From contig CAZQWH010000001.1 of NCBI GenBank assembly GCA_964597145.1, positions 15,696-79,695 of the forward strand: DNA of 64,000 bases. Direction: 5' to 3'. A program made the position numbers and the translations under genes. Below are positions 1 through 64,000 of the stretch, piece by piece. Within the stretch, counting starts at the first letter, position 1, and each line of letters opens with the position of its first letter. The notes below the pieces were generated by a model, which was given only the letters and a program-made list of their open reading frames with translations, did not search any database and had not been told where the DNA came from. The DNA is from an uncultured Candidatus Saccharibacteria bacterium (lineage in GTDB: Bacteria; Patescibacteriota; CAZHWT01).

Positions 1-958
1 CCAAGTTGCCCGACTCTAGGGCGGTAGAAGTACGCTGACTAGCCATCTGAATCGATGACAAACTAACCAGCCCACATACCACTACTACTAATCCTAACCA
101 CGGCCAAAGCCGCCGGTAGGGTATACGCCAAGCCCAGGGTAAGAGAGTAACACCAGCCGCAACTAACCCAATCCAGCCCGACCTGGAGTAGGTATACCAG
201 AGTGCCGCATACCCCAAGGTAAGGCCAAGCCAAGCCACAAACTGTAAGTATTTCTGAGCCGAAACAACCAACAGCCCTAGACTTAGCGGAATAGAAGTAA
301 GGAGGTAGGCTGCCAGCCAGTTAGGCTGCCCAAACGTCGCAAACACCCGGGCCTGAACATCTTGGACCCAACAGTCGGCATTCAACTCGCCTCGCAGTAG
401 CCAGCAACTTGGGCTAAAACCAAAATGCTCAGCCACCGCCCAGGCCGAAATCACAATCGAACTCATCACCCAACTCCATACCAACTTAGCCGTGCGTTGC
501 CTCCGACTGTCAGGGGGTAGTAAGTAAATAAGAGCCAGGTAAAACAACACCACGTACGCCGCCAACGAAGCTAAGCCGCCATGAAAGCGGGAGTAGTACC
601 CCATGATCGAGGTGTAAAGGTCTATGCTCAAAATAGTCGACACCACCAAAACTAGGCTATATATAACTAAAGGGCGACTCAAGGGATGTACCGCAATAGT
701 GAGTTTAGATTGGGTCAGGCTTTTGCCAAAAAGTAGACCCAGGCCCAGTATCGCCAGAAAATAAACCCAGACCATTTTGGGAAATTCGAACAACTCGTGG
801 CTTAACGGACTGAACAGGAGTGGGGTTACGGCGATGGATAGAAGCAAGACCGTTTCTATGCCTTGGTCTAGCCAGCTAAAGTGGTGGGCTAGCACAGGTG
901 TAGAATTGGTCGGCGAGGGAGTAAGTTGAGATGGTCTGGTAGACTTTGGCGTATTCAT
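1..958 (-). CDS. O-antigen ligase / Wzy_C-like polytopic membrane protein (5' part; C-terminus lies beyond the window start)
   Basis: My own reverse-strand translation from the ATG at 956-958 gives a multi-TM protein with the motif ...ATFGQPNWLAAYLL...YTYSRSGW..., typical of O-antigen ligase/Wzy_C family proteins. It is absent from the supplied ORF track because it runs off the window edge. Confidence 0.5.
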   Translation of the reverse strand, partial: MNTPKSTRPSQLTPSPTNSTPVLAHHFSWLDQGIETVLLLSIAVTPLLFSPLSHELFEFPKMVWVYFLAILGLGLLFGKSLTQSKLTIAVHPLSRPLVIYSLVLVVSTILSIDLYTSIMGYYSRFHGGLASLAAYVVLFYLALIYLLPPDSRRQRTAKLVWSWVMSSIVISAWAVAEHFGFSPSCWLLRGELNADCWVQDVQARVFATFGQPNWLAAYLLTSIPLSLGLLVVSAQKYLQFVAWLGLTLGYAALWYTYSRSGWIGLVAAGVTLLPWAWRIPYRRLWPWLGLVVVVCGLVSLSSIQMASQRTSTALESGNL

Positions 959-1211
959 TGACGATAATCCTTGACTCATTGTACTATGTTGACTGAAGTT
1001 CAATCGATGCATTGGTCCGCTTCTTACCGTAAGGCCCACCTATCCGTGCTCCTGCTTGCTTAAATACAGCTCGCATGTCGGATTTTGGTCATCCGTGGGC
1101 CGAAGAAGGCATTATTCTAGGTCGAAATGCGTAAAGCCAAAATACCTAAATAACATCCAGGCGCATCCATTGTCTCTCTCTAACTATGTCAGATAACATA
1201 GGAGTCCACTC

Positions 1212-1757
1212 TTGCCACTGTCCCGCTCTTTATTGACTCTAGTTGACGAAGCAATTATTCCGGCACTTATTATTTTTGGGGCCAAACTCATTGGCCTGGT
1301 CGTCGCTAATTTTTGGTATGATCTTTCTTGGGATGTCGGGAGCGGCCAATCGTCATTTTTCCCGCTGTTAGTCTACCGCTCCGAAGAAGCGTTTTTGCAA
1401 GCTAATACCTTGTCTAATATTTTTGTATTAAGCGTCATTTTACTCGGGCTCCTCTGGGTGCTCATCCGTGCTCATGCCTTTCATGGCTCACATATATCAC
1501 CCAAGCTATCGGTTTCTCTCGTCCAAAAACAATTAACCGGCTTGGTTATCCATAGCTGGGAGCTATACCACCAGGCCGTAATTTGGCTAGCCTACTTATG
1601 GTTGGGCCTTATCCTATTTACCATTCAAGCGATTTATGGGGTAAGTGAATGGTGGCTCTCCATAGTTGGCCTCATTATAGCGCTGATTTTTAGCTGGTTA
1701 TTAATTGTTGATGTTGAGAAAGAAATTGCGATTCGTCGTGAACATGAAAATAGGTAA
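1212..1757 (+). CDS. hypothetical polytopic membrane protein
   Basis: 181-aa ORF with several hydrophobic segments. No recognisable catalytic motif. Confidence 0.45.
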   Translation: MPLSRSLLTLVDEAIIPALIIFGAKLIGLVVANFWYDLSWDVGSGQSSFFPLLVYRSEEAFLQANTLSNIFVLSVILLGLLWVLIRAHAFHGSHISPKLSVSLVQKQLTGLVIHSWELYHQAVIWLAYLWLGLILFTIQAIYGVSEWWLSIVGLIIALIFSWLLIVDVEKEIAIRREHENR

Positions 1758-1769
1758 TGAATTGGGTAT

Positions 1770-2561
1770 ATGAAATCTAAACTTGCTGCCGTCGTTTTAA
1801 ATAGTGGATTACTAATTGTCGTTGTCGTCTTACTGTCGGCACCACTACTAATGGGACAATTGCTCGGTGAGTTTGAAAGTGGAGCTCTGGGCATAACCAC
1901 CACCAGTCCATCTACCGCTAATTCAGCAACAACTACCGCTGCCAATGGCATCGCTGTCTATCCCAATCTCACCGATTTTACCCAATACGCGGCTTTTGCC
2001 GACCAACCAGAGTCTGGCCCAAACACCTACCAAACAGCAGTAACTTTTACCGCGTTTGCTGGCCAGCAAGCAGCCTACAATTCGTTATTCACAGTCTATA
2101 ATACCAGCAATAAAGCACTGTCAGTTTCAGTTGAGGGAGGAAAGCTAAGCGCCCCTCTGCCGGGGTCGCAGGTTTGGCTGAGCATCATTCCCGATGGTGG
2201 CATAGCTTCTACCTTAGTCACCGAAGCCGCCAAAGCAGGTAGTACTCAGATCCGGCTAGCTCAGACTGCTGGGTTTAAACATGGCAAAATAGTTGCGAAT
2301 GACCAAATATTGAGTGTAGACACCACTTTACCTACCGCAGTTACGCTCGTTTCGCCTCTCAAATCTGAATTGGATGTAGGCCAGCGGGTTTATTTTGGTC
2401 CAGTGTATTACAGCCAATCAGTTACTGCCTCTCCAAGTAGCTCCCACACCATTCAATTGCAACCTCAGCAAAAAGCCACCATTAATTTAGCTGTTGCAAC
2501 TGTTGCCGGCCAAACAGCCACCAGCCAGTCGGTGATACCGATTATAATTCGCGCCCAATAA
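1770..2561 (+). CDS. hypothetical secreted/anchored Thr/Ala/Ser-rich protein
   Basis: N-terminal signal-anchor (MKSKLAAVVLNSGLLIVVVVLLSAPLL) followed by low-complexity T/A/S-rich sequence. It starts 13 nt after the preceding ORF, so the two are likely co-transcribed. Confidence 0.45.
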   Translation: MKSKLAAVVLNSGLLIVVVVLLSAPLLMGQLLGEFESGALGITTTSPSTANSATTTAANGIAVYPNLTDFTQYAAFADQPESGPNTYQTAVTFTAFAGQQAAYNSLFTVYNTSNKALSVSVEGGKLSAPLPGSQVWLSIIPDGGIASTLVTEAAKAGSTQIRLAQTAGFKHGKIVANDQILSVDTTLPTAVTLVSPLKSELDVGQRVYFGPVYYSQSVTASPSSSHTIQLQPQQKATINLAVATVAGQTATSQSVIPIIIRAQ

Positions 2562-2673
2562 GTTTTCGTCATACACATAAAGTCTGCCAAGTTCTCGATA
2601 GTAGCAGCCACACGTTTGTTTTATTGCCCTATAGTTGTTATAATTCTCAGAAATAACCCAGTCAGTATTTTTA

Positions 2674-4431
2674 ATGGAAGATAACCTGCCCACCACTTCC
2701 AATACCATTCTCTCTCAACCTGGCTCAGTTTCGGATCTGGGCTGGGAGAGAAGGCATACAAGCGCGGTAGCGTTACCGCCCCTGTTTTTCCCAGAAGGAG
2801 ACGAGACAGTGGATACGGAACAGTTCCCACTTCCAGTCCATGCACTCTTTGACAACTTACTTGGCTTAGTGACTCCGGCAGGTGTTGTCGCTTCGCGCGA
2901 CCCCAATTATGGGGCAGGAGTCTTTAGTCGTGACTTCTTCCTCGAGGTCTTAGACATCGATCCGTGGATGCCGAGCTTTATTACCAAAGGTCTTTACCAC
3001 GCCGCCAGTTATATCGCCCGAACTAAAGACGAACTGTCCGAAGCTCGAGGCTTTGGCCATCCGGCCCATGAAGTCCGCTTCGAATATCTCGGCCCAGCTC
3101 GAGTCAATCAGGCCAATCGCGAAATTATCCAGAAATTAGGCCCTCAGTGGTATGGGCATGATGATGAGTTGTTCTATTACGGGGCAGCCGACGTCATCCC
3201 TCAGTTTGTACGAGTTGCACTCAAACACGTCCAAACACACCACGACAAAATTCTGCAGCAAGAGATTCGCCATATCCATGCGCCAGCCGATCCCACCAAA
3301 TGCGTGGCGGGCAAGGATACGTATCTGCTTCGCGATATCGTGCTGGCCAATGTTCGGCTACTGGTCGAACAAATCCAAGAATCATCGTCGGGATTGTACG
3401 AGTTCTATCGCACCAATCCTGTAGGGCACAAGTGGAAGGTTATGCGCGATGGTGCACTGTCGCTCATGCATCCCGATGGTACGTTGGCTAATACCAATGA
3501 CCGCATTGCGACCGTTGAGCTTCAAGGCTTAGCCTACGATGCGCTAAAGTTGGCATCCAACTTCTTTGCTGCCGAATTGCCGAAAGAATCAGCAGTCTGG
3601 CAAGAATTAGCCCGCCAATTGCAACGTGCCACAATGGATAGGCTCTGGATTGAGGTTGGTGGTAACGAGGGCTACTTCGCCCTTGGCCTAGACCACAATC
3701 CGGTGACTGGAGAACTACGCCAGATCCAGACCGACAGCTCCGCTCAGTTCGAGTTGTTGGAGACCACCATCTTCGACGACCTACCAGAGAGCGAGCAGGT
3801 CTACCGTATTGGCAATCTAATGCGGCGACAGCGCTCGGCAGAATTCCTAGCTGCGCCGGGGTTGCTGATGACCTCGAAGATTCACCGTCGGGCCATGCCT
3901 CCTGGGTATACCGACTATCAATGGGACGAAACTGCCTGGGGCGTGACGAACCATATCGTGGCACGGGGTAACGATTACCAGGGGTTTAGCCCTTTGGGAA
4001 CCGACCTGCGTAACCGCCAGGTGAATGCCTGTGCCGTCGCCGGTAAGGTGCGGGAATACTTCTATGTCATCGACGATATAACGTACTACCGTTACCGAGG
4101 GCTAGAGGAAGGTGAGCAAGCCAGTGTCAAGCGGCCGGTGATAGTAGCCACTAACCAGCCCGAAGGCGGGCAGGGTTTTACCTTGAGTGGATTGTTGCGG
4201 GCCTACTTTATGCGGGTTAATCCTGTTGAGTTGCCTCAAGCACCACAGGCACAAGCGCCGTGGCGACAGGAGCTGCTGGAGCAATTGTTGCGCAAACAAC
4301 CGGTGATGGAATTGCTGAGCAAAGAGGCGGCTGACCTAATCCATCATCATTCGCCAATTGCCGCAATTGATACCGATCGAGGCAGACAGATTGTTGACGA
4401 ATTGTTAGAACAGGCTGGATACTCAGTCTAA
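2674..4431 (+). CDS. alpha/alpha-toroid (six-hairpin) glycosidase-like protein, GH15 / amylo-alpha-1,6-glucosidase-like
   Basis: 585-aa cytoplasmic ORF. The segment DPNYGAGVFSRDFFLEVLDIDPWMP and the overall composition resemble six-hairpin glycoside hydrolases. The family assignment is tentative. Confidence 0.4.
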   Translation: MEDNLPTTSNTILSQPGSVSDLGWERRHTSAVALPPLFFPEGDETVDTEQFPLPVHALFDNLLGLVTPAGVVASRDPNYGAGVFSRDFFLEVLDIDPWMPSFITKGLYHAASYIARTKDELSEARGFGHPAHEVRFEYLGPARVNQANREIIQKLGPQWYGHDDELFYYGAADVIPQFVRVALKHVQTHHDKILQQEIRHIHAPADPTKCVAGKDTYLLRDIVLANVRLLVEQIQESSSGLYEFYRTNPVGHKWKVMRDGALSLMHPDGTLANTNDRIATVELQGLAYDALKLASNFFAAELPKESAVWQELARQLQRATMDRLWIEVGGNEGYFALGLDHNPVTGELRQIQTDSSAQFELLETTIFDDLPESEQVYRIGNLMRRQRSAEFLAAPGLLMTSKIHRRAMPPGYTDYQWDETAWGVTNHIVARGNDYQGFSPLGTDLRNRQVNACAVAGKVREYFYVIDDITYYRYRGLEEGEQASVKRPVIVATNQPEGGQGFTLSGLLRAYFMRVNPVELPQAPQAQAPWRQELLEQLLRKQPVMELLSKEAADLIHHHSPIAAIDTDRGRQIVDELLEQAGYSV

Positions 4432-4472
4432 CCTAGTAAGTTGAAGCTAGGTAATGGATGAGAAACAGCCAA

Positions 4473-4505
4473 TGGCACTACAAAGCTATTTGTAGTGCCA
4501 TTTTC
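4473..4505. terminator. bidirectional rho-independent terminator between convergent genes
   Basis: Hairpin ggcactacaaagctatttgtagtgcc followed by ATTTT. It lies between the + gene ending at 4431 and the - gene ending at 4553. Confidence 0.55.
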
Positions 4506-4552
4506 ACTGTTAAATCCACTTGTTATCTATAGTTAAAATGGCCAGAAAGGGT

Positions 4553-5434
4553 TTAGAGGGATTGCAAAAAGTTGCCTAAATCTTTTGGCGCATTAACAAA
4601 CGTCAACAATTCATGACCATACACGTATCCTAAAACCGTATTTCTCTCAGGTCCATCCGGGCCCACTAAAACTCTGTACCGGGCTTCCATGTTAAGCATA
4701 TCAACGTCATTAATGGCATTGCCAGCGACCAGCAGGTTGCGTTCGTATATGCCAAAATATTTACACATATAATCAATCGCCCGCGCCTTGGTTACCTCGC
4801 GCTTTATATATTCAATATAACCATCCTGAAAGATAGTCTTAATTGAGCCGCCAGTAAAGTTAAGGCTCAAATTTTCAACATGAATAAAATCTTTAAGTTT
4901 AAGCGTCACATTGCTCACGGTTGTGGCTAAAAGTCGCTCCTTAACCTCAATCAATGAGCCGCTAAAGACCTCTGCGTACCAGCCACGCTGTTTGCGGGTC
5001 AATTCAACATCGCTTGGCTCTGGGCACCAGATCTGGGATTTATCTTTAAGATCAGGCGGGTTAAAAGCCAGGAATTGCACCATATCAACATTAAGTCCAG
5101 TAAATTCAATCAGCTTATCAATATCTGCCTTGTTAAACTGTGACTCAACCACCACCTCACCATTCTTTTTAACAATTTTTGCACCATGCTCAACCGAAAT
5201 AAGCGCATCATCGCTCACCACTTCGTCAAAACATTCACCTAATTTTTCTCGCACCCGCACATACGGTCTTCCAGTAGAAATTGTAGTAATAACGTCATAC
5301 TTACGCAAATGCGCTATTCCTTTACGAACTTCAGGCGGAGGACTCTTAGCTCCCCGAGGGATAATGGTGCCGTCAATATCAAAAACCGCTAGTTGGGGTG
5401 GATGAAGATCCGAGGGATTTTTTTTGGTGGACAT
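4553..5434 (-). CDS. HAD-superfamily hydrolase, subfamily IIB (Cof-like sugar-phosphatase type)
   Basis: Motif I FDIDGTI, motif II TGR, and C-terminal GNAINDVDML (the GDxxND-type motif IV). Confidence 0.7.
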   Translation of the reverse strand: MSTKKNPSDLHPPQLAVFDIDGTIIPRGAKSPPPEVRKGIAHLRKYDVITTISTGRPYVRVREKLGECFDEVVSDDALISVEHGAKIVKKNGEVVVESQFNKADIDKLIEFTGLNVDMVQFLAFNPPDLKDKSQIWCPEPSDVELTRKQRGWYAEVFSGSLIEVKERLLATTVSNVTLKLKDFIHVENLSLNFTGGSIKTIFQDGYIEYIKREVTKARAIDYMCKYFGIYERNLLVAGNAINDVDMLNMEARYRVLVGPDGPERNTVLGYVYGHELLTFVNAPKDLGNFLQSL

Positions 5435-5612
5435 ACCTATCGATAGTAGCAGGTTGAATTTTACGCTGTCAATTTTCTGTCTGAGAAATACCTCGCTAAC
5501 CGGTTATAATACAGAGAAGGATAGGCTCGGTAGCATAGCCAATTTTTTATAGCAGCTGCTTTGAGGCCATCAATCGCAAGGCACTCCTTTAGCCTCCTGC
5601 TATAATACAGCC

Positions 5613-6536
5613 ATGCGTGTGCTGTATTTTCTTCTTGTTTCTCTCCGTCCGCGCCAATGGCTTAAAAATAGTGTCATATTTACGGCGCTGTTTTTAGGTG
5701 GATGGCTGTTTGATTTAGACCGGTTACAAGCAGTTTGGATGACATTTATTGTCTTTTGTTTGGCTGCTAGCGGCATGTATTTAATAAACGATGTTTTAGA
5801 CAGACATCGCGACCGGCTGCATCCCACCAAAAAAAAGCGACCCATTGCCTCGGGCACATTACCCATCTCGGTAGCCATCGTCACTTCGGTCCTATTATTG
5901 GCTATCTCGGTAGCCTTAGCCTGGGACATCCATCGCACCTTATTGGCCATGTTGGGTGGCTATGTCTTTTTACAAATTGCCTACAGTCTATTTTTTAAGC
6001 ACACCATTATTATAGATGCACTCTTAATCGCCTTAGGGTTTGTGATTAGAGTGTATGCTGGCGCATTTGTAATAGCCGAACCACTCTCTGCTTGGCTGCT
6101 CCTGTCGGTTGCTGCTGGCGCCTGGTTCTTGGCCCTTGGTAAACGCCGGAGCGAGCTAACCCTGATGGGGCATCGGGTAGCCAGCGAACACCGTTCCACC
6201 TTACTCCATTATCCAGAAATTTTGCTCGACAGTCTCACCACTATGTCTGCCACAGCCACGGTCGTATTTTTCTGCATGTACACTTTTTTGAGCGGCAAGC
6301 AGGGCTTAAGCTTTTTAGCAGCCTTTCTACCTTCCACTCTCGAAGCACCAAAAATTCTCATGCTGACCATCCCATTTGTGCTGTATGGCGTGGCTAGATA
6401 CTTATACATAATTTATGAAAAGAAAGAGGCCGATTCACCCGAAGTGGCCTTACTTCGTGACATCCCCTTGCTTGTCGATGTCTTGCTCTTAATCGGCTTA
6501 ACCTATCTCATAATTTATGGGATCGGTACAGTATAG
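5613..6536 (+). CDS. UbiA-family prenyltransferase, decaprenyl-phosphate phosphoribosyltransferase-like
   Basis: N-terminal RPRQWLKN box, NDVLDRHRD (NDxxDxxxD) motif, and about 8 predicted TM segments. Confidence 0.7.
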   Translation: MRVLYFLLVSLRPRQWLKNSVIFTALFLGGWLFDLDRLQAVWMTFIVFCLAASGMYLINDVLDRHRDRLHPTKKKRPIASGTLPISVAIVTSVLLLAISVALAWDIHRTLLAMLGGYVFLQIAYSLFFKHTIIIDALLIALGFVIRVYAGAFVIAEPLSAWLLLSVAAGAWFLALGKRRSELTLMGHRVASEHRSTLLHYPEILLDSLTTMSATATVVFFCMYTFLSGKQGLSFLAAFLPSTLEAPKILMLTIPFVLYGVARYLYIIYEKKEADSPEVALLRDIPLLVDVLLLIGLTYLIIYGIGTV

Positions 6537-6539
6537 ATC

Positions 6540-6974
6540 ATGTTAAACTCCGTCCACGTTATCGCCGCCGCCGCCATTGTTGTGGCCATACCTAACCCCG
6601 CGGCTTCTCTGCCACTAGCTTTTGCTAGCCATATTGCCCTAGATACTATTCCCCATTGGAACTGGAGTCCCGGTAAATCACCAGCCGGTAAAGCGGCTTC
6701 GGTAGCCGATGGGGTGGTGGCACTTATAATAATTGGATTATTGTACGGGTACCTAGAATATAATTGGGTGATGCTTGCCGCTGGGCTATTAGCCATGCTT
6801 CCAGATATCATTCAAGCCCCCTACCATTTCTGGAATTGGCAACCACATTGGCTGCAGGTATTTATAGATTGGGAAAGTAAGCGCCAAAAATGGCCCTGGA
6901 TGCAACCCTGGATGGGCATAATGACCCAAGCGGTAGTGGTAATTGCTGCTGGGTTGATCTTATTGTCAATCTAA
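6540..6974 (+). CDS. hypothetical membrane protein, translationally coupled to the UbiA gene
   Basis: Its start lies 4 nt after the UbiA stop. Hydrophobic segments and a Trp-rich C-terminus. Confidence 0.45.
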   Translation: MLNSVHVIAAAAIVVAIPNPAASLPLAFASHIALDTIPHWNWSPGKSPAGKAASVADGVVALIIIGLLYGYLEYNWVMLAAGLLAMLPDIIQAPYHFWNWQPHWLQVFIDWESKRQKWPWMQPWMGIMTQAVVVIAAGLILLSI

Positions 6975-7106
6975 AAAATAAGATGTGAGAAATAGCCCAG
7001 ATTAAGCTATAGCCAGTTTTTATGGCCAGCGCCTCCAAAAATAGCGGTCACAAGCAGGTTAACTTAGTGCTCTGGCCTTAGGGGTTAACTAAAGCCAGAG
7101 TCGTGC

Positions 7107-7412
7107 TCATTTTGTCTTGTCTAGATGCCGCTCGTAGTAGTTGTGTAGTCGCTTGGAGGTAACCATGATAAAAACAATGAGGCTGGCGATGACATAGGTG
7201 GTGTACCCGATGGCAAGAAGTATGTCTCCCCAAGTCGGATAGTCAGATGCTATGCCCAATACCGATACGCCGATAAAAAGGATGCCAGCCAAGGTATATA
7301 ATTTGATAGCCAGGTTAGCATTGCGTTCAATCTCGAACCAATCGAAGAATGCCTCCATCGCCTTGACCAGCCAATCCGTTGCCACCACAACAAGGTCTCT
7401 TTTAGGTTCCAT
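7107..7412 (-). CDS. small hypothetical membrane protein
   Basis: 101-aa ORF with two hydrophobic helices. Confidence 0.35.
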   Translation of the reverse strand: MEPKRDLVVVATDWLVKAMEAFFDWFEIERNANLAIKLYTLAGILFIGVSVLGIASDYPTWGDILLAIGYTTYVIASLIVFIMVTSKRLHNYYERHLDKTK

Positions 7413-7504
7413 GCCAAACTCTCTTTCTACGTCTCTCTCTGATACGGTGGGTGGATACTATAGTATCCAAATCGAAGTGTCAAATGGTGTTGTGGCGTGT
7501 AAGT

Positions 7505-8596
7505 CTAGGAAGTAATCCGGCTTTTCTGGCGGGCGATAAGATACGATACAGTGAGGAAGGTAGCCACAATCACCACGCCAATAATCACAAAGGCGTAAAT
7601 CTTTTGTTTGCCTGAAAAAGCCAGGGCTAAGATGCCAAAGATGCCCGTTACCATCCAGTAGATTAAGACTATTTGCCGTTTAGACAAACCAAAATCGAGC
7701 AATTTATGATAAAGGTGGCTGCGGTCACCCCAAATTGGCAATTTACCTTGGGCCAACCGGCGGATAACGGTAATAATTCCATCAATCGTGGGAATACCCA
7801 ACACTAAAATAGCCGCAGCTAGTTTGGCTCCAGACAACATCGAGAGCGTTGCCAATAATAGCCCTAAAAATGACGAGGCACCATATCCAGGCAATTGTCT
7901 CTCCGGAGGAAAGTTGAACGGCAAAAATCCTAAGGCGCAACCAGCTAAAATAAAACACAGGGTAGCGGTGGTGTATTGCATGGGATTGCCGGCCGTAAAT
8001 TGCAACGCCACACCAGCTAAGGTAAAGGCCGCAATAGCCGAGATACCAGACAGTTGCCCTCCAATGCCTTTAGACCAATTGAGCGAGTTAATTAACCACA
8101 TAATCCACAGCAAAGCCAAACCATCAGCCAGGGGATGAATGGTAAACATCCAGCCTCCAGCCTCCAACTTCCAACTAAGTTGGTTTAAATAAATCAACCA
8201 GTTCTTATCGGTAACTGCCGCGAAAGGGTTGGTCACCCAGGGAATAGTAATCCCAGCCAAAATAATAATTACAGCCGAAATACCCAATGTGCCCAATCGA
8301 ACAATCGGATGAATGCTGCGCTTATCATCCATAGTCCCAACCAGCACGTTTAACCCAGCCGCCACAAGTATAGCCCACAATTGTGGCGTCATTGGCACCA
8401 ATAAAACGGACCCAATCACGAACGCCATATACATCGCAATCCCGCCTCCGCGCGGTAACGGCTTCGATTGCAAGACCCCTGGATGATCTGGCTTAGCGTA
8501 ATCGATTAAGTCAAAGTGCCGAGCCAAGCCTAGGGCGATGGGGGTAAAGAGCACCGTCAGGCCAAAAGCAAGCAGGGTGGCAAATGCATATTCCAT
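7505..8596 (-). CDS. glycosyltransferase family 4, polyprenyl-phosphate N-acetylhexosamine-1-phosphate transferase (WecA/MraY-like)
   Basis: MEYAFATLLAFGLTVLFTPIALGLARHFDLIDYAKPDHPGVLQSKPLPRGGGIAMY... is a typical MraY/WecA topology. I chose the ATG at 8594-8596 as the start rather than the longer track ORF, which begins at 8731. Confidence 0.75.
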   Translation of the reverse strand: MEYAFATLLAFGLTVLFTPIALGLARHFDLIDYAKPDHPGVLQSKPLPRGGGIAMYMAFVIGSVLLVPMTPQLWAILVAAGLNVLVGTMDDKRSIHPIVRLGTLGISAVIIILAGITIPWVTNPFAAVTDKNWLIYLNQLSWKLEAGGWMFTIHPLADGLALLWIMWLINSLNWSKGIGGQLSGISAIAAFTLAGVALQFTAGNPMQYTTATLCFILAGCALGFLPFNFPPERQLPGYGASSFLGLLLATLSMLSGAKLAAAILVLGIPTIDGIITVIRRLAQGKLPIWGDRSHLYHKLLDFGLSKRQIVLIYWMVTGIFGILALAFSGKQKIYAFVIIGVVIVATFLTVSYLIARQKSRITS

Positions 8597-8754
8597 AGAC
8601 TTTAAGTATAGCAGGCATAGAATAGAAATTGAGGGTAAAGCCTGCCAATAATTACCCCCAGCCCCAAAGCCAACCTCAAGCTCACCCCACCCACTCCATC
8701 TCAACCACCGTATCCGAGAATACCCAAACAAAACAATTCATCACAAATTTTAAA

Positions 8755-8821
8755 TCAAGCAACCTAGGTTCAAACACATTTAACCTCGGGGGTTAAACAG
8801 CTTTGAACCTAGGTTGCTTGA
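8755..8821. repeat. solo REPIN-like palindromic element (arm-core-arm)
   Basis: Perfect 20-bp inverted arms tcaagcaacctaggttcaaa / tttgaacctaggttgcttga flank the core ttaacctcgggggttaaa. The same arm and core sequences flank the RAYT gene at 27847-28723. Confidence 0.7.
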
Positions 8822-8957
8822 TTGAGTTGAAATGGATAAGAATCCGAGGTTGCCTGGGAGGAGATAGTCAAGCAGCCAGCATTATTCATAATGGTGTTTA
8901 ATGAGCTATAGTGTAAGATGAGGGAGGGTTGAATGCACCAATTGAGAGGAGTACGTA

Positions 8958-9845
8958 ATGAAGATTAAAAAAGCGGTTATTCCTGCCGCTGGCATGGGGA
9001 CTCGATTCTTGCCTGCTACCAAATCGATGCCTAAAGAAATGTTGCCCGTATTAGATAAGCCGGTAATTCAATATGTGGTAGAAGATGCGGTTAGCGCTGG
9101 GGTGGAAGACGTCGTTATTGTAACCGGTTGGCACAAGCGGGCGATTGAAGACCACTTTGACTATCCGTTTGAATTATTAGAACGGTTAAAAGAAGCGGGA
9201 AAGCTAGATCAGCGCGAGGAATTAATGAAGATTGCTAACCTAGCCAATTTTATTTATCTGCGCCAAAAAGGCCACTTAGGCAATGCCACACCTATTCTAA
9301 ACGCCGCGCCGATTATGGGCGATGAGCCATTCCTGTGCCTGTGGGCCGATGATTTCTTTGTGGCCAGTCCAACGCGATCACAACAGCTCGTAACTGCGTA
9401 CCAAGAGTTTAAAACCCCCATCCTTTCCGCCATTCAAACCGACAACCCAGAAGATACGAAAAAGTATGCTTTTGTGGGCGGCGATGAAGTTCGACCTGGA
9501 GTAGTAAAAGTCCGGGAAATTGTCGAAAAGCCGGGGCCAAATCATAAACTCAGCAATCTTGGCATTGTCTCAGGCTATGTGTTTACCCCAGATTTTGTTC
9601 ACCATATGAGTGCGATTAAACCAACCAAAGGTCAGGAGCTAGTCTATGTTGAAGGGTTACAAAGCATGCTAGATGCCGGACTGCCTATCTATGCTATTCA
9701 AATTACCAATGGTCGGTATTATGACTGCGGAAATAAATTAGAGTATCTAAAAGCCAATATTGAACTAGGCCTAAACCGAAAAGACTTTAGCAGTGAGTTG
9801 CGGGAATATTTAACTGGACTAAAAATAAAAAACGCTACTAAATAA
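8958..9845 (+). CDS. galU: UTP--glucose-1-phosphate uridylyltransferase
   Basis: MKIKKAVIPAAGMGTRFLPATKSMPKEMLPVLDKPVIQYVVEDA is a canonical GalU N-terminus. Confidence 0.9.
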   Translation: MKIKKAVIPAAGMGTRFLPATKSMPKEMLPVLDKPVIQYVVEDAVSAGVEDVVIVTGWHKRAIEDHFDYPFELLERLKEAGKLDQREELMKIANLANFIYLRQKGHLGNATPILNAAPIMGDEPFLCLWADDFFVASPTRSQQLVTAYQEFKTPILSAIQTDNPEDTKKYAFVGGDEVRPGVVKVREIVEKPGPNHKLSNLGIVSGYVFTPDFVHHMSAIKPTKGQELVYVEGLQSMLDAGLPIYAIQITNGRYYDCGNKLEYLKANIELGLNRKDFSSELREYLTGLKIKNATK

Positions 9846-9850
9846 GAATT

Positions 9851-9880
9851 GAGCCCCAAAGTGTAAACACTTTGGGGCTC
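9851..9880. terminator. bidirectional terminator hairpin
   Basis: gagccccaaagtgtaaacactttggggctc. A T-run follows on the minus strand and an A-run precedes on the plus strand. It lies between convergent galU and the small GC-rich gene. Confidence 0.55.
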
Positions 9881-9896
9881 TACTGTAACCGCCAAA

Positions 9897-10097
9897 CTAC
9901 CGGTCGTAGTCGTCGAAGTCGACGACCTCGTCGCGATGGTCCTCGCGCCGTCGTTCTTGCTCCTCCTCCAGCTCCTGAGGAGTGAACCATCCTTGACGAC
10001 CATTAGCTGCGCCGAAGCGTCGGCCATCATCGACGTCGATGATGCCTCGCCGGTTACCCTCGAAGTCGTCAGTGGTCCGACAAAATCCAGTAGCCAT
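9897..10097 (-). CDS. small highly acidic hypothetical protein (GC-rich island)
   Basis: A strong Shine-Dalgarno AAGGAG lies 7 nt before ATG (MATGFCRTTDDFEGNRRG...EEEQERRREDHRDEVVDFDDYDR). Local GC is far above its surroundings. Confidence 0.45.
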   Translation of the reverse strand: MATGFCRTTDDFEGNRRGIIDVDDGRRFGAANGRQGWFTPQELEEEQERRREDHRDEVVDFDDYDR

Positions 10098-10663
10098 GGG
10101 GTCTCTCCTTGATTTCCACACAGCGCCGTAGAGGCGTTGCCCACAGTGGGCGACCTAGGAATCCATCCCAGGAATATTTACGCAGTATATATTATATAGT
10201 GATAAATGTCAAAAACTATAGGATTATACTAACTAGGTAATACAATCCTGCGGATAGTTCATTGCTATTGTAGTCGCCGCTACAATAGTATTTCCTCATT
10301 CTAATAGCTAAAGCTAAATAGACCTGCGCCTAATTGCCAGCATTGCTATTAAGGTTGTTTATTTAGTGCTTAAGATCCCCGTTTGCTCTGCGACTCTGTT
10401 CGGAGTCTGCGGCCCAAGAATGACAAGTAGATTGAAAGTCATATCAACTTCCATCTAACTCCTATTCATTAAATATCTCCACTACTAGCTCCCGCATTCT
10501 GATTCAACATTCACTATTCAACCTCCGTAGTCCAACCTTCGATCTCCGAATTCCTATCTTCTGCATCCCGCCTCCCAGGTCTCAAATTCAATCTCCAACC
10601 TCCTGCTCCTAAGCGGCATAAGTTGTATCGGCCAAGCAAGTTGTAGTACCATGGAGGCTAATT

Positions 10664-12097
10664 ATGGATACTCCTGCGAGCCAGCCAGCTGTCAACCCAG
10701 CCCCTTCTACTCCTGCGCCCACCCCAACTCCAGTACCAGCATCAACCTCTGGAGGCGGATCAGGAAAGAAATTATTGTTTATAGCCGTTGGCGCCTTACT
10801 GCTGATCTTGATTTTGGGACTCGTAGCCTTCTACTTTTTGCGTGGTAACCAGGCCAACTCCAACAAACCAGTAACCCTAACCTATTGGGGATTATGGGAA
10901 TCGCCCGAAATCATGCAGCCGCTGATTGATCAATATCATCAAGACCATCCCAATGTCACCATCAACTATGAGCAACGCCCTATCGACCAGCACTATGCTA
11001 CAGTCAAGGCTCGGATTAGCCAGGCCAGCACCAGCAATAACCAGCCAGACATTGTACGGGTTCATAATTCTTGGGTTCCAGTTTTAGCTAATTATTTATC
11101 ACCGGTACCAGCTAGTGCCTACAGCCGCGAAGAATACGAATCAGTTTTTTATAACGTTACCAAAGATAACCTATTACTTAATGGTCAGTATTACGGCATT
11201 CCATTAATGATGGATGGTTTAGCCTTAGTTTATAATCAGGAGTTATTTAATACAGCTGGAATCTCGGCTCCGCCTTCTACCTGGGACGACGTGCGCCATG
11301 ATGCAGCCAAAATCACCCAACGTGACCAAAATGGTAACTTGACCATAGCCGGCATTGCCATGGGTAGCGCTAAGAATGTCGATCATTTTGCCGATATTAT
11401 TGGTCTGTTAATGGCTCAAAATAGCGTGGCCTTCAAAGACGGCAATGGCAATGTGGCTTTCGATAAATCTATTTCAGCCGACGGTCGCAACCTGGGCGCA
11501 GAAGCCCTAGCTTTCTTTAACTTATTCTCAACCGTAGAAAAAGGTTGGGACGACACCATGGAGCCATCTACGCTAGCTTTTAGTAAAGGTAAAGTCGGGA
11601 TGATTTTAATACCGTCGTGGCGGGTATTGTCATTGGTAGACCAAAACCCCGAATTGCAAATTAGGGTCGCACCTGTGCCACATTTAACCACCAACCAAAA
11701 AGTAGGCTATGCATCGTATTGGGTAGAGGCAGTGCCAGCCTCCAGCCCAAATCAAGCCGAAGCCTGGAAATTCTTACGCTACTTGTCAGAACGAGAGCAA
11801 CAATTAACCATGTTTAATGCTGCACAGCAAACCCGCAGCTTCGGTGAGCCCTATTCACGCAAAGATTTAGCTGACAGCTTATCCACCGATCCACTACTGG
11901 CACCGTTCGGCAGCCAGGCAGCTAACTACACCAGCTCATTATTTGCAACAAATACCGGTGCCGCCGAGTTAAATGGTGCCATCAATGCCGCCCTCGCCCA
12001 GGCCATAACCCAGGCTAAAACTACCGAATCGGCCGAAGCCGCCCTCACAACATTGGCCGAAAAAGTCACCTCCATCCTCACTCAAGAACGGCAATAA
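10664..12097 (+). CDS. ABC-transporter family-1 extracellular solute-binding protein with a P/T-rich N-terminal linker and TM anchor
   Basis: Pro/Thr/Ala-rich N-terminus, a TM helix, then a sugar-binding-protein-like core (LTYWGLWESPEIMQPLIDQY...). No permease or ATPase gene is adjacent. Confidence 0.7.
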   Translation: MDTPASQPAVNPAPSTPAPTPTPVPASTSGGGSGKKLLFIAVGALLLILILGLVAFYFLRGNQANSNKPVTLTYWGLWESPEIMQPLIDQYHQDHPNVTINYEQRPIDQHYATVKARISQASTSNNQPDIVRVHNSWVPVLANYLSPVPASAYSREEYESVFYNVTKDNLLLNGQYYGIPLMMDGLALVYNQELFNTAGISAPPSTWDDVRHDAAKITQRDQNGNLTIAGIAMGSAKNVDHFADIIGLLMAQNSVAFKDGNGNVAFDKSISADGRNLGAEALAFFNLFSTVEKGWDDTMEPSTLAFSKGKVGMILIPSWRVLSLVDQNPELQIRVAPVPHLTTNQKVGYASYWVEAVPASSPNQAEAWKFLRYLSEREQQLTMFNAAQQTRSFGEPYSRKDLADSLSTDPLLAPFGSQAANYTSSLFATNTGAAELNGAINAALAQAITQAKTTESAEAALTTLAEKVTSILTQERQ

Positions 12098-12537
12098 CCT
12101 CCGATAGTTCAAACCCCATAATCACCATCCGTCATTCCAACTGGCCTTTAACTGTGAGCGCCGGTAGAATTGGATCGGGAGTCTGTGCCGTAAAAAATAA
12201 ATTCGAAATTCTAAACTTGAAATCTTAAACAAATACTCCGTATAAATCAAAGATTTAGCAGAAGCTCTAAATCATAAATTTTAAATAAGACTCAAGACAA
12301 AAGACAAAAAGACTAAAACCCACCCTCTCCCCGTCATTGCGAATAAAATGAAGCAATCTTCTCTATCCCCACCAGGATCTGCCCGCCATGCCGTCGCCGG
12401 CGAAGCGGGCAGATTGCCATAGTCGCCCACGCTCCTCATTCGAGGCTGATCCTTCGACCATGAGCTTGAGACTGTCGAATGGGCAATGAGGCTTGAGTCT
12501 TTAGAGCCGAACGGCTTCGCCATGACGTATACTAACC

Positions 12538-12600
12538 TTCTCCAGACTCCAGACTCCAGACTCCAGACTCCAGACTCCAGACTCCAGACTCCAGACTCCC
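12538..12600. repeat. heptanucleotide tandem repeat (TCCAGAC) x about 8.5
   Basis: Directly visible perfect 7-bp tandem array in the galU-SBP-groES intergenic region. Confidence 0.9.
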
Positions 12601-12732
12601 GCATCCCGACACCAGACACCCTCCCCATCATTCTAGAACCAAGCACAGCCAAGAGCTAAAATTCCTCCGCTATCCGCTATCCGCTATTTCCAACCTTATA
12701 CGCTGCAATCCAACAGACTCAACTCTCGCCTC

Positions 12733-12787
12733 TTGACAGTCTGAGCTAGCTATCACTATAATAGCACTGCACTTATTCAAGTGCTAA
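12733..12787 (+). promoter_or_regulatory. groESL promoter (TTGACA-N18-TATAAT) overlapping a CIRCE operator (aTAGCACTg-N9-aAGTGCTAA)
   Basis: Matches the CIRCE consensus TTAGCACTC-N9-GAGTGCTAA at 12761-12787, with -35 and -10 boxes immediately upstream. Confidence 0.75.
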
Positions 12788-12843
12788 TTTCAAATTGTAT
12801 AACACAGGTTATTGTAAATATAACGATATAAGGAGGTTTTTAT

Positions 12844-13143
12844 ATGGCAAAATCATCAATTCAACCATTAGCCGATAAAGTTTTAATTAAACCAACTCCC
12901 AAAGAAGAGGTAACGGCTTCGGGTATTGTGCTGCCAGATACCGTGTCTAAGGAGCGTCCTCAAATGGGGGAGATTTTGGCGGTCGGTCCTGGCTCAATAA
13001 CTCCCGAAGGCAAAGTAATTGAACCCCGGGTTAAAGTTGGGCAAAAAGTCTACTTTACCAAGTATGGCCCAACTGAAATAAAAGTAGACGAGGAAGAGCT
13101 GCTGATTGTTGAAGAGAAAGACGTACTGGCGATTATTGCATAA
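12844..13143 (+). CDS. groES: co-chaperonin GroES
   Basis: MAKSSIQPLADKVLIKPTPKEEVTASGIVLPD... Confidence 0.95.
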   Translation: MAKSSIQPLADKVLIKPTPKEEVTASGIVLPDTVSKERPQMGEILAVGPGSITPEGKVIEPRVKVGQKVYFTKYGPTEIKVDEEELLIVEEKDVLAIIA

Positions 13144-13159
13144 TCGCTCAAAATTCGAA

Positions 13160-14914
<1,755 letters not shown>

Positions 14915-14955
14915 GAAGTTCAAAAGTCAAAAGACATAAGTCACAGTACATAGAA

Positions 14956-14988
14956 AGAGCCCCGATTAAACACCGGGGCTCTTTTGTC
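14956..14988. terminator. rho-independent terminator after groEL (bidirectional)
   Basis: agagccccgattaaacaccggggctct followed by TTTTG. It lies between convergent groEL and the mazG-like gene. Confidence 0.7.
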
Positions 14989-15320
14989 TAATCGCTTGGT
15001 GATACATTGTTACTAAGTCTTTGCTTAAGCTCCTCCATGGTGGAGAGAAACTCAGCTTCCAGATCCATACCTAACTCATCAGCAAGCACAATAATCGACC
15101 ACAGGCAATCGGACAACTCGTGGCCCAATTTTTGGTCAATATCTGCCTTGTGGCGGAAATTGTTCTTGGCCATAACCAGTTTGGCTAAGTCGCCTATATC
15201 GCCCATAAAGCCTTGCAGATATTCAGCCACTCCCCACGGCTGATGGCGGTTTCTGTGATTTGCTCTGCGATAGGATTCCTTCACTTCAACGGCTACGGCA
15301 ATCAGCTCCTTGAATTCCAT
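14988..15320 (-). CDS. MazG-like nucleotide pyrophosphohydrolase
   Basis: 110-aa all-alpha protein with a conserved EL.DCLW..I.LA..LG.DLE pattern typical of the MazG/NTP-PPase fold. Confidence 0.65.
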   Translation of the reverse strand: MEFKELIAVAVEVKESYRRANHRNRHQPWGVAEYLQGFMGDIGDLAKLVMAKNNFRHKADIDQKLGHELSDCLWSIIVLADELGMDLEAEFLSTMEELKQRLSNNVSPSD

Positions 15321-15378
15321 GTTTACTCCTTAGCTAAGAATGAAACAGTTTATTTAGTATATACAAGATCAGCGATGA

Positions 15379-16302
15379 TTAGTAGTATTTATGCAAGGTA
15401 AACTTTTTAGGTTGTCTGGGTGGGAAAAGTACCTCAATGTCCGGGTAATGGACATGGGTAGGAATGCGGCGAGTTGGTTCGTGGGCAATGGCTTGCTCTA
15501 TAATCCGGCCAACAGTTCCGGGCCGTTCTATGGGGGCTAAATGACCAACTTTAGGCATAAACTGAATCCGCGATTGGGGAATATGCTCAGCTAACATGAC
15601 TTGGGTTTTAATTGGCGCCACAATATCTGTTTCCCCAGCCAAAATAAAGGTTGGCACCGTGACTTTTTGAGCATAGGCATAAAACGGTGCAGCCAAAAAG
15701 CTTTCCAGGCATTCCATAACCACCTGCGGTCGTTGCTCTCGGGAATTTCTGATACCGAGCATCATTAATTCTAGCTTGCGCTTACGACTAACCGTCTTAA
15801 TGGTCACTAAAGACGACACAATTTCAATCAGAGGCGAAGCAAGCCAAGCCTTCCTCCAGCTCGGTGGCAGCTTTTGGCCGATGGCCAATTGGAACTGAGC
15901 CAACGTTTGGCTAAGCGAACGAAATGGTATAGCTGGAGAAATTAAAATAAGATGGTTCAACGATTTAGGATAAAGCGAGGCAAAAACCAGCGAGATCGAA
16001 GCCCCATACGAATGGCCAATCAAATCTACGGTTGGGCGATTAAGCGCGGTCAGAAATCGCTGAATAAAGTGGGCATAATTTTTAATTGTATGTGACTGAT
16101 GGGTAAATGACTGGGACCTGCCATAGCCAGGCAAGTCAAGCAGAATCGTGCAATAATCTTGAAAATAATCGGATAGTTCAGTTAAGGCCTTGTGATTGCC
16201 TTTAAATCCATGCACAAACACCATCGTTTGCACCAGATCGGGATTCCGCATCCAGTAATATACTTTTACTCCATCAATAATAATTGAGTGCCTAGTCAGC
16301 AT
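15379..16302 (-). CDS. alpha/beta-hydrolase fold protein
   Basis: MVFVHGFKGN...GHSYGASISL (GxSxG nucleophile elbow). I chose the ATG at 16300-16302 as the start. Confidence 0.7.
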   Translation of the reverse strand: MLTRHSIIIDGVKVYYWMRNPDLVQTMVFVHGFKGNHKALTELSDYFQDYCTILLDLPGYGRSQSFTHQSHTIKNYAHFIQRFLTALNRPTVDLIGHSYGASISLVFASLYPKSLNHLILISPAIPFRSLSQTLAQFQLAIGQKLPPSWRKAWLASPLIEIVSSLVTIKTVSRKRKLELMMLGIRNSREQRPQVVMECLESFLAAPFYAYAQKVTVPTFILAGETDIVAPIKTQVMLAEHIPQSRIQFMPKVGHLAPIERPGTVGRIIEQAIAHEPTRRIPTHVHYPDIEVLFPPRQPKKFTLHKYY

Positions 16303-16594
16303 AACAAACCTAGCTTGCCTGATACATATAGTATAACAAACCAGCAACACCCTACCCCTAAAAGCAACTCCTTTAAGCTCCTACTCGCTACTCCCGACTC
16401 ACAACTATAACCACAATGTGGTTACATATGCTTGGACGTTGATATCCCAGTGGATTGCCATTATAATGACCAACATATTGGGTCCTCAGTAAGCCCTCAT
16501 ACCGAGTGGCTTGCGCGTCATTCGGTAACAACGTTAATGATGTCTTGGGCTAAAGAACTCCGCTTGTTGCCGTTTGGTAGTTAAGGGGAGTTTT

Positions 16595-17557
16595 TTAGTG
16601 CTTTTGCCAGACAGTGATATGGTAACTACCCATACCTTGTTTAATAACTTCGGGGAATAAATAACCGGCTATAGCATTAGCGGTAAATGCAAGTGGATAC
16701 ACTGCAACCAACCCCTTAGTGATAATAGGTAGGCGAAAAAAGAAGTTGGCTAGTCTTTCAAACCGGTAAAGGGTGGGCAATATAAACGCCGACGCGTCTT
16801 CGTCACTAATTACCATCAACCCCTCCTTAGCAGCTTTGGCTAGGACATGGTCATATAGCTCAAATTGCGGTACAGCCATAGCTCTTTCAACCAAAGTTAA
16901 AGCTTTTGCCTTAGTCGTCGGTAGCTGGTGGCGAGGGGTGGTGGAGTAGCCATCAAGCACAATAAAGACTCCGTTCGGCTTAAGTATGCGACCGATCTGT
17001 TGGAATACCAGTTCTTTGTACTGGCTATAACACAAGGCTTCGATGACCAATACCACATCAACGCTAGCATCGGCAAAAATATCTAACCGATGATAATCGC
17101 CAAGTCGAGGATGGTAGTTGGGTAATCTGGCGGACTGTTTAGTGGCGAAGGAAAGCTGGCTCGGCGAAATATCCATGCCCTGAAAGCTTACATCGGGATA
17201 TTTTTGAGCCAGAAGGGCCGATGTAGCTCCTCGGCCAGTAGCTAACTCCACAACTGAGGTGGCGCTTAATTGGTCTATATACCGGGAAGTAATTCTAAAT
17301 GCTTCCTGCAAGTCGCTCTTTTTATACCTGCCATCCCGGCTGATCCCCATATACATTTGATGAGAGAAAGTGTGAAACAGCGAATAAGCCAATCGGTTAG
17401 CTTGGTAGTATCGTTGGATAGCATCAGTGTCGGTTGGTAGTTTTAGAATCTGGTCTAAATTAAAAAACTTAGCTAAAACCCGCAACTTGTATTCAAGTAT
17501 AGAAGAGTCGCTAGTCATAAGGAATGCTGCATTCATACTAATACACCGTTTAACCAA
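16595..17557 (-). CDS. class I SAM-dependent methyltransferase
   Basis: VVELATGRGATSALLAQKYPDVSFQGMDISP is SAM-binding motif I/II. Confidence 0.65.
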   Translation of the reverse strand: MVKRCISMNAAFLMTSDSSILEYKLRVLAKFFNLDQILKLPTDTDAIQRYYQANRLAYSLFHTFSHQMYMGISRDGRYKKSDLQEAFRITSRYIDQLSATSVVELATGRGATSALLAQKYPDVSFQGMDISPSQLSFATKQSARLPNYHPRLGDYHRLDIFADASVDVVLVIEALCYSQYKELVFQQIGRILKPNGVFIVLDGYSTTPRHQLPTTKAKALTLVERAMAVPQFELYDHVLAKAAKEGLMVISDEDASAFILPTLYRFERLANFFFRLPIITKGLVAVYPLAFTANAIAGYLFPEVIKQGMGSYHITVWQKH

Positions 17558-17714
17558 TTGTCATTTCAAATTAACTCTGATACTCTGGAATAGACGCTTG
17601 CCTCTTTTCAGAGCAAGATAGACTGGTGTAGGATGGTATCAGATATAGATCTCAGATCGCACTTGCCCTTTAAAAAGGGACAAGTTGACCTTTTTGAAGG
17701 GGGGTGAATATTGT

Positions 17715-17912
17715 ATGGCATTTAGCGTAGTAAGTGATAAATCCGGAAAGACGTATCACCTCCACTCTAAGACTGTTTCGCTTAAGAATACTGGTCGACA
17801 GCAAACAATTTACTTCTTTTCAACTAACCCTGAAGGATCAATCGATCTACCGACGGGTTACCAGGTTGTACAGAACCAACGAAGCGGGCTCCCTTTCCTC
17901 AAACGTGCTTAA
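17715..17912 (+). CDS. small hypothetical protein
   Basis: MAFSVVSDKSGKTYHLHSKTVSLKNTGRQQTIYFFS... preceded by a G-rich SD-like sequence. Family not recognised. Confidence 0.35.
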   Translation: MAFSVVSDKSGKTYHLHSKTVSLKNTGRQQTIYFFSTNPEGSIDLPTGYQVVQNQRSGLPFLKRA

Positions 17913-17946
17913 TTGCACAGCCGAGTATTGGGTCCTCAGACAATAA

Positions 17947-17988
17947 CCTCTACATGTTTACTCGAACACTGTAGAGGTTTTTGTTTGG
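17947..17988 (+). terminator. rho-independent terminator
   Basis: cctctaca-N15-tgtagagg followed by TTTTTGTTTGG. Confidence 0.55.
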
Positions 17989-18007
17989 CTTGTTATATAC
18001 TAGAAAT

Positions 18008-19444
18008 ATGAGTTATGAACAAGGTTTAGGCGCGCCAGCTGAAGCAGAACAGTTTAAATTTGGCGCAAAGCCAGCAGCGGAGAAGGCTACTGCTGTAGCT
18101 TTTGGCGAGGATCAATTTTACTCAGAGTCCCCTACGTACGAATTTGAGCCACAGCCAGCCGACACTTTGCACACCTCGTATGGCAAAGTGTTTTTAGAGC
18201 GAACTCTAGAAGAGCACCCTAACCGATCCGAGCAAGAAACGGCCGATGCAGAGAGAGTATTTGCCGAATTTGACCATCAGCAATTTGAAAACCTAGAAAT
18301 AGTTGAGTCTTCGCGTTATCCCGGAGTTAAATTTACTAAATCGACGGTGCATGTATCACCCGAAACTATGAGGCGCATATACGGCAATGAGTCCAATGCA
18401 GCCGATAGCCAAGACACTATTCCGGCTCAGCCAACGGCTAAAAAAACAATTGTCCTTTGGGGCTCTTTTGCTGCACCACCAGATGGCCATGCACTCAGCA
18501 TGGGCGATGCTATTTTTGACCGGGCAATTCAGGAGATTGGTATGGTATCTAATCGGATGGGCAGTCAGCACCCCATAGAGGTCGAGATTCAAATCTTGGG
18601 AGCACCAACTGGGCTAGGTGGTGAGGTGACACCGGAATATGTCAAAGACTTTAAGCAGCGCGGTTTAGACGCTAGCTCCGATATGTATGCCGAATATATT
18701 CAAGAGCATATCTTACCACCTGGCTTTATAGATATGCCTCCAGAGCAGCAAGCCGAGGTAATGCAAGACCAGCAGTTTGTGTTTGAAGGTGCCTCCAGAG
18801 GGGCAATTTTAGCCGATAAAGCTTACAGCCGTATGCCAGAGTCAATACGCCAAATAACAGCCCGCCGCTTAGATAATCCAGCCGGCCATCACGGTGACTC
18901 AAAACTATGGATGCTTAAGGGTTTGCAGGCTGGATTTGGCCTTGTTGGAGAATTTGCCCGGAATCTTATTGATAAGGATCGCCCATTGCGAGAGTTAATG
19001 GCTCAGGATAAAAAGCTTTATGCGGCGATGCGGCAAAAGTTTGGAATTCCTGATAATGAGCCTAAAGACCAAGCCAAGCTGAAAAATGCGGCAATGATAG
19101 CCGAGCTAAAAACATTGGGCAGGGGCGAAAGCTTATCGGAAGATGCAACTCGCCGGTACATCGTCCACGCCGTCAATGATTTACTCACCATGAATCCTTA
19201 CAAACGATCCCGCAAGCTACGGCACGTCAAACCTGGGACGTTGGCTCATAATATGTCAACGACTAATGAAGGCAAAGAATTCTTAATTGAAGGCGGACAT
19301 TTTTTTAAACCATTTGAGCGATATGCCAGCGATGAAGATGGCAACTTAGGGTCTTGGTGGCGGATGATTAATGCTGGAAGGCGAATGAGCGACGAAGTCG
19401 CTCAGAAGGCTGAGGGTGGTGTCAGCGAAACTGACAGGAGATAG
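18008..19444 (+). CDS. large hypothetical soluble protein
   Basis: The track ORF starts at a TTG at 17981. The first ATG, at 18008 (MSYEQG...), avoids overlap with the terminator. No recognisable domain. Confidence 0.5.
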   Translation: MSYEQGLGAPAEAEQFKFGAKPAAEKATAVAFGEDQFYSESPTYEFEPQPADTLHTSYGKVFLERTLEEHPNRSEQETADAERVFAEFDHQQFENLEIVESSRYPGVKFTKSTVHVSPETMRRIYGNESNAADSQDTIPAQPTAKKTIVLWGSFAAPPDGHALSMGDAIFDRAIQEIGMVSNRMGSQHPIEVEIQILGAPTGLGGEVTPEYVKDFKQRGLDASSDMYAEYIQEHILPPGFIDMPPEQQAEVMQDQQFVFEGASRGAILADKAYSRMPESIRQITARRLDNPAGHHGDSKLWMLKGLQAGFGLVGEFARNLIDKDRPLRELMAQDKKLYAAMRQKFGIPDNEPKDQAKLKNAAMIAELKTLGRGESLSEDATRRYIVHAVNDLLTMNPYKRSRKLRHVKPGTLAHNMSTTNEGKEFLIEGGHFFKPFERYASDEDGNLGSWWRMINAGRRMSDEVAQKAEGGVSETDRR

Positions 19445-19542
19445 GAGATAGGTGGGGCATATCATGTATATTGTATTAGGTATTATGCATGGGGATGGGC
19501 AAGAGATTCGATTCACGATTAACGATAAACGGCTACTGTCAT

Positions 19543-19638
19543 TGCGAGAGAACGAAGTGACTGCGGCAATCTACACTAGTTCAATCGAGATCTACTATAT
19601 TTCACAAGATTGCCGCGGCTTCGCCTCGCAATGACGGA
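19543..19638. repeat. nested palindromic element GTCATTGCGAG...CTCGCAATGAC
   Basis: Outer inverted repeat gtcattgcgag / ctcgcaatgac and inner inverted repeat gcggcaatct / agattgccgcggc. The same arms flank the ~60-bp repeat copy at 40022-40168. Confidence 0.7.
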
Positions 19639-19765
19639 GCAGTTAGCGCTTTTGAGCTTTGCGTTGTGGCTTTACGTCTTTAAATTTGAGTTTTGACCTT
19701 GTAACCTGTCAAAAGCATGTTGTCTAGTATATGTTTTCTATCTATCTGAGTTAAATAGGGTTAAT

Positions 19766-19790
19766 TATATAATATATTATATAATTCTTT
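19766..19790. promoter_or_regulatory. AT-rich perfect palindrome TTAATTATATAATATATTATATAAT (promoter-like element family, copy 1)
   Basis: Identical 25-mers occur at 42686-42710 and 56661-56685. An interrupted copy lies at 63615-63625 / 63693-63702. Confidence 0.6.
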
Positions 19791-19796
19791 TTTTCG

Positions 19797-20855
19797 TTAT
19801 TTCAGGCCGAGCTGGGCTAGCTTTTGGTGGTATTTTTTCATTATTTCCGATTGATAGTCGTGGGGGTGAAAGGCTAGGCGGTTGGGCTGGATGGTTTCTT
19901 TGGTGGGTTGGCGCATGATGCGCTGCTGGAATTTGTGGGCAAGACTGTCAAGCCAACTCAGGATGCGGGATGCGGTGAACAGTGACGAGTGACGAGTGAC
20001 GAGTGACGAGGTGAGGGGGGTGTCGTCATCCTGAACTTGATTCAGGATCTGGAGATTGGGGTGTTTGTAGAGGCTAGATCCTGAAGCGAGTTCAGGGTGA
20101 TAATGCATTTCGGTCAATGGGATGCGGGGGGTCGGAGGTCGGAGGTCGGAGGCGGATGAGCGGCTTGGGTACCTAGAAGGCTGAAGGCTGAAGGCTGAAG
20201 GCTGGATTTGGGAGGTTGGGAAATTGGGGAGAAAGTCGGTGATCCAGTTATTGATGTGGATATATTGTTCGTAGGTCTGGTGACGATTGAGGATGGGGAT
20301 GATGTGGGCTAGCTCGTTGGCGACGTAGAGGTTACAGTATTCTTCATTCAGATTGTCAATGGATAGCCACATATTGAGGCACAATTTATTATTGACGCGG
20401 CGGGGATCATCGGTTGGTTTGCGACGCCGACCGGTCAGGTTGAGAAGGAGGATGAGGATGAGGCGGGTCAGCCAGAGTCGGTTTCTGTCAGTGATAATCA
20501 GCAAATCAATATCATCGTCGGCTGTGGGGGTACCGCCGGCGACGGAGCCGGTGATGGCGACTAAATTAATCCAAGGGATTAGCCTAAAAATCCAGAGGGA
20601 TTTTTGGGCAGTTTGTAGTTTGTAGTTTGTAGTTTGTAGTTGGTATTTTTTTTGTTTTGCTAATTCGTTACGATTGTTTAATGTCCACGTGTTGTCTTGA
20701 TGTTTGAAGCTGGGTGACTGAACTTTGGACAGCCATTTGATATCTTTCAATTCATGTTGGATCAGATATTTTGATAATTCTTCGGTGGTGAGGGCCTGAT
20801 TGAATAGGTCAGCGTAAGCAAGAGTTTTAATGATGGCGGATTCGAGTTTATCCAT
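19797..20855 (-). CDS. Pol-beta-superfamily nucleotidyltransferase-domain protein carrying in-frame heptamer repeats and a 60-bp repeat element
   Basis: Canonical NTase motif ITGSVAGGTPTADDDIDLLIITD with a downstream acidic strand NMWLSID. The reading frame runs through (CAAACTA)x4, (GAAGGCT)x4, (GGTCGGA)x3 and (ACGAGTG)x3 tracts and through repeat copy E. Confidence 0.5.
   Translation of the reverse strand: MDKLESAIIKTLAYADLFNQALTTEELSKYLIQHELKDIKWLSKVQSPSFKHQDNTWTLNNRNELAKQKKYQLQTTNYKLQTAQKSLWIFRLIPWINLVAITGSVAGGTPTADDDIDLLIITDRNRLWLTRLILILLLNLTGRRRKPTDDPRRVNNKLCLNMWLSIDNLNEEYCNLYVANELAHIIPILNRHQTYEQYIHINNWITDFLPNFPTSQIQPSAFSLQPSRYPSRSSASDLRPPTPRIPLTEMHYHPELASGSSLYKHPNLQILNQVQDDDTPLTSSLVTRHSSLFTASRILSWLDSLAHKFQQRIMRQPTKETIQPNRLAFHPHDYQSEIMKKYHQKLAQLGLK
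20031..20099. repeat. GTCATCC...GATGAC-family composite palindrome, copy E (inside the NTase ORF)
   Basis: gtcatcctgaacttgattcaggatctgg...agatcctgaagcgagttcagggtgat. Confidence 0.6.
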
Positions 20856-20949
20856 GGCTAGTTAGTTGTAACAGATTGGGAATTAGTTAGCAAAAAGAAA
20901 TCCCAGCAGGTTAATACCGCGCTGGGATAATGAATAGCAAGGTGAAATG

Positions 20950-21276
20950 CTACGGGCCAGGTTTGTTCCAAGCTTCACGCTCGGCCTGGATGGCCTGCCA
21001 TTCTTCCGAAGCGTCGTCAATGTCGGCGTGCGCCTGGTTGACTGCATTGAGCTGGACTTGTCGGGAAATCCATTGCTCTAGTTCATGCTGGGCTGCTTCA
21101 ACCGCCTGTGGATTACTCTGAAAGTTTGCTCTCCAGACTAAGGCAAAATCGGCCAATTTGGCGGCAAAGTCTTCGGTAAACTTCGGCTGTTTGAGTAAGT
21201 CTGGATCAGCATCTCGCAAGAATTCGGCAAATATTTGCTGCAGCTCGACTCTTGTGTCGGCGTCTTGGGCACTCAT
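20950..21276 (-). CDS. hypothetical acidic protein
   Basis: 108-aa ORF on the same strand as its neighbours. No family recognised. Confidence 0.4.
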   Translation of the reverse strand: MSAQDADTRVELQQIFAEFLRDADPDLLKQPKFTEDFAAKLADFALVWRANFQSNPQAVEAAQHELEQWISRQVQLNAVNQAHADIDDASEEWQAIQAEREAWNKPGP

Positions 21277-21415
21277 GTTGCTCTCCTTTTCCAGCTGGCT
21301 TCACGAAAGCGAACTTGGAAGGATTATAGCATAGTTTTTTCAGATACAGCTGACGACAACTGAAAACAAAACCCCCTCGAACACAGAAATGTGCTGAGGG
21401 GGTGACAAGGAATCT

Positions 21416-21757
21416 TTAGGTTGAGACACCTGGGTCGTTGGTCCACACACCTCGACCACCAATGGCGGTATGACTAAAGACTACTGCTTCAATAATTTCA
21501 CGACGAAGACTTACTTCTATCCCTTCTTTGAAAATGGGCAAAATAAGCTGCTCGGCTTTGGTTGCATCGACATGGTTGGCGCAAACCGCGACATAGATTT
21601 CTCCCCCAAAATTGAGGAGGGTTGCTGTTGCGTGAAGTCTGGCGATGGTTGCCACCCATTGGGCAGTTGCTGCACACACCCTAGCCTGGTTGATAGATTC
21701 AAAGGCAACCACTTTAATCGATACCTCTTCGCGTATGATCTGAGTATCGTCTGGCAT
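21416..21757 (-). CDS. hypothetical protein
   Basis: About 113 aa from MPDDTQ, or 121 aa with the track start at 21781. Alternating beta/alpha pattern. No family recognised. Confidence 0.4.
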   Translation of the reverse strand: MPDDTQIIREEVSIKVVAFESINQARVCAATAQWVATIARLHATATLLNFGGEIYVAVCANHVDATKAEQLILPIFKEGIEVSLRREIIEAVVFSHTAIGGRGVWTNDPGVST

Positions 21758-21914
21758 TCTCTTTACCTCTCTCTTAAGCAAAGGACTTCCTCCAAGATCT
21801 TAAAGACTATATAACATGATTTAATGTAAGCGTCAAAAATGATTTCGAATGAAAAAGCAAAAAATATACCCCCAGTCTTCAATGAGTCTGAGGGTATTGG
21901 CCTTCGCTGGGTGG

Positions 21915-22493
21915 TTAGTGAATCACTTGCAAAGGCCCTCTACGGAGTAATTGCTCCGTCTTTTTTTTCAACCGTCCCCTAAAGTCTTCCTCGATGGTAG
22001 TGCTTGTCTGGGTAGACTGGCTTTGCCAGTGCTTCCAGTCCAACACCAAGTCAAGCAGTTGGCCAGCAAGATAGTTGGCCAACTGGGGGTTCTGGTTAAG
22101 GCCGGGTAGGGGCTGTTGCACCAGCCGGGCCATGATTGGTTGCAGCTCTCTCCGAATTCTTTGCTGGAGGTAATAGTCCTCCCAAGTGCCACCTCCTCGG
22201 TCGGTAACATTCTGGGCAACCTCCCGAACGAGCTGCTTGAGTGAGTTCGTCATGGTCGCCTGTCGAATCTTGACGGTTTGGTTGCTACTTTCAGACTCAA
22301 TAGTAACGATATAGCACGGCTCGTCAGTATCCTTGGCCAAGTCAGCCAAGAGCTCGGGTGGCAAATTATGGACCTCAGACAAGAACACCAGATTGAGTAG
22401 ATATTCCTCTAGGTATGGGTCCAAGCTGTCGCAGTCTAGTCTCCACCACTGGGAGTATCCGCCACGGATTGTACTCTTGATATCAATAATCAC
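21915..22493 (-). CDS. hypothetical protein
   Basis: 192-aa ORF, first gene of the four-gene minus-strand cluster. Confidence 0.45.
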   Translation of the reverse strand: MIIDIKSTIRGGYSQWWRLDCDSLDPYLEEYLLNLVFLSEVHNLPPELLADLAKDTDEPCYIVTIESESSNQTVKIRQATMTNSLKQLVREVAQNVTDRGGGTWEDYYLQQRIRRELQPIMARLVQQPLPGLNQNPQLANYLAGQLLDLVLDWKHWQSQSTQTSTTIEEDFRGRLKKKTEQLLRRGPLQVIH

Positions 22494-22595
22494 GGCTCAC
22501 TCTCCTGGTTGTTTGCGCGATACAATCGATCGATTTGAGTGTCAGAAGTATAGCATAGATTGTCAGATAGTAGCCCATCAGATATACTACACAGC

Positions 22596-23570
22596 ATGAA
22601 AGAACGAGTATTTTCTGGAATTCGGGCCACGGGGCAGCTGCACTTGGGTAACTATTATGGTGCCATTAAAGGCATGCTGGAGTTGCAAGATCAGCATGAA
22701 ACTATTTATAGCGTTGTCGATTTGCACTCCATCACCACACCTGTGGACTATACAACACTACCAGAAAAGATTAGAGGGATTGCTTTAGATTATTTAGCAG
22801 CTGGGCTTGATCCGCAAAAGTCCATATTAATGGTGCAATCGCAGAATCCCGCCCATCTAGAATTAGCCTGGATATTAGGTGTTTTTGTCCCAGTGACCTG
22901 GTTGTCTCATTTACCTACCTATAAAGACAAAAAGGCTCAGCATCCAGATTTTGTCAATTGGGGGCTACTTTCGTATCCGGTGCTCATGGCGGCAGACATT
23001 TTGGCCTACAAGGCCCCTCTAGTGCCGATTGGCAAAGACCAGGAGCCTCATTTAGAAATAACCAGGGAAATTGCCCGTAAATTTAATAAACAATTTGACT
23101 ATGATTTTCCTGAGCCAAAAAGTTTTGCTACAAAAGGCTACTCACTGCCGACATTAATGGGTGATGCCAAGAAAATGAGCAAATCGGTGGAAGGGAGCTA
23201 TATTGCACTTTCCGATAATCTGCCCACCATACAAAAAAAGTTGGCCAAAGCCCCAACCGATACCGGCAATGAGCCAGAGTTGAGTCAAGGAACACAAAAT
23301 CTATTTGCCTTGATGGAGCTGTTTAGTCCCAAAGATATCACAGAGCAATTTCGGGCCGCTCGTCAGGATGGATCAATTCGGTATGGAGATATGAAGAAGC
23401 GTCTAGCCGATGATATCTTTGTGGAGCTAGCACCCGTACAAGAGCGACGTCGCGAGATTGAAGCAAAGTCGGGATATGTGGAAGAGGTGTTGGTTGCAGG
23501 AGCTGAAAAAGCTCGAAAGATTTCGGAGCCGATACTTAAAGAGGTGAAAGAGCTAGTGGGGCTAGGGTAG
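22596..23570 (+). CDS. trpS: tryptophan--tRNA ligase
   Basis: GIRATGQLHLGNYYGAIKG (HIGH-region equivalent) and KKMSKS. I took MKERVFSG as the start. Confidence 0.9.
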   Translation: MKERVFSGIRATGQLHLGNYYGAIKGMLELQDQHETIYSVVDLHSITTPVDYTTLPEKIRGIALDYLAAGLDPQKSILMVQSQNPAHLELAWILGVFVPVTWLSHLPTYKDKKAQHPDFVNWGLLSYPVLMAADILAYKAPLVPIGKDQEPHLEITREIARKFNKQFDYDFPEPKSFATKGYSLPTLMGDAKKMSKSVEGSYIALSDNLPTIQKKLAKAPTDTGNEPELSQGTQNLFALMELFSPKDITEQFRAARQDGSIRYGDMKKRLADDIFVELAPVQERRREIEAKSGYVEEVLVAGAEKARKISEPILKEVKELVGLG

Positions 23571-23730
23571 GCGTGAGCATGGCGGGCAGGTCTTGGTTGG
23601 GTACAGAAGATTGCTTCATTACATTCGCAATCACGGACAATCTCTTCTACAGACTACAGACTACAGACGATAGACTAAAACCCCCGCCCGCCACGCAAGC
23701 CAGCTTGCTGGCGTTGCGGGCAGGTAAAAC

Positions 23731-24171
23731 CTACTTATTATCTCTAGATTTCACCTTAATCGATTTGGGTTTGGCGGATTCGGCTTTGGGCATGGTCAGG
23801 GTGAGGACGCCATCTTCGGTCTCAGCTTCGACTTTGGCAGCATCGACGGCCGCCGGTAGAGTGACGGAGCGGGCGAAAGTGCCGTAACGCACCTCTTTGA
23901 AGAAATAGTTTCGGTTCCGGTCATCTTCCACCTCCTCTTCTCTGGCCTCGCCTCGAACGGTAACAGTATCGCCGGTGATGGTGATATCCAAGTCGTCTGG
24001 CTTAATGCCGGGAGTGGGCATTTTAACGACCACGTCACCATTGGTTTCATACACATCAACCGCCAGAGTTGAATCGCTGGCAAATGACAGCCCGGTCAGG
24101 CGGTCAAACTCATCCCACAGGTTGGGACGGGTCACTTCTCTTCGATTGGGGTTGTATCGGACTATAGCCAT
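23731..24171 (-). CDS. Hsp20/alpha-crystallin-family small heat-shock protein
   Basis: MAIVRYNPNR...VDVYETNGDVVVKMPTPGIKPDDLDITITGDTVTVRGE...GTFARSVTLPAAVDAAKVEAETEDGVLTLTMPKAE. Confidence 0.9.
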   Translation of the reverse strand: MAIVRYNPNRREVTRPNLWDEFDRLTGLSFASDSTLAVDVYETNGDVVVKMPTPGIKPDDLDITITGDTVTVRGEAREEEVEDDRNRNYFFKEVRYGTFARSVTLPAAVDAAKVEAETEDGVLTLTMPKAESAKPKSIKVKSRDNK

Positions 24172-24192
24172 TTTTTATCTCCTTTACTGCAT

Positions 24193-24252
24193 GTCATTCT
24201 GAACTTGTTTCAGAATCCAATCACTTAGATCCTGGATCAAGTCCGGGATGAC
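24193..24252 (-). promoter_or_regulatory. ~60-bp composite-palindrome element, copy A, 21 nt upstream of the hsp20 start codon
   Basis: In the gene orientation it reads GTCATCCCGGACTTGATCCAGGATCTAAGTGATTGGATTCTGAAACAAGTTCAGAATGAC. It is near-identical to the copy upstream of dnaK. Confidence 0.7.
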
Positions 24253-24474
24253 AAGTCTGAGTAAGTATCATCTCAGCCTTGTCAACTTACCTAACTCACT
24301 ACCAACTACCATATACTTACAGTAGCTAGGTTGCTGCAAGCACGCACATGCCGAAGATAGATGCCAATCTTCGGTTGTATGTGCGGATGATTGATATGAA
24401 ACCCACCTCCCAACTAATTCTTACCCATCTGTCAAAACAGAAATTAGCTGAGAGGTGGGTTCGTTTGGATGTAG

Positions 24475-24642
24475 CTATCTGTAGGTATAGTAATTACGTA
24501 TCTCCGAATCTATTTGCCTAGCCGCCTTGCGCTCCCGGATAACTTTGCCTCCTTTGCGACCAAATGGTTTAATTTCATCAGAGTCAAATTGCGAGCTTCG
24601 AGTATCTAAATTATATTTTTTATGGGTCGATTGTAATTTCAC
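24475..24642 (-). CDS. possible small KGG-motif stress protein (55 aa, GTG start)
   Basis: My own translation: AAGGAG SD 7 nt before GTG, then MKLQSTHKKYNLDTRSSQFDSDEIKPFGRKGGKVIRERKAARQIDSEIRNYYTYR. It shares the GRKGG motif with the 35707-35934 protein. It is too short for the ORF track. Confidence 0.3.
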   Translation of the reverse strand: MKLQSTHKKYNLDTRSSQFDSDEIKPFGRKGGKVIRERKAARQIDSEIRNYYTYR

Positions 24643-24738
24643 GGGCAGTCTCCTTAAATGTACTAGTAGATATACTCTAGCTGTCTAACAACGCAAGGGT
24701 GGGAGCTAGACAGCTAGATGATTCATGACAATAGTGGT

Positions 24739-24993
24739 CTAAGCGGGGGTTCGCAGCATTCGGGCAATGGCGAGCAGGGCAACTGAGCCTACAATAGCAA
24801 TCAACATAGAGGCTAAGTCTAGCCCGTCTACTGTGCCAATACCGAATAGTGTAGCTAACCAGCCGCCAACTATTGCACCAACAATTCCGATCAGGATAGC
24901 TCCAACTACGCCACCAGGAGTTCGACCTGGGACGATTAAGCTGGCCACCCCACCGGCGATAAGTCCTAAGACGATCCAAGCTAAAATTGACAT
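24739..24993 (-). CDS. GlsB/YeaQ/YmgE-family stress-response membrane protein (transglycosylase-associated protein family)
   Basis: 84-aa Gly-rich two-helix membrane protein (MSILAWIVLGLIAGGVASLIVPG...GGWLATLFGIG...) on a GC-rich island. Confidence 0.7.
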   Translation of the reverse strand: MSILAWIVLGLIAGGVASLIVPGRTPGGVVGAILIGIVGAIVGGWLATLFGIGTVDGLDLASMLIAIVGSVALLAIARMLRTPA

Positions 24994-25550
24994 ACGGTAT
25001 AGTCACCCCCTTTCATGCACATCTTCTTGATGTCGCTCTTCTTTCTTCGTTTCCGAAAGATTGATCAAGAAGATTGAAAATTTATTACAACTTTTAATTA
25101 ATCCTGCTAATGAGCATAATTACCTTTCCTCCTGGTTGTCCCAGTTGGCTTGGCAAGACTAATTTCGATAACGCTTGGCGATACAACGACAAACCATCTA
25201 ATGGCGGCGCTGGAGTTAAGTGTTTCCATGAGTTTAGAGAGATAAGAGCAACTACAAAATCACGTGCATCGCGACGGCGGATTCGGCTTAGATACCGAGT
25301 AGTTAATTGCCAGCGATCAGATAGAGTCGTATAGTTATAGGGCGTGTATGTCATAAGTTTAGTTTAATGTACCTACAATTAATATTGATGTTTAACTATA
25401 CAATAATGCTATCACTAAGCATACTAGCTGTCAAGGGGTTTTAGTAGTATCCGAGTATGTTGACTGATTATCCTGGCTTAGTATAAGATGCTGGTGGTGG
25501 AGTATTATTTATAATTTGATAGAGTAACCAAATCAGTAGTAGAGTAATTC

Positions 25551-27104
25551 ATGAAATCATCGCCCACATCGATACCCAATATAGAAAAAATATTACCCAT
25601 AGAACTCATTACCCGCACCAACGCTACGACGGTCGGGATAGTTGTGCTTGATGCAAAGTTCTCCATTATGTATGTTGGTAAAACCGCTCAGCAATTTCTG
25701 CGTGGGACAGAATTAGCAATAGGCGATATCTTCACTCGGAAAATTAAAAAAGTTAAATCTGTATATAGTCAAGAAGACAAATCAGAGGAAGTCGCGGCAG
25801 ATTTATTACACTCTGTCCTGCATCAAAATAAACCACAGCAATTTTATTTAGAGACCGGGGCCGAAGACGAATCACCGCTGTGGTTAATCGTTGAAGCGAC
25901 TAAAACCCAAGTCAATAAAAATGGAGAGCTAGGCGTTTTATTAATCCTGACAGATGTAACCAAAATAAAACAGCAACAGCTAGCGGTTAGGAAACAATTA
26001 GCCGAAATTTCCGATCAAAACCGACAATGGCAAGCCATGTACAACGGTATGCCAGAAAGCATTGTCCTACTCAATACCGATGGGCGAGTCTTAACCATGA
26101 ACCCCGCCACCGAGAGGATCACTGGCTACAAGGTCTCAGAGGGTATCGGCATGCATGTTGGTGAATTATTTCCCAAAACCGATGCCATGGTACCCGGTGT
26201 TGATACCAAAGGCCGGAGTGGACTACACCAGACTCTCGAGGACGAACGCACCAGTGATTTATTTGAAGCCATTGTAGCCACCAAAGACGGCCGCCACATT
26301 TGGATAAACTATACCTACACCCCATTAAAAGATGCCAAAAGCGTTACGACCGCTTTAGTTCGGGTAACCAGCGACGTTAGTACCGTCAAGGCGGTAGAGC
26401 AAATGAAAAATGACTTTGTCTCTATTGCTTCACATGAACTCCGTACACCACTAGGCGTAATTAATAGCTACTTAACCCTGTTTTTAAATGGTCAGCTCGG
26501 CGAATTAACCGCAGACCAAAAAACATACATGCAGCGAGTGTATAATGCCAGCGGCGATATGTCGGCATTAGTTGAAGATTTATTAAACATGTCGCGAATC
26601 GAGTCGGGCCGGGTAGAGTTGGCGGTCCAGCCGTTTGATATGCGCGATTTAATTCAGGAAGTGTTGTCCCACTTAGAGCAACGTATTCAAACCAAAAAAG
26701 TCCACGTTAGCGTAAAGCAGCCCAAGCGGAAATTTTTAATCAAAGCTGATCGACAAAAAGTGGAGCAAGCCTTGACTAACATCATCGATAATGCTATTAA
26801 ATATACGTATGATGATGGTCAAATTACGGTCATCGCCAAGTCAGAAAATGGTAATGCAATCGTTGCCGTAAAAGACTCTGGCGTTGGAATAAAGCCAGAG
26901 AATTTAGGCCATGTCTTTGAAAAATTTTATCGAGAAGGTAACCCGCTATCTGTAAAAGAAGGTGGTTCAGGCCTAGGACTATATATTAGCCGCAAGCTCA
27001 TAGAGCTGCATGGAGGAACTATTTCAGTTGCATCGAAGCGACGAGCTGGTAGTATATTTACATTAACACTACCCTTGTCTGTAGATCAGAGCCGGGAAGC
27101 ATAG
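25551..27104 (+). CDS. cytoplasmic PAS-domain sensor histidine kinase
   Basis: H-box FVSIASHELRTPLGVI, then N, G1 (DSGVGI) and G2 (GGSGLGLYISRKLIELHGG) boxes. No TM segment. Confidence 0.85.
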   Translation: MKSSPTSIPNIEKILPIELITRTNATTVGIVVLDAKFSIMYVGKTAQQFLRGTELAIGDIFTRKIKKVKSVYSQEDKSEEVAADLLHSVLHQNKPQQFYLETGAEDESPLWLIVEATKTQVNKNGELGVLLILTDVTKIKQQQLAVRKQLAEISDQNRQWQAMYNGMPESIVLLNTDGRVLTMNPATERITGYKVSEGIGMHVGELFPKTDAMVPGVDTKGRSGLHQTLEDERTSDLFEAIVATKDGRHIWINYTYTPLKDAKSVTTALVRVTSDVSTVKAVEQMKNDFVSIASHELRTPLGVINSYLTLFLNGQLGELTADQKTYMQRVYNASGDMSALVEDLLNMSRIESGRVELAVQPFDMRDLIQEVLSHLEQRIQTKKVHVSVKQPKRKFLIKADRQKVEQALTNIIDNAIKYTYDDGQITVIAKSENGNAIVAVKDSGVGIKPENLGHVFEKFYREGNPLSVKEGGSGLGLYISRKLIELHGGTISVASKRRAGSIFTLTLPLSVDQSREA

Positions 27105-27120
27105 AAGGGTTATTTATATT

Positions 27121-27510
27121 ATGAGTGATGAATCAGTAAAAGTTCTATTAATTGAGGACGATGTACGAGTTCGTGAACTCTACGAATTAGTACTAAAAAT
27201 GGATGAGTACCAGGTAATTACATCCGAGACTGGCGAAGATGGAATTGAGAAAGCTAAGTCCGAGCAACCAGACCTAATCTTCCTAGATATCCGCTTACCA
27301 GGTATGAATGGCCTTGAAGTCTTGGAGATCTTACGTCAAGACGAACAAACCTCAGCCATTCCGGTTGTTATCCTCTCCAACCTTGACGATGAAAAGACGG
27401 TCAGCAAAGGCGTATCACTTGGCGCTCTAGAATACGTCGTTAAAAGCCGTATCACCCCTCAAGATTTATCCAAACGGGTTAAAGATATTGGCGGCAAAAA
27501 GAGTCATTAA
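27121..27510 (+). CDS. single-domain (receiver-only, CheY-like) response regulator
   Basis: LLIEDD...DLIFLDIRLPGMNGLEVL...K. No output domain. Confidence 0.85.
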   Translation: MSDESVKVLLIEDDVRVRELYELVLKMDEYQVITSETGEDGIEKAKSEQPDLIFLDIRLPGMNGLEVLEILRQDEQTSAIPVVILSNLDDEKTVSKGVSLGALEYVVKSRITPQDLSKRVKDIGGKKSH

Positions 27511-27846
27511 TTAAGTTAAGAGTGGTAAGGTCTAAGTTAGAAGTAAAAACACCCCGCCCCTGAGCAGGGTGTTTTGTTGCACCTTAAGCAGAGAGCGGCT
27601 GCAGCATCGATAGCAACCAGTTAAGCTCATCAGCCCCAGCTTCATGATTGTGTGTCTCTCTCGGCTGGCGCAGATAGAGCAAACGCATGCCTCCGTTGCA
27701 GCTGATAACTAAACCAGTGGCAGCATCGAACTGTACATTGAGCGTGACTGCTGAAAAACAAGCGTAACTAGCTTCGCGAACTGGACGCATTTGGCGGTTA
27801 TGCCCTTCACAGAGATCAGCAGCATCGGCATAAGCGGTGTAAAATG

Positions 27847-28723
27847 TAACCCCGGGGGTTAAATGAGCTTGAACCTAGGTTGCCTGCTTATTTCGAATGA
27901 GAAACGAGTGTGTTAGTCAGAAACAACGCCCTGGCCTTCGTGCAATAAGTGTTCAAGAGACTTGAGACTCTTTTGATAGTCAGCTTGGTTTAAAACAAAG
28001 TTGCAATAAGAATGCACATCATTGAACATACTTAAAACTGGGGCAGTGGTAATAAACGAATTCTTGCCTTTTATATAAAGTGGCAATGACGACCAAGGAT
28101 AAGAAAGAATCCCATTTGGGGTTTTTACAAGATAGGCGGTTGACGGATTTAAGTGGATGTAGCGCGATACATGGCTCAGCTGCTCAGCAGTCTCTATTCG
28201 CACAGCCTTAAAGGATGGCAAAAATAGCGTGCCTTTACGTGCATGTTTCAAGTTATAGTAACGAGTATAACTATTTTGAAGTTGACCTAAATATCTTGAA
28301 ATACCATCGTCTTTAACTTGTCTGAGTAATAAGTGGAAGTGGTTAGGCATTATGCAGTAGGCAATCACTTCAACCAAGCGCGACGATGGACTCCAGTTTG
28401 CGCGTATAGCCGCCTGCTGTTCTGAATTAAGAGCTAAATATCGTGAAAAACTAATTGTATTTGCTCCATAGCAGTAAAACTCTAGGCCAGATAGTATTCT
28501 GCGATATTCACGCAAGTCAGTAAATGTTTGACGCTCATCCTGTCCGCGATTAAAAACATGGTATATTTGCCCGTTGCATATAGGATAAATTCTTCTCATA
28601 CGACCCCCAATTAAGTACAACATGGGCAGTGCAGTGAATAACATCAACATATACGCCTCTGCATGCTGATTGTCAAAGTAAACAACCAACCTAGGTTCAA
28701 AGCTGTTTAACCTCGGGGGTTAA
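27847..28723. mobile_element. RAYT/IS200-like element: Y1 HUH transposase flanked by inverted REP-like hairpin repeats
   Basis: Left end 27847-27886 (taaccccgggggttaaatgagcttgaacctaggttgcctg) and right end 28684-28723 (caacctaggttcaaagctgtttaacctcgggggttaaac) are reverse complements of each other. They enclose the transposase gene. Confidence 0.7.
27913..28599 (-). CDS. REP-associated tyrosine transposase (RAYT) / IS200-IS605-family TnpA (Y1 HUH)
   Basis: IYHVFNRG...YCIMPNHFHLLLRQ (HUH motif) ...SYTRYYN (catalytic Tyr region). Start chosen at MRRIYP. The track ORF extends to 28689. Confidence 0.75.
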   Translation of the reverse strand: MRRIYPICNGQIYHVFNRGQDERQTFTDLREYRRILSGLEFYCYGANTISFSRYLALNSEQQAAIRANWSPSSRLVEVIAYCIMPNHFHLLLRQVKDDGISRYLGQLQNSYTRYYNLKHARKGTLFLPSFKAVRIETAEQLSHVSRYIHLNPSTAYLVKTPNGILSYPWSSLPLYIKGKNSFITTAPVLSMFNDVHSYCNFVLNQADYQKSLKSLEHLLHEGQGVVSD

Positions 28724-28976
28724 ACAGTTATTTCATATTGTTTTTACGAATTGAAGGTTTTAGTCATGATGACTGTGTATTTAGTGATCTAATCTGGTCA
28801 CCAAATGCATGACGTAAATCCCTAGAAATTGCCAGATTGCTGTGGTATAGTGCGGCTGGTTGTAATTGTTTGCTTTTACAACGTTTCACCTTGAAAAAAC
28901 GAATACACAAAAACCCATCCAAGTAATACCATGAATGGGTTTGAGAATAACGTAATGTATTTGTGTGCCAATTACA

Positions 28977-29279
28977 TTATTTTTCCGAATCAGGAAAAAC
29001 ACTGTGACGCAGGTTGAGATTATTTTTATTACCTACTTCAAGTAGCTCTAAAATAGCCTTAACCCCTGCTAGGTTCACACCCTTTTTGCGGGTTAAAAAT
29101 TGAATAAATTCCAATCGACGAATGTCGTTTTGGCTATAGCGACGACGATTAGTTTTGGTGCGATGTGGAACAACGAGTTGCTCTGTTTCGTAAATCATTA
29201 AGGTTCGCGGATGAACACCGAGCAAATCGGCCGCAACGCTAAGAGTAAACAAGGGTTTATCTAAGTTTAACTCCGGCAT
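28977..29279 (-). CDS. hspR: MerR-family heat-shock repressor HspR-like
   Basis: FTLSVAADLLGVHPRTLMIYE...RTKTNRRRYSQNDIRRLEFIQFLT.KKGVNLAGVKAILELLE closely matches the HspR HTH and dimerisation helix pattern. Confidence 0.7.
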   Translation of the reverse strand: MPELNLDKPLFTLSVAADLLGVHPRTLMIYETEQLVVPHRTKTNRRRYSQNDIRRLEFIQFLTRKKGVNLAGVKAILELLEVGNKNNLNLRHSVFPDSEK

Positions 29280-29540
29280 AAAAAGACACCTCCTATGGGT
29301 CGAATGTAAAAACAGTATAAAAATATTTTGACGTTTTATAACGCAGTTATGTCTGCAGCTACACCAAAATAAAATTACGTATAAGCAATAGCTCTGGCGC
29401 TAGTGCACACCGAAATAAATTCTAGTGTATCAAAATGTTACAACATTATTGTTGTCAGAAATAAGTCCGTTTGTCAAGGTGCAGGATTTAGTAAAATTAG
29501 GGGTTAACAATAAAGTCATAAAAAAGTATACTGGCATTGT

Positions 29541-31685
29541 ATGATTATCATTTCACGTTTAACAAAATATCCCTGGTTGCAACAGCTCATTTCCTATGGG
29601 GTGTTTGGCTTTCTGGTGATGTGTATTATGGGCTCTGTCGCGTTAACTATCGGGACGTGGGCATTCTCCATCGACTTGCCCAGCCCCGATCAACTAACCC
29701 AACGCTCCATCCCACAAAGCACCGAAATATATGATCGACATGGCAAGCTGTTGTACCAGGTCTATCGCGACCAAAATCGGACGCTAGTCTCCTTAGAAGA
29801 TATACCTCAAGTGGTAATTGACGCTACCTTGGCTGCCGAAGATCAAAATTTTTATGAGCATGGTGGAATTGATTTTCGAGGCATGGCCTATGCTGCCTAT
29901 CAAACGCTGGTGGTTGGTCATCTCCAAGGTGGATCCACCATTACCCAGCAGCTAGTTAAGCAAACCCTACTTTCCGATAAAAGGACGCTCGACCGCAAAA
30001 TTAAAGAGGCAATCTTATCGATGCGCTTAGAGCAGCAATATAGCAAAGATCAGATCTTGCAAATGTATCTAAACGAAGTGCCATACGGAGGGGAAGTGTA
30101 TGGTATTAAAGCTGCCGCTAAGACCTATTTTAATAAAGACTTGGACCAACTCACCCTTTCCGAGGCCGCCTTGCTGGCCGGATTACCACAAAGCCCTACT
30201 AACTATTCGCCATTTACCCACCCTCAGATGGCCGCCGAACGCCAGCATCATGTGCTGAACTTAATGGCGGAAGCTGGGCTAATCACTCAGACCCAAGCCG
30301 AAGAGGCTAAGTTAGTAGATTTGGCCTATGCCTCTCCAGAAGTATTAATCAATGCTCCCTGGTTTACCTTATGGGTAAAGGCTCAGCTAGAAGCTCAATA
30401 TGGTCAACAGTTAGTAGAAGAAGGCGGATTAAGAGTTACCACCACCTTAGATTTGGATAAGCAGGGAATAGCGGAAGAAGAGGTTGGCTTTCAGCTCGAT
30501 CGGCTGGCAACCGTCGGCGCCAACGCTCATCAAGCAGCCTTGCTCAGTATGGATCCACAAACCGGGGAAATCTTAAGCATGGTTGGCTCCAGAGATTACT
30601 TTGACCGAGAGGCCCAGGGTAATGTTAACGGCACTCTGGCTTGGCAGCAACCTGGCAGCTCAATTAAGCCGTTTGTCTATCTAACCGGCTTTATGACAAA
30701 TAAAATTACCCCAGCCACCTTACTCAACGATAAGCGGACAGTTTTTAATGCTGGAGTTGGCCAGCCACCATACATTCCTCGGGAGTCCGACGGTAAGTAT
30801 TGGGGCCCCATTTTAGCTAGGGATGCATTAGCCAATTCACGTAACATACCCACGGTCCAAGTTATGGAGAAAATCGGTGTGCCGGCTATGATCACTACTG
30901 CCACTAAAGCAGGTATCCCAAATTATGACAACAACCGAGGCAACTATGGATTATCACTATCACTCGGAGCTGGTGAAGTGCGAATGATCGACCTAGCCGC
31001 GGCCTATGCCACGCTAGCCAACAATGGGGTTTACCGCGAACCAGTCGCTATTTTAAAGGTTGAAACCGCCGATGGAAAGATTTTATACCAATACCAGCCT
31101 GGGCCAGGCCAGAATCAAATTGACCCTCGGTATTCATATTTGGTCACCAATATTCTCTCTGACAATAAAGCTCGAGAGCGATTATTTGGCCCCAATAATT
31201 TGCTAGAGCTTACCCATCGCCCCGCTGCTGTTAAAACTGGTACCACCGATGATAACCGAGATGCCTGGACAGTGGGCTTTACCCCAGATGTCGTCACGGC
31301 GGTATGGGTGGGCAATTTCGATAACACTCCCATGCAAGGTGTGATGGGGGCAACTGGAGCCACGCCAATCTGGCATTATTACATGGAGAGAGTGCTCAAA
31401 AACACCCCGGTATCAAACTTTACCCGCCCAGATGGACTAATAGAAAAGCCAATTACCAAGTCGGGCCATTTATCGTGCTCAAGTGTCACAACCTACCGCC
31501 TAGAGTTGTTTGTTAAAGGCACCGAGCCACAAGGTCCGTGCTATCCCTTTATTATTCCCGATGGCGAAATTGAACCTCGGCGTGGCGTGGCGGGGGAACA
31601 AATTTGGCGTCAAGAACGTAATGGGCGAAGTATTAGAATTCAGTACCAAGGCAATGGCCATACCATTTGGAAGTATATCGACTAG
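29541..31685 (+). CDS. class A penicillin-binding protein (PBP1A, glycosyltransferase GT51 plus transpeptidase)
   Basis: GT51 motifs AAEDQNFYEHGGIDFRG and GGSTITQQLVK. Transpeptidase SSIKP (SxxK), SRN and KTGTT. Confidence 0.85.
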   Translation: MIIISRLTKYPWLQQLISYGVFGFLVMCIMGSVALTIGTWAFSIDLPSPDQLTQRSIPQSTEIYDRHGKLLYQVYRDQNRTLVSLEDIPQVVIDATLAAEDQNFYEHGGIDFRGMAYAAYQTLVVGHLQGGSTITQQLVKQTLLSDKRTLDRKIKEAILSMRLEQQYSKDQILQMYLNEVPYGGEVYGIKAAAKTYFNKDLDQLTLSEAALLAGLPQSPTNYSPFTHPQMAAERQHHVLNLMAEAGLITQTQAEEAKLVDLAYASPEVLINAPWFTLWVKAQLEAQYGQQLVEEGGLRVTTTLDLDKQGIAEEEVGFQLDRLATVGANAHQAALLSMDPQTGEILSMVGSRDYFDREAQGNVNGTLAWQQPGSSIKPFVYLTGFMTNKITPATLLNDKRTVFNAGVGQPPYIPRESDGKYWGPILARDALANSRNIPTVQVMEKIGVPAMITTATKAGIPNYDNNRGNYGLSLSLGAGEVRMIDLAAAYATLANNGVYREPVAILKVETADGKILYQYQPGPGQNQIDPRYSYLVTNILSDNKARERLFGPNNLLELTHRPAAVKTGTTDDNRDAWTVGFTPDVVTAVWVGNFDNTPMQGVMGATGATPIWHYYMERVLKNTPVSNFTRPDGLIEKPITKSGHLSCSSVTTYRLELFVKGTEPQGPCYPFIIPDGEIEPRRGVAGEQIWRQERNGRSIRIQYQGNGHTIWKYID

Positions 31686-31976
31686 CCCAGTGAAGCAAGG
31701 CAATCAGGTAGTGGCCATGAACAGGCAGTAAAATACCACTCTCAAAAAAGTAGATACCACTTGGCGTCACTATCTAAAAAATTAAAATCGCCATCATCAC
31801 GAACATATCTCGTTAAATAAGACTCTGTGTCTCCGGCAACAATACAATACCATTACCATAAATATTTCATGAGTGGTGTGGGATTAACATACAGCATTAC
31901 GCAGCCGCCATTTTTTCAAACTTTAACTATTATAAAAGCAAAACGAGCGTCTACTTGTTGGGTAGCGCCTTGACCC

Positions 31977-33521
31977 ATGGTAGCGTTAGTGCTGCAAATG
32001 GATACTGCCCACGAAATAAACTTTCTTGATACGCCAATCTTCCACGAGGACAACGACGCTAACTCTTGGCTAGTTAGTCGGTGGCTTCACGCCATCCCAC
32101 TCGTCAAACGCTTTGTCCAACCTCAAGCAAATACGTCTAACTTGTTAGCGCTCGAAGGGGGATTTGTTTTTGAGCCTGAGGTAGCCATATCTATACCATC
32201 GGGAATGGTGTCTGGGATTATCGGTATGTCATTATTTTTGCTAGTTGGGGGTGCAATTGCCTCCAATTCATTAGGTGTATCTGTGTTAGCCCGAGTCGTA
32301 GAAATCGCTGGGTTATCAGGTACTTCATCAGTGAAAACAACTCCAAGTCATGTCGTTTCTCGAGTTACTATTTCGCCTACGGAGGGCCAAGTGTCAGTCA
32401 AGAAATCATCTCCACCTCCATCTTCTTCAACCTCAACAGTGGGCACCGTCTCAGTTGAGCCAACTCCTGCTCCTGCTTCAACTCAGCCAGACTTAAATCG
32501 GGAAGTTTTTGGCTTTTTGCCATACTGGTTTGTCAATGAGGCCGCCAATAACTTGGAATTCTCATTGCTCTCCACGCTAGCTTATTTTGACATCCCCATT
32601 AATGCCGATGGTTCATTAGATACGCTCTCTAACAGTTGGCAAATCCTTCACACTAAGACCACCCAAGACATCTTTAAACAAGCAAAGGCCAAAAACACGC
32701 GGGTCGTGTTAACCTATGCCACTTTTAACAACCAGCACATAGAGAATATTGCTACCAACGAACAGGCTCGGAACAGCGCGGTAACTAATATGGTGAATTT
32801 TGCCAAAGTCCAAGGCGCCCAAGGCGCCAATATTGACTTTGAGTACGTCGGCCAGCCTACACCCGCGGTGCGGGAAGGGTTTACCCAATTCGTCCAGCAA
32901 GCAACCGAGCGGTTCCATGCCGAGATTCCTGGTAGCCAGGTAACCGTTTCTATGTACGCTATTTCCGCCAAAATGGAGCGATTATATCAGGTCAATCGCT
33001 TAGCAGATGTGTGCGATGGATTGTTCATTATGGCCTACGACTTTTATACCGCTAGCTCTAGTAATGCCGGCCCAGTTGCCCCTCTGACTGGCGCTCCAGA
33101 TACATATTGGTACGACGTTACCAGCTCACTCAACGACTTCGCTGCCGCTGGTGTTCCCGAAAGTAAGATAATTTTAGGCGTCCCCTACTATGGCTACGAC
33201 TGGCCCACTGTTGACCATTCACCCCAAAGTCCAGTCGTGCCTGGGTCAACCAATACCGCGAATTACTCTGGAGTCCAAAAAGCTTTAGCGGCTGGTGAAG
33301 GTGAGCGTCGATGGGATAGTGTGGCCCAAGTCCCTTATCTGGTGTATCAAGAGAACGGCGTCAATCGTATTGCCTATTACGACGACGTAGAGTCATTAGG
33401 CAAAAAATACGATTTAATTAATCAGCGCAACCTCAAAGGAGTTGGTATCTGGGCATTAGGTCAAGACGGAAACCGTCAAGAATTGTGGGACTTGCTCCAA
33501 ACTAAATTTATCCATGAATAA
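31977..33521 (+). CDS. GH18-family glycoside hydrolase (chitinase / YaaH-like) with N-terminal membrane anchor
   Basis: FGFLPYWF...NIDFEYVG (the DxxDxDxE-type catalytic region) ...MAYDFY. An alternative start at 32205 (MVSGIIG, signal-anchor) is possible. Confidence 0.7.
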   Translation: MVALVLQMDTAHEINFLDTPIFHEDNDANSWLVSRWLHAIPLVKRFVQPQANTSNLLALEGGFVFEPEVAISIPSGMVSGIIGMSLFLLVGGAIASNSLGVSVLARVVEIAGLSGTSSVKTTPSHVVSRVTISPTEGQVSVKKSSPPPSSSTSTVGTVSVEPTPAPASTQPDLNREVFGFLPYWFVNEAANNLEFSLLSTLAYFDIPINADGSLDTLSNSWQILHTKTTQDIFKQAKAKNTRVVLTYATFNNQHIENIATNEQARNSAVTNMVNFAKVQGAQGANIDFEYVGQPTPAVREGFTQFVQQATERFHAEIPGSQVTVSMYAISAKMERLYQVNRLADVCDGLFIMAYDFYTASSSNAGPVAPLTGAPDTYWYDVTSSLNDFAAAGVPESKIILGVPYYGYDWPTVDHSPQSPVVPGSTNTANYSGVQKALAAGEGERRWDSVAQVPYLVYQENGVNRIAYYDDVESLGKKYDLINQRNLKGVGIWALGQDGNRQELWDLLQTKFIHE

Positions 33522-34539
33522 CGCGCCTCATCCCTCATGTACCCATCGTCGTCGAGTACGCGGCGGACAATTCATCCTAGCCGCCCTCGGGTTTTTTATG
33601 GTCAGCAGTTGTCTGGTTTTTGGTGGCACACACACCTTACTCCAGCAGCCAACTATAGCAGTTGGAGCGAAATCAGATAACCATGTCGCTACTACAGTGA
33701 GCAATCAGCCAAGTGCTCCTACTCCTAATTTGTCCGCGCCAATATTAGCAGCTCCTCAACCAACCCAGGTTCCAGAGTGGCACATGGTGAAAAGTACTTC
33801 CATCCCTACCGCACCGGTAACCGCTACGGCTGGGCTGGTGATCAACGACAACAGCGGCGAAATTCTGGCTGCTAAAAATGCTGATTTGCCGCTGCCCATG
33901 GCCTCAATTACCAAGTTGATGACCGCTTGGGTGGCCTTGGATCGGGCCAAGCCCGAGGACTCAATTACCGTTTCATCGGTGGCGGCTGCCACCCCACCGA
34001 CCAACATGCCATTAGCAGCCGGTGAGGTGCTAAGCGTCCAAGATCTGCTCAGCATGTTACTTTTAACCTCAGCCAATGATGCCGCTCAGGCCTTAGCCGA
34101 TGGCTTAGGCGGCGAACCCAGCTTTGTAAATGGGATGAATCAGAAAGCGGCCAAGTTAGGCTTAAAGAACACTCATTATGCAAACCCCACCGGCTTCGAT
34201 GCCGAGGGTCATCATTCGAGTGCCAACGATCTAGCAGTGTTAGCCCACCATTTATTTAAAGAGCACCCAGAGCTGTTACCTTTAATGCAACAGACCAAGA
34301 TAATAATTAACGGTAACGATAAGCATCGAGCCTATGATGTGGTCAATTTTCACCAATTAGTTGGGGTATATCCCGGCTTTCTCGGTGGTAAACCTGGCTT
34401 TACCGGTAATGCGGGAAGTTGTCTGCTGACGATGGCAGAGCGAGATGGAAAGAGAATTATTGCTGTCGTACTCAATAGCCCCGACTCTGCCTCTGAAAGT
34501 AGGCGTTTGTTGGACTTTGGATTTGAGCAACTGCGGTGA
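33514..34539 (+). CDS. D-alanyl-D-alanine carboxypeptidase (serine-type, PBP5/DacA-like)
   Basis: ASITKLMT (SxxK), TSANDAAQALA (SxN) and KTGFT-like motif. It overlaps the GH18 gene by 8 nt. Confidence 0.75.
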   Translation: MNNAPHPSCTHRRRVRGGQFILAALGFFMVSSCLVFGGTHTLLQQPTIAVGAKSDNHVATTVSNQPSAPTPNLSAPILAAPQPTQVPEWHMVKSTSIPTAPVTATAGLVINDNSGEILAAKNADLPLPMASITKLMTAWVALDRAKPEDSITVSSVAAATPPTNMPLAAGEVLSVQDLLSMLLLTSANDAAQALADGLGGEPSFVNGMNQKAAKLGLKNTHYANPTGFDAEGHHSSANDLAVLAHHLFKEHPELLPLMQQTKIIINGNDKHRAYDVVNFHQLVGVYPGFLGGKPGFTGNAGSCLLTMAERDGKRIIAVVLNSPDSASESRRLLDFGFEQLR

Positions 34540-34705
34540 GTGGCAGGCAAGAGATCGGAAGTAGGAGACTTGGGGTTGTATCTGGTCTCTGGCACTGTCA
34601 CCTTAGTGCTTATTGCTGGTCGCGCGAGTATTAAGGGATATAATCACCTGGAGCAGGGTGTGCTCCAGGTGTCGTGTGGGTGGTGGCTGTGCAGCTCTAG
34701 CTCTG

Positions 34706-35218
34706 TTAGGTAATTTCAATCGAAACAAACAGTAAGTTGCCGGTATGCTGATACCATTTGGCAAATACTTCCCGGATACGATCTCGTCCTTGTTTGAGCG
34801 AGTTGGCCTGTAGAATAAACAGTGCATCCTCGATGAACCGAAGGGCCCGATCCAGGTTATGTAATCGGTGTTCTGCAACAAAGTTATCCAGATGTCTCCT
34901 GCTTCTTGGTCGGAGATAGTCAACAATGTTTTGTATTCGCGCTTGCCCCTGTCTGAGTTGTGACTCAAGCCGGTCTTTCTCGTGACTCAATGCCACTCGA
35001 AGGGACATTGGATCACGATGAAATAGCACTTGATTCAAGACATCCATAAAATATTGAGAAGCCTTGATGTCGGTGTAGCCTAAGTCACGAACTGCCGCTT
35101 TATGGTCAGGGCTTAGCTGTTCTATGACGCTGACCAAATCTGCCGGCATATCTTCTAACCAGCGGATTGTCGCTACGTCTTTGAGCGGATAAAGATCTGT
35201 GCGTGCCTCGTCACCCAT
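34706..35218 (-). CDS. hypothetical protein
   Basis: 170-aa ORF with coding-like composition. No family recognised. Confidence 0.4.
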   Translation of the reverse strand: MGDEARTDLYPLKDVATIRWLEDMPADLVSVIEQLSPDHKAAVRDLGYTDIKASQYFMDVLNQVLFHRDPMSLRVALSHEKDRLESQLRQGQARIQNIVDYLRPRSRRHLDNFVAEHRLHNLDRALRFIEDALFILQANSLKQGRDRIREVFAKWYQHTGNLLFVSIEIT

Positions 35219-35706
35219 GCCTTGACTCCTTTTGATTACAGCCCATCACAAAATCTGAGTGAGTGTATCACTATAGGACTAATATGTCAAAAATGTTGAG
35301 TGACGGGTCTGGAATAGCAAATAGCAGATAGCAATAAGCAATATGCAGAGGACGGAAGGTTGAAGGTGGTGCCAGCGAAGCTGTTGGCTATCAGGTGTCA
35401 GGTTTTAATCATTTTGGGATTTCTGATCTCAGATTTGTTTCGAGTTTAGAATTTCAAATTTCGTATTTAGAACCAAGAGTCACCATGTCTGTCATTCTGA
35501 ACTGAAAGTGAAGAATCATACTTTGAAGGTTGAAGGTAGTATTTGGTATGTGGTAGGGGTAATGCTAGGGCATTGGCTGCCATTTGCCATCTGCTAGTTT
35601 AAGGACATCCAACAACAAACCGGAGTGGCGGGGGTAAAAACCTTAGCCAGCTCCGGTTGTTGTGAATATATTGTTGTTTAAACATAGGCAGTGGTACGTA
35701 GATTAC

Positions 35707-35934
35707 TTATTCTGCTTCAGCAGAATCGTCGCGCTTACCCAGTTTACCGATTGCAGAATAGAATTCTTTACCGCGAGTTTTTTTCATTATCTCGCCACCC
35801 TTAAGCCCAATTTCTGCGTAGTAGTTTGGATTCTCTTTGAGTTTGCGCTGTTTAGTTTTCATTCCACCTTTACGGCCAATTGCCGAAAAGAAGGCAGCAT
35901 CCTTAACCACGCCTTTTTTAGTTGTATTTGCCAT
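35707..35934 (-). CDS. KGG-repeat general stress protein (YciG/con-10-like)
   Basis: Repeated xIGRKGG / IGLKGG / IGKLGK motifs in a 75-aa hydrophilic protein. Confidence 0.6.
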   Translation of the reverse strand: MANTTKKGVVKDAAFFSAIGRKGGMKTKQRKLKENPNYYAEIGLKGGEIMKKTRGKEFYSAIGKLGKRDDSAEAE

Positions 35935-36297
35935 AACTTTATTCCCCTCCTTTCATCGATAGATATAGGCAGTTTACCCCGATTAAACCGGGGCTTATGG
36001 TTAGTTGTTTAGTAGATGTCTGATTCATAGTTAGTGATTACCGATCAATAAATAATACAAAGTACAAATACAAGAGACTAAGACTTACGGTAATAATGGC
36101 TATACCTAATAATATTTTGTTGATCCGCCAGATATTCTGTAGCGTCATAGTTCTCTTATGTTTGTGTGCTTATAGTTATACTAATAATATATATCAATAT
36201 TGTCAATATACATGACAAGAAAGATGTAGTGTATATACTATATTGCCTGCATAAGACCAACCTAAGAATGCTTGGGTCCTTAGTCAGTGGTTATGCG

Positions 36298-36334
36298 TTG
36301 ACACAAATTAGCACTTGTGCTACATTGGTGCTAA
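36298..36334 (+). promoter_or_regulatory. hrcA promoter overlapping a CIRCE operator (TTAGCACTT-N9-TGGTGCTAA)
   Basis: TTGACA at 36298-36303. The CIRCE inverted repeat is at 36308-36334. Confidence 0.75.
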
Positions 36335-36523
36335 GTTGACCCTGTTCTCAAGAGTAATCTCGGTTATTTTAGTGATAGGGGAGTATCAGGTAAATTAATC
36401 ACCAGACAGCAGCTTAAGCCAAAAGGCAAGGTTGTTTGTCCGGCAAAAACCAAGCAATTGCACCAATCGATTTGCCAACCTGCTTCGTGGTTTACACCCA
36501 CAAGGTTGAGAAAGGACGGCGTT

Positions 36524-37252
36524 ATGCCCATATCATCCAGGCAAGCACAGCTCTTACGCATTATTATAGAGGAGTATGTCAAGAGCAAGGAAGCGATCGG
36601 CAGTGAGAATATAGTAGCTAAATACAATTTAGGTGTTTCTCCCGCAACAGTCCGCAATGAAATGGCTGCTTTGGCTCAGGAGGGCTACCTCGATCAACCG
36701 CACACTTCTGCCGGGCGGGTACCAACTAGTTTAGGTTTCCGCTTTTACCTGTCGGAGTTAATGGAAGAGCAGGATATTCCTGTTATCTCGGAAGTTGCTA
36801 TTAAACAACGTTTGTGGCAAGAACGGCACGAATTAGAAAACTTGCTGCGTAATGCCGCTCTAGCCCTGGCCGATGAAACGAGGGAGATGGCCATTACGAT
36901 TACCGATAACGGTAAAGTCTATGCCGCTGGTGCAGCCTACATTCTAGATAATCCTGAGTTTTATGATATCGACTTAACGCGGGCAGTCTTGTCCTTAATC
37001 GACCAGTACGACACCCTCCAAGCAATGTTTAGCCGAGGAGGTGAGGAAAACCAGGTTAACGTCCTCATTGGTGCAGATACCGGAATACCAGCCCTGGCAC
37101 CATGTAGCGTTTTATATCGTCACTTTGATTTAGGTCGTGGTCGGGTCGGCACTCTGGGTATTATTGGTCCAGCTCGTATCAACTACCCAACCGTTATCCC
37201 GACAATTCGCTACTTTAGCGACTTAATGAATGAACTGTCCCGTAGTTGGTAA
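36524..37252 (+). CDS. hrcA: heat-inducible transcription repressor HrcA
   Basis: MPISSRQAQLLRIIIEEYVKSKEAIGSENIVAKYNLGVSPATVRNEMAALAQEGYLDQPHTSAGRVPT. SD AAGGACGG upstream of 36524. Confidence 0.85.
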   Translation: MPISSRQAQLLRIIIEEYVKSKEAIGSENIVAKYNLGVSPATVRNEMAALAQEGYLDQPHTSAGRVPTSLGFRFYLSELMEEQDIPVISEVAIKQRLWQERHELENLLRNAALALADETREMAITITDNGKVYAAGAAYILDNPEFYDIDLTRAVLSLIDQYDTLQAMFSRGGEENQVNVLIGADTGIPALAPCSVLYRHFDLGRGRVGTLGIIGPARINYPTVIPTIRYFSDLMNELSRSW

Positions 37253-37424
37253 ACGCGAAGCGTCTACCAACATACGCAAGTTAGAAACAAGAAATTAGAA
37301 ATTCTAAACAAACGAGAAACTTGAAAACATTAATTTGGGAACACATTCCATATGTTATTTATTTAGAATTTGTTTCCTATTTCGGATTTATGATTTCAAA
37401 TTTTGAAATGGAGATTATAGAAAC

Positions 37425-37946
37425 ATGGCAGAAAAAACAGACAAGCATACAAAAAAGCATCAAGACCAGTCAAATGAGGGACTAGTAGAAAAACTACAAC
37501 AGGATTTAGAAGAGTCACAGCGGCTGCAAGAAGAAAGCCTAACCAAGGCCCAGCGGGCGCTTGCTGATTACGCCAATTTGAAAAAGCGCTTTGAAAAGGA
37601 GCGCGAAGAAATTGCTAAATATGCCAGCGAAATGGTCTGTATGCGATTGTTGCCAGTGATCGATAACTTAGACCGAGCGGTGGGGTACGCCAGTGAATCA
37701 GAACAAAAATCTTCGCTGTATCAAGGAGTAAAAATGACGCTACAGCAAGCCCACGAAATGCTACAGTCAGCCGGGTTTAGCCAGATCCAGGCCCAAGCTG
37801 GCGATGAGTTTAACCCACATCTACACGAAGCCGTCGAAATGGTGTCTGGCGAGCAAGCCAAAATTGTTGAGGTTTTACAACCTGGTTACCAACTCGACGA
37901 CAAAGTAGTTAGACCAGCCCAGGTGAGGGTTGGAGATGGAAGTTAG
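37425..37946 (+). CDS. grpE: nucleotide exchange factor GrpE
   Basis: DYANLKKRFEKEREE...LLPVIDNLDRA. Confidence 0.85.
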   Translation: MAEKTDKHTKKHQDQSNEGLVEKLQQDLEESQRLQEESLTKAQRALADYANLKKRFEKEREEIAKYASEMVCMRLLPVIDNLDRAVGYASESEQKSSLYQGVKMTLQQAHEMLQSAGFSQIQAQAGDEFNPHLHEAVEMVSGEQAKIVEVLQPGYQLDDKVVRPAQVRVGDGS

Positions 37947-37998
37947 AAGTTGGGAAATAGTAGGCAGTTGACGAGACTGAGATAATTTCAACTCAGGT

Positions 37999-38059
37999 TC
38001 GTCATCCCGGACTTGATCCGGGATCTAAGTGATTGGATCCTGAAACAAGTTCAGGATGA
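37999..38059 (+). promoter_or_regulatory. ~60-bp composite-palindrome element, copy B, 31 nt upstream of the dnaK start codon
   Basis: GTCATCCCGGACTTGATCCGGGATCTAAGTGATTGGATCCTGAAACAAGTTCAGGATGAC. It has the same orientation as copy A relative to the downstream gene. Confidence 0.7.
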
Positions 38060-38090
38060 CAATAGGAAATAATTAAAGGAGGAACTTTGT

Positions 38091-40001
38091 ATGTCAAAAA
38101 TATTAGGTATTGATCTAGGAACAACTAATAGCGCTATGGCTGTTATGGAAGGTGGTGAGCCCACCATTATCCCTAACGCCGAAGGTGGACGCACTACTCC
38201 ATCCGTGGTTGACCCAGTCAAGCGCGTCGTCGGCACGGTAGCTAAACGCCAAGCCATTGTTAATCCCAAGAGCACAGTTTTTAGTGTAAAGCGTTTAATG
38301 GGGCGTAAACTCAACGATCCCGAAGTTCAGCGTGATTTAAAATGGCTACCTTATAACGTAGTCGCGGGAAAAGATGGCGAAGCCTTAGTCGAAGTTGAGG
38401 GTCGCAAATTTACCCCCCAAGAAATCTCGGCCATGATTTTGTCTAAGCTGAAAGCCGATGCCGAAAGCTACTTAAATGAGAAAATCACCCAAGCCGTCAT
38501 TACCGTTCCCGCGTACTTCGATGACGCCCAACGCCAAGCCACCAAGCAGGCCGGAGAAATCGCCGGTTTGGAAGTATTGCGCATTGTCAACGAACCAACC
38601 GCGGCTTCATTAGCCTATGGCCTAGATAAGCACAAAGACGAAAAAATTGCCGTGTACGATTTAGGTGGGGGTACATTCGATATTTCAATCCTAGAATTAG
38701 GTGACGGCGTGTTTGAGGTTAAGTCAACTAATGGTGATACTCATTTAGGTGGAGACGATTTTGACCAAAAGATTATTGACTGGTTGGCCGAAGAGTTTAA
38801 GAAAGATCAAGGAGTTGACCTTAAAAATGATCGTCAAGCCTTACAGCGACTTAAAGAGGCAGCCGAAAAGGCTAAGATCGAGTTATCTAGCGCTCAGCAA
38901 ACCGAAATTAATATTCCATTTATTACCGCCGATGCCTCAGGACCTAAGCACTTAAATATGAGCCTTTCCCGGGCTAAATTAGAGCAATTGGTTGGGGATT
39001 TAGTTGATGGCACAATTAAACCAGTTAAACAAGCATTGGATGATGCCAGCTATAAACCAAGCGACATCCACGAGGTGGTGCTGGTGGGTGGTATGACCCG
39101 GATGCCATCGGTTCAGGAAGCGGTTAAAAAATTCTTTGGCCGGGATCCGCACAAAGGGGTGAATCCTGATGAAGTAGTTGCCATTGGTGCAGCTGTTCAG
39201 GCTGGTGTACTCGGCGGAGACGTTAAAGACGTATTACTGCTCGATGTTACTCCGCTCTCATTGGGTATCGAAACCTTGGGTGGTGTAACTACTAAGCTCA
39301 TCGATCGCAATACCACCATTCCAACTTCAAAGTCCCAGACCTTCTCTACCGCCGCCGATAACCAACCCTCGGTCGAAATAAATGTCCTTCAAGGCGAGCG
39401 GGAAATGGCCAACGATAATAAGTCACTCGGTCGGTTTATCCTCGATGGCATTCCACCAGCACCGCGTGGCATCCCCCAAGTTGAGGTTGAGTTCGACATC
39501 GATGCCTCGGGAATATTAAACGTCTCAGCCAAAGACAAAGCTAGTGGCAAGGAGCAGAAAATTACCATTACCGGCTCTACAGGGCTAGATAAGACCGAGG
39601 TTGAAAAGATGACCAAAGAAGCCGAAATGCACGCCGAAGAAGACCGTAAGAAAAAGGAAGAAATCGAAGTTCGCAACACGGCCGATTCGCTGGTGTATAC
39701 TGCCGAGAAGTCACTTAAGGATGCCGAAGGTAAAATTGAAGAATCCTTAAAAACTTCGGTAACCGAAAAAGTTGATGCGACCAAAAAGGCCTTGGAAGGC
39801 AGCCAGGTCGAAACTATCCAATCGGCTACTCAGGCCTTGTCGGAGGAATTGCAAAAAATTGGCCAAGCCATGTACGCCGCCGGTGAGTCGAGTGAATCTA
39901 CCTCAACTTCCGCCGAAGAGCGACCGGAAGAGGTGGGCCAAAACAATAAAGACGGCTCCACCGTAGAAGGCGAAGTTGTCGACGAAGATGAGAAAAAATA
40001 G
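38091..40001 (+). CDS. dnaK: molecular chaperone DnaK (Hsp70)
   Basis: Full-length Hsp70 ([12 protein letters not shown]..., DLGGGTFD...). Confidence 0.97.
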
Positions 40002-40021
40002 ATATCTAAGTATCTAGGAAA

Positions 40022-40168
40022 CGTCATTGCGAGGAGCAGAGCGACGAAGTAATCTTGATAGGCTTTGTGTCATCCTGAATTTAGTTCAGGATCAGGCATT
40101 AGATGCTGAAACTAGTTCAGCATGACATTGGGTTTAGGTAGATTGCCGCGCTTCACTCGCAATGACCA
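40022..40168 (+). promoter_or_regulatory. nested repeats upstream of dnaJ: GTCATTGCGAG / CTCGCAATGAC arms enclosing copy C (40069-40126) of the 60-bp element
   Basis: Copy C: gtcatcctgaatttagttcaggatcaggcattagatgctgaaactagttcagcatgac. The outer arms match the 19543-19638 element. Confidence 0.65.
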
Positions 40169-40207
40169 ACCATATGATAGACTTTCGTCTACGAACTACG
40201 AACATTT

Positions 40208-41359
40208 ATGCCCAAAGATTATTACGAAACCCTAGGAGTCAGCCAGGATTCATCCGCTGATGACATAAAAAAAGCCTATCGCAAAGCGGCAGTCCAGTTT
40301 CATCCGGATAAGGCTAAAGGCGCAGATCAGAAAAAAGAGTTCGAGGCTAAATTTAAAGAGCTAAATAAGGCCTATGATGTGCTCAAGGATCCGCAGAAAA
40401 AAGCGGCTTACGATTCGTATGGCCATGCGGCGTTTGAGCAGGGTGGATTTAACAATGCCAGTGGTGGAGGTAATCCTTTTGCTGGAGCTAGCGGATTTGG
40501 TGGGTTCGACTTTAACCAAGGTGCAGCCGGCGGATTCTCCGGTGAAGATATTTTTGAAATGTTCTTTGGCCGCCAAGGAGGGGGGCGCGCTAGTAGTCGT
40601 CGCACAGCCACTAAGGGCCGCGATCTTCATTATGCCTTGTCTATATCCTTTGAAGCCGCAGTCCATGGTGGACAAGAAAAAATCCAGCTCACTCACCTGG
40701 CCACCTGTCACACTTGTAAAGGCTCTGGTAGCGCTAAAAATTCTAAGCCCCAAACCTGCGATCGTTGTGGGGGTAGCGGAGAAGTAACCCAGTCTACCCA
40801 ATCTATATTTGGCCAGTTCGCCACGGTTACCGTCTGTCCTAAATGTCATGGCGAAGGGAAAGTAATTAAGGACCCTTGCCCAACATGTAGCGGTAGTGGC
40901 CGGGAAAAAGAAACGGAAGAGTTAACCATAACTGTCCCCGAAGGTGTCGACACTGGCACCGAAATCCGATTTGGTGGTCGTGGTGATGCTGGCTTACGCG
41001 GCGCTCCAGCTGGCGATCTCTATTTAGAATTTAGAGTCAAGCCGCATCGCTATTTTACCCGCCGTGGTAACGATATTTATCTTAACCTACCTCTCACCCT
41101 CAGTCAGGCCGCGTTAGGGGATACCATGGAAGTTCCCACCATCGACGGCACAACCAAAATCAAAATTCCAGCCGGGGTTAGCAACGGCACCCAAATTAAA
41201 GTAGCCAACAAAGGCGTGTCGCGGCTTGGTAGTAGTGGCCGTGGCGACCAGTACCTAACCGTCGATTTACAAATGCCCACCAAGCCCAGCGGCCAAGAAA
41301 AAAAACTGCTGGAGCAATTAGCCAAGGTCGAGTCAAAGCCAAACTTGCCCTGGAAGTAA
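40208..41359 (+). CDS. dnaJ: molecular chaperone DnaJ
   Basis: J-domain HPD, G/F-rich region, and four CxxCxGxG zinc-finger repeats. Confidence 0.95.
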   Translation: MPKDYYETLGVSQDSSADDIKKAYRKAAVQFHPDKAKGADQKKEFEAKFKELNKAYDVLKDPQKKAAYDSYGHAAFEQGGFNNASGGGNPFAGASGFGGFDFNQGAAGGFSGEDIFEMFFGRQGGGRASSRRTATKGRDLHYALSISFEAAVHGGQEKIQLTHLATCHTCKGSGSAKNSKPQTCDRCGGSGEVTQSTQSIFGQFATVTVCPKCHGEGKVIKDPCPTCSGSGREKETEELTITVPEGVDTGTEIRFGGRGDAGLRGAPAGDLYLEFRVKPHRYFTRRGNDIYLNLPLTLSQAALGDTMEVPTIDGTTKIKIPAGVSNGTQIKVANKGVSRLGSSGRGDQYLTVDLQMPTKPSGQEKKLLEQLAKVESKPNLPWK

Positions 41360-41433
41360 ATTTACTCGCGTAGCAATGTATGATATAAGCTGTAAAACCC
41401 CGACAGTTTGCATTTCGGCACCAAGGAGACGCC

Positions 41434-41823
41434 ATGAAGGCTTATGTCACCTGTCCGGTGAGTCATACTCAAGACCGGCTTAAGCTACTCCCGAGAATTC
41501 GGCAAGTTGTCGAAAGCTCTGGAATGGACGTATTTGTGTTTGAGGTGGGCGGCGATCCAGAGGAGATTTTTGCACGCGATTATCATCAATTGAGCGTAAG
41601 CGATGTGCTGATTGCTGAGGTTTCGGAGCGAAGTCATGGAGTTGGAGTTGAGATTGGATTGTCGTACAGTCTAGGCTTGAAGAGAATCTTGCTTCATGAC
41701 AAAGGCCAGTTTGTCACTAAGCTGGCTCGGGGTATGCCCGATACGGTGATTATCGAGTATGCAACGGTTGAGGAACTGGAGAGTCAGTTGAGGAATACTT
41801 TAGAGTTGATCTTGGCTGACTAA
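41434..41823 (+). CDS. nucleoside 2-deoxyribosyltransferase-like (Rossmann-like) protein
   Basis: MKAYVTCPVS...AEVSERSHGVGVEIGLSYSLGLKRIL fits the NDT/YtoQ-like pattern. Tentative. Confidence 0.4.
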   Translation: MKAYVTCPVSHTQDRLKLLPRIRQVVESSGMDVFVFEVGGDPEEIFARDYHQLSVSDVLIAEVSERSHGVGVEIGLSYSLGLKRILLHDKGQFVTKLARGMPDTVIIEYATVEELESQLRNTLELILAD

Positions 41824-42255
41824 TCATCTGCGTCTTGTTGTAGTTCGACAAGGCGCAGATAGTTTATATGCTCATACCTCTGTTCATGTAAGTTATCAGG
41901 GTTATAATAGATCCTACCGACAGATTTACCAACTATACCGTGAGAGTAGGCATGGCCAAGTTTATTAGACCCTGAGCAATCTTGTGGAAAGTGGATGAAA
42001 GAGAAGCTGGCTGGTGCAACGTGGTGCGATGAGGGCTGCTCCGAAATACTTTGGAGTTTAAACTAAAACTTCCTGCGAAGACAGGAGTCAAGCTATTTAG
42101 TAGTCACTCTATTTGACAAAAGACCTATAGTATTATAGTATAGTAAACACATCTCCTCTTGTCCAAATAGTACGTATAGCAGGTGCGTATTATTTGGACA
42201 ACAAGCCAAGTTCAAGCTGGATGGTCTAGGTCGAACTTGGCCGGAGGAGTAAAAT

Positions 42256-42528
42256 ATGCATGCGTTGCTGATTTCCGAGGACGACTTTCGAAGCACTATA
42301 TTGGTCGATGGGCCAGAGTGCTCTGAAGAGATGGTGCACAAGCTGGCAAGTGTCATATGGACTGGAGCCAGTAGCCAAACCTCTGCCGAAAATAAGAGCA
42401 TTGAAGTCGCTGCTGTCGGAAGCATCACTCGCATTACTGCCCCAGATACCTGGTTGCTGCATCTCAGCATTAATAATGGTAACCTGGAGCAGCGAATGAA
42501 AGACATCTTCAACCTGATTGGGGGCTAG
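42256..42528 (+). CDS. small hypothetical protein
   Basis: GGAGG SD 8 nt upstream. A terminator follows. Confidence 0.4.
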   Translation: MHALLISEDDFRSTILVDGPECSEEMVHKLASVIWTGASSQTSAENKSIEVAAVGSITRITAPDTWLLHLSINNGNLEQRMKDIFNLIGG

Positions 42529-42562
42529 CTATCCTTCCGTTCAAGTAGAAAATTGATAAGAG

Positions 42563-42598
42563 TAGCGCCGGTGAGGTCAACCCTCCCCGGCGCTTTTT
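42563..42598 (+). terminator. rho-independent terminator
   Basis: agcgccgg-N16-ccggcgct followed by TTTTT. Confidence 0.7.
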
Positions 42599-42669
42599 CA
42601 AATCTTTCCCGCCATCCCCGCATACCAGCATACTTGCATACCAACCTATCAACCATGTATGAAAATTAT

Positions 42670-42712
42670 TACAGAGATAAATCATATTAATTATATAATA
42701 TATTATATAATT
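42670..42712 (+). promoter_or_regulatory. promoter-like element ACAGAGATAA-N8-TTAATTATATAATATATTATATAAT (copy 2)
   Basis: Same composite as at 56643-56685 and, degenerately, 46729-46752. Confidence 0.55.
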
Positions 42713-43106
42713 AATTACACTACTGAAATTTCAAAAACATCATCAAATTACTCTATGGCAATCAAATTAATTAAAGACTACAAAGGGGCAAGCTCATCTT
42801 GACTGAAGCAGGTAAATTTGCTATAGTGCAAAAGATTTTGAATGTAGCTGTGGTAGTGTATGAAGGCGGTCCAATAGGTCCGTTTTTTTATTACACATAG
42901 CTTGTTAAAAATGTTGAATAATGAAAAGTGGAAATGATAAAACTAATTCGAAATAATATCACTTTAAAGAAATTTTAAAGAAATGGATTAGTTTTTTCGC
43001 TATTCGCTATTCGAATTTCAGATTTGAACTACTTAGATTCTCAGGCAAGCTGAGAATGACACAAATAATGCGAGGCTAGTGGATTAGTCCGCAAGGAGAA
43101 TTTTTT

Positions 43107-44330
43107 ATGCGAACAGAATTTATGGCAGCCATGAACCAGGTAGCCTCCGAGCGCGGGATCGATGTTTCTATCATTTTAGAAACCCTACAGCACGCCTTGG
43201 TCGCCGCCTATAAAAAAGATTATGGCGAGGTTGGAGAAGAGGAAGAGTTGTGGGCCGATATTGACCCCGATACCGGCGAAGTTAAGATTATGCACGAAGG
43301 CAAAGACGTAACTCCAGCCGGTTTTGGCCGCATTGCCGCTCAAACAGCTAAGCAGGTTATTTTGCAGCGCATTCGTGAAGCTGAAAAAGAGGCTATCATG
43401 ATCGACTTTGAAAAGAAGGTTGGCACCGTGATTTCGGCTATGGTTCAGCGCAAAGAGGTGCCAAACTGGATACTCGATATTGGCCGGACTGTTGGAGTTA
43501 TGCCGCCGCAAGAGCAAGTATATGGCGAGAATTATCGGTTAAATCAGCGGTTAAAGGTCTATGTTTCCGAAATTAAAGAAGGTCCTCGTGGTCAAGAAAT
43601 TATCTTATCTCGCTCTCACCCCAATCTGCTGGCCGCTTTATTCGAGCTAGAAGTTCCCGAAGTAGCTTCGGGATCGGTTGAAATTAAAGGCATTGCTCGT
43701 GAAGCCGGTTTCCGCTCGAAAGTTGCCGTCTCTTCAAACCAAGACGGTGTTGACCCAGTTGGTTCGTGTGTCGGTCAAAAAGGTGTTCGAGTTCAGGCAA
43801 TTACCAACGAATTAGGCGGTGAAAAGCTAGATTTAATTTTATGGAGTCCAGATACTGAACGCTTCATCGTTGCATCATTGTCACCGGCTAAGGCAATTGA
43901 TATTGAAGTAGACTCCGAAGAAAAAACGGCAAAAGTAACGGTATTAGACGATCAGTTATCGTTAGCTATTGGTAAAGAAGGCCAAAATGTCCGGTTAGCC
44001 GCTAAGCTAACTGGTTACCGCATAGACATTGCTGGTGAAACAATTGGCGTCGAACCAGCCGCGGCTTCTGGCGGAGAGGTCTTACAAGAGGTCGAAGTAA
44101 GTCCTGATTCTGAAATTGATTCAGCGACCGCCGAAGAAGCAACCGAAACCGTCCAGTCTCAAAAAGAAGCTGGTGCACCGGAAGAAGTAGCCGAAATCAA
44201 AGCTGAAATGGCGGAAGAGGTCGAGGAGGTTGCTGAAGCGATCGAATCAGTTGAAGCTGAAGCTGAGTCATCCGATGGCGATGCCGAAGCTAAGCCCAAG
44301 AAGAAAACCAGCAAAAAGGCAGCAAAATAA
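43107..44330 (+). CDS. nusA: transcription termination/antitermination factor NusA (with acidic C-terminal tail)
   Basis: NusA N-terminal domain, S1, and KH1/KH2 regions (MAAMNQVASERGIDVSIILETLQHALVAAYKK...). Confidence 0.9.
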   Translation: MRTEFMAAMNQVASERGIDVSIILETLQHALVAAYKKDYGEVGEEEELWADIDPDTGEVKIMHEGKDVTPAGFGRIAAQTAKQVILQRIREAEKEAIMIDFEKKVGTVISAMVQRKEVPNWILDIGRTVGVMPPQEQVYGENYRLNQRLKVYVSEIKEGPRGQEIILSRSHPNLLAALFELEVPEVASGSVEIKGIAREAGFRSKVAVSSNQDGVDPVGSCVGQKGVRVQAITNELGGEKLDLILWSPDTERFIVASLSPAKAIDIEVDSEEKTAKVTVLDDQLSLAIGKEGQNVRLAAKLTGYRIDIAGETIGVEPAAASGGEVLQEVEVSPDSEIDSATAEEATETVQSQKEAGAPEEVAEIKAEMAEEVEEVAEAIESVEAEAESSDGDAEAKPKKKTSKKAAK

Positions 44331-44432
44331 GCATTGGTCGACAGTCGACAGTCGGTCATGTTAAGTTACTTAGGTAACTTAGGGTACTTAAGTAACTTAA
44401 AACCCATAAACTAAGAACTAAAAACGATATAT

Positions 44433-45953
44433 ATGGCTAAGAAAGACAAAAAACCCACAACCGAAATGCAAGTCAAACCACCCGTTGTAACCGTAATGGG
44501 TCATGTTGACCATGGTAAAACCAGCCTGCTCGATGCCATCCGTCAAACCAATGTTACTGCTGGTGAAAGCGGCGGTATTACCCAGCACATTGGCGCATAC
44601 CAGGTGGTACATAATAAGCAGCCCATCACCTTCATTGACACTCCTGGCCATGCGGCATTTACGCAAATGCGCGTCCGGGGCGCTCAAGTAACCAATATTG
44701 TGGTGCTGGTGGTAGCCGCCGATGACGGTGTCATGCCTCAAACCAAAGAGGCCATTGCCCACGCCCAAGCCGCTGGTGCACCTATGATTGTGGCTTTAAA
44801 TAAAATCGATACCGAAGGAGCTCAACCCGACCGGGTTAAAGACCAGCTCTCCCGTGAAGGGGTGTTGGTTGAAGGCTATGGTGGCGATGTGCCAGTTGTT
44901 GAAACCTCAGCTATTCAGAAAAAAGGTATCAACGAGCTTTTAGATATGATTCTATTAGTAGCAGAAATGCAAGAGTTAAAACCCGAATTAAACACTCCGG
45001 CCGAAGCCGTAGTCATCGAAAGCCACCAGGATGCCAAGCGCGGGGCAATTGCCACTCTGCTCGTGCAAAAAGGGGTATTGGCGGTGGGCGATGTGGTTAT
45101 TTCCGACACAGTCGTTGGTAAAGTGCGAGCAATGGCCAATGATAAAGGCCAGGCTATCCGGCAAGCCCTGCCAGCCTCACCAGCAGAAGTATTAGGATTA
45201 CGGGCTGTGCCAACGGTCGGGCATGTTGTTGAAGTGGTGTCAAATGAAAAAGAAGCACTAGCTTTAGCCCAGCAGCGCCAAGCTGAACAGACTCGCCAAA
45301 CTGAAATAGCCGAGGCAGCCGCGGTTACCGATCTCAGTCAATTATTCGACAACACCGGGAGTAACCGAGAGTTAAAATTAGTCATCAAAGCCGATACTCA
45401 AGGTTCATTGGAAGCAATTATCGAAAGTATTCGAGCCATGGAGTCTGAGGAGGGTGATACACCTCGGTTTATCTTAACCGGCACCGGCAATGTATCCGAA
45501 TCAGATGTGTTGTTAGCCTCAACTGCTCAAGCCTTATTGTTGGCCTTCCGGGTAAAGGTAGATCCTGCCGCTCAAAATGCACTCAACCAGGAAAAGGTCA
45601 TGATGCAGCAGTACGAGGTTATTTATCAATTACTCGAAGATGTTGAAGATGTGCTAGCTGGAGGCATCCCCGAAAAAGAAGTGCCCATCAAAGGCCGGGC
45701 CGAAGTGTTGCAGACCTTCGAATTACCCTCAGGTGACATCGTCGCTGGATGCCGCATTACCGACGGTATGATCCGCAAAAACTGGCGAGTCAAAGTCACT
45801 CGCGACGAAGAAGTAGTAGTAGAAGAAGCCACCGTCACCGAAATCCGCCATGGCCGGGAGAAGGTCAACGAATCCAAAAAGAATTCCGAGTGCGGCATTT
45901 TGCTTAAGCCGGGGTTTGAGTTTAAGACTGGCGATGTGATTGAAGCACTGTAA
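44433..45953 (+). CDS. infB: translation initiation factor IF-2 (short form lacking the N-terminal domains)
   Basis: G-domain VVTVMGHVDHGKTSLLDAIR, DTPGH and NKID. Confidence 0.9.
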   Translation: MAKKDKKPTTEMQVKPPVVTVMGHVDHGKTSLLDAIRQTNVTAGESGGITQHIGAYQVVHNKQPITFIDTPGHAAFTQMRVRGAQVTNIVVLVVAADDGVMPQTKEAIAHAQAAGAPMIVALNKIDTEGAQPDRVKDQLSREGVLVEGYGGDVPVVETSAIQKKGINELLDMILLVAEMQELKPELNTPAEAVVIESHQDAKRGAIATLLVQKGVLAVGDVVISDTVVGKVRAMANDKGQAIRQALPASPAEVLGLRAVPTVGHVVEVVSNEKEALALAQQRQAEQTRQTEIAEAAAVTDLSQLFDNTGSNRELKLVIKADTQGSLEAIIESIRAMESEEGDTPRFILTGTGNVSESDVLLASTAQALLLAFRVKVDPAAQNALNQEKVMMQQYEVIYQLLEDVEDVLAGGIPEKEVPIKGRAEVLQTFELPSGDIVAGCRITDGMIRKNWRVKVTRDEEVVVEEATVTEIRHGREKVNESKKNSECGILLKPGFEFKTGDVIEAL

Positions 45954-46020
45954 AATTGTGAAGTAGCTTACATAGTTGCAAACTTTAAGTATCTTAAGAC
46001 ACGTAAGTTGCTTAGGTTGC

Positions 46021-46569
46021 TTATTTTTTAAATTTAAAGGTTTTTCTGTTGGTATAAAGCATTTCAGTTATTCCTCCATATTGTTCAAATTGAGTAATAA
46101 GAGAAACAATCTGCCTATTGAGCAAATATGTCACAATATGGCACAGGGTGATATTGAGGTTCGCTGCCAGTTCAGCATCTGGCGGGAGATTAGGTTTTAC
46201 AACTATGTTGCCTGAGTCACTTAAGTTACATAGACTGCTTAAGGCGTAGGCCCTGTGGCGAAAGTTAGTTATTCGTGAATCACTTTTGGCAAATATACTT
46301 AAGTTATTTTGCCTTAAGTAATCTTCGTAATCAGACAATAATTCTTCAAACGAGGCTTTAGCAACTCCAAGTAATTTAATTTCCCCTCGTTTGGATGTCT
46401 GAGATTGTCCGACTCCTTCAACTATGTTTTGTTTGCCACTACGCGCAGCTTGAATCATTTGGTCATTAGTCCGGCTAAACTTATGGATGAATAAGGTGCA
46501 AAATTGAAAATTGAGGTCTTGAATTATTTCTGCATAGCGATACGTAAGCAGGTACTTTACTTGGTTCAT
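46021..46569 (-). CDS. four-helix-bundle protein (23S-rRNA-IVS-protein-like, TIGR02436-type) with C-terminal extension
   Basis: YRYAEIIQDL..F.......RSGKQNIVEGVGQSQTSKRGEIKLLGVAKASFEEL matches the four-helix-bundle protein family pattern. It is encoded antisense within the nusA...pnp gene string. Confidence 0.5.
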   Translation of the reverse strand: MNQVKYLLTYRYAEIIQDLNFQFCTLFIHKFSRTNDQMIQAARSGKQNIVEGVGQSQTSKRGEIKLLGVAKASFEELLSDYEDYLRQNNLSIFAKSDSRITNFRHRAYALSSLCNLSDSGNIVVKPNLPPDAELAANLNITLCHIVTYLLNRQIVSLITQFEQYGGITEMLYTNRKTFKFKK

Positions 46570-46769
46570 ATATAATAATTACCAAATAAAACCCGAAACA
46601 ACAACAAACAAGCAATGCAGTAAGTGAGTTAAGTATCTAAAGGTGCTTAAGCCGCTTAGACATACGACTTCCGTTGACTTCCTATAGGTTCTATGATATA
46701 ACGTACTATCAGTCTAAATTTCATATATTTACAGAGATAAAATTATTATAATATAAAAATATTTGGCTT

Positions 46770-47969
46770 ATGCAAGTAAACGATACCGTACAACAAATTA
46801 AAGATATTTTTACTAACCCGGCCGTCAAGCGAGTCCTAGTCACCAGTGGTAAAAACGTTGACCCCGATGCGCTCGGCTCAGCCTTAGCCATCGCCTCAGT
46901 GCTCGATGCCATGGATAAACAAGTCAATGTAGCCATAGAGGAATTTGATCCAGCTAAGATGTCATTTTTACCAGGAATTGAGCGGGTGCAGTCGAGTATT
47001 GGCCAAAAAAGTTTAGTAGTGTCAATTGATGTGGGCGCTAACCCTATTGAGCGAATTAACTATAATTCCGACGACACCACTTTTAATTTAATCTTAACCC
47101 CCAAAGCAGGCCAAGTCGATGTGGATCAAATCCAATATTCGTATGCGGGTCTCTCATACGACGCAATTGTGGTTGTAGACACCTCAGCCAAAGCCTTAGT
47201 CGGCGAATGGATAAATAACTTTGCCAAGGAGTTGCGTGATATTCCAGTTATTAATATAGACCATCACGCCGACAATGGCCTGTATGGTACGTTAAATTTA
47301 GTCCAATCAGACAAAGCTTCGGCTACTATGGTGGTGTATGAATTACTCAAAAAATTAGAGCAACCACTTACCCAGACAATAGCTACCAATTTATTAGCCG
47401 GCATATTATCGGATACAAATGGATTTATTAACCGCAATGCCGATGCAGCCTCACTTCAGGTAGCTGCCGAACTAGTGGCTGCTGGGGCCGATTTGCACGG
47501 CCTGACTCAAGCTCTATTTAAAACCATGAATCTGCCCGCCTTGCGCTTGTGGGGTCGAGTTCTGTCGCGGGTAGAGATGGTCGATCCAGGCATAGTTATA
47601 ACCGATGTACAACTAGAAGATATTGCCACAACCGGCGCTTCCCAGGCCGATGAAGAAACACTCAGCACCATAGTTAATACTTATATTCCTTCAGTTCCAC
47701 AGGCCTTGGTAGGGGTTGTCTTAAAAGAGAAGGAAAACGGAGAGGTGCGTGGCAGCTTGCGCTCAATTAACCCCAACGTCAATGTGCAGGTTATGGCCTC
47801 CCAACTAGGTGGAGGTGGGCATATCCTAGCCGCTGGCTTTAAGTTAGATAAAACCACTCTAAATAAAGCCCGAGAATCAGTGGTAAAAGTCGTTCGCAAT
47901 CAGTTAGAAAAACAATCATTATCTCAAGAGAAAGGTTCGGAAAAATCAAACGAAACCAGCAACAACTAA
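46770..47969 (+). CDS. DHH/DHHA1-family phosphoesterase (NrnA-like bifunctional oligoribonuclease / pAp phosphatase)
   Basis: DPDALGSALAI...INIDHHADN (DHH motif) ...GGGHILAAGF (DHHA1 GGGH motif). A -35/-10-like box (TTTACA...TATAAT) lies 20-40 nt upstream. Confidence 0.75.
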   Translation: MQVNDTVQQIKDIFTNPAVKRVLVTSGKNVDPDALGSALAIASVLDAMDKQVNVAIEEFDPAKMSFLPGIERVQSSIGQKSLVVSIDVGANPIERINYNSDDTTFNLILTPKAGQVDVDQIQYSYAGLSYDAIVVVDTSAKALVGEWINNFAKELRDIPVINIDHHADNGLYGTLNLVQSDKASATMVVYELLKKLEQPLTQTIATNLLAGILSDTNGFINRNADAASLQVAAELVAAGADLHGLTQALFKTMNLPALRLWGRVLSRVEMVDPGIVITDVQLEDIATTGASQADEETLSTIVNTYIPSVPQALVGVVLKEKENGEVRGSLRSINPNVNVQVMASQLGGGGHILAAGFKLDKTTLNKARESVVKVVRNQLEKQSLSQEKGSEKSNETSNN

Positions 47970-48091
47970 GCAAGAGTTGCAAAGCGCCTATAGTTTCTGG
48001 TAAGATACTGCAGTTGCAATTCCCTTGCCACAGAAATCACAGTACGCTACAATGAATAAGCAAAGCGTTTGAATAGACGAAATTAATTATT

Positions 48092-48361
48092 ATGGCCCTG
48101 AAAAAAGATAACAAAACTGAAATTATTACGGCATACAAGACACACGAAGGTGACACTGGTTCACCAGAGGTGCAGATTGCCTTATTGACTGAGCAGATTA
48201 AGAAACTGACCGATCACCTAAAAGAGCATCCAGGTGACGATCATTCTCGACGTGGTTTATTGCAAATGGTAGGTAAGCGCCGACGATTATTGCGTTACCT
48301 AACTAAGAAAGATGCAGACCGATACCAAATGGTGCTGCAGAAGCTAAATTTGAAACAATAA
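48092..48361 (+). CDS. rpsO: 30S ribosomal protein S15
   Basis: [70 protein letters not shown]. Confidence 0.92.
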
Positions 48362-48369
48362 ACAATTAA

Positions 48370-48480
48370 ATTCAAAATCAGAATAGCGAAATTAGAAACA
48401 AGATTTAAATTAGAAAAACTAAAATTTGCGATTTCATATTTCAAATTTCTGGCTTTAATGAATTATTAAAAGCAATTATT
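48370..48480. repeat. AT-rich inverted-repeat spacer between rpsO and pnp (gaaattagaaa / tttcaaatttc word family)
   Basis: cgaaattagaaacaagatttaaattagaaaaactaaaatttgcgatttcatatttcaaatttctgg. Confidence 0.55.
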
Positions 48481-48599
48481 TTAGGAGGTGGGTTGGCTGA
48501 TTAACAAGTTGGGAATGGTAACGTTTGGTAGAAAATAACTATTATTTTCTTTCAATCCTTACTATCCCCGCTAGGACATCTCCTAACCCTATACAATCT

Positions 48600-50687
48600 A
48601 TGAAAGTTATCCAAGTAGAGCGAGAAATTGCTGGACGCAAGCTAACACTGGAGACCGGCCGGGTTGCTGAACAGGCTGGGGGAGCCGTATTAGCCCGGTA
48701 TGGCGAAACGGTGGTATTAGCTACTGTGTGTAGTGCTGAACCGCGTCAGGACGTAGATTTTTTCCCATTAACCGTTGAGTACGCGGAGCGCTTATATGCC
48801 GGTGGGCGCATTCATTCATCACGGTTTATCAAGCGTGAAGGTCGACCCAGTGAAAATGCCACCTTAACTGCCCGCATTATCGACCGATCTATTAGGCCAT
48901 TATTCCCTAAAGATATGACCAATGAAGTCCAGGTCATTCTAACCGTCTTATCCTTCGATCCAGATTGTGAACCAGACATTTTATCAGTTATCGCCACTTC
49001 GGCTGCTCTTTCTATTTCCTCTATTCCTTGGAATGGTCCAATTGGGGCAGTTCGCATGGGTTTAAATGCGGATGGCATGACTATAGTTAATCCTACCCAG
49101 ACTGAGCGCCAAACATCGCTACTCGATTTAACCTTGTCTGGAACAGCCAAAGCAGTAGCTATGGTCGAAGCTGGAGCCAAGGAAATTTCTGAGGAGCAAA
49201 TGCTCGAAGCTCTACAGGCTGGCCATGAACAAATTAAAGAAATTGTTTCTATGGTAGAAGAATTTGCCGCCCAAGCGGCCAAGCCTAAGTTTACCTACGA
49301 GTCAGTTAAGCTAGATGCCAAGCTGGAGCAGGAAATTACCGAGTACGTAAAAGAGCATGTAGCCGCCAATCTGCTTACCCCAGATAAAACTTCTCGCGAA
49401 GATGCTGTGGGCGAATTTAAAGCCGAAGTTTTAGCCAAGTTCGAAGACCGGGCTGGTAAAAAAGAAATGTCGGCGGCAATCGAGAAGGCCGTTAAGCAAA
49501 TGGTTCGCTCGTTAGTCTTAAAAGACAAAAAGCGGGTAGATGGACGAGTTCCAACCCAGGTTCGTGATATTTGGACCCAGGTCGGGGTTTTGCCTCGAGT
49601 CCATGGAAGCGCCTTATTTACCCGTGGTCAAACCCAAGTCTTATCCACCGTAACCCTAGGCTCAACTTCAATGGAGCAAATTATTGACGGTATGGAAGGT
49701 GAATCAACCAAGCGCTATATTCATCACTACAACTTCCCTCCCTATTCAGTTGGTGAAGTTCGTCGCATCGGCTCCGTCGGTCGACGCGAAATTGGCCACG
49801 GTGCTTTGGCCGAGCGGGCTTTGGTCCCAGTAATCCCTAACGATATCGATTTCCCGTACACCATCAGGGTGGTATCGGAAACCTTATCTTCTAATGGCTC
49901 ATCCTCAATGGGCTCAGTCTGTGGCTCAACCATGTCCTTAATGGATGCTGGTGTGCCTATCTCGGCTCCTGTGTCAGGTATTGCCATGGGGTTAATTTCG
50001 GATGGTGACGATTATGTAATTTTATCGGACATTCAAGGCATCGAGGATTTTATGGGCGACATGGACTTTAAAGTGGCTGGTACACCCAAAGGTATCACCG
50101 CCTTGCAGCTCGATCTAAAGTTAACTGGCGTTAGTCAACAAATTCTAACCGAAGCTTTAGCGCAGGCTAAAGAAGGTCGGGCACATATCTTAGATGAAAT
50201 GATGAAGACCATTAACACGCCCCGCCAGGAAATGTCTCAGTATGCCCCGCGTGTTGAGATGATTAAAATTAATCCTAAGCTAATTGGGGTCGTCATTGGT
50301 CCCGGCGGTAAAATGATTAATCAAATTATCGATGAAACTGGCGCCGCGATTGACATCGATGACGATGGTTCGGTCTCTGTTTCCTCAGATAATCCGGAAG
50401 GCTTAAAGCGAGCGATTGAGTGGATTCAAAGTCTAACCAAAGAAATCACGGTTGGCGAGGAGTATAACGGTAAAGTTGTCCGTATTATGGACTTTGGCGC
50501 CTTTGTTGAGCTAGTACCAGGTAAGGATGGTTTAGTCCATATCTCCGAGCTAGACAACTCGCGAGTTGAAAAGGTCACTGACGTCGTAAAGGTTGGCGAC
50601 AAAGTTCGGGTAAAAGTAATTAAGATAGACGACCAGGGTCGAATCAATCTGTCGCGCAAGGCATTACTAAATTCAGACGAAGCCTGA
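48600..50687 (+). CDS. pnp: polyribonucleotide nucleotidyltransferase (PNPase)
   Basis: Two RNase PH domains, then KH and S1. Start taken at MKVIQVEREIAGRKLTLETGRVAEQAGGAV. The track ORF begins 75 nt earlier. Confidence 0.93.
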   Translation: MKVIQVEREIAGRKLTLETGRVAEQAGGAVLARYGETVVLATVCSAEPRQDVDFFPLTVEYAERLYAGGRIHSSRFIKREGRPSENATLTARIIDRSIRPLFPKDMTNEVQVILTVLSFDPDCEPDILSVIATSAALSISSIPWNGPIGAVRMGLNADGMTIVNPTQTERQTSLLDLTLSGTAKAVAMVEAGAKEISEEQMLEALQAGHEQIKEIVSMVEEFAAQAAKPKFTYESVKLDAKLEQEITEYVKEHVAANLLTPDKTSREDAVGEFKAEVLAKFEDRAGKKEMSAAIEKAVKQMVRSLVLKDKKRVDGRVPTQVRDIWTQVGVLPRVHGSALFTRGQTQVLSTVTLGSTSMEQIIDGMEGESTKRYIHHYNFPPYSVGEVRRIGSVGRREIGHGALAERALVPVIPNDIDFPYTIRVVSETLSSNGSSSMGSVCGSTMSLMDAGVPISAPVSGIAMGLISDGDDYVILSDIQGIEDFMGDMDFKVAGTPKGITALQLDLKLTGVSQQILTEALAQAKEGRAHILDEMMKTINTPRQEMSQYAPRVEMIKINPKLIGVVIGPGGKMINQIIDETGAAIDIDDDGSVSVSSDNPEGLKRAIEWIQSLTKEITVGEEYNGKVVRIMDFGAFVELVPGKDGLVHISELDNSRVEKVTDVVKVGDKVRVKVIKIDDQGRINLSRKALLNSDEA

Positions 50688-50809
50688 TTTAAGTAAAGCA
50701 GATAGCGGATGGCATTTAGTGGCTAGGTTGACTGATAAAGTACTAAAGCTACACTCTATATGTCTAAGCGCTATACCCTAAACCCTAAACGCTTTGCTAT
50801 ACTAACTTT

Positions 50810-51949
50810 ATGGATGCTGCCCCCCCACAACCATTGGTGGTCGATCCCGATTCAATTGGAGTTGATGCCACCAGCCAAGCTATTGCGACCTCAACCATTG
50901 ATGCACCACTCGATGTCGAGTTGTCAAAGTTAATGGCGTCTGTCGAGGCAACAGAATTGCCATCGGAATTGCACGTTAAATTGAAAAACCTGTTGGTTCG
51001 GCTCAATCGGTCGGTTGGCCAAGTCGGCTATCTCAATCTGTATGAGGAGGTAACCAGCTACATAGAGTGGGTAATTTCACTTCCTTGGACAGCCCGCAAT
51101 AACGATATTTTAGATCTGCATGCAGCCCAAGATGTGTTAAACCAAAGCCATTATGGTTTATTGCCAATCAAGCAACGTATTTTAGAACACCTGTCGGTCT
51201 TAATTCTGCAGGCCAAAACCGAGTCTCCCGAATCTGTCACCCGCTCGCCAGTGCTGTGTTTTGTTGGATTGCCGGGTATTGGTAAAACCTCCATCGCCTT
51301 TTCCATTGCCCAAAGTTTAGGCCGTCCGTTTATTCGTATCCCCATGGGTGGTATGGGAACAGCTAAACAATTACGTGGAGAACCGCGCAGTATGGCTGCT
51401 GCCGAACCTGGTCAGATTATTAAATCGTTACGTCGGGTTAAGGTGAAAAACCCGGTTATTTTACTAGACGAAATCGACCGCACCGCCGAGAGCGCCCGGG
51501 CTGAGATTATGGGAGTGCTGTTGGAGTTGCTCGATCCAGAGCAAAACTCCGCCTTCAGCGATAACTACATCGATTACCCTTTCAATCTATCCGAAGTCCT
51601 GTTTATCGCCTCGGCTAACAACACCAATGGCATTGCCAATGCCGTCCTGGATCGACTTGAAGTAATTCAAATGCCAGGCTACAGCGATGAAGAGAAAATT
51701 CATATTGCTCAGAATTACCTCTTCCCTCGTCAACTCAAATTTGCCGCTATACCCGATGGAGCGGTAACGGTTGATGAAGCAGTCTGGCCCATGATTATTC
51801 GACCATTAGGCTTCGACGCCGGCATTCGGACCACTGAGCGGCTAATCAACGGTATCGTCCGCAAAATTGCCTTACAGCTAGTAAGTGGAGCCGGACAGCA
51901 ATTTACCATTACCCCGCAGAACCTAAAACAGTTCATGCCGTCATGGTAG
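50810..51949 (+). CDS. Lon-like AAA+ ATPase lacking both the N-terminal LAN domain and the C-terminal S16 protease domain
   Basis: It aligns by eye to the LonA substrate-recognition linker plus AAA+ module. Walker A is GLPGIGKTS, Walker B ILLDEID, sensor-1 ASANN, Arg-finger LDR, sensor-2 GIR. The protein ends where the Lon protease domain would begin. The pore-loop region reads KQLRGEPRSMAAAEPGQ (no aromatic residue). Confidence 0.7.
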   Translation: MDAAPPQPLVVDPDSIGVDATSQAIATSTIDAPLDVELSKLMASVEATELPSELHVKLKNLLVRLNRSVGQVGYLNLYEEVTSYIEWVISLPWTARNNDILDLHAAQDVLNQSHYGLLPIKQRILEHLSVLILQAKTESPESVTRSPVLCFVGLPGIGKTSIAFSIAQSLGRPFIRIPMGGMGTAKQLRGEPRSMAAAEPGQIIKSLRRVKVKNPVILLDEIDRTAESARAEIMGVLLELLDPEQNSAFSDNYIDYPFNLSEVLFIASANNTNGIANAVLDRLEVIQMPGYSDEEKIHIAQNYLFPRQLKFAAIPDGAVTVDEAVWPMIIRPLGFDAGIRTTERLINGIVRKIALQLVSGAGQQFTITPQNLKQFMPSW

Positions 51950-52009
51950 GGGCAAGTTTTAGCTTGCCAGAAGATGATAGTTAGTTGGCGAATATGAGAA
52001 AATTCTACT

Positions 52010-52046
52010 CAGATTTGTCATCCCGGACTAGATCTGGGATCTAGCG
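52010..52046 (+). repeat. partial copy D of the GTCATCC...composite palindrome (first hairpin only), upstream of rnj
   Basis: gtcatcccggactagatctgggatctagcgtc. Confidence 0.5.
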
Positions 52047-52128
52047 TCAGTAATTTGAAAATTATGGATAGCCTAATGGCTACCACCTGTGGTTATTACA
52101 GAAATTAAAGAAAGAAGGAATTACATTT

Positions 52129-54054
52129 ATGCCACAATTTTTTAGAAAAAGTACCCGACCTGGTCCAAGACCAGAAGTTGGGGCAACCAAACAGGTTCGC
52201 CCAAATCAATCGGCGGCCGACAATAATCCATCGACGAGCAATTCGTCGCCATCCGATAAATCGTCTAGCAGGCACAGTACGCCGCCCGCCCAACGGGCTG
52301 GCAATCGCCGGCCTGGCCAAGCAAATCGACCGCAGCCAATTAATCGAGTACGTTCGCAGCAAGCTCAAAAGCCAGCCGTCCAGCGGTTTAACCCTAAAAA
52401 TGCCCCCGTTCTAAAAGTCCTACCTTTGGGCGGAAATGGTTTTGTCACACAAAATATGTTCGTCTACGAGTATGGCAACGACATTGTACTCGTCGACTGC
52501 GGTATGGGATTCCCTTCCAACGATATGTTAGGTATCGATATTGTATTGCCAGATATCTCCTATTTAAAGGACAAAATGTCTCGGGTAAAAGCCTTAGTAA
52601 TTACCCATGGCCACGAAGACCACATTGGAGCCGTACCCTATCTCGCGCCCAAGCTCAATGTGCCTATTTATGCTCCTCGGTTTGCCCTAGAATTAATCAA
52701 AGGCAAATTAACCGAATTTCGAGTCAAACAGGATTTGCATGAAATAGAGCCAGATAAAGACTACCGATTCGGGGCCTTCACCTTCAAGCCGTTCCGTGTC
52801 AATCACTCTATTCCCGACACCTTTGGCTATGTTATCGAAACACCAATTGGTCGCACCATCCACACTGGGGACTATAAGTACGATTGGACCAGTGTTGACG
52901 GCACTATAATTGAGGTGGATAAACTTGCCCGCGCGGGTGGCGAGGGCGTTTTGTCGCTCATGTCGGACTGTTTGCGGGTCGAAAAACCAGGCTACACTCC
53001 ATCCGAAGCAGTGGTAGAAGATCGCCTAGATGCCGAAATGCGCCATGCTACCGGCCGGGTGTTCCTCACCACCATTTCTTCCAATGTCACCCGCATGCAG
53101 CAAGCCATTAATGTGGCCATGCGCTACAACCGCAAAGTAGCCTTTGCTGGGCGCAGCATTGAGAATGTCATGAGTATTGCGACACGTTTAGGCTATGCCC
53201 AAATCCCGGATGGTGTAGTCGTCCGAGACACCGTCATTTCAGAATTACCAGATAATCAGCAGTTAATTATTCTAACTGGCGCGTATGGACAGGAAGGCTC
53301 AGCCCTAGCCCGGCTTACTTCAGGCAAGCATAAGCTGTTTGCCATCAAAGAAAACGACTTAATTATTTTCTCGGCCGATCCTATTCCAGGCAGTGAAGAT
53401 AGTATTTATGGCATCATCGACGACCTAACCGATTTGGGCGCCAAGATTGCCTATTCTGATATCATGAACAACTTACACGTTTCGGGTCATGCTGCTTCAG
53501 AAGAACTTAAAACCACCATTGCCCTAACTAAGCCGCGCTTTTTAATGCCAATTTCTGGAATGTCTAGGCAGCTTAAAGCCTACAGCCAAATGGCCCAGCA
53601 TATGGGATATCCAGCCGACCACATTAAAATCGTTGAGGCGGGGCAAGAAGTGTTATTTGATAACCAAGGTAATGCCACACTGGGCGAAACCCATCCTTAT
53701 ACTAGCGTGCTGGTCGATGGCCTAGGAGTAGGCGATGTGGGCGACGTGGTAATAGCCGATCGCCAACAATTAGCCGATTCAGGTGTATTTATTGTGGCTG
53801 CCAGCCTAAATAAGAACAAAGAGCTAGTTGGCGATATCGAAGTCCAAACGCGGGGATTCATTTACGCCCGCATTAATGAAAAGTTAATGGATGAAGCTCG
53901 AGCGATTGCCCGTACTGTCTTAACCGACCAGCAGACCAAAAACCAAGAGTGGGCCACTATCCGCTCTAGGGTTCAAGACCAATTAGCTAAGTTCTTTAAA
54001 CGCGAAACAGATCGCTCGCCAATCATTTTGCCAATGTTAATTGAAGTAAAGTAA
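52129..54054 (+). CDS. rnj: ribonuclease J (metallo-beta-lactamase/beta-CASP) with about 90-aa basic low-complexity N-terminal extension
   Basis: LGGNGFVTQNMFVYEYG...ALVITHGHEDHIGAVPYL, with a beta-CASP and C-terminal domain. The N-terminus is S/P/R/Q-rich. Confidence 0.88.
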   Translation: MPQFFRKSTRPGPRPEVGATKQVRPNQSAADNNPSTSNSSPSDKSSSRHSTPPAQRAGNRRPGQANRPQPINRVRSQQAQKPAVQRFNPKNAPVLKVLPLGGNGFVTQNMFVYEYGNDIVLVDCGMGFPSNDMLGIDIVLPDISYLKDKMSRVKALVITHGHEDHIGAVPYLAPKLNVPIYAPRFALELIKGKLTEFRVKQDLHEIEPDKDYRFGAFTFKPFRVNHSIPDTFGYVIETPIGRTIHTGDYKYDWTSVDGTIIEVDKLARAGGEGVLSLMSDCLRVEKPGYTPSEAVVEDRLDAEMRHATGRVFLTTISSNVTRMQQAINVAMRYNRKVAFAGRSIENVMSIATRLGYAQIPDGVVVRDTVISELPDNQQLIILTGAYGQEGSALARLTSGKHKLFAIKENDLIIFSADPIPGSEDSIYGIIDDLTDLGAKIAYSDIMNNLHVSGHAASEELKTTIALTKPRFLMPISGMSRQLKAYSQMAQHMGYPADHIKIVEAGQEVLFDNQGNATLGETHPYTSVLVDGLGVGDVGDVVIADRQQLADSGVFIVAASLNKNKELVGDIEVQTRGFIYARINEKLMDEARAIARTVLTDQQTKNQEWATIRSRVQDQLAKFFKRETDRSPIILPMLIEVK

Positions 54055-54076
54055 CGCCAATTTAATTTGGATTACA

Positions 54077-54127
54077 GCGCCAAGCGCCATGAAATATGTA
54101 ACTTAAGTAGTCTAAGTAGCTTAAGTT
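54077..54127. terminator. perfect 17-bp inverted repeat after rnj (gaaatatgtaacttaag / cttaagttacatatttc)
   Basis: Member of the cttaagt / acttagg word repeats also seen at 44341-44400, 45960-46020 and 46611-46660. No clear T-run follows, so terminator function is uncertain. Confidence 0.4.
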
Positions 54128-54457
54128 ACATATTTCTATCTTCGGCCTTCTACCTCCAAACTCCGATTCTCCGTCATCCTCAACCTGCCTGCACTGAGCT
54201 TGTCGAAGTGATCGAGGATCTAAAAAGCAGTATATCTACACACTCCCATTGCATCCCAGCTTGCCTGAATAGAAAAGTAATAGCTTTGGCCTTTGCCTTT
54301 TGCTCTTTAATCTTTTTCTTGCACATCCGAATACCTGCATTCCAGACTACCGCAACAACGATGTTGTTGCGCGTAGTGTATAATAATTGTGCTAGCAGGC
54401 TAGTTGCTCCTAATATTATTTTCAAGTTTCGAATCTCAAGTTTTGAATTTTTAACGT

Positions 54458-56611
54458 ATGCCCCGACCTAAGAAGTACAAGAAGAAAATTAAGTTTAAAC
54501 TTAAGCGCGATAGTGTCCAATCGTTAGTGGCATTGGTTTGCTTTGCTCTGGCCGGGCTAACCCTCATGGCTTTTGTTGGCCAGGCGGCCGGAGCCGGCAA
54601 CACGCTCCAAACCTGGATTGGCTTAATTGTCGGCTGGGCGTCATTCTTAGTCCCAGTTATTCTTCTTTCGGCTGGCTTAACCTTAACCAAAATTAATTGG
54701 CGAATTGCCAAGGTCAACGTACTGGTTGGTCTAATGATGGTTCTGCTCGGCTTAGCCTCGTTACTCCATCCTGTTTCCAGCCTATTTTCTCCACTCGATG
54801 CCATTGCCCGAGCCGAGGCAGGTATGGGTGGCGGCTATATTGGCTATACCATTTTTGCCGGCCTGTCCCAGTTTGTCACAAGCACTGGCGCGTGGTTTTT
54901 ACTCTTGTTATGGCTGGTCGGTGGTTTTTTGGTGTTGTTTAACACCTCACTCTCAACAGTCTACGATGCCTCTTCAAGTGCAGCCACTGCCAGCCGGGGA
55001 GCTATTTCTTCAGTAAAGCGCAATAATGGCAAGAAAGATAATAGCCAGGCCGAAAATGCCGGTTTTGCGGTTAACGTGGCGGGCAGCGCTCGCCAAACTC
55101 AAATACCACCACCGACGACCGATCCAAGTGAGGCTCTTAATTCAACTCAAGTCTTATCCAACGACGCCGGAGAGCAAGTAATTTGGGATTACCCACCGTA
55201 TACTCTATTAAGTAATAGCTCCAGTAAAGGTGAGCCCGGAGATCTTAAATCAACCGCGGCTATTATTGAGCGGACGCTGGATTCATTTGGTATCCAAGCC
55301 AAAGTAGTCGAAGTAAACGTTGGTCCAACAGTCACTCAATACGCCCTGGAATTAGCCAGTGGAACTAAGATTTCCAAAATTACCACCTTAGCTAACGATT
55401 TAGCTCTCGCCGTTGCCGCCAAAAGTGGGGCTGTTCGAGTCGAGGCCCCAATTCCGGGTAAAAGCCTAGTTGGGATTGAAATTCCTAACCACAAAGCAGC
55501 CGTGGTTGGCTTGCGAGGAGTCTTAGAATCACCAGAGTCCAAAGAGCTCTCCTCCCGTCTCCAGCTACCGCTAGGCCAGGGGGTATCTGGCCATCCAGTT
55601 ATCGCCGATTTAACCAAGATGCCACACGTTTTAGTCGCCGGGTCCACTGGCTCGGGTAAATCGGTGGCCATTAACGCCTTCATTACCTCGCTTTTATTTA
55701 AAAACTCGCCATCCGAGCTAAAGCTCATTTTAGTCGATCCTAAGTTTGTAGAATTAACTGGTTACAACGGTATCCCGCATTTACTGACGCCAGTCATTAC
55801 CGAGAGCGATAAGGTGGTTTCGGCCTTAAAATGGTCAGCCGCCGAGATGGATCGGCGCTACCGGGCATTAGCCACAGCCGGCGCACGAAATATCGAGTCA
55901 TACAATGAGATTTCAGGATTTCAGGCCTTGCCTTATATTGTAATTATCATCGATGAGTTATCCGACCTTATGATGACCGCGCCAGCTGAGGTTGAAGATT
56001 GTATTGTCCGTATTGCTCAAAAAGCCCGGGCAGTTGGCATTCACCTTATCTTGGCCACCCAACGCCCCTCATCAGACATTATTACCGGTTTAATTAAAGC
56101 CAATATTCCGGCTCGTATTGCCTTTAATGTTTCCAGCAACGTCGACTCCCGCGTAATTTTAGACCAACCTGGCGCCGAAAAGCTGTTAGGTAAGGGCGAT
56201 ATGCTCTATATGGGGCCAGATTCCTCCAAACCGCAACGTATTCAAGGCAACTGGGTTAAGGATGAAGAAATCCATAAGCTATTAGAGTTCGTTAAGAGTC
56301 AGGGAGTTACTCCAGAATATGCCGAGGAAGTGGTTACCCAGCCCGTCCAAACTAGCACCAGTGCTGGCGGCGGCAGTGGAGCTGACCGTGACCCCTTGTT
56401 TAACCAGGCTCTAGAAATCATCTCTAACGACGATAAAGCCTCCTCATCATTATTAATGCGACGGCTAAAAGTCGGCTACGCTCGCTCGGCCCGTATTTTA
56501 GATGAACTCTACGAGGCTGGATATGTCGGCCCAGCCGACGGCTCTAAACCCCGCGAAGTCTTGCGCCGAATGTCCGCCGATGGCGTAGACGAATCTAGCG
56601 AAGTTATATAA
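54458..56611 (+). CDS. ftsK: DNA translocase FtsK/SpoIIIE
   Basis: N-terminal TM segments, VAGSTGSGKSVAINAFITSLLF (Walker A), and a C-terminal gamma domain. Confidence 0.9.
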   Translation: MPRPKKYKKKIKFKLKRDSVQSLVALVCFALAGLTLMAFVGQAAGAGNTLQTWIGLIVGWASFLVPVILLSAGLTLTKINWRIAKVNVLVGLMMVLLGLASLLHPVSSLFSPLDAIARAEAGMGGGYIGYTIFAGLSQFVTSTGAWFLLLLWLVGGFLVLFNTSLSTVYDASSSAATASRGAISSVKRNNGKKDNSQAENAGFAVNVAGSARQTQIPPPTTDPSEALNSTQVLSNDAGEQVIWDYPPYTLLSNSSSKGEPGDLKSTAAIIERTLDSFGIQAKVVEVNVGPTVTQYALELASGTKISKITTLANDLALAVAAKSGAVRVEAPIPGKSLVGIEIPNHKAAVVGLRGVLESPESKELSSRLQLPLGQGVSGHPVIADLTKMPHVLVAGSTGSGKSVAINAFITSLLFKNSPSELKLILVDPKFVELTGYNGIPHLLTPVITESDKVVSALKWSAAEMDRRYRALATAGARNIESYNEISGFQALPYIVIIIDELSDLMMTAPAEVEDCIVRIAQKARAVGIHLILATQRPSSDIITGLIKANIPARIAFNVSSNVDSRVILDQPGAEKLLGKGDMLYMGPDSSKPQRIQGNWVKDEEIHKLLEFVKSQGVTPEYAEEVVTQPVQTSTSAGGGSGADRDPLFNQALEIISNDDKASSSLLMRRLKVGYARSARILDELYEAGYVGPADGSKPREVLRRMSADGVDESSEVI

Positions 56612-56642
56612 CCCTTATACACTCCTTATTACAGTAAAATAA

Positions 56643-56685
56643 CAGAGATAATTTAGATTAATTATATAATATATTATATAATACT
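56643..56685 (+). promoter_or_regulatory. promoter-like element ACAGAGATAA-N8-TTAATTATATAATATATTATATAAT (copy 3)
   Basis: Identical palindrome 25-mer, with the ACAGAGATAA box upstream. Confidence 0.55.
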
Positions 56686-56839
56686 TTAGTAGACAGGAAG
56701 CCTTACGCCTAAAATCAAATCTCCCCAAATCCCTCAACACCCATAACTCAGATCTCCAAACCAACTCCACCTTCCCGTCATCGCGAGGCGGAGCCGTGGC
56801 GATCTTCCGTAATCTACCCAGATGACTCAGTTGTTAACA

Positions 56840-57942
56840 CTCTTTCGCAATGGGCATAATATCCAAAAAGTGTGCTATTATACGCCTTTTATCCCTGTTA
56901 GTTGCCCAACATTCTTGAAACAGTTTAGCAATGTACTAAATTAGACTCCTCAAAACGTCCTCAAGTATGTCCTTGCTGTGGTCATCATCAGGTTCGGCGC
57001 AATGGTCGAAGTGCTGCTGGCAAACAGCGCTGGCGCTGCATAGCGTGTGACCACTCTTTTAGCCGCACTAATCCTGCTCAGCGACAGCGTCTCCAAGCGA
57101 CATGGTTTAAAAAGTGGGTTAAAGGTGGCTACACCATTACTCAATTAATGGAGATTTCCGGCCACAGCTGCAGCCACCTCCGTCGGATTATACTGGCCAA
57201 TCTTGAGCATACTCCGCCTCTACCAGAAGATCTTTCAGGTCACGCTCATCTTATCTTTGATGGCAAATTCCTCTTTGGTCGAAGCAACAGTCTCATTGTG
57301 CTCTTGGATGCCACCACCCACACTCCTCTAGCGGGTAAAGTCGTCCCCTCGGAAAGTGGTAAGTATATTCAGCCCTGGCTGGAAGGACTGCGGCAAGCAG
57401 GGCTCAACCCGACCTCCGTCACCCTGGATGGCAAACCCGGGGTTGAGCGGGCATTTCAAAACGTGTGGCCGACCATTCAGACACAGCGCTGTATTTTCCA
57501 CCTTGTCCTGCAAACCGTTGCCTGGCTCCGAGCGAAGCCTCGGTATGCGTCAGCCAAGGCTTTGAAGAGCCTTGTCCTCACCCTACCGGCCGTCACCACC
57601 TACACTCAGGCGCTCTTTTTTCAACAGCAGTATGAGCAGCTACTGACTAGGCATCAAGAGGAGTTATCTCAGTTAGACCCTACTCACCCAATCCAATCTG
57701 ATGTGCTAAAGGCCTACACCCTGATTGGCAATGCTCTGCCGCAAACATTTACCTATCTCACCGACTCGGCCATTGCGCCAACAACTAGCGCCCTAGAGGG
57801 TTATTTTAAGCAGGTGCAGAAGATTAAAGGGTTTATCCATAACGGATTGACACGACCGCATCTATTTCAATTCTTGTGTTGGCGTATTTATTTTGATCTA
57901 TAGAGCACACTTTTTGAGTATTGTGCCCGCAATGACGCATAA
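56840..57942 (+). mobile_element. IS1-family insertion sequence (single-ORF type) with ~35-bp imperfect terminal inverted repeats
   Basis: Left end cgcaatgggcataatatccaaaaagtgtgct (about 56842-56875). Right end agagcacactttttgagtattgtgcccgcaatg (about 57906-57940). These are reverse-complementary. Confidence 0.6.
56929..57903 (+). CDS. IS1-family transposase (InsA-like zinc ribbon and HTH fused in-frame to InsB-like DDE domain); N-terminal part lacks an ATG/GTG/TTG start
   Basis: The open frame from 56929 reads ...CPCCGHHQVRRNGRSAAGKQRWRCIACDHSF... (InsA zinc-ribbon-like) then GYTITQLMEISGHS (HTH), continuing into the track ORF 57148-57903 (LIFDGKF...VTLDGKPGVE...). The first canonical start is the ATG at 57148, so the gene may be decaying, or may use a non-canonical start. 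Confidence 0.55.
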   Translation, partial: QCTKLDSSKRPQVCPCCGHHQVRRNGRSAAGKQRWRCIACDHSFSRTNPAQRQRLQATWFKKWVKGGYTITQLMEISGHSCSHLRRIILANLEHTPPLPEDLSGHAHLIFDGKFLFGRSNSLIVLLDATTHTPLAGKVVPSESGKYIQPWLEGLRQAGLNPTSVTLDGKPGVERAFQNVWPTIQTQRCIFHLVLQTVAWLRAKPRYASAKALKSLVLTLPAVTTYTQALFFQQQYEQLLTRHQEELSQLDPTHPIQSDVLKAYTLIGNALPQTFTYLTDSAIAPTTSALEGYFKQVQKIKGFIHNGLTRPHLFQFLCWRIYFDL

Positions 57943-58066
57943 GCCCCTTCCGTCTACTAACTACTCCCGACCAACTACTGCAACGACGCCGTCGCTGCAA
58001 TGCTTGCTAGTTCAGCTTTAGCCCATTACTTGCTATTATGATGCAGAAGCATATCAAGCTGCCTCT

Positions 58067-59083
58067 ATGACTCCTCGACGCCGAATCCATCCCGAATCAT
58101 CCCCTCAGCGGACCTTAAATACGAAGCGCACTGGTGATATTTTGCGCCAAGCCCGCCAAGCTCGTGGTGAAAGCCTCGCCCAAGTCAGCCAAGCCATTAA
58201 GGTTCGGGTCTCCATGTTGCAGGCAATCGAGGCTGGCCACTTCTTTGGCTTAACCGACCCGTTATACCTTAAAGGTTTTATCCGAGCTTATGCCGACCAT
58301 CTCGGATTGGCAGAGTCAGAAGTCATGCCCTTCTTTCGCCGAGAATACGATGAGCAACAACACCAACAGCAACTAGCCAAGCCTCTAGCCCCTATTGAAC
58401 CCAAAAAACCCAAAATTACTCCCGGTCGCGTTATAGTGACCATATTAACCATTGCGATTGTGGCGGTGGTAGGGTATAGCTACAATCAATATGTGTCGGT
58501 CGCTCTCACCCCTAAGCTCGAGTTAGTTTCTCCAGTAGATGCCAGCACTGCCGCATCTGGCCAAGTGCTTGTCAAAGGCACCACCGACGCCGACGCCCAA
58601 CTCAGTTTAAATGGACAACCAGTTACCTTAACTCCAGCTGGCGATTTCGAGCTAACCGTAGCCTTAGCCTTAGGCACAAATACCCTCCAACTAAAATCCG
58701 TCAATAAGCTGGGTAAATCCACGGTAGTTGAGCGGACTGTGATTGGTCCACCACGCTTAGCTCAAGCACTTTTGCCTACACCCACCCCAACAGTTTTAGC
58801 CGAATCCACTTCAGAGAGCCAAGCCACTAGTTCGGCCACTCTGTCCGAAGTGGTGGTCGAGGTTAACATTGGGCCTTCGTCGGCCTGGATTGAAGTCCAA
58901 ACCGACGGCCAGCCAGCATTCTCAGGATTAATGTTGCCAGGCTCCACCCAATCATATGCAGGCACCCGCGATATTCACCTCAAAACTGGCAATGCCGGCT
59001 CAACCAGGGTCTCGCTCCACGGCGTAGACCAAGGTCTGCTGGGTAAAGATGGAGAAGTGGTCGAAAAAACTTACCGAAAGTAA
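58067..59083 (+). CDS. RodZ-like protein (XRE-type HTH, TM segment, C-terminal DUF4115-like domain)
   Basis: ILRQARQARGESLAQVSQAIKVRVSMLQAIEAG (HTH_XRE), a central TM helix (ITPGRVIVTILTIAIVAVVGY), and a C-terminal beta-rich domain. Confidence 0.55.
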   Translation: MTPRRRIHPESSPQRTLNTKRTGDILRQARQARGESLAQVSQAIKVRVSMLQAIEAGHFFGLTDPLYLKGFIRAYADHLGLAESEVMPFFRREYDEQQHQQQLAKPLAPIEPKKPKITPGRVIVTILTIAIVAVVGYSYNQYVSVALTPKLELVSPVDASTAASGQVLVKGTTDADAQLSLNGQPVTLTPAGDFELTVALALGTNTLQLKSVNKLGKSTVVERTVIGPPRLAQALLPTPTPTVLAESTSESQATSSATLSEVVVEVNIGPSSAWIEVQTDGQPAFSGLMLPGSTQSYAGTRDIHLKTGNAGSTRVSLHGVDQGLLGKDGEVVEKTYRK

Positions 59084-59314
59084 GTTTTTGGTAGTTAGTA
59101 GTTGGTATATAGTATTTAGCAAAAGCAACTATCAGCAAATATACGGCTGATGGACAGCAATTAAATCTTCCTAGATACTAGATACAAAATACTAGATACC
59201 GAAAACCGGAGACTTCTTCGGTAGCAAGTAGTAAGATTTTGCAAAAAGGCATAGTTTGCCGTTAAACTTAACTATCTGCTAGCTACTAACTACTAAAAAT
59301 CGGAGATTTTTATT

Positions 59315-61087
59315 GTGTGTGGAATATTTGGATTTATCGGTAAACAACCGAACGCAGCCGAAATAGTATTAGCCGGATTAAAAGAGCTAGAATATCGTGG
59401 CTACGATTCTTGGGGTGTTGTGATTAAAACGGATGCTGGCCTGGCCGTAGAAAAAGAAGTGGGCAAGATTGGCAGCCGTACATCGTCTTTACCTGCCGCA
59501 ACTATTGGTTTGGGGCACACCCGTTGGGCAACCCATGGGGCAGTTACTCAAGCGAATGCTCACCCTCACTTAAGCTGCGCCAACCGAGTTGCCGTCATTC
59601 ATAATGGCATTGTCGAAAATTACGAAACACTCAAGTCCACCTTAGCTGGCCACCATCGTTTTGTTTCCGAAACCGATACCGAAGTGGTGAGCCACGCCAT
59701 TGAGCAAGCCCTTGATAACGTACCATTTACCCAAGCCGTGCGGCAGGTATTTGCAACCTTGGCAGGCATGAATGTTATTATTGCTCTCGATTCCCAGTCC
59801 AACCAGATGGTAGCCGGCAAGAAGGGCTCACCGTTGGTTTTAGGCATAAACGATGAGTCTATATACATAGCCTCAGATGCTTCGGCTATTTTGCCACATA
59901 CTCGCCAATTAATATTTGTTGAAGACGGTTGGCTAGTTGAGATTAACCAGCTCAATGGTAAGCCACTCTGGAAAATTCGTGAGGCTCAATCCGGAAGAGT
60001 AGTGAAGGTTAAGCCACAAACTATCGACTGGACAATACTCGAAACCGATCGAGGCAACTTTGATCATTTCATGATTAAGGAGATTTTTGAGCAACCCAAA
60101 GTCTTGCGCCATTTAGCGAGCCAAGCCGAAGAAAAAGTTGGATCTTTAGCCAAAATGATAGCCGATTCGTATGGCTCGTTTATGATTGGCTGCGGAACCG
60201 CCTCATATGCAGCTCTTTCTGGTACGTACGTATTTTCCCGCGTTGCCCGGCAACACGTTAACTTTGTAGCGGGCAGTGAGTTCTTTTACCAAGAACAATA
60301 TTTAACCCCCGATAGTTTAGTTATCGCTATCTCCCAAAGCGGTGAAACCATGGATATTGTGGAATCAATCCAGTTAGCCAAAAAACATCGATCCAAAGTT
60401 GTGGCCGTCACCAACTCGCTAGGCTCAACCTTGTACCGCATGGCTGACGGCAGTGTAATGCTCGATGCCGGAGTAGAAAAAGCAGTCTGTTCCACCAAAG
60501 CCTTTACCGCCATGGTTGGAGTTCTACTACTATTAGCCTATCGGATTAATAACGATTTAGTACTAGCCAAAGACCTCCTGCAGCGGGCGGCCTCCAGTAT
60601 TGAGACTATGCTGCAGCCAGAGCGGCTAAAGCAAATTAAACAGGTGGCCGAATATATTAAAGGTTACGAGCACATGTTTATGATTGGACGAGGACTGTCA
60701 TACGCTGCCTCATTAGAAGCCGCCCTCAAGATTAAAGAAGTCAGCTACATTCACGCCGAAGGCTTTGCTGGTGGCGAACTAAAACATGGCGTTATTGCCT
60801 TAATCGAAACCGGCACACCTTGTATGGTATTTGCGCCCAACGATGAAACTGAGGCAGCCATTATCTCTAATGCCATGGAACTCAAATCCCGCGGCGGTTA
60901 CATCATTGGCGTTGGCCCTCAGCAGCACTCGGTATTTGATGTGTGGATTCAAACCGACGATGTGGGCGATGCCTCTATTATTACCAACGTCGTACCCGCC
61001 CAACTCCTTGGCTATTACTTGGCCGTAGCCAAAGGCTATGATCCCGACAAACCTAGGAATTTGGCCAAGAGTGTAACAGTTAAATAA
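59315..61087 (+). CDS. glmS: glutamine--fructose-6-phosphate aminotransferase (isomerising)
   Basis: GTG start followed by CGIFGFIG (catalytic Cys1), then two SIS domains. Confidence 0.93.
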   Translation: MCGIFGFIGKQPNAAEIVLAGLKELEYRGYDSWGVVIKTDAGLAVEKEVGKIGSRTSSLPAATIGLGHTRWATHGAVTQANAHPHLSCANRVAVIHNGIVENYETLKSTLAGHHRFVSETDTEVVSHAIEQALDNVPFTQAVRQVFATLAGMNVIIALDSQSNQMVAGKKGSPLVLGINDESIYIASDASAILPHTRQLIFVEDGWLVEINQLNGKPLWKIREAQSGRVVKVKPQTIDWTILETDRGNFDHFMIKEIFEQPKVLRHLASQAEEKVGSLAKMIADSYGSFMIGCGTASYAALSGTYVFSRVARQHVNFVAGSEFFYQEQYLTPDSLVIAISQSGETMDIVESIQLAKKHRSKVVAVTNSLGSTLYRMADGSVMLDAGVEKAVCSTKAFTAMVGVLLLLAYRINNDLVLAKDLLQRAASSIETMLQPERLKQIKQVAEYIKGYEHMFMIGRGLSYAASLEAALKIKEVSYIHAEGFAGGELKHGVIALIETGTPCMVFAPNDETEAAIISNAMELKSRGGYIIGVGPQQHSVFDVWIQTDDVGDASIITNVVPAQLLGYYLAVAKGYDPDKPRNLAKSVTVK

Positions 61088-61304
61088 CTGGCATAATCTA
61101 AGCCTCAAAGCCAAAGCTTTGGTTGCAGGCAGGGTGGAGAATGGAGTATAGGACGAAGCTCAAAATCCTCGTCCAAAGAACGACCGTTCTCTGGAAGAAA
61201 AAGGTCAAAACTTTTCTTTTCTCTTCTCTTCGCCAAATCACAAAATACTATCTCCTACCTCCAATCTCCTCTCCCTTCAGCCAGCCATTTGCTACAATAA
61301 AAAT

Positions 61305-63374
61305 ATGTTTGAAAGCTGGAGCTATATACCCCAAGAAATGAATAAACCGGAGGCTCAATCGGAAGCCGAATTAAATTCGCCCGAAACCGCTATTCACTAT
61401 CCCGAATTAATCGCCAATGAACCATTACCTAATACCACGCTTGTTTATTCGGTACCAGTTATGGGGGAATGGCGTAACGGCAACTTGCTGCGTTTTTTAC
61501 GGAGTACGTTCGCCCAAAAGGTGGCAGATAGCGAAGCGTTTGAGGTAGAGTTAGTCGCTAATACTGGACACTGGGTTGAGAGGCTACAGAATTGCGATCC
61601 CAATACATTTGAACCCATGGTCGACAAACAGGGTAATGCCATTATCGATGAGCAATTAGATCTGGGTGCTACAGCTAGACTCCAAGCCATGCTTGACGAG
61701 TCAGATCAAGCGGTCGAGTTTCTGCGTAAAGTAGTAGACGCCCAACGATTAGCCCGTACCAGCACCAGTTTAGAAGCGTTAACCCATGCCAACACCCAAC
61801 TTGAGTCTCTCATCGCCAGTGAGACTGAAGTGTTGCAACAGCAGATTCTGCGGTTAGCTGCCGAAAAGGCTAACTCCATTAGTCTAGCCATTGCCGATAT
61901 GACCCGTAAGTCGCTTCGCGATACTCCATACCATAGTACCAACCTTAGTTCATTACGAACGCTGGGCGCCGATTTAGCCAGAACACGATTTGAGGCAAAT
62001 CCAGATCTTGTTTTACATCTATTTGATGCCGATACTATCATGGCCACCAACGATACAGTCAGGCAAACCCAGGCGATATTTAAGCAACACCCCGAGCTAA
62101 ACTATTTGTTTTCTAATATGAGCAACGCCCCCACTGGCACAGAGCAGGCGCTTGTTGCCGATTCACCGCGAGAAAATGTCCGGCGAACAAAGAGCTATAA
62201 TAGTGATTATGTGCATGGGTCACCACAGATTGCCTTTCGTATGCGCGCCTATGAAAAGCTAAAAGAACTTTCCGGTTGGAAGGATACAGGGTTCGAAGGC
62301 GACGAAGATCGGGATACATCACAACGGCTCGTGTATCACTTTGGCAAACTACAGGACGGGCTATTATTTGAAGCCAGCGCAGATTTACAGCCAACAGTCA
62401 TGACTGGAGATCGGCTTGATGGCGCTGTAGATTCGGCTGGACGTAAGATTGGATATGAGGCTGCGGGTATTCGGCACATCACCAATGATATTGGTCGAGT
62501 CTATGAACTTCAAGATAAAATTGAAAACCTTATTTTAGCCGAACCGCCAGATAAACAGGCCAAGATTCGCTTAAGTTTGAGCAATGCTCGGCATCATTTT
62601 AAGCGAGAGCAGCAAGTGCAACAGCGTTTTAATCGCTGGCTATTAAAGAGTTTTGTCACTGCCGTCCAAATGGGCCACATATCCTTGGCTGAGGGTAAAT
62701 TACACTACAATGATGGCCAGATAATGAGCTTGCGTGGGGGAGAAGCATTACTTCACTATATTAAATCCAACCCGGTTTTGATTAGTGAAACAGTCGCCGA
62801 TTCTAGGGTAGTTGCCTATATCCAATCCTGCTTAGACAAAAATGATAGCTCAACCGCTGAATATACAGAAGTGCCACCTTTTTACCAGGCTATTGGAGAA
62901 TATATAGGCGAAGTCAAACTGGTTAGTCAGTTGATTGAGGACGGGCTACTAACCAAACCACAACCGGAAATAAAAACCATATATGGTAAGTATCAACAGG
63001 AAACATGGCACCCACAGGATAAGCGAACAACTAAAGATCGAGTATCTTTTATGCACTCAATGGTAGCCGAAACCTTTGCCTTAAACGCAGTATATAAAAT
63101 ATTTTTCGAAGTTAAAGAGCTAGAGAGACAAAAGCGTGATACCTACAATTGGCCCGCCGACCCCAACGAGCAAGAACTCCGAATGAATTTCCCCGACTCC
63201 GAAACCCGGTGGCAAACCATGCAGCAATGGATGGATACTCAAGGAACAGAAATACCGCAACCAGTCTCCGCCGATCCAGTGGGAGAGTTGGGGCAATGGC
63301 AATCAGTTCCCATGTCAAAACTGCTCGGCCGATTACGCTCGGGTTTCAGAAGTCTAACCAAATCGCAGCGGTAA
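61305..63374 (+). CDS. large hypothetical soluble protein
   Basis: 689-aa ORF with coding-like composition. It contains HLFDADTI (a DxD-like box), but no family is confidently recognised. Confidence 0.45.
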   Translation: MFESWSYIPQEMNKPEAQSEAELNSPETAIHYPELIANEPLPNTTLVYSVPVMGEWRNGNLLRFLRSTFAQKVADSEAFEVELVANTGHWVERLQNCDPNTFEPMVDKQGNAIIDEQLDLGATARLQAMLDESDQAVEFLRKVVDAQRLARTSTSLEALTHANTQLESLIASETEVLQQQILRLAAEKANSISLAIADMTRKSLRDTPYHSTNLSSLRTLGADLARTRFEANPDLVLHLFDADTIMATNDTVRQTQAIFKQHPELNYLFSNMSNAPTGTEQALVADSPRENVRRTKSYNSDYVHGSPQIAFRMRAYEKLKELSGWKDTGFEGDEDRDTSQRLVYHFGKLQDGLLFEASADLQPTVMTGDRLDGAVDSAGRKIGYEAAGIRHITNDIGRVYELQDKIENLILAEPPDKQAKIRLSLSNARHHFKREQQVQQRFNRWLLKSFVTAVQMGHISLAEGKLHYNDGQIMSLRGGEALLHYIKSNPVLISETVADSRVVAYIQSCLDKNDSSTAEYTEVPPFYQAIGEYIGEVKLVSQLIEDGLLTKPQPEIKTIYGKYQQETWHPQDKRTTKDRVSFMHSMVAETFALNAVYKIFFEVKELERQKRDTYNWPADPNEQELRMNFPDSETRWQTMQQWMDTQGTEIPQPVSADPVGELGQWQSVPMSKLLGRLRSGFRSLTKSQR

Positions 63375-63860
63375 AGGAAAAGGTCGACAATGAAAAAGGG
63401 ATTGCGGCTTTGTGGTCATTTCTTTACCAACCGAATGCAACATATGCTCCGCCGAGCTCCAATAAAAAGGTTATAGAGAAAGTCATAAGCTCATCCTTAA
63501 AATAGTCATCCACTGGGCGAAAAAAGCAAAGATTAAAACTAAGACCCAAAACACTGTCCTCTTAATGCTCACTACGAATCACAGAGTTATTTAGGGTTAA
63601 TTATATAATTGCCACAATAGGGTATACATCCAATACCCTATTGTCATCCTCAATTAAATTGAGGAACCGCCATTATATAATTAAATTTATTAATAAATAC
63701 TAAATACCAGATGCCATTTACTAGCCACCACATCAGCTTTAGCCAATGCCTGCCTGCTAGCCAAATTGACGGTTGCAATGCTACAATGTAACAAGATATA
63801 GTAACTATCCAACCAAGTAGTAACTCTGAGTTAATTTATTAAAAAGTTGAAGGAACTGCC

Positions 63861-64000
63861 CATGTTTACCTCTTTTAACGGTACCCAAATTCTCTTATCA
63901 ATTATGATCGTCTTGCTCGGGATCACGTTAGTGATTGTTGGCATCCAATTATTTTTTGTGCTCAAAGACCTGCGCAAGAGTTTAGCCAAGACCGACCGAA
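63861..64000 (+). CDS. hypothetical small membrane protein (5' fragment, runs off window end)
   Basis: MFTSFNGTQILLSIMIVLLGITLVIVGIQLFFVLKDLRKSLAKTDR is a single TM helix. Confidence 0.3.

Follow-up and report, generated by a model that had tools for sequence, protein, structure and literature searches.

A RAYT-like transposase gene

The window, the whole stretch of 64,000 nucleotides analysed here, carries on its minus strand a gene (27913-28599, with the ATG at 28599 and the stop codon at 27913-27915) that encodes a class-2 Y1 HUH endonuclease/transposase of the RAYT/TIRYT lineage with 228 amino acids. The protein contains the motifs YHVFNRG, MPNHFHLL and SRYIHLNP. Its HUH motif is NHFH, the catalytic tyrosine lies within SRYIHLNP, and YPWSS is found in the C-terminal helical region, which spans residues 152-223 in the AF2 model (pLDDT 88). 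The initial annotation had called the gene an intact RAYT and had proposed an HMM search for Y1_Tnp homology as a check. This homology was found: Pfam Y1_Tnp (PF01797) matched with 37.1 bits, above its gathering score of 23, and the sole NCBIfam match was the equivalog REP_Tyr_transpos (NF047646; E = 2e-13), whose curated cut-off of 80 was not reached by the score of 50.6. Pfam reported Y1_Tnp as the only domain and gave no C-terminal HTH at E ≤ 1.

Foldseek placed the AF2 model closest to 4ER8_A, the E. coli TnpAREP bound to a REP hairpin (E = 8e-8; TM 0.70, normalised to the target). TnpAREP and the TnpA proteins of ISDra2, IS608 and IS200 all matched with E ≤ 1e-3, TnpAREP ranking ahead of ISDra2 and IS608 TnpA. 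Across 26 aligned homologues of 222 to 251 amino acids, the motifs YH..NRG, MPNHFH, QNS, FK, SRYIHLNP, Y.WSS and YQ are invariant.

Two well-known kinds of system have to be weighed against these features. In a classical domesticated REPIN-RAYT system, a single-copy, immobile and vertically inherited RAYT maintains REPIN doublets throughout the genome, with tens to hundreds of REP/REPIN copies to be expected, and the repeats flanking the gene would be two members of that population. TnpAREP as the best structural match and the strong conservation of the family, with invariant motifs and a fixed size of about 222 amino acids, favor this explanation, but the NCBIfam score does not. The other is an autonomous insertion sequence of the IS200/IS605 type, in which an ordinary TnpA moves the whole unit via a single-stranded circle and gene-less copies arise by decay or as miniature forms. 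The Y1_Tnp match and the shared HUH/Tyr core agree with it. However, the tyrosine motif is the class-2 form Y---NP and not the Y---Q of IS200 (PMC6006769), the protein has 228 rather than about 150 amino acids, its fold is nearer to TnpAREP than to IS608 or ISDra2 TnpA, and tnpB is absent, with no large ORF adjacent to the gene.

No second copy of the gene was detected in the 64-kb window by tblastn, Rfam families gave zero matches across the whole window, and no compositional anomaly was seen. The response-regulator gene, initially described as lying immediately beside the insertion, is near the unit but not adjacent to it, because it ends 335 nt from the repeat.

Inverted hairpin repeats at both ends

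The upstream end (U-type, 28684-28727; cCAACCTAGGTTCAA-agctg-TTTAACCTCGGGGGTTAAA) consists of an inner arm (28686-28700) with a CCTAGG box at 28690-28695, a short spacer and an outer hairpin (28703-28727; CTGTTTAACC-TCGGG-GGTTAAACAG) around a 17-bp core at 28707-28723. The downstream end (D-type, 27846-27887; gTAACCcCGGGGGTTAA-atgagc-TTGAACCTAGGTTGC) has the same parts: the core at 27846-27862 with the hairpin gTAACC-CCGGG-GGTTAa, the spacer atgagc, and the inner arm at 27869-27883 with CCTAGG at 27874-27879. As claimed from the letters alone, these ends of about 40 bp are inverted relative to each other, forming a 50-nt inverted repeat with 76% complementarity. The U-type hairpin is strong (10-bp stem; single-stranded fold of -10.7 kcal/mol, z = -4.6), and the D-type hairpin at the 27846 end is weak by itself (z = -0.75). 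The U-type repeat aligns without internal gaps to homologue ends from other genomes.

Within the window, the 17-mer core (≤3 mismatches) occurs at only three loci, namely the two ends and a solo palindrome, giving 6 strand-matches against 0.28 expected, a number reached in 0 of 100 shuffles. The exact arm sequence is confined to the same three loci. The REP tetranucleotide that had been anticipated near the hairpin base did not materialize: among the 44 foot positions of 22 repeat halves from this family, GT[AG]G is present at one. GGGGWSAS was found at 0 of 44, considering both strands of these halves.

Hairpins near both ends of the unit are shared with IS200/IS605 elements such as IS608 and ISDra2, but those ends are not truly inverted repeats as they are here. 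The inverted flanking repeats are as expected of a REPIN-RAYT system; the absence of the GT[AG]G tag is not.

Between the inner arm and the ATG, a weak promoter-like pair (28648-28676, minus strand; TTGACA-17 nt-TATATG) could be read by eye, although it was not called by a consensus scan; it may serve as the promoter of the gene. In most homologues it is the arm of the upstream repeat that provides the promoter's -35 box. A terminator-like score was obtained for the hairpin at 28701-28729, which faces outward. The last two features would suit a third explanation, according to which the repeats are regulatory DNA: a domesticated gene would have an operator or promoter before it and an insulating hairpin behind it, and its protein would act as a DNA-binding regulator with further binding sites in the gene-less copies. 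It is at odds with the catalytic residues, all of which are invariant across the family.

A gene-less doublet of the same modules

The solo palindrome occupies 71 bp at 8753-8823 and has a single hairpin core (8780-8796) that serves both of its arms, the D-type arm (CCTAGG at 8763-8768) preceding the core and the U-type arm (CCTAGG at 8808-8813) following it. Its 33-nt arms are 88% complementary, and as single-stranded DNA it folds with -28.5 kcal/mol (z = -11.7). The right half matches the gene's upstream repeat, in inverse orientation, at 26 of 26 positions. Of the earlier designation as a solo REPIN, the gene-less palindrome built from the modules of the unit stands, but it is not a classical REPIN with a GT[AG]G tag. 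The doublet is intergenic, between the divergent ORFs 7505-8731 (minus) and 8958-9845 (plus), and such a position in a divergent promoter region would also be expected of a regulatory site.

It is the only gene-less copy in about 83 kb of the source genome (the 64-kb window plus about 19 kb of the same organism), and tblastn revealed no gene remnants near it or near other gene-less copies. This scarcity argues against the classical REPIN-RAYT picture, for which a gene-less doublet of the flanking sequence would otherwise be a favorable sign.

In the doublets of this family, the parts follow in the order right end, one shared hairpin, left end, and the end-specific spacers are kept. The order is that expected of a right-end/left-end circle junction in an IS200/IS605-type element. 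An origin by folding back (self-priming) was rejected because the two spacers do not complement one another but correspond to the end-specific spacers in the gene's own repeats, one to each. An internal deletion of the unit was also rejected, because the parts run arm-hairpin-arm and not hairpin-arm-arm-hairpin.

Paralogues and homologues in other CPR genomes

Where a single RAYT copy had been anticipated, three divergent paralogues with about 50% identity are located on the same 244,332-bp contig, namely the gene at 27913-28599, P0015 (locus L013) and the divergent P0109 (L014). Six other CPR genomes (L003, L004, L006, L008, L011 and L012) carry homologues of about 222 amino acids, again with about 50% identity. 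The gene neighborhoods of these six and of P0015 are unrelated, without any synteny. The subfamily as a whole comprises about 300 clusters at 50% identity and is CPR-wide; viral contigs contained relatives at only 28-30% identity.

Bipartite ends are common to the six homologues and P0015, the exception being P0109. In the alignment of 22 repeat halves, ACC, GGT and CCTAGG are invariant and their spacing is fixed, yielding a consensus of a short, G+C-rich outer hairpin with ACC-N5-GGT and of CCTAGG 13-14 nt inward, with TTGAMA before the CCTAGG. The inverted orientation of the ends recurs in L003, L004, L006, L008, L012 and L013; in L011 the downstream module is flipped. The outer stem pairs covary between genomes, 4 of 7 pairs having changed on both sides, and none of 500 shuffles reached the observed pairing or covariation score. 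Covariation of the stem while the sequence drifts points to recognition of structure rather than of sequence, which speaks against binding sites of a regulator, as does the flipped module of L011. A palindrome with covarying halves could also suit a dimeric protein that binds double-stranded DNA.

In the arms of L006 and L012, the promoter elements TTGACA/TTGAAA-17-TATGCT/TATCAT end 6 nt before the ATG, which fits the regulatory explanation. Pairing of a CTAG "guide" beside the hairpin with the CTAG of CCTAGG is an attractive idea for these two loci (spacer ACTAGC). It is kept as speculation because the repeats of the window itself do not conserve this guide.

Gene-less copies are few elsewhere too. 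Sampling ±10 kb in the six further CPR genomes gave none in five of them, and the numbers range from 0 to 2 per 20 kb. L012 has two gene-less singlets (11388-11431 and 15529-15560), the second of them 79 nt upstream of a coaBC-like gene, a further position compatible with a regulatory role. L013 has a complete gene-less doublet (6560-6625) upstream of paralogue P0015, as a REPIN-RAYT system might have. In L021, a doublet (343-395) lies in frame within an O-antigen-ligase-like ORF, at a position that is a gap in 5 of 9 homologues; such a place inside a coding region is difficult to reconcile with regulatory DNA, and with the above we consider that explanation very unlikely.

Broader pattern searches added little. 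The doublet pattern CCTAGGTGTC-N18-44-GACACCTAGG matched 10 loci in the JGI metagenomes, but the architecture of the family is seen in L021 alone and the others are unrelated palindromes; one convincing case with this strict consensus in all JGI metagenomes again does not resemble a REPIN population. An arm+core pattern gave two chance matches (an archaeon and a Rikenellaceae member) in the GTDB genomes and a longer version gave zero matches in the JGI metagenomes, two collections that do not include the source genome. Two of the paralogues have related repeats with a different loop, recalling the one REP family per RAYT of REPIN-RAYT systems (PMC6006769). In the window, matches to the third paralogue's repeats (CCAAGTGGTTATC) are no more frequent than expected by chance.

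Two relatives lack the unit at the orthologous site

In L029/L027 (protein of the neighboring PBP1A gene 86% identical), the RR-MerR spacer that harbors the unit in the window is only 223 nt long, and in L030 (PBP1A protein 65% identical) it has 641 nt. None of these spacers contains the gene, its repeats or CCTAGG. The DNA missing from the relatives corresponds to 27588-28806. This segment extends past the repeat-bounded unit by 83 nt towards higher coordinates and by 258 nt towards lower coordinates, where a 68-aa ORF (27584-27790, minus strand) was predicted but is unsupported. The missing segment is thus about 340 nt longer than the repeat-to-repeat unit, and its boundaries do not coincide with the repeats. 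The extra flanks within this 1.2-kb segment are unique, and as to a target-site duplication or terminal repeats, we found only a vague and unconvincing 8-nt alignment overlap. Strain polymorphism was rejected, since the unit is identical, with 0 mismatches and a single context, in seven Logan assemblies.

With two successive relatives lacking it in their orthologous RR-MerR spacers, the unit looks recently inserted and not vertically fixed. This absence argues against a vertically fixed, immobile RAYT, and together with the lack of synteny between genomes and the three paralogues on one contig, it makes a classical REPIN-RAYT system unlikely. Presence or absence between relatives and unrelated homologue neighborhoods are what an IS200/IS605-type element would produce. 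However, such an element should also leave near-identical copies, and there are none: the paralogues are only about 50% identical, and all seven of the seven sampled assemblies show a single context. Considering also the tyrosine motif, the protein length, the inverted ends and the missing tnpB, we judge this origin to be quite unlikely.

Relationship to known RAYT-associated elements

The closest described kind of element is the TIRtron with its TIRYT protein (Di Nocera et al. 2013, PMC3733652), equivalent to subclass 2.1 of TnpAY1 (Quentin et al. 2018, PMC6006769) and to RAYT group 1 (Bertels et al. 2017, PMC5581495). Motifs, length and flanking terminal inverted repeats, compared with the published descriptions, fit this group better than the others. 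Subclass 2.1 is characterized by NH[YF]H or NHVH, Y[IV]HLNP or YIELNP and a median length of about 238 amino acids (table in PMC6006769), as well as a C-terminal HTH-like domain (Bac_DnaA_C, HTH_23 or HTH_28). In line with TnpAY1 class 2, the CPR family has the tyrosine motif Y---NP, a low copy number and low identity between copies. TIRtrons and the CPR unit share a RAYT-like Y1 gene for about 220-240 amino acids with NH[YF]H and Y[IV]HLNP, terminal inverted repeats that have no relation to GTAG REPs and in some cases contain self-complementary tracts, few divergent copies per genome, repeats that sometimes form small gene-less families including dimers, and the most IS-like distribution among the RAYT groups.

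There are also differences. The CPR ends have a fixed hairpin-plus-CCTAGG module instead of GGGGWSAS, a motif present in the repeats of the majority of TIRYTs but not all. In the CPR protein, the C-terminal HTH was not detected by Pfam and the "FQ/WQ" motif reads F-L. In most of the CPR family the promoter is embedded in the repeat, and the hosts, CPR bacteria with genomes of about 1 Mb, are outside those complete-genome surveys.

REPtrons (E. coli/Pseudomonas TnpAREP, groups 2 and 3, with REP, REPIN and BIME sequences) resemble the unit in the best structural match (4ER8), in the inverted palindromic repeats flanking the gene, in gene-less doublets that fold into long hairpins and in repeat variants specific to each paralogue. 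Unlike them, the CPR unit lacks GT[AG]G at the foot of the hairpin. Its copy number, to judge from the 83 kb or so covered, appears lower by orders of magnitude, its gene is neither single-copy nor constant between relatives, and its score misses the NCBIfam equivalog cut-off. The doublets at 8753-8823, L013 6560-6625 and L021 343-395 show the topology of "double-foot" REPs (subclass 2.4, PMC6006769), with one hairpin and a conserved, inverted tag on both sides. In the CPR doublets, however, the tag is CCTAGG at 13-14 nt from the foot and not GT[AG]G at the foot, and the spacers differ systematically (U-type xAGC versus D-type). With IS200/IS605 elements the unit further shares conserved sequence beside the hairpin that could guide cleavage.

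Proposed mechanism

Taking together the homology, fold, conserved architecture, covariation, gene-less copies and presence or absence between relatives described above, we consider 27846-28723 to be probably a compact TIRtron-type unit in which a class-2 Y1 HUH protein mobilizes the repeat modules by hairpin-guided cleavage of single-stranded DNA. Modelled on E. coli TnpAREP and on the TnpA proteins of IS608 and ISDra2, hairpin-guided single-strand cleavage is the likely mechanism. The protein would bind the hairpin extruded on transiently single-stranded DNA, and one strand would be cut and resealed by means of the tyrosine of YIHLNP and the NHFH metal site. Neighboring conserved sequence would set the position of the cut, the best candidate being the CCTAGG/CTAG box. 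As an outcome, repeat modules would be copied or moved and, at least occasionally, the whole unit. The doublet at 8753-8823, similar to a "double-foot" REP, may represent a complete substrate of the enzyme on both strands. The absence of the unit at the orthologous site and the gene-less copies were counted in favor of mobility. Mobilization in trans, if real, would be rare, since gene-less copies are so few here and absent within ±10 kb in five other genomes.

Several observations fit less well with a TIRtron-type unit: the insertion boundaries lie off the repeats, the 27846 hairpin is weak, the NCBIfam score is below its cut-off and the HTH was not detected. The inverted ends also place equivalent substrates on opposite strands, which for REPtrons has been read as an argument against movement of the gene itself (PMC8266576). 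Moreover, the arm-hairpin-arm topology is unlike the remnant of a simple internal deletion.

A more far-reaching idea, which we regard as doubtful, is that the CPR-wide subfamily still moves as whole units and sheds promoter-bearing hairpin modules between genes and in frame inside them. In this reading, the order of the doublet parts and the retained end-specific spacers would point to a joining reaction at the hairpin or inside it, with a circle or a junction as intermediate. If true, the chemistry would be nearer to Rep-type hairpin nicking than to that described for RAYTs, and tiny, streamlined genomes would have a way to rewire their promoters.

Implications

The unit represents, within the CPR, a kind of element that is already known; it does not look like a classical high-copy REPIN system, which is how the initial annotation had pictured it. 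Its statement that such a system appears undescribed for this lineage was borne out, as the literature search found no paper on it in CPR. In surveys, RAYT-like (TnpAY1 class 2) genes were encountered mainly in large genomes and not in the small Mollicute genomes (PMC6006769), and reviews hold that movement of the tnpAREP genes themselves is not supported by evidence (PMC8266576). The CPR organism analysed here departs from both statements, as it has three divergent paralogues and close relatives lack one of them at the orthologous site.

The hairpin-plus-CCTAGG ends recur across Microgenomates-type genomes. CPR genomes are usually considered repeat-poor, and the family adds a class of repeat and mobile element to them. 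With a substrate of about 45 nt defined by sequence and an enzyme of 222 amino acids, it could allow a direct test of how the poorly understood TIRYT/group 1 branch recognizes and cuts DNA.

A RAYT-like gene between inverted repeats

The ORF at 27913-28599, picked out in the initial annotation for its IS200/RAYT hallmarks, lies on the minus strand (ATG at 28599, stop codon at 27913-27915) and encodes a protein of 228 aa with the motifs YHVFNRG, MPNHFHLL and SRYIHLNP. Its proposed Y1/HUH homology held in a profile search, with a Pfam Y1_Tnp match of 37.1 bits, above the gathering score of 23. The sole NCBIfam match was REP_Tyr_transpos (E = 1.8e-13), at 50.6 bits under the cut-off of 80. From sequence alone, PDB relatives were marginal (4ER8 TnpAREP, E = 0.13; ISDra2 TnpA, E = 0.4). 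An AlphaFold model computed with 26 homologues as input was confident (pLDDT 88, pTM 0.85), and its top Foldseek match was 4ER8_A, the E. coli TnpAREP with bound REP hairpin (E = 8e-8; TM 0.70 normalised to the target; 186 columns aligned). The TnpA proteins of ISDra2, IS608 and IS200 ranked below it (~1e-5 to 1e-3). Invariant in the alignment of the 26 homologues are YH..NRG, MPNHFH, QNS, FK, SRYIHLNP, Y.WSS and YQ.

According to Quentin et al., Y---NP marks class 2, the RAYT side, versus Y---Q for IS200 (PMC6006769). That the unit is an IS200/IS605 insertion sequence is quite improbable in view of the Tyr motif and length of the protein, the Foldseek fold ranking, the inverted orientation of the unit ends and the absence of identical copies.

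Each end of the unit consists of an outer hairpin part (core) and an inner part containing CCTAGG (arm). The low-coordinate repeat at 27846-27887 reads core, spacer, arm (gTAACCcCGGGGGTTAA-atgagc-TTGAACCTAGGTTGC) and the high-coordinate repeat at 28684-28727 reads arm, spacer, core (cCAACCTAGGTTCAA-agctg-TTTAACCTCGGGGGTTAAA). As the initial annotation had described, the two are reverse complementary; in the repeat-finder output they form an inverted pair of 50 nt with 76% complementarity. Of the two hairpins, the one at 28707 is strong (a 10-bp stem; z = -4.6) and the one at 27846 weak (z = -0.75). The gene-less palindrome previously noticed near 8755-8821 was likewise recovered, at 8753-8823, as a doublet of arm, core and inverse arm (arm') built from parts common to the unit ends. 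It folds as single-stranded DNA with -28.5 kcal/mol (z = -11.7), and its right half matches the inverted upstream repeat of the gene at 26/26 positions. With up to 3 mismatches the core is confined to these three window loci (0.28 matches expected; the observed count was reached in 0/100 shuffles), as is the exact arm, and Blast of the unit flanks gave no further convincing copies in the window. The REP tetranucleotide anticipated near the hairpin base is absent from the repeats, GT[AG]G occurring at 1/44 foot positions.

Conserved architecture in homologues

More than 5,000 relatives of the protein were found in a 90% clustered database, and a 50%-identity clustered library contained 294 representatives at E ≤ 1e-30 and 4,867 at E ≤ 1e-10. 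The best relatives share ~50% identity, have ~222 aa and, where named, are assigned to Levy-, Davies- or Gottesmanbacteria or Patescibacteria. We fetched seven homologue loci, chosen from long contigs. Their gene neighbourhoods are unrelated, and all except P0109 retain common ends. Upstream, these follow the order hairpin, 6-7-nt spacer, TTGACA, CCTAGG, ~26 nt and ATG; downstream, the stop codon is followed after 1-8 nt by CCTAGG, arm, spacer and hairpin. In L011, which carries a Levybacteria-type homologue, the downstream module (10672-10708) is flipped as a whole, with the hairpin beside the stop codon and the arm outside, and the two ends are direct, not inverted.

We aligned 22 repeat halves from eight genomes and the metagenome contig L021, oriented alike. 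They align without internal gaps, with ACC-N5-GGT and CCTAGG invariant and at fixed spacing. The outer stem pairs covary: 4/7 pairs were changed on both sides, in 22 cells, and pairing was 85.7% versus 73% in shuffles and ≤51% with the partner slid, values reached by 0/500 shuffles. A drifting yet still-paired stem beside an invariant box is the trace that would be expected from hairpin-recognising Y1 enzymes; a symmetric duplex-binding site could also give rise to a covarying stem.

The upstream arm overlaps a promoter in some homologues. In L006 and L012, its TTGACA/TTGAAA forms the -35 box; a -10 box follows after 17 nt, and 6 nt separate its end from the ATG. L003, L004 and L011 have a like arrangement, judged by eye. 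The window arm reads TTGAAC and the gene lies 86 nt off, with only a weak TTGACA-17-TATATG in between, uncalled by the promoter scan.

Gene-less copies

Gene-less copies also occur beyond the window. Four cases were considered: the window doublet, singlets in L012, a doublet upstream of the paralogue P0015 (on L013) and a doublet in L021. The L012 singlets (11388-11431 and 15529-15560) are 86-87% identical to the upstream repeat of their own genome, with similarity continuing into the promoter spacer. Among all JGI metagenomes, the L021 doublet, which has the family architecture, was the sole convincing match to the strict consensus pattern. It lies in frame inside an 830-aa O-antigen-ligase-like ORF, and 5/9 homologues (~50% identical) show a gap of ~20 residues at its position. 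That the palindromes are purely regulatory is very improbable, considering this in-frame intragenic copy, the stem covariation and the invariant catalytic residues. Two further O-antigen-ligase homologues, P0393 and P0394, carry a different insert of ~18 residues, SPHPIPPLGKGRETEGEV, in the loop aligned to L021 residues ~88-110, the site of the doublet; this loop may be especially prone to small DNA insertions.

No gene remnants were found beside the gene-less copies, and 5/6 other CPR genomes sampled had no extra copies within ±10 kb; the modules thus spread independently of the gene, at low frequency. The spacer between hairpin and arm differs systematically by end, being xAGC at upstream ends (U type) and TGxx/TAxx at downstream ends (D type). 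In doublets, one D and one U half flank a single shared hairpin, an order matching a right-end/left-end junction or a 'double-foot' REP (PMC6006769). Internal deletion of the unit is ruled out as their origin by the order of parts, and simple fold-back synthesis is excluded because the doublet spacers are non-complementary.

Probable gain of the unit

The gene order HK-RR-MerR-PBP1A is found in two relatives: L029/L027, in which PBP1A is 86% identical, and L030, in which it is 65% identical. The RR-MerR spacer measures 223 nt in the former and 641 nt in the latter; the gene, the repeats and CCTAGG are all missing from both, and homology to the window stops at ~27587 and restarts at ~28807. Because the closer relative and the outgroup are both empty, the parsimonious reading of these alignments is that the unit was gained in the window's lineage. 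The lineage-specific extra DNA exceeds the repeat-bounded unit by ~340 nt and no clean target signature was seen, which precludes ascribing the insertion event to chemistry of the element itself. The identical unit is present in the identical place in seven Logan assemblies from the organism. Between the unit and the response-regulator gene, the lineage-specific DNA also contains a 68-aa ORF (27584-27790, minus strand); it is among the genes called in the Logan assemblies, has no Pfam match and is absent in the relatives.

Paralogues in the same genome

The nearest named relatives of the neighbouring PBP1A belong to candidate division WWE3 / Patescibacteria (~52%). A 100% identical PBP1A is encoded on a 244,332-bp NCBI contig, and P0241 (the window gene with a longer start) maps to a contig of this length, as do another two members of the family, P0015 (52% identical) and P0109 (51%). 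On this basis the source is a member of the CPR that carries three or more divergent paralogues of the RAYT-like gene. The corresponding Logan contigs L013 (P0015) and L014 (P0109) do not overlap the window. The P0015 repeats have arms and stem nearly as in the window element and a different loop (TCAAA/TTTGA); the upstream flank is a complete doublet (L013 6560-6625) and the downstream arm-core overlaps the gene end. P0109 is bounded by a different 27-nt inverted pair (L014 5465-5491 and 6236-6262), CCAAGTGGTTATC-CCTTGACAC (CCAAGTGGTTATC-yCyTGACAC), which keeps the TTGACA box, lacks the ACC-N5-GGT hairpin and CCTAGG, and does not occur in the window above chance.

Instead of a single RAYT copy against many REPINs, the sampled sequence shows at least three paralogues and infrequent gene-less modules. 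A classical REPIN-RAYT system is unlikely, with the missing REP tag, the module copy number, the paralogy of the gene and the presence or absence of the unit between relatives all speaking against it.

Other repeats in the window

A second palindromic family is more abundant than that of the unit and bears no relation to the repeats flanking the three RAYT-like genes seen. Its unit, GTCATCCTGAAC-TTGa-TTCAGGATC, has an 8-bp stem and occurs intergenically about once per 10 kb, mostly as REPIN-like inverted doublets of ~60 nt (20025-20101, 24193-24252, 38001-38060 and 40069-40126), with singlets at 52017-52040 and 63643. Copies lie on both sides of dnaK; in a relative, one copy is placed between grpE and dnaK (L030 14681). 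Many short tandem arrays of period 7 with differing units (CTCCAGA x11, AGTGACG, GGTCGGA, GAAGGCT, AGTTTGT and others) are found at 12540-12617, 12666-12687, 13184-13208, 19981-20010, 20130-20156, 20176-20204, 20610-20649, 23647-23677 and 59171-59199. Several directly adjoin the GTCATCC hairpin doublet (20025-20101), and the L021 ORF has in-frame KLETGNWQLET-type stretches resembling such repeats. An AT-only 26-mer palindrome, TTAATTATATAATATATTATATAATT, preceded by a conserved ACAGAGATAA-like stretch, has near-identical intergenic copies at 19761-19786, 42687-42712 and 56658-56683 and a partial copy near 63599.

Classification and implications

Subclass 2.1, defined by NH[YF]H, Y[IV]HLNP and a median of 238 aa, corresponds to Bertels group 1 and was equated by Quentin et al. 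with TIRYT/TIRtron (PMC6006769). Di Nocera et al. described the latter as RAYT-like genes with terminal inverted repeats, not GTAG REPs; some of these repeats are self-complementary, and some correspond to moderately abundant gene-less families including dimers (PMC3733652). We think that the unit as a whole acts as a TIRtron of low activity. It differs from subclass 2.1 in that Pfam detected no C-terminal HTH in the protein and GGGGWSAS is absent from the repeats (0/44).

Hairpin-guided single-strand DNA chemistry has been demonstrated for TnpAREP and IS608/ISDra2 TnpA (PMC8266576). By analogy, the protein is probably a hairpin-guided single-strand DNA nuclease/ligase with the repeat modules as its putative substrates, and the strongest candidate for an element that is cleaved or guides cleavage is the CCTAGG box.

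Elements of this kind are already known. A limited literature search, which is not proof, found no paper tying RAYT, REPIN or TIRYT to CPR, in keeping with the earlier impression that such a system is undescribed for this lineage; the KEGG term is named incidentally in one preprint, in connection with an archaeal locus. The apparently new points are a subfamily that is specific to CPR and has conserved bipartite ends of its own, evidence of recent unit gain, and three paralogues inside a very small genome. The last runs counter to the reported preference of class 2 genes for large genomes (PMC6006769).
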